Shown here: positions 1-15,066 of the stretch, piece by piece
Position numbering within the stretch: position 1 is the stretch's first letter
Layout of the letters: the number at the start of each line of letters is the position of its first letter
Assembly (NCBI GenBank): GCA_044220955.1
Contig: JBGAQA010000136.1
Location: 1-15,066 of the forward strand
Direction of reading: 5' to 3'
DNA length: 15,066 bases
From: Sandaracinaceae bacterium
Lineage (GTDB): Bacteria; Myxococcota_A; Polyangia; Polyangiales; Sandaracinaceae
Notes under the pieces: generated by a model
The model's database searches: none
The model's input: only the letters and a program-made list of their open reading frames with translations
Told to the model about the DNA's origin: nothing
Made by a program: the position numbers and the translations under genes

Positions 1-54
1 TGAGGCTTCGACCGCGATGGAGCGCGAGCCGTAGTTCGCTCGTGCGACCGCGGG

Positions 55-95
55 CGAAGGGTCACACCCCCCGGCCGCGACCTGGTGACCCTTCG
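55..95. terminator. Inverted repeat just downstream of the aconitase-family gene; possible terminator or stabilising hairpin
   Basis: Perfect 11-bp arms CGAAGGGTCAC (55-65) and GTGACCCTTCG (85-95), 10 nt past the stop at 106-108. There is no U-tract and the loop is large (19 nt). Confidence 0.35.
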
Positions 96-105
96 AAGGG
101 CGAAG

Positions 106-2121
106 TCAGCCGAGATAGTCGCTCGGGTCGACGATCCGCCCCGCGATGGCGCTCGCCGCGACCGTGAGCGGGCTCGCGAGGTACACCCGACCCGGGCCGC
201 TCCGACCCGGGAAGTTCCTGTTGATCGCGCTCACCGTCACCTGGTCCTTCTTCTCGCTCGCGCCCGGACCCGCGTTGATGCACGCACCGCAGCTCGGCTC
301 GATCATCTCGACGCCCACCTTCGCGAAGAGCTCGATGTAGCCCTGCTCCTCCGCGTACCTTCGGATGCGCTGGCTGCCGAACTGGATGTAGCAGCGCACA
401 CCCTCCTTCACGCGCTGCCCGCGCGCGAGCGCCTTGCGCATGACGAGCGCGTACATGTCCATGTCGACCTTCTTGCCGCCCGTGCAGCTGCCACCGTAGG
501 CGATGTCGATCGCGACGTGGTCCTCGAACGTCGCCATCGCGACGCCGTTGCGCGGATCGCCCGGCGTCGCGAGCATCACGGGGACGGCCCCGAGATCGAT
601 CTCGAAGGTGTCGAGGTAGACCGCGTCGGGGTCGCTCCGCACGATGCGCCTCTCGAGCTCGGCCTTCGGGATCCCGCGCATCTCGTGCAGGTAGTCGACG
701 ATCCGCGCGCTCGGCTCGAGGATCCCCGTGAACCCACCCGCCTCGACCGCCATGTTCGTGAGCGTCGCCTGCTCGTCCATCGGCATCGTGGCGAGCCCCT
801 CGCCGGTGAACTCGAGCACCTTGCCGATGCCCCGGCTCGTCCGGAAGAAGGGCTGCGAGAGGATGTGGAGCATCACGTCCTTCGCGCTGACGCCCGTGCG
901 GAGCGCGCCCCGCAGCACGAAGCGCACGGTCTCGGGGACCTTCACGCGCACGTCGCGGGTGAACCACGCGTTCGCCATGTCCGTCGAGCCGACGCCGAAC
1001 GCGAACGCACCCAGGGCGCCGCCCATGCAGGTGTGGCTGTCCGTGCCCGCGATCACCTGTCCGGGCAGGCCGAGATCCTCGATCACCGCGTTGTGACAGA
1101 TGGCCTCGGAGCCGCGGACCTCGCCGCGCTCGCCTCGCACCTCGCCGTAGAGCTTGAGCGCGTGCTTGGTCGCGAACTTCTCCTGCGTGAGAGCGAGGCC
1201 GTTCGCCTTGTCGAGCAGGCCCATCTCGACCTTGTCCTTGGGCATCACGTCGCGCAGGAACGTCAGATGATCGCGGAACGTGAACACGCTCGCCGGCTCC
1301 GCGACCTCGGCGCTCGCGCCGAGGGCCGCGACGAAGAGCGCGTCGGCCATGGGTGTCACGTACTCGTGGCTGAAGCGCACGTCGGTGCGGATGAAGAGAG
1401 CGTCGCCGGGCGCGACCTCCGGCACACCGAGGGCGCCCGTCTTCGCGTCACGGACGGCGTGGGACGCGATGATCTTCTCGACCATCGTCATCGGCCTCGC
1501 CCGCCTCCCGGGCGGGGGCGTCGTGATCGCTGGCGGCGCGATCTCGCCGGCCATGCGCCGCTGGTTGTACGCGAAGAGGCCGCCCTCGCGGACGATGTCC
1601 GCCGAGATGGCGTCGAGGCCCGACGTGAACGCGGACGCGTCGATCGTCTCGCCGGCCAGGAGCCGCGGGATCAGGCCGAAGTCGCTCGAGGTGAGCAGGC
1701 CGATGTTCTGGCAGTTCTGCCCGTAGATCTTCTCGATCGAGCGCGCGATGACGAGCTTCACGCCCGCCGCGACCTCGCTGTAGGGCGCCTGCTCGCGGGA
1801 GCTGCCGCAGCCCTTGGACTCGCCGCTGACGACGACGGAGAAGCCGCCGTTCTTGAGCGTCCCCCGCGTGAAGAGGCCGCCGCGGAGGCCGTGGAGCGAG
1901 TACTCGCCGAGCGTCTCGTCGTAGTGGAAGCAGACCCAACCGGGCGCGATCTCGTCGGTCGAGATGTTGTCGATCAGCTTGGGGCCCTCGCCTCGCGCGA
2001 TCGCGGCGACGGTCGCGGGCTCGAGGCTCTCGCCCGCGAGCTGGCGCACCAGGAGCTCCGTGTCTTCGGTGAGGAACAGGATGCGTCGACCGTCGAGCCG
2101 GAAGGAGCCGGAGCGCGCCAT
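106..2121 (-). CDS. Aconitase-family [4Fe-4S] hydro-lyase (3-isopropylmalate dehydratase/homoaconitase-like), small (swivel) subunit fused N-terminally to the large subunit
   Basis: N-terminal swivel motifs NISTDEIAP and GCGSSREQA. Large-subunit motifs MTMVEKI, RDH, ICH, GTDSHT, TNMAVE, GSCTGG, PSCGAC (three Fe-S Cys), NRNFPGR and YLASP. ATG at 2121 is preceded by GAGG, so it is preferred over the GTG at 2127. Confidence 0.9.
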   Translation of the reverse strand: MARSGSFRLDGRRILFLTEDTELLVRQLAGESLEPATVAAIARGEGPKLIDNISTDEIAPGWVCFHYDETLGEYSLHGLRGGLFTRGTLKNGGFSVVVSGESKGCGSSREQAPYSEVAAGVKLVIARSIEKIYGQNCQNIGLLTSSDFGLIPRLLAGETIDASAFTSGLDAISADIVREGGLFAYNQRRMAGEIAPPAITTPPPGRRARPMTMVEKIIASHAVRDAKTGALGVPEVAPGDALFIRTDVRFSHEYVTPMADALFVAALGASAEVAEPASVFTFRDHLTFLRDVMPKDKVEMGLLDKANGLALTQEKFATKHALKLYGEVRGERGEVRGSEAICHNAVIEDLGLPGQVIAGTDSHTCMGGALGAFAFGVGSTDMANAWFTRDVRVKVPETVRFVLRGALRTGVSAKDVMLHILSQPFFRTSRGIGKVLEFTGEGLATMPMDEQATLTNMAVEAGGFTGILEPSARIVDYLHEMRGIPKAELERRIVRSDPDAVYLDTFEIDLGAVPVMLATPGDPRNGVAMATFEDHVAIDIAYGGSCTGGKKVDMDMYALVMRKALARGQRVKEGVRCYIQFGSQRIRRYAEEQGYIELFAKVGVEMIEPSCGACINAGPGASEKKDQVTVSAINRNFPGRSGPGRVYLASPLTVAASAIAGRIVDPSDYLG

Positions 2122-2156
2122 GAACACCTCGCGGCAGAGAATCTAAATGACCGATC

Positions 2157-2177
2157 ACGATTCTGGGACAGAATCGT
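2157..2177. promoter_or_regulatory. Palindromic operator-like site upstream of the aconitase-family gene
   Basis: ACGATTCTG-GGA-CAGAATCGT, perfect 9-bp arms in an AT-richer patch. It covers the expected -35 position for a minus-strand TAGATT -10-like hexamer at 2140-2145. Confidence 0.45.
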
Positions 2178-2220
2178 TGACGGGCAGTCAGCGGCGCGAC
2201 GGGCGTCGCGACGGACAGGT

Positions 2221-2376
2221 GGGTGAGGCAGGCCGATTCACTCGGACTGCCGAGGGAGGACGGGGACGTCCTCCCTTCGCGATTCTCCGAATCGCGACCG
2301 GCTATCTGGCGCGGGGGCGCGCGCGCCCGAAGCATTTCCCCCCCTTCGGGAGAGGGAACTCTCAGGCAGCTCACTC
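2221..2376 (+). ncRNA. Candidate structured RNA or palindromic repeat element (family not recognised)
   Basis: Consecutive hairpins at 2227-2251, 2253-2276 (10 bp, GGGA GNRA loop), 2277-2297 (9 bp), 2315-2328 and 2336-2358 (cUUCGg loop). The ends can pair (GGGTGA 2221-2226 with TCACTC 2371-2376). Confidence 0.3.
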
Positions 2377-3393
2377 CGCGCTGTGCAGGTGCGTACCGCC
2401 CGAGCTCGCGACCGCGTGACCCGGGGAGGGGGCGAGGATCCGCGGCCAGGCCGTCAGGATGACGACGACGCACTCGTAGCCGTCTTCGCCCGTCGCCGTG
2501 CCGATTCCGAGGTCGGTGAAGCGTCGGTCGATGAGCGCCGCGCGGTGCGAGGGGCTCTGGCCGAGGGCGTCGAGCGCGTGAGCGACGTCGATGCCTCGCG
2601 AGGCGACCTCGCCCACGTGGCGCGCGACGACGCCCTCCTCGCGCAGGCGCGCGCTCGGATCGCGGCCGGGCTCGAGCTCGTGCGCCGCCTCGCCCGCGGC
2701 GCAGATGGCCTCGGCGTGCGCGGCCGCGATGCGATCGAACATGCGGCTCGTGCGCAGAACGGGAGCGCCCGCGCCGTGCCGCATCTGCTCGACGCGCTCG
2801 CGCGGGTCGTCCGACGCGAGCCCGTCGACCTCGCGCACCCCGAGGACACGCTCGGCGACCGGCCGCGGCCCGTCGGGGCCTCGCGCGACCACCTGGACGC
2901 GCACCGCGTCGATCCCGGCGGGCAGGGACGTCGCGAACGTGGGCGACGTCAGCTCCATGACGTGCACCTCGCCGTCGGCGTCCTCGGCGTAGAGCAGCGG
3001 GTCGTGCCACCCGCTCGCGATGTGACCGCTCACGTGCGTTCCGTCGACCGCGAGCGTCGCCGCCGCCGGAGCGGCCACGATCACCCGCTGGGCGCCGGAG
3101 CGGGCCTCGCCGCACGCGAGCGGAGTCTCGCCGCGCTCCGTCAGCGTGGCGAGCCACTCGGCGACACGCGCCGTATCCGACTCGGCGACCGAGAGCGCGT
3201 GCGCCCGCGGCGCCTCCGAGCCCGACGCGCGCACGAGCGCCATGAGTGTCTCTTCGTCGGGCGCCGTCTCGAGCGCGAGCGCCGCCGCGGCCTCGGAGAG
3301 CCGGGCGTCGTCCGCGCACCCCTCGATCTGCGCGTGCACAGCGGTGACCGGAGCGAGCGCGAGGATCGTGGAGACGGAAAGCACGAGGCGCAT
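2371..3393 (-). CDS. Secreted CAP (SCP/PR-1-like) domain protein
   Basis: Signal peptide ending AVHA-Q. C-terminal CAP signature: IAAAHAEAI...AAHE...ARL...VGEVA...SPSHRAALIDRRFTDLGIG. Confidence 0.8.
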   Translation of the reverse strand: MRLVLSVSTILALAPVTAVHAQIEGCADDARLSEAAAALALETAPDEETLMALVRASGSEAPRAHALSVAESDTARVAEWLATLTERGETPLACGEARSGAQRVIVAAPAAATLAVDGTHVSGHIASGWHDPLLYAEDADGEVHVMELTSPTFATSLPAGIDAVRVQVVARGPDGPRPVAERVLGVREVDGLASDDPRERVEQMRHGAGAPVLRTSRMFDRIAAAHAEAICAAGEAAHELEPGRDPSARLREEGVVARHVGEVASRGIDVAHALDALGQSPSHRAALIDRRFTDLGIGTATGEDGYECVVVILTAWPRILAPSPGHAVASSGGTHLHSAE

Positions 3394-3477
3394 GTCCGGA
3401 GCCTCGCCCGGAGATGCGCCTCGACCAAGAAAACGGGGACCGCGAGAGAACGGGGACCTGGGCCCCCGAGCCGACGC

Positions 3478-4452
3478 CTAGGGCGTGATCTCGACGCCCA
3501 CCGCGGCGAAGTCCCCGACGAGCTGCCACGCGTTGCAGGGCGTCGCGCCCGTGCCGTCGTGGCTGCAGACCGAGCCGCTGCCATCGTCGAGCATGCACTG
3601 GCCGCTCGCGGGACAGAGCGAGTCGGGCTGGTTGGCCCACATCGCCTGCGGCTGGTCGCAATAGGGACCCCCGGTCTCGGTGAAGCCGGAGCTCGCCACC
3701 AGGGTGCAGAGCTGGGCATGGATCGGGTCGACGTTGATCATGGTGCCCTGCGACTCGGTCACGGTGATGTATGCCGTGAGCGTCGCCGCCGTGGTGAACA
3801 TGGCGCGCGTCGAGAGGGCCCCGATGCAGCTGCGGTCCTCGCTGAACGTGCTCGTCACGACCGCGGGATTGTGCAGCGGGAGCTCGACCTGGAGCATCGT
3901 CCCGGTCGGATCGAAGATCGGCACGATCAGCGTCTGGTCGGTGGGCGCGGTGGTCACCACCTCGCCGGTGATCGTGCCCGTGAGCGTGACCGGCGCGTAG
4001 CGCGTCGTCGTGCTGAACGCGTACGTTCTCGCCGTCGCGTCGCGCGTGCCGTAGCCCGTGGTGATCGTGATGGGCCCATCGCCCGCGCCCGCCGCGCCGC
4101 GCACGAGCCAGTTGAACGTCTCGTTCGCGAGCGACGCGTTCAGCAGCATCCCGGTCGCGGCAGAGACGAGCGCCGAGCCCTCCGGAGCGCGCAAGCGCAG
4201 GAAGCGGAGGCGCAGCTCGGGCGCTTCCGGGTGAGCCGCCTGCGACTCGCGATAGCAGCACGCGCCCATCTGGTTCGTGGGGTCCGGGATCATGTTCGTC
4301 GGGCAGGTGAGGACCACCATGCCGGTGTCGACGATCGATCCGCTGTCCGGGAGGTTCGCGTCGTTGGCGGGCGGCGTCGTCGAGGGGTTGCAGCCCGAGA
4401 CGGAAAGGACGCACGTCACGCCCAGAAGAGAAGCACCGAAGCTCGCTCGCAT
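3478..4452 (-). CDS. Cys-rich putative lipoprotein, unknown function (324 aa)
   Basis: ATG at 4452 gives MRASFGASLLGVTCVLSVSG-C (lipobox-like VSGC), then a Pro/Thr/Asp linker and many Cys; codon use is typical. The upstream part of the 450-aa ORF overlaps the PfkB gene and is not credible. Confidence 0.75.
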   Translation of the reverse strand: MRASFGASLLGVTCVLSVSGCNPSTTPPANDANLPDSGSIVDTGMVVLTCPTNMIPDPTNQMGACCYRESQAAHPEAPELRLRFLRLRAPEGSALVSAATGMLLNASLANETFNWLVRGAAGAGDGPITITTGYGTRDATARTYAFSTTTRYAPVTLTGTITGEVVTTAPTDQTLIVPIFDPTGTMLQVELPLHNPAVVTSTFSEDRSCIGALSTRAMFTTAATLTAYITVTESQGTMINVDPIHAQLCTLVASSGFTETGGPYCDQPQAMWANQPDSLCPASGQCMLDDGSGSVCSHDGTGATPCNAWQLVGDFAAVGVEITP

Positions 4453-4543
4453 CCTGATTGACCTTTCTCCATCGCCGCCGGGCGGCCGGAAACCAAGCGC
4501 CCATCCTCGCACGAAGCGAGGGCGGAGATCGATGGTTCCGAGC

Positions 4544-5467
4544 CTACCGAAGCTCGGCGTCCGACGCGAAGTGCGCCAGGCGCGCGAAGGCCGCGAAGCG
4601 CGTCGCGATGTCGGCCTGCGTGACCGTGACCAGGCGGTCCACCGACACGCCCTCGACGGAGAACGACGCGAGGACCGAGCCGTAGATGACCGCGCGCTTG
4701 AGCGACACCGGGTCGACGTGCTCCTCGCGGGCGAGGTAGCCGAGCAGACCGCCCGCGAACGTGTCGCCGGCGCCCGTGGGGTCCGCGACGTCCTCGACGG
4801 GATACGCCGGGGCCGAGAACACGCTCTCACCGTCGAAGAGCAGCGCGCCGTACTCGCCGCGCTTGATGACGACCAGGCGCGGACCCATCTTGCGGAGCGC
4901 CGCCGCGGCCCTCGAGATGTTGTGCACGCCCGCGAGCTCGCGCGCCTCCTCCTCGTTGATCACGAGCAGGTCGATGCGCGCGAGCATCTTCGCGAGCTCT
5001 CTGGGCGTCCCGGAGATCCAGAAGTTCATCGTGTCCGCGATGACGAGCTTCGGGCGCTCGAGCTGATCGAGCACCTCGACCTGCAAGCTCGGGTGGATGT
5101 TGCCCAGCATCACGTAGGGCGTGGTCCGCTGCGCCGCCGGGATCTTCGGGTGGAAGTCCGCGAAGACGTTGAGCTCGGTCTTGAGCGACTCGCGGCGCGT
5201 GAGATCCGGCGAGTACCGGCCCTCCCAGTGGAACGTCTTGCCCTCGACGATCTCGAGGCCGCTCGTGTCGATCCCCTTCTTCTGCAGCAGCGCGACGGCG
5301 TCCTTCGGGAAGTCCGTCCCGACGACGCCGACGAGCTCCACCTTGGTGAAGAAGGACGCCGCGAGCGCCGCGAACACGGCCGAGCCGCCGAGCACGTACG
5401 GGTGCGAGCCGAGGTGGTTGTGAATCGTGTCCTGGGCGACGGAACCGACGACGAGCATCGACGACAT
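4544..5467 (-). CDS. PfkB/ribokinase-family carbohydrate or nucleoside kinase
   Basis: VVGSVAQD, GGSA, VGVVGTDF, INEEEA, KRGEYGA and the anion-hole motif DPTGAGDTFAGG; GGAGAG SD upstream. Confidence 0.92.
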   Translation of the reverse strand: MSSMLVVGSVAQDTIHNHLGSHPYVLGGSAVFAALAASFFTKVELVGVVGTDFPKDAVALLQKKGIDTSGLEIVEGKTFHWEGRYSPDLTRRESLKTELNVFADFHPKIPAAQRTTPYVMLGNIHPSLQVEVLDQLERPKLVIADTMNFWISGTPRELAKMLARIDLLVINEEEARELAGVHNISRAAAALRKMGPRLVVIKRGEYGALLFDGESVFSAPAYPVEDVADPTGAGDTFAGGLLGYLAREEHVDPVSLKRAVIYGSVLASFSVEGVSVDRLVTVTQADIATRFAAFARLAHFASDAELR

Positions 5468-5494
5468 GGAGACTCTCCGAGCGAGCGCTGGACT

Positions 5495-6349
5495 TCAGGG
5501 GAGGAGGTGGGCGAGCTTGACGCGGGCGGCCGCGGGGATCGCCTCCGGCGCCGTGAGCAGGGCGTGCTCGAGCGCGCGCGTGGCGGGGCTCGCCGCCGGA
5601 TCCGGCAGGCGCGTGGCGAGCAGCGCCAGCGCGCGTCGGGCCACGTCGACGTTGCGATGCAGCACCGCGACCACGTCGGCGACGCTCACGCCTTCTTCTT
5701 CCGCGCGCCACGCGTCGTAGTCCGTGACGAGCGCGAGCGTCGCGTAGGGGAGCTGCGCCTCGCGCGCCAGCCGCGCCTCCGGCAGGTTCGTCATGCCGAT
5801 GACGCTCGCGCCCCAGCCCTGGTACGTGCGCGACTCGGCGCGCGTGGAGAACTGAGGCCCGTCGATGCAGATGTACGCCCCACCCCGGTGCACGCGCCCG
5901 CCGGCCTCGCGCGCGGCGGCCTCGAGGACGTTCGCGAGCGCGTGGTCGACCGGGTCGGCGAAGGCGACGTGCGCGACGACGCCGACGCCCTCGAAGAAGG
6001 TGCTCGGGCGCGCGCGCGTGCGATCGATGAACTGGTCGACGACGACCACGTCGCCCGGATGCAGCTCCTCGCGGAGCGAGCCGACGGCCGAGATGCTGAC
6101 GATCTGCTCGGCGCCGAGCATCTTCAGGGCCAGCACGTTGGCGCGGTAGTTGATCTCGTGGGGCGCGACGCGATGTCCGCGACCGTGGCGCGGGAGGAAC
6201 AGGTAGCGCGTCGGGCCGATCCGGCCCTCCATGACGGAGTCCGACGGAGCGCCGAACGTCGTGTGGATGGTGTGTTCCTTGCGCTCGGTGAGCGCAGGGA
6301 GGTCGTAGAGGCCGCTGCCTCCGATCACTCCGACGACTCGGTCTGCCAT
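5495..6349 (-). CDS. mtnP: S-methyl-5'-thioadenosine phosphorylase
   Basis: GVIGGSGLY, FLPRHGRGH, INYRAN, SAVGSL, DQFIDRT, GPQFSTRAES, IGMTNLPEA, LVTDYD; GGAG SD. Confidence 0.93.
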   Translation of the reverse strand: MADRVVGVIGGSGLYDLPALTERKEHTIHTTFGAPSDSVMEGRIGPTRYLFLPRHGRGHRVAPHEINYRANVLALKMLGAEQIVSISAVGSLREELHPGDVVVVDQFIDRTRARPSTFFEGVGVVAHVAFADPVDHALANVLEAAAREAGGRVHRGGAYICIDGPQFSTRAESRTYQGWGASVIGMTNLPEARLAREAQLPYATLALVTDYDAWRAEEEGVSVADVVAVLHRNVDVARRALALLATRLPDPAASPATRALEHALLTAPEAIPAAARVKLAHLLP

Positions 6350-6388
6350 GGCTGGGCTCCGCTCTGGACGGCCGCTTCTAGCACGCCC

Positions 6389-7321
6389 TCAGAGGAGGGA
6401 AAGCGCCAAGCCGAAGCGCACGCCGCCGTCGGAGATCCGCACCTCCGACGCGCCCGAGCGGTCGAGCACGTACCCGAGGATCGACGCGCCCGCCACGATG
6501 ACGTCTTCCCGGCCGGCCTCGACGCCCACGGCTCGAGCGCGCCCCGCGCGGTCGGCGCGCGAGAGGCCCGCCACGGCGGCCCGGAGCCGGTCCGTGGCCA
6601 CGATCTCGCCGTGAGGGGTCGGGGCGCCGCGCGCGAGATCGCGCCCGAGGGCGACCGCCGCCACGTTCGTCGCGGTACCGGCGAGCATCACGAGCGGCGG
6701 CAGGATCGGGATCTCGCGCATCGCCCTGGCCACGTCGTCCCGGATCGCGGCCAACTGGGCGGAGGTTGGCGCGGCGGCTCCGATCCGGTGACGCTCCGTG
6801 AGCCGTACGGAGCCGACGTCCACGCTGACACTCGAGGTCACGCGTCCCCCCTCGCCGCGGACGATCTCCGTGCTGCCGCCCCCGATGTCGACGACCGTGA
6901 CGGGCCCTGGCGCCACGTCGAGACCGAAGAACGCGCCGCGAAAGGTCAGCTCGGCCTCGCGCGCGCCGTCGATCACGTCGAAGCGGTCCACCCTGTGTCG
7001 CGCCTCGGCGACGAAGACCTCCCGGTTGGCGGCGTCGCGGAGCGCGCTCGTGCCCACGCCCACCACCAGCCCGGCGCCCCGCTCGCGCGCCTCGGCGGCG
7101 AGCTCTCCGAGCGCGGCGAGCGTGCGCGCGATCGCGTCGTCGCGGAGCACGCCGGACGCGTCGACGCCGGCGCCGAGCCGCGTGACGCGCGACCCCTCCC
7201 ATGCGAGGCGCGGCGGACCGGGGTCAGACGCGTCGAGCACCGATACGAGCACCGTGTTGGTGCCCACGTCGAGGGTCGCGACGCGGCGATGCGCCGGGCC
7301 GGGCGCCGGTGTGGGCCTCAG
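6389..7321 (-). CDS. Ppx/GppA-family phosphatase (short form, no HD domain); start uncertain, probably CTG
   Basis: ATLDVGTNT, TRLGAGV, GTSALRDA, EAELTF, DIGGGSTE, GSVRLTE, REDVI, GVRFG. No nearby in-frame ATG/GTG/TTG precedes the first motif; CTG at 7321 overlaps the upstream TGA. Confidence 0.85.
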   Translation of the reverse strand: MRPTPAPGPAHRRVATLDVGTNTVLVSVLDASDPGPPRLAWEGSRVTRLGAGVDASGVLRDDAIARTLAALGELAAEARERGAGLVVGVGTSALRDAANREVFVAEARHRVDRFDVIDGAREAELTFRGAFFGLDVAPGPVTVVDIGGGSTEIVRGEGGRVTSSVSVDVGSVRLTERHRIGAAAPTSAQLAAIRDDVARAMREIPILPPLVMLAGTATNVAAVALGRDLARGAPTPHGEIVATDRLRAAVAGLSRADRAGRARAVGVEAGREDVIVAGASILGYVLDRSGASEVRISDGGVRFGLALSLL

Positions 7322-8154
7322 GAGCCGGAGCCCGACTCGGTGAGCGACGAGAGGTCGGGGAGCTCGTCGATGTTCGGCAGCAGCACGATCTCGATGCGGC
7401 GGTTGTTCTGGCGGCCGGCGTCGGTGTCGTTCGTGTCCACGGGCTGCGTGTCGGCGTAGCCGGCGGCCGAGAGGCGATCGGCGGGCATCCCGTTGTCGAT
7501 CATGAAGCGCGCGACCGACACGGCGCGCGCGGTCGAGAGCTCCCAGTTGCTGGCCCAGCGGCGCGAGTGGATCGGCGTGCTGTCGGTGTGCCCCGCGATC
7601 TGGAACTGACGGCCCTCGATGCCGACGAGGATGGCCGTGATGTTCTGGATGATCGTCTGGCCCTCGGGCTTGAGCTGATCGTCGCCCGCGTCGAAGAGCA
7701 CGCCCGCGGGCAGCTCGACGACCATGCGGTTGCGCACGACGCGCACGTGGAGCTGGCCCGAGTCGATCATCGCCCGGAAGCGCTCGAGCATCGCGCGGAA
7801 CGCCGCCAGGCGCGCGCTCGCCGCGGCCTCGCGCGCGCGCAGCTCGTCGAGGGCGCGCTGCGTGTCGGAGAGCGACGTGGAGAGCGAGGTGCGCTCGGCG
7901 CGCAGGCCCTCGACGTCCTGACCGAGCGCCTCGAGGCGGTCGGCGAGCTGCTGGTTCTGCGCCTCGAGCTCGTGGATGCGCGCCTCGAGCTGCGTGCGCT
8001 GCTCCTCGGAGTCGTGCAGCTGTCCCTCGAGCTCGGCCACGCGCGCCACGGCGCGGCGCTCGGTCTCGGAGGGGCCGCAGCCGACCGCGAGATAGGCGAG
8101 CCCCACCACCAACACGAGTCCCGCCCATGCGCGGGTGTTTCGGAGTGTCGTCAT
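7318..8154 (-). CDS. OmpA/MotB-family peptidoglycan-binding lipoprotein with a long coiled coil
   Basis: Lipobox LAVG-C, heptad-rich coiled coil, then VLFDAG, IAGHTDSTP, SNWELSTARAVSV, AAGYADTQP, NRRIEI. ATG at 8154 is preferred over the TTG at 8190. Confidence 0.9.
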   Translation of the reverse strand: MTTLRNTRAWAGLVLVVGLAYLAVGCGPSETERRAVARVAELEGQLHDSEEQRTQLEARIHELEAQNQQLADRLEALGQDVEGLRAERTSLSTSLSDTQRALDELRAREAAASARLAAFRAMLERFRAMIDSGQLHVRVVRNRMVVELPAGVLFDAGDDQLKPEGQTIIQNITAILVGIEGRQFQIAGHTDSTPIHSRRWASNWELSTARAVSVARFMIDNGMPADRLSAAGYADTQPVDTNDTDAGRQNNRRIEIVLLPNIDELPDLSSLTESGSGS

Positions 8155-8161
8155 GCGGGCG

Positions 8162-8190
8162 AAGCTCGCCCGGTTCAGTGGGGCTGTCAA
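8162..8190 (-). promoter_or_regulatory. Putative internal sigma70-type promoter for the OmpA/MotB gene
   Basis: TTGACA (8190-8185), 17 nt, GAGCTT (weak -10 with A2 and T6 conserved), 7 nt, ATG 8154. No SD is present. Confidence 0.4.
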
Positions 8191-8212
8191 CGCCTTCGCC
8201 GGGTGACGGACG

Positions 8213-9181
8213 TCAAGTGCTCGCGACAGGCGCCGCGTCTCGCGCGGCCACCTGCTTGGCGGCCGCGACCCGCGAGAGGCGCACCCAGAGCCCGGCGCAG
8301 AGCGCGAGAAGCACGACGCCGATCCACTGCGAGGTCGTCAGGCCGGCGGCGCCGCCGCGGTCGTCGGCGCGGAAGTACTCGAGCACGAAGCGGAGCACCG
8401 CGTAGAGCGCGGTCGAGACGCAGAAGACCTGCCCGTCGAAGCGCTTGCGCGGATGGAGCCACTGGATCGCGAAGACGGAGATGAGCAGGCAGCCGCCCGC
8501 TTCCATCAGCTGCGTGGGGAGCACCGGGTGCGAGGCGTAGCTCGCGTCGGGCAGCTCGTGCAGGCGCCACTGCGCCTCGCTCGCCGGCGACCACGCCGGG
8601 AAGCTCACGCCCCACCACGCGTCGGTGCGCTGCCCGAAGCAACAGCCGCCGAACCAGCACCCGAGGCGCCCGAAGAAGAGGCCCAGCGGGAGCACGAGCC
8701 CGCCCATGTCGAGCGCCTTGAGCGGCGGGAACTTCTCCTTCCGGAGGAAGTGCATCGCGTAGATCGTCGCGAGGATCACGCCGCCGTACCACGTGAGGCC
8801 GCCCTGCCAGAAGCGGATCCACGCCCAGCAGTCCTGCTCGGTCGGGTGGCACACGCCCGCCGCGGCGTCCCAGCTGCCCTCCACCCACTCGCTCGCGCAC
8901 TGCGCCTCGGTGATGTGCCAGTCGACGAGGTGGTAGTCCGTGCAGAGGTGCACGTAGTCCATCAGGAAGCCGTCGAAGAGCACGTGCGCGATGCGCGCGC
9001 CGGCCACGCCGGTGATCACCGAGGCGAGCGAGAGGTCGATGATGACCTCGTGGTCGAGCTTCTCCTGCTTGGCCCAGCGGACGCCGAACCAGGTGCACGC
9101 GGCGAACGCGCACGTGAGCATCACGAAGTAGGCAGGCAGATCCTCGTCGAGGAGCGGGACGTGGCCGAAGCTCGGGATCAT
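8213..9181 (-). CDS. lgt: Prolipoprotein diacylglyceryl transferase
   Basis: Multi-TM protein with GARIAHV, FWQGGLTWYGG, GRLGCWFGGCCFG, WGVSFP, PTQLME, YAVLRFVLEYFR and SQWI; ATGA overlap with the lspA stop. Confidence 0.92.
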   Translation of the reverse strand: MIPSFGHVPLLDEDLPAYFVMLTCAFAACTWFGVRWAKQEKLDHEVIIDLSLASVITGVAGARIAHVLFDGFLMDYVHLCTDYHLVDWHITEAQCASEWVEGSWDAAAGVCHPTEQDCWAWIRFWQGGLTWYGGVILATIYAMHFLRKEKFPPLKALDMGGLVLPLGLFFGRLGCWFGGCCFGQRTDAWWGVSFPAWSPASEAQWRLHELPDASYASHPVLPTQLMEAGGCLLISVFAIQWLHPRKRFDGQVFCVSTALYAVLRFVLEYFRADDRGGAAGLTTSQWIGVVLLALCAGLWVRLSRVAAAKQVAARDAAPVAST

Positions 9182-9918
9182 GCGGCGCTGTCGGGCTTCG
9201 AGGTCTCGCTCTCGCTCTCGCTCTCGCTCTCGCTCTCGCTCTCGTCTTGCTCCGCGCTCGGCGCTGGCGCCGTGCGCTTGGTGCTCGCGTCCTGCCGCAT
9301 GCCGTCGATCAGGAGCAGGATCACGCCGACCGTGATCGCGATGTCGGCGACGTTGAACGTCGGATAGTCGAACCGATCCATCCAGAGGATCGGGTGCTCG
9401 TAGTGGAAGTGGATGAAGTCGACCACGTACCCGTAGAGAAACCTGTCGAAGAAGTTCCCGATCGCCCCCGAGATCACCAGCGGGACGCTCACTGCGAAGA
9501 AGGGCCCGCCCCGCCCCTGGTAGAAGAGCCAGAGCAAGACGCAGGTCGCGGCGATCGCGGCGATGCCGAACACGACACGGCGGACGATCGTCGGGGCCTG
9601 TCGAAGGAGCCCGAACGCGGCCCCGCAGTTCTCCGCGTACTCGAACTCGAGCGTCTCGCCCACGATCGAGATCGTGTCCGACGGCACGCGCTGGTAGCGG
9701 ACGAAGCCGCTCTCGTCCATCGCGCAGACCTCGGGGGGCTCACCGACGCGGGCGTGCGAGAGCGCCCCCTCGGCCCACGACTTGGACGCCAGGTCGGCCG
9801 CAGTGAGCGCCGCCGCCGCGACGACGCAGATCACGAGCGCGCGGGTCGAGCGCCGGACGGAGGGCGGCGGCGCCTCCGCTTTCCCCGCGTCGGAGGCGGA
9901 CTTGTCGCCCTTGGTCAC
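9178..9918 (-). CDS. lspA: Lipoprotein signal peptidase (signal peptidase II)
   Basis: DLASK, NCGAAFG, GAIGNFFDR, VVDFI, FNVAD (both catalytic Asp present). The GTG start overlaps the upstream stop; the tail is acidic (ES)n. Confidence 0.94.
   Translation of the reverse strand: MTKGDKSASDAGKAEAPPPSVRRSTRALVICVVAAAALTAADLASKSWAEGALSHARVGEPPEVCAMDESGFVRYQRVPSDTISIVGETLEFEYAENCGAAFGLLRQAPTIVRRVVFGIAAIAATCVLLWLFYQGRGGPFFAVSVPLVISGAIGNFFDRFLYGYVVDFIHFHYEHPILWMDRFDYPTFNVADIAITVGVILLLIDGMRQDASTKRTAPAPSAEQDESESESESESESETSKPDSAA
9204..9244. repeat. (TCTCGC)n hexamer microsatellite encoding (Glu-Ser)6-Glu in the LspA tail
   Basis: Six perfect units plus 5 nt, with no synonymous variation. Confidence 0.95.
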
Positions 9919-10034
9919 TGCTGCTGGCCGTCCACGATCGGACGCCCTTCCCCGGCGCCCCGTGTGAAGACCGGACAGCCACCGAGCGCGAGCGCGGCGA
10001 AGAGGACGAACAGGGTCAAGACGAGAGCGCGCAT
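9915..10034 (-). CDS. Small 39-aa lipoprotein, translationally coupled to lspA (absent from the ORF track)
   Basis: Hand translation: MRALVLTLFVLFAALALGG-CPVFTRGAGEGRPIVDGQQQ*. Basic n-region, hydrophobic h-region, lipobox LGGC, SD-like GGTGGGA before the ATG, mostly G/C third positions. The stop overlaps the lspA start as GTGA. Confidence 0.75.
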   Translation of the reverse strand: MRALVLTLFVLFAALALGGCPVFTRGAGEGRPIVDGQQQ

Positions 10035-10134
10035 GTTCCCACCGGGCGCGGCGCGTCGGCCGCGAGCGGCAGGGTGTAGCAAGGGCGGGCCCGGGCGCGC
10101 CAGTGGAGAGGTGACGTCCCGGTGCTGCGGGGGC

Positions 10135-11244
10135 TCAGTCGATCCCCCAGGCCAGCCGCGCGCGCGCGCCGAGCGCGAACGGCACGACGCGGGGCAGCAC
10201 CCAGTCGGTGGTCGTGAGCGGCATCGCGCCGGTCCGGCGCCCGGGGTCGACCGCGAGGGTGAACGTGCGGACGACCGAGCCGACCGTCCCCTCGATCGAC
10301 ACGCTCGCGCCGAGCCCCGAGGGCAGCGTCACGCACTGGCCGGTGGCGTCGCCGGCGACCGCAGCGCCGTCGACCCGGAAAGAGACCGGGCGCATCGCGC
10401 CGACGACGCGCGCGCCGCCCGATCGCAGGATGACGCAGACGGTGTCGCCGGCGCCGACGAGGGGCTGGCCCGCCATGTCCAGATTCAGCAGCGCCGAGAC
10501 CAGCTCGAGGTCGTCGATCGCCCCCGCGGCCCGCGCCACGACGTCGAAGCTCGCGCCGCCCACGTGGACCGCCAGCGGCACGTCGGCCGCCCCGAGCGTC
10601 GCCTCGACCGTGTCCCACGACGGCGTGTTGATGCTCGCCGTGCTCGTGATCGTCATCTCGTCGTCGACCAGGCGCGACCCCCCGGCAGACAGCAGCGCGA
10701 CGCCGACCCGCGCGGCGCCCGGGCCGAACACGACCGGCGCGTGCGCGTCGCTCTCGGCCAGAGCGACCAGGAGGTCGTCGGCCGCCACGACTTCGACCCG
10801 CGCGATCGGCGCCACCGTGACGGAGATCCGATCGATCAGGCGCGACTCGGTGTCGAGGACCCGCACGTCGGCGCTCCCGGCCGCGGCGCCCGTCAGGCTC
10901 GCGATCCCGGAGCCCGCCGAGTCGGCGCGCAGCACCGCCGGGTTGCTCGACGCCACGCGGTGCACAGGCAGGGGACGAAGGGAGTTCCCCGCGTCCTGGA
11001 AGTGAATGCCCTGGTGCCCCCCGATGGCCACCGGCGACGGAGCGGTCTCGAGCGTCCCCGCGAGCGAGGCCCCGAAGAAGCGCAGCCCGTCGGGCGTGTC
11101 CGGGTTGCAGACCTCGCCGGCCGGGCAGCCCTCGCGCGCGCGGGTGCCGAGGCCGCCGCAGGCCGTGGTGGCCAGCAGCGCGGGCGAGCCGAGGAGCAGA
11201 CCGAGCCAGACGAGCAGGGGACGAGCCGAGCGAAGCATGCGCAT
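10135..11244 (-). CDS. Putative lipoprotein with Ig-like/beta-sandwich repeats
   Basis: MRMLRSARPLLVWLGLLLGSPALLATTA-C signal (start 11244 or 11238), CPAGEVC motif, SSNPAV (Big_2-like), and V/T/A/G-rich beta strands. Confidence 0.72.
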   Translation of the reverse strand: MRMLRSARPLLVWLGLLLGSPALLATTACGGLGTRAREGCPAGEVCNPDTPDGLRFFGASLAGTLETAPSPVAIGGHQGIHFQDAGNSLRPLPVHRVASSNPAVLRADSAGSGIASLTGAAAGSADVRVLDTESRLIDRISVTVAPIARVEVVAADDLLVALAESDAHAPVVFGPGAARVGVALLSAGGSRLVDDEMTITSTASINTPSWDTVEATLGAADVPLAVHVGGASFDVVARAAGAIDDLELVSALLNLDMAGQPLVGAGDTVCVILRSGGARVVGAMRPVSFRVDGAAVAGDATGQCVTLPSGLGASVSIEGTVGSVVRTFTLAVDPGRRTGAMPLTTTDWVLPRVVPFALGARARLAWGID

Positions 11245-11256
11245 GCCCCCCCATGG

Positions 11257-11272
11257 TGCAGGCCGGATGCCA
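11257..11272 (-). promoter_or_regulatory. Sigma54 (-24/-12) promoter for the Ig-like lipoprotein gene
   Basis: Minus strand TGGCATCCGGCCTGCA: TGGCA and TGCA with exact GG-N10-GC spacing, 12 nt upstream of the ATG. Confidence 0.65.
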
Positions 11273-11465
11273 GCGCGAAAAGGGCCGCGTTGCCGGACCC
11301 CGGCGCGGGGTGGCACGAACTTCCGTCCTCGGGCGTTGCCCGATGACCACACCACCCTCGTCGCCGTTCGACCCAGCCGCAGAATCGCTCGACACCGGGA
11401 GGCGTCCGATCCACGGAGGCGCCGCAAAGTGGCGCGCCCCCGCCCGCGTGGTGTCTCTTCGGATC

Positions 11466-14372
11466 ATGCTTCGGTCGCTCGTACCTCTCTCTTTGGTGTT
11501 CCTGCTCGGCACGTGCCCCCCGGCGGCGGCCCAGGAGTCGATCGGCACGCTGCGCGAGCGGCTCACGGCCGCCCGCGCGGCCCACGGCGAGATCCCCGCC
11601 GGTGCCTACACCAGCATCGCGTACACGATCGACGTCGCCGAGCGGATCGAGGAGCGCTTCCCCGTCGCGTCCGAGTCCTGGCGGATGCGGGCGGGCCGCT
11701 TCCTGCACGCCACCGAGCAGGGGCGCGACCCCTACCTCGAGCAGCGCGGCGCCATCACCAACCGCGGCTACGACTCCCCCGCGTCGACCATCCTGCAGGG
11801 CTACGGCATCTACATCCCGCCCGACTACGACCCCTCGCGTCGCTATCCGCTGCTCGTCATCCTGCACGGGGGCTCGAGCAACGGGAACCTGTTCCTCGGC
11901 GTCGTGCTCGGGAACAACATGGACTGGCTGACCTACAACCAGCACCTCTGGGACGACTACGAGCCGCGCTGGTCGCCCGACTGGATCATCGTCACGCCCG
12001 ACGGCTTCGGCCAGGTGCTCTGGCGCTGGATGGGCGAGGACGACGTCCTGCGCGTGATCGACGACGTCGAGCGGCACTACTCGATCGACACCGATCACGT
12101 GGTGCTCGGCGGCATCTCGAACGGCGGCGTGGGCACCTACGCGATCGGTACTCGCCACGCGTACCGCTTCAGCGTCGTCACCGCGATGGCCGGCGCGCCG
12201 AGCTGGGTGCAGTACACCGGCGGGCAGCCCACGGCCGACGAGACGACCGCGATGCTCATGCAGTCGGGCATGCACCTCGCGGAGAACACGCTCGACACCG
12301 ACTTCCGCATGTACCACGGCACCGTGGACCCCGGCCCGATGCGGCCTGCGTACGTGCACGAGATGGAAGAGCACATGCGCGGCCTCGGCATCGAGCCGCA
12401 GATGACCTGGTACGAGATGGGGCACGACATCCTCTACGTCGTGCACCGCCACGGTCGCATCTACGACGTGCTGGCGCCGATCACGCGCGATCGGCGTCGC
12501 GCCGACGTGCGCCTGGTGACGGGCGACTACCGGGCCAGCCGCCAGCACTGGCTGACGGCCGAGCGCATCGTCGACTTCCCACGCCTCGCGCACGTCACGG
12601 GGCACGCCGAGGATCAGCTCGTCACGATCACGACCGAGCGCGTCTCGCAGCTCGCCATCGATCTGCGCGACGCGCCCGTCGGCACGGGCGAGCTCCTCGC
12701 GGTCGTCGTCGACGGGCAGGAGGCGTACCGCGGACCGCGCGCCTCGCTCGGCCACGTCCTGCACCTGCGCCGCGACGCGGACGGCTGGCACCCCGGCTTC
12801 CTCGAGCAGGAGCCCGGCACGCTCGCCAAGGTGCCCGGAGCGTCGGGCCCGATCACGGACGCGTACCGCGACGCGATGATCCACGTGTACGGGACGCAGG
12901 ACCCGCGCGTGACCGACGACCTGCGCCGCGCGGCCGAGCGCGGCTCGCACGGCTGGGTCCAGGGCCTGTGGAACTACCACCAGCGCGTGGTCGCCGACAC
13001 GGCGCTCACCGAGGAGGACGTGCGCGACAACCACGTCGTCCTCTACGGCACGCCGGGCTCGAACGCGGTGCTCGAGCGCATCGCCGACCGGCTACCGATC
13101 CGGGTGACCGCCGACGGCGTGCGCGTGGGGGACACCACGTACGACGATCGAGGCGTGGGCGTCCGCTTCGTGTACCCGTCGCCGCTCGTTCCCGAGGGCG
13201 GCGCGCCTCGCTACGTGATCGTGCAGGCGGCGCCGACCGCCGACGCGGTGATCGCGGGGAACAACCTCCCCGACTTCGTGCCCGACTGGATCGTGTACGA
13301 CGCCGCGTGTACGCGGACCCGGCCGCGCCTGATCCTGGGGCGGAGCGCGCCGGCGATGGGGTTCTTCGACGACGCGTGGCAGGTGCGCACTTCCGTGAGC
13401 GCGGCCCGTTCGGGCGGCGACGACGGACCGCTCGCCGAGGCGGAGGGCGTCGTGCTGGTGCAGGGGGGGAGCGACGGGGGAACAGCCGCGGAGCCGCCCG
13501 CGGCGCCGGACGCCGGCCCTGCGCCCGAGTCGGACGAGGCCGCGCGCCTCGCCGAGCGCAACCGGATCCTGGGCGTCGGCCCGGACTACGTCCTGCCGCC
13601 CGACGTGCTCGCGCAGACGCCGCCGGTGACCCTGCCCTGGTTCACCCCGGTGCCGCCCGTGCCGCGCGTGCCACGCCACTTCGCGGTCCCCGAGGACGAC
13701 CCCGCCGGCCCCATCGCGCGCCTGATCGCGCGCCGCATCCCGACCTTCCCGAACTACCGCGGCATCATCCCGGGCGGCGAGTGGCGCGTGCGCGACGACG
13801 CGCGCTGGAGCGTCCGTCCCGAGGCCGACTGCCTCGCCGCGCTCGCGACCGCCGGGATCACGGTCGCTCCGCTGCACGACCTCGACTCGCCGCTGGCCCG
13901 CCCGCTCCGCGTGGACTCCCCGATCGGGGGCGTGGAATTCGTGATGACGCCGGAGCACGCCGCCGAGGGCGTGGTCGTCGCGCTGAGCTGCGAATTCATC
14001 GACCGCCTGCAGCAGCTCACGACCGTGCTGCGCGCGCACCACGTCGCGCGCGTCGAGGTGCTCAGCGCGTACCGCACGGCGCCGCGCACGAGCTTCCACA
14101 CGATGGGCCTCGCGCTCGACATGGCGAGCTTCACCACCGACGACGGCACCGTGCTCTCGGTCGAGCGCGACTTCGTCGAGACGCCGACGCGCCGAACGTG
14201 CGCGCGCCGCCGGCCGCGCGCGCCGGCCGCCCGCGAGCTGCGGGACATCGCGTGCGAGCTCGCCGACACGAGCGCGTTCTCGTCCGTGCTGACGCCGAAC
14301 TACAACGACGGCCACCGCAACCACTTCCACGTGGACTGCCGGCCGGACGACCCGCGGGTGTTCGTGCGGTAG
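11466..14372 (+). CDS. Secreted alpha/beta-hydrolase fused to a C-terminal Extensin-like (peptidase M15-type Zn) domain, 968 aa
   Basis: Signal peptide from ATG 11466 (..PAAA-Q). Hydrolase motifs YIPPDYDPSRRYPLLVILHG, GISNGG (Ser 12117), HGTVD (Asp 12327), MGH (His 12423). Pro/Ala/acidic linker. C-terminal SAYR, SFHTMGLALD (H-x6-D) and LTPNYNDGHRNHFHVD (HxH). Confidence 0.85.
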   Translation: MLRSLVPLSLVFLLGTCPPAAAQESIGTLRERLTAARAAHGEIPAGAYTSIAYTIDVAERIEERFPVASESWRMRAGRFLHATEQGRDPYLEQRGAITNRGYDSPASTILQGYGIYIPPDYDPSRRYPLLVILHGGSSNGNLFLGVVLGNNMDWLTYNQHLWDDYEPRWSPDWIIVTPDGFGQVLWRWMGEDDVLRVIDDVERHYSIDTDHVVLGGISNGGVGTYAIGTRHAYRFSVVTAMAGAPSWVQYTGGQPTADETTAMLMQSGMHLAENTLDTDFRMYHGTVDPGPMRPAYVHEMEEHMRGLGIEPQMTWYEMGHDILYVVHRHGRIYDVLAPITRDRRRADVRLVTGDYRASRQHWLTAERIVDFPRLAHVTGHAEDQLVTITTERVSQLAIDLRDAPVGTGELLAVVVDGQEAYRGPRASLGHVLHLRRDADGWHPGFLEQEPGTLAKVPGASGPITDAYRDAMIHVYGTQDPRVTDDLRRAAERGSHGWVQGLWNYHQRVVADTALTEEDVRDNHVVLYGTPGSNAVLERIADRLPIRVTADGVRVGDTTYDDRGVGVRFVYPSPLVPEGGAPRYVIVQAAPTADAVIAGNNLPDFVPDWIVYDAACTRTRPRLILGRSAPAMGFFDDAWQVRTSVSAARSGGDDGPLAEAEGVVLVQGGSDGGTAAEPPAAPDAGPAPESDEAARLAERNRILGVGPDYVLPPDVLAQTPPVTLPWFTPVPPVPRVPRHFAVPEDDPAGPIARLIARRIPTFPNYRGIIPGGEWRVRDDARWSVRPEADCLAALATAGITVAPLHDLDSPLARPLRVDSPIGGVEFVMTPEHAAEGVVVALSCEFIDRLQQLTTVLRAHHVARVEVLSAYRTAPRTSFHTMGLALDMASFTTDDGTVLSVERDFVETPTRRTCARRRPRAPAARELRDIACELADTSAFSSVLTPNYNDGHRNHFHVDCRPDDPRVFVR

Positions 14373-14374
14373 GC

Positions 14375-14488
14375 CTCTCGCTCTCGCTCTCGCTCTCGCT
14401 CTCGCTCTCGCTCTCGCTCTCGCTCTCGCTCTCGCTCTCGCCCTCGCTCTCGCTCTCGACCTCGACCTCGCTCTCGACCTCGCCCTCG
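14375..14488. repeat. Intergenic hexamer microsatellite, 19 x NNCTCG
   Basis: Eleven perfect CTCTCG units (14375-14440), then eight mixed CCCTCG/CTCTCG/ACCTCG units; it starts 2 nt after the TAG. Confidence 0.97.
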
Positions 14489-14519
14489 CCCGGTGCGCTA
14501 CGATCGCCATCGTCCCTCG

Positions 14520-14720
14520 ATGCGCCTCGCCCTCCGCTGCTCGTTCGCGCTCGCGCTGCTCGCCGGCAGTCTCGCGGGCTGCGGCGGGCCGCCCGACCCG
14601 GGCCCGGCGGACGCGAGCTGCGACTTCTGCGACTCGCCCGTGTACCTCGTCGCGCGGATCGTCACCGAGACGGGCGTCACCGGTGAGGCGGGCAGAACGG
14701 AACGGACAACGTGGCACTGA
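14520..14720 (+). CDS. Short (66 aa) or truncated lipoprotein
   Basis: MRLALRCSFALALLAGSLAG-C (canonical LAGC lipobox), Pro/Asp linker, CDFC. The last ~11 codons are atypical and run into the next gene. Confidence 0.55.
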   Translation: MRLALRCSFALALLAGSLAGCGGPPDPGPADASCDFCDSPVYLVARIVTETGVTGEAGRTERTTWH

Positions 14721-15025
14721 AGACCTACACAGACTCTCTCCAGACGATTCGCGACATGAGGACGACACTCGACGCGATTGCCAAGCAGGACGCCGACCTG
14801 GCGCGGCAGACGCGCCGGGCGCTCGCCAGCATCACGCTCAACATCGCCGAGGGCGAGGGCCGACAGAACGGAAACGCCCGAGTGCGGTTCCAGACCGCGA
14901 TGGGCAGCGCGAACGAGGTCCGTGCCTGCATCGAGACCGCGGATGCGCTCGGGTACATCACGGCGGCCGCGCGAATGGTCGACACGCTCGACCGGATCGC
15001 GCGGACAGTGAACCGGCTGCACTGA
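14711..15025 (+). CDS. Four-helix-bundle protein (23S rRNA intervening-sequence protein / Avd-like family)
   Basis: 104 aa with DLARQTRRALASITLNIAEG, RFQTAMGSANEVRACI and ALGYI, matching the family pattern Q.RRA..SI..NIAEG...A.GS..E......LGY. Confidence 0.88.
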   Translation: MALKTYTDSLQTIRDMRTTLDAIAKQDADLARQTRRALASITLNIAEGEGRQNGNARVRFQTAMGSANEVRACIETADALGYITAAARMVDTLDRIARTVNRLH

Positions 15026-15066
15026 GACAGGCGAGGCCCCCGGGCCGGCGCCGCCGGGCGCCCCCG

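Follow-up and report, generated by a model that had tools for sequence, protein, structure and literature searches.

The lspA-lgt operon of a Sandaracinaceae bacterium (order Polyangiales) is headed by a 39-residue mini-lipoprotein gene (the mini; 9915..10034, minus strand, of the 15,066-nucleotide stretch of DNA analysed, the window) that, judged from sequence comparison, is a real, conserved and unstudied microprotein born by domain loss. Very probably, the mini descends from the 5′ end of a gene at the head of the lspA operon that encodes a lipid-anchored prolyl isomerase in Polyangiales, the enzyme domain having been lost in Sandaracinaceae and the lipopeptide kept. Codon comparisons indicate purifying selection on its peptide, and gene distribution indicates that it is dispensable; its product may be a small helper of lipoprotein maturation.

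The open reading frame on the minus strand (10034-9915), proposed by the first-pass annotation as a 39-residue lipoprotein with a clean lipobox, translates exactly as written, and both overlaps reported with it were confirmed in the sequence: the mini TGA (9917-9915) overlaps the lspA GTG (9918-9916) as GTGA, and the TGA of lspA and the ATG of lgt together form ATGA at 9181-9178. Profile matches bear out the identities given to lspA (9178..9918, minus strand; PF01252, E 5e-33), a signal peptidase II that carries a clade-specific insertion on the periplasmic side and a Cys pair, and lgt (8213..9181, minus strand; PF01790, E 1e-44), the prolipoprotein diacylglyceryl transferase. The predicted peptide comprises a type II signal peptide (residues 1-19; 9978..10034, minus strand) with an Arg in the n-region and terminating in the lipobox residues L-G-G, a conserved mature motif C-P-V-F-T-R (9960..9977, minus strand) in which Cys20 is the predicted lipidation site, and a variable low-complexity tail rich in Ala, Glu, Gly and Pro (9918..9959, minus strand), probably the remnant of a linker to the lost isomerase domain; the mature part is 20 residues long. 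Its basic n-region, hydrophobic h-region and lipobox with invariant Cys are those expected of a prolipoprotein, PF08139 matches it weakly (E 0.37, below cut-off) and sequence searches of Pfam, NCBIfam and PDB placed it in no family. Entericidins and colicin lysis proteins resemble it in size and architecture, with a weak Atlas lead to PF02402 (0.89), but there is no Pfam match and no toxin-antitoxin pair or bacteriocin gene beside the mini in the window; that identity was rejected, as family profile and operon context both fail.

Upstream of the mini, the Shine-Dalgarno-like motif that had been noted is present but weak (GGTGGG, 10038..10043, minus strand, read off the sequence). It is preceded by a putative extended −10-like promoter element, TGCTACAC (10074..10081, minus strand), that recurs upstream of relatives' minis, the word being identical in genomes G000, G001, G002, G004, G005, G007 and G023 (G-numbers denote the genomes examined); in two relatives the ATG lies only 18 nt past it, so that the transcript would be nearly leaderless. 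A strict sigma-70 scan detected no promoter, and no terminator-like site was detected either. Two RNA runs, of which small shares only were used, gave contigs without coverage of the mini. A chance reading frame is ruled out by a strict lipobox scan, which returned 13 short candidates in the 7.5-Mb genome versus 0 and 1 per 2 Mb in two shuffles, together with conservation in relatives; a frameshift artefact was also rejected as an account of the frame. The earlier description of the frame as hidden was too strong because public collections already list the mini and its homologues as genes (AKF06572.1, a hypothetical protein of Sandaracinus amylolyticus; others are labelled "lipoprotein").

To place the mini within the order, we compared 112 lspA loci, one per genome, hand-picked from 172 matching genomes among 251 of the order (a set without most members of one large genus and of family f17, and with several loci ending near a contig edge). 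In the first 30 loci, a short lipobox reading frame, recognised from its position and lipobox without recourse to the motif, was the first gene in 12. Across the full set, a C-x-x-F-T lipoprotein stands upstream of lspA in 28 loci (13 minis, 14 parvulins and 1 FKBP), the 13 syntenic minis being distributed over 12 of the 28 loci of the host family Sandaracinaceae (f1; five genera) and one locus of family f9 (G144). The first-pass annotation had proposed a search for a conserved lipobox frame before lspA with the same overlap: the conserved frame was found, in those 12 of 28 family loci, but the exact 4-base overlap only in 6 of the 13 minis, the rest having 1-base overlaps or short spacers. 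The mini is absent from the other 16 Sandaracinaceae loci, and a profile search of those genomes brought up no strong copy at another site, which is why we regard it as dispensable. Two protein database searches added 63 short homologues (mature lengths 14-47; a 64th row was an unrelated repeat protein), with Leu at −3 in 61 of the 64 profile hits and Gly at −1 in all 64, the repeat protein included; because the selecting profile contains the motif, conservation among these homologues is partly circular, and they show spread more than constraint.

Substitution patterns among the 13 syntenic minis are those of a selected peptide. Over the codons from G−1 to R+6, mismatch at first, second and third positions is 0.088, 0.000 and 0.52, respectively. 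The 18-codon core has a pN/pS of 0.12-0.49 in six within-genus pairs and, over all pairs, of 0.63 in frame versus 0.88-1.49 in the five other frames, which bears out the earlier expectation of a ratio below 1, with selection in the claimed frame only. For the whole mini gene the ratio is 0.12-0.67, close to the 0.04-0.56 of LspA (eight pairs), and for the tail 0.16-1.61; the C-termini are conserved neither in motif nor in length. All 13 syntenic minis have Arg+6, against none of 15 long forms, and C-x-x-F-T occurs in none of the 378 long predicted lipoproteins of the window's genome. That the peptide itself is selected is indicated by the survival of the motif through both parvulin-FKBP exchange and domain loss, with the minis adding the invariant Arg+6.

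The long forms have the same signal peptide and C-x-x-F-T start as the mini, followed by a Pro-rich linker and then a parvulin (14) or FKBP (1) domain; two further long forms were found in G028 and G050. They match PrsA/PpiC parvulin models with E-values of 1e-15 to 1e-17, none of them reaching the equivalog cut-off, or FKBP_C, as PrsA/PpiC parvulin and FKBP lipoproteins do, whereas profile search found no isomerase domain in the mini; they differ from PrsA in being about 175 aa long, a bare domain on a Pro-rich tether, with no PrsA chaperone domain. Flanking genes agree on both sides between mini and long-form loci: trx/rhh-like genes precede a mini (G007), parvulins (G047, G037) and the FKBP (G038), and MscS precedes a mini (G144) and a parvulin (G206). 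A profile built from 12 minis only and searched against the 251 genomes (29 candidates scored per genome) gave 11 matches outside the family at E<0.001, 7 of them at the head of an lspA operon. The same slot and start, the matching flanks, the mini-only profile and the rarity of the motif are the reasons for taking the mini as the front end of a lipid-anchored isomerase, and its homologous N-terminus and syntenic slot place it in a Polyangiales C-x-x-[F/L]-T isomerase-lipoprotein family, defined here. The homology with the long forms spans about 21 columns, much of it signal peptide; among 8000 candidates scored, the mini profile found as longer homologues only two mis-started minis, the long forms having come from synteny and not from that search. 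In the window's genome (88% complete), no close match to the short parvulin gene was found, the best (44%) being to another protein. The first-pass annotation had counted descent from the 5′ end of a longer gene against the mini; such descent is indeed probable, from an isomerase gene, yet the mini appears to be a selected derivative and not debris.

The slot at the head of the operon is also held by isomerases with other starts. In family f17, a parvulin lipoprotein heading ileS-lspA-lgt starts C-N-R-A-P (conserved C-N-R-A-P-x-E-P; L352-L371; 20 regions, lspA being reached in 5 and ileS only in 1), and the G206 parvulin starts C-P-A-L-V. The FKBP long form has the order FKBP-ileS-lspA-lgt (G038); no motif gene was found upstream of ileS in the regions of f3, f8 and f13 covered, some of which end at contig edges. 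A prolyl isomerase gene also lies beside ileS and lspA in the gammaproteobacterial ileS-lspA-fkpB operon, but FkpB is cytoplasmic and encoded downstream, whereas in G038 and f17 the order is isomerase-ileS-lspA-lgt and the isomerase is a lipoprotein at the operon head. Elsewhere, about 8 kb away from an lnt homologue, G000 encodes a lipoprotein with two FKBP domains (G000:C230:3623-4342, minus strand) whose start has E-P-x-F-[H/Q]-P in common with those of G025 and G038, both lspA-linked long forms, and a Cys-rich-repeat lipoprotein family (L059, L065, L075), not beside lspA, starts with a looser motif, C-P-[V/I]-[W/Y].

A related linkage was found at lnt in family f18, which is probably Polyangiaceae. 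Among the 30 best-scoring lnt loci (from 65 of 71 genomes with a match), 17 have an upstream isomerase (15 parvulins and 2 FKBPs), and C-x-x-L-T is present at 13 of the loci; 5 of the 15 lnt-linked parvulins are without C-x-x-L-T. The parvulin domains of lspA-linked f7 and lnt-linked f18 proteins group together (support 0.885, short alignment). One lnt locus carries a mini of its own, a 45-residue peptide with C-S-K-L-T (G073, L258:3735-3942, minus strand) that precedes a parvulin gene and lnt and has the same start as an FKBP in the congener G133; by this comparison it is a separate truncation in which the motif was kept again. No isomerase or motif gene was found upstream of lnt in 33 loci of other families of the order, nor within 1.5 kb of 9 lspA loci of f18 and f11, nor, outside the order, within 1.5 kb of 30 lnt loci and 21 + 10 lspA loci.

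What the retained peptide does may be approached by analogy with LptM (YifL, Escherichia coli, PF13627). According to the part of the preprint drawn on here, LptM is a microprotein lipoprotein in which, as in the mini, the conserved part is a few residues after the lipidated Cys and the tail is variable and disordered; nine residues at its N-terminus are enough for it to function (bioRxiv 10.1101/2025.01.03.631273). The motif differs and the mini has no PF13627 match, so it is not a member of the LptM family; LptM, moreover, binds LptD and is not described in that part of the preprint as enzyme-derived (bioRxiv 10.1101/2025.01.03.631273). We tentatively favour, at somewhat less than an even chance, the mini as an LptM-like lipid-anchored short motif, a dispensable accessory docking on the lipoprotein-maturation machinery. 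The peptide would be exported, lipidated by Lgt and cut by LspA, and the lipid-anchored C-P-x-F-T-R would then serve as a short docking motif, most likely on LspA, which is favoured as first partner because, in the genomes where lspA and lgt are separated (G144, G206), it is lspA that the gene accompanies. In the long forms, the motif would park the isomerase where the Pro-rich N-terminal tethers of new lipoproteins emerge (Pro lies within +2..+10 in 275 of 383 predicted lipoproteins), and in the mini the binding role alone would remain, as a stabiliser or tuner. Of the suggestions in the first-pass annotation, whose interpretation is partly supported, the "small modulator" remains the best.

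A possible site for such docking is the LspA insertion. The LspA model of a congener matches PDB 5DIR/6RYO; within the insertion one Cys is invariant in 75 aligned rows and a second, in N-C-G-x-A-F, is present in 90% or more, the pair probably forming a disulfide. Insertion-form LspA was matched strongly across the order except in families f11 and f18, and loci without the gene have the insertion as well: 84 of the 112 loci have no C-x-x-F-T gene, yet all have insertion-type LspA. Several observations weigh against docking. The motif is lineage-specific and not universal (f17, G206 and 5 of 15 lnt-linked parvulins); a single binding site would not readily account for the tie of the F-T class to lspA and of the L-T class to lnt; and operon position may reflect inherited order instead of partnership. 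A fuller version, in which a Polyangiales accessory subunit of the maturation enzymes docks by its lipid-anchored motif on LspA (or Lnt) and brings an exchangeable parvulin or FKBP to freshly cut Pro-rich N-termini, the mini being the docking module alone and regulating LspA, is doubtful.

The same origin and a real docking motif could also go with a different envelope machine as partner (the Lol transporter, BAM, LptD or a Sec accessory, as for LptM), the operon then providing co-expression only. A single gene family tied to lspA in some families and to lnt in another would fit a shared downstream partner, and a language model pointed weakly towards small lipoproteins like LptM (score 0.87, family on 18% of members); however, no gene for such a machine lies beside the mini or the long forms in the annotated loci, and both linkages point to maturation enzymes, leaving this rather unlikely. 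Alternatively, the truncated gene could be a vestige that carries translation from the promoter into lspA by coupling, its post-Cys residues being kept merely for clean precursor processing. Such a role would suit the position of the stop codon, which in 12 of the 13 syntenic minis is no more than a few bases from the following start, and repeated loss of the mini, with mini-free loci running from a similar promoter word directly into lspA. The residues themselves argue otherwise, since F+4, T+5 and R+6 are unneeded for clean processing and their C-x-x-F-T context is missing from the other long lipoproteins of the genome, Arg+6 is a mini-specific constraint and second-position changes within the motif are zero; we therefore consider the vestige unlikely.

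As the first gene, tightly coupled and a substrate of the downstream enzymes, the mini might instead be a sensor or leader whose processing by Lgt and LspA feeds back on lspA translation, as had been suggested. A chain as short as the mini is released before lipidation and cleavage, however, and the same coupling is present for the 160-residue long forms, no terminator-like site was detected and neither a C-terminal arrest motif nor length is conserved, which makes this very unlikely. SecM/MifM arrest leaders, too, bear a secretion signal and are encoded ahead of the machinery that they use, as the mini would be; an arrest leader of this type was rejected, because there is no conserved C-terminal motif, the chain is too short and conservation lies at the mature N-terminus, and the doubt already expressed about that mechanism was well placed. 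The direction of change could also be reversed, with a short lipopeptide ancestral and isomerase domains fused on several times. Parvulin and FKBP on the same start would be expected, and LspA trees do not resolve the deep branches (in FastTree the G144 mini locus falls among f9; in an AU test its joining with f1 was not rejected, p 0.286, so that the f9 mini may not be a separate truncation), but long forms occur in at least seven families (f2, f5, f7, f14, f15, f23, f24) plus f9, f11, f17 and f18 relatives, and minis in three. Domain loss is the simpler direction because of that wider span, the mini tail resembles the linker of the long forms, and the lspA-linked f7 and lnt-linked f18 parvulins cluster; fusion is highly improbable. 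A decoy against LspA-targeting antibiotics is barely credible, being suggested by location alone and by the extra lspA copies of myxovirescin producers (PMC8689077, which notes an lspA1-lspA2-lgt operon in Myxococcus xanthus), whereas the motif is common to enzyme-bearing ancestors and lnt-linked relatives and a substrate would presumably load LspA further and not bind the drug. Neither the sensor nor the decoy found support, because the conserved residues belong to the mature N-terminus and recur in the long forms, and over half of the family loci are without the gene.

The family suggests that lipoprotein maturation may include a step of proline isomerisation. Tied to lspA-lgt in some lineages and to lnt in another, and persisting when its enzyme domain is swapped or lost, this lipopeptide family is a compact candidate for an accessory subunit. 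Lgt, LspA and Lnt are antibiotic targets that, to our knowledge, are usually pictured without accessory subunits, and we know of no described dedicated protein partner of signal peptidase II, which is what the mini would be if the accessory-subunit reading were true. It also offers a clear case of a microprotein probably born by domain loss and kept under selection, with Sandaracinus amylolyticus as a cultured species carrying a homologue. A literature search found no description of the mini gene family, which supplementary small-protein lists could mention.

Other features of the window and its genome were recorded alongside. The Lgt protein has a Cys-rich insertion after its second helix, and matches in the genome number five for the Lgt family, two for LspA and three for Lnt. 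Directly after lgt lies a gene (7318-8160, minus strand) for an OmpA/MotB-domain protein that has a lipobox-like N-terminus and a coiled coil, and an aconitase-family gene (106-2127, minus strand) has the small-subunit domain fused ahead of the large one. On the plus strand, 11469-14372 encodes a large secreted protein with an esterase/peptidase S9-like domain and an extensin-like C-terminal domain. Short-unit repeats at 9194-9253 encode a Glu-Ser run in the LspA tail, and a similar repeat run occurs at about 14400-14500, after the gene ending at 14372.
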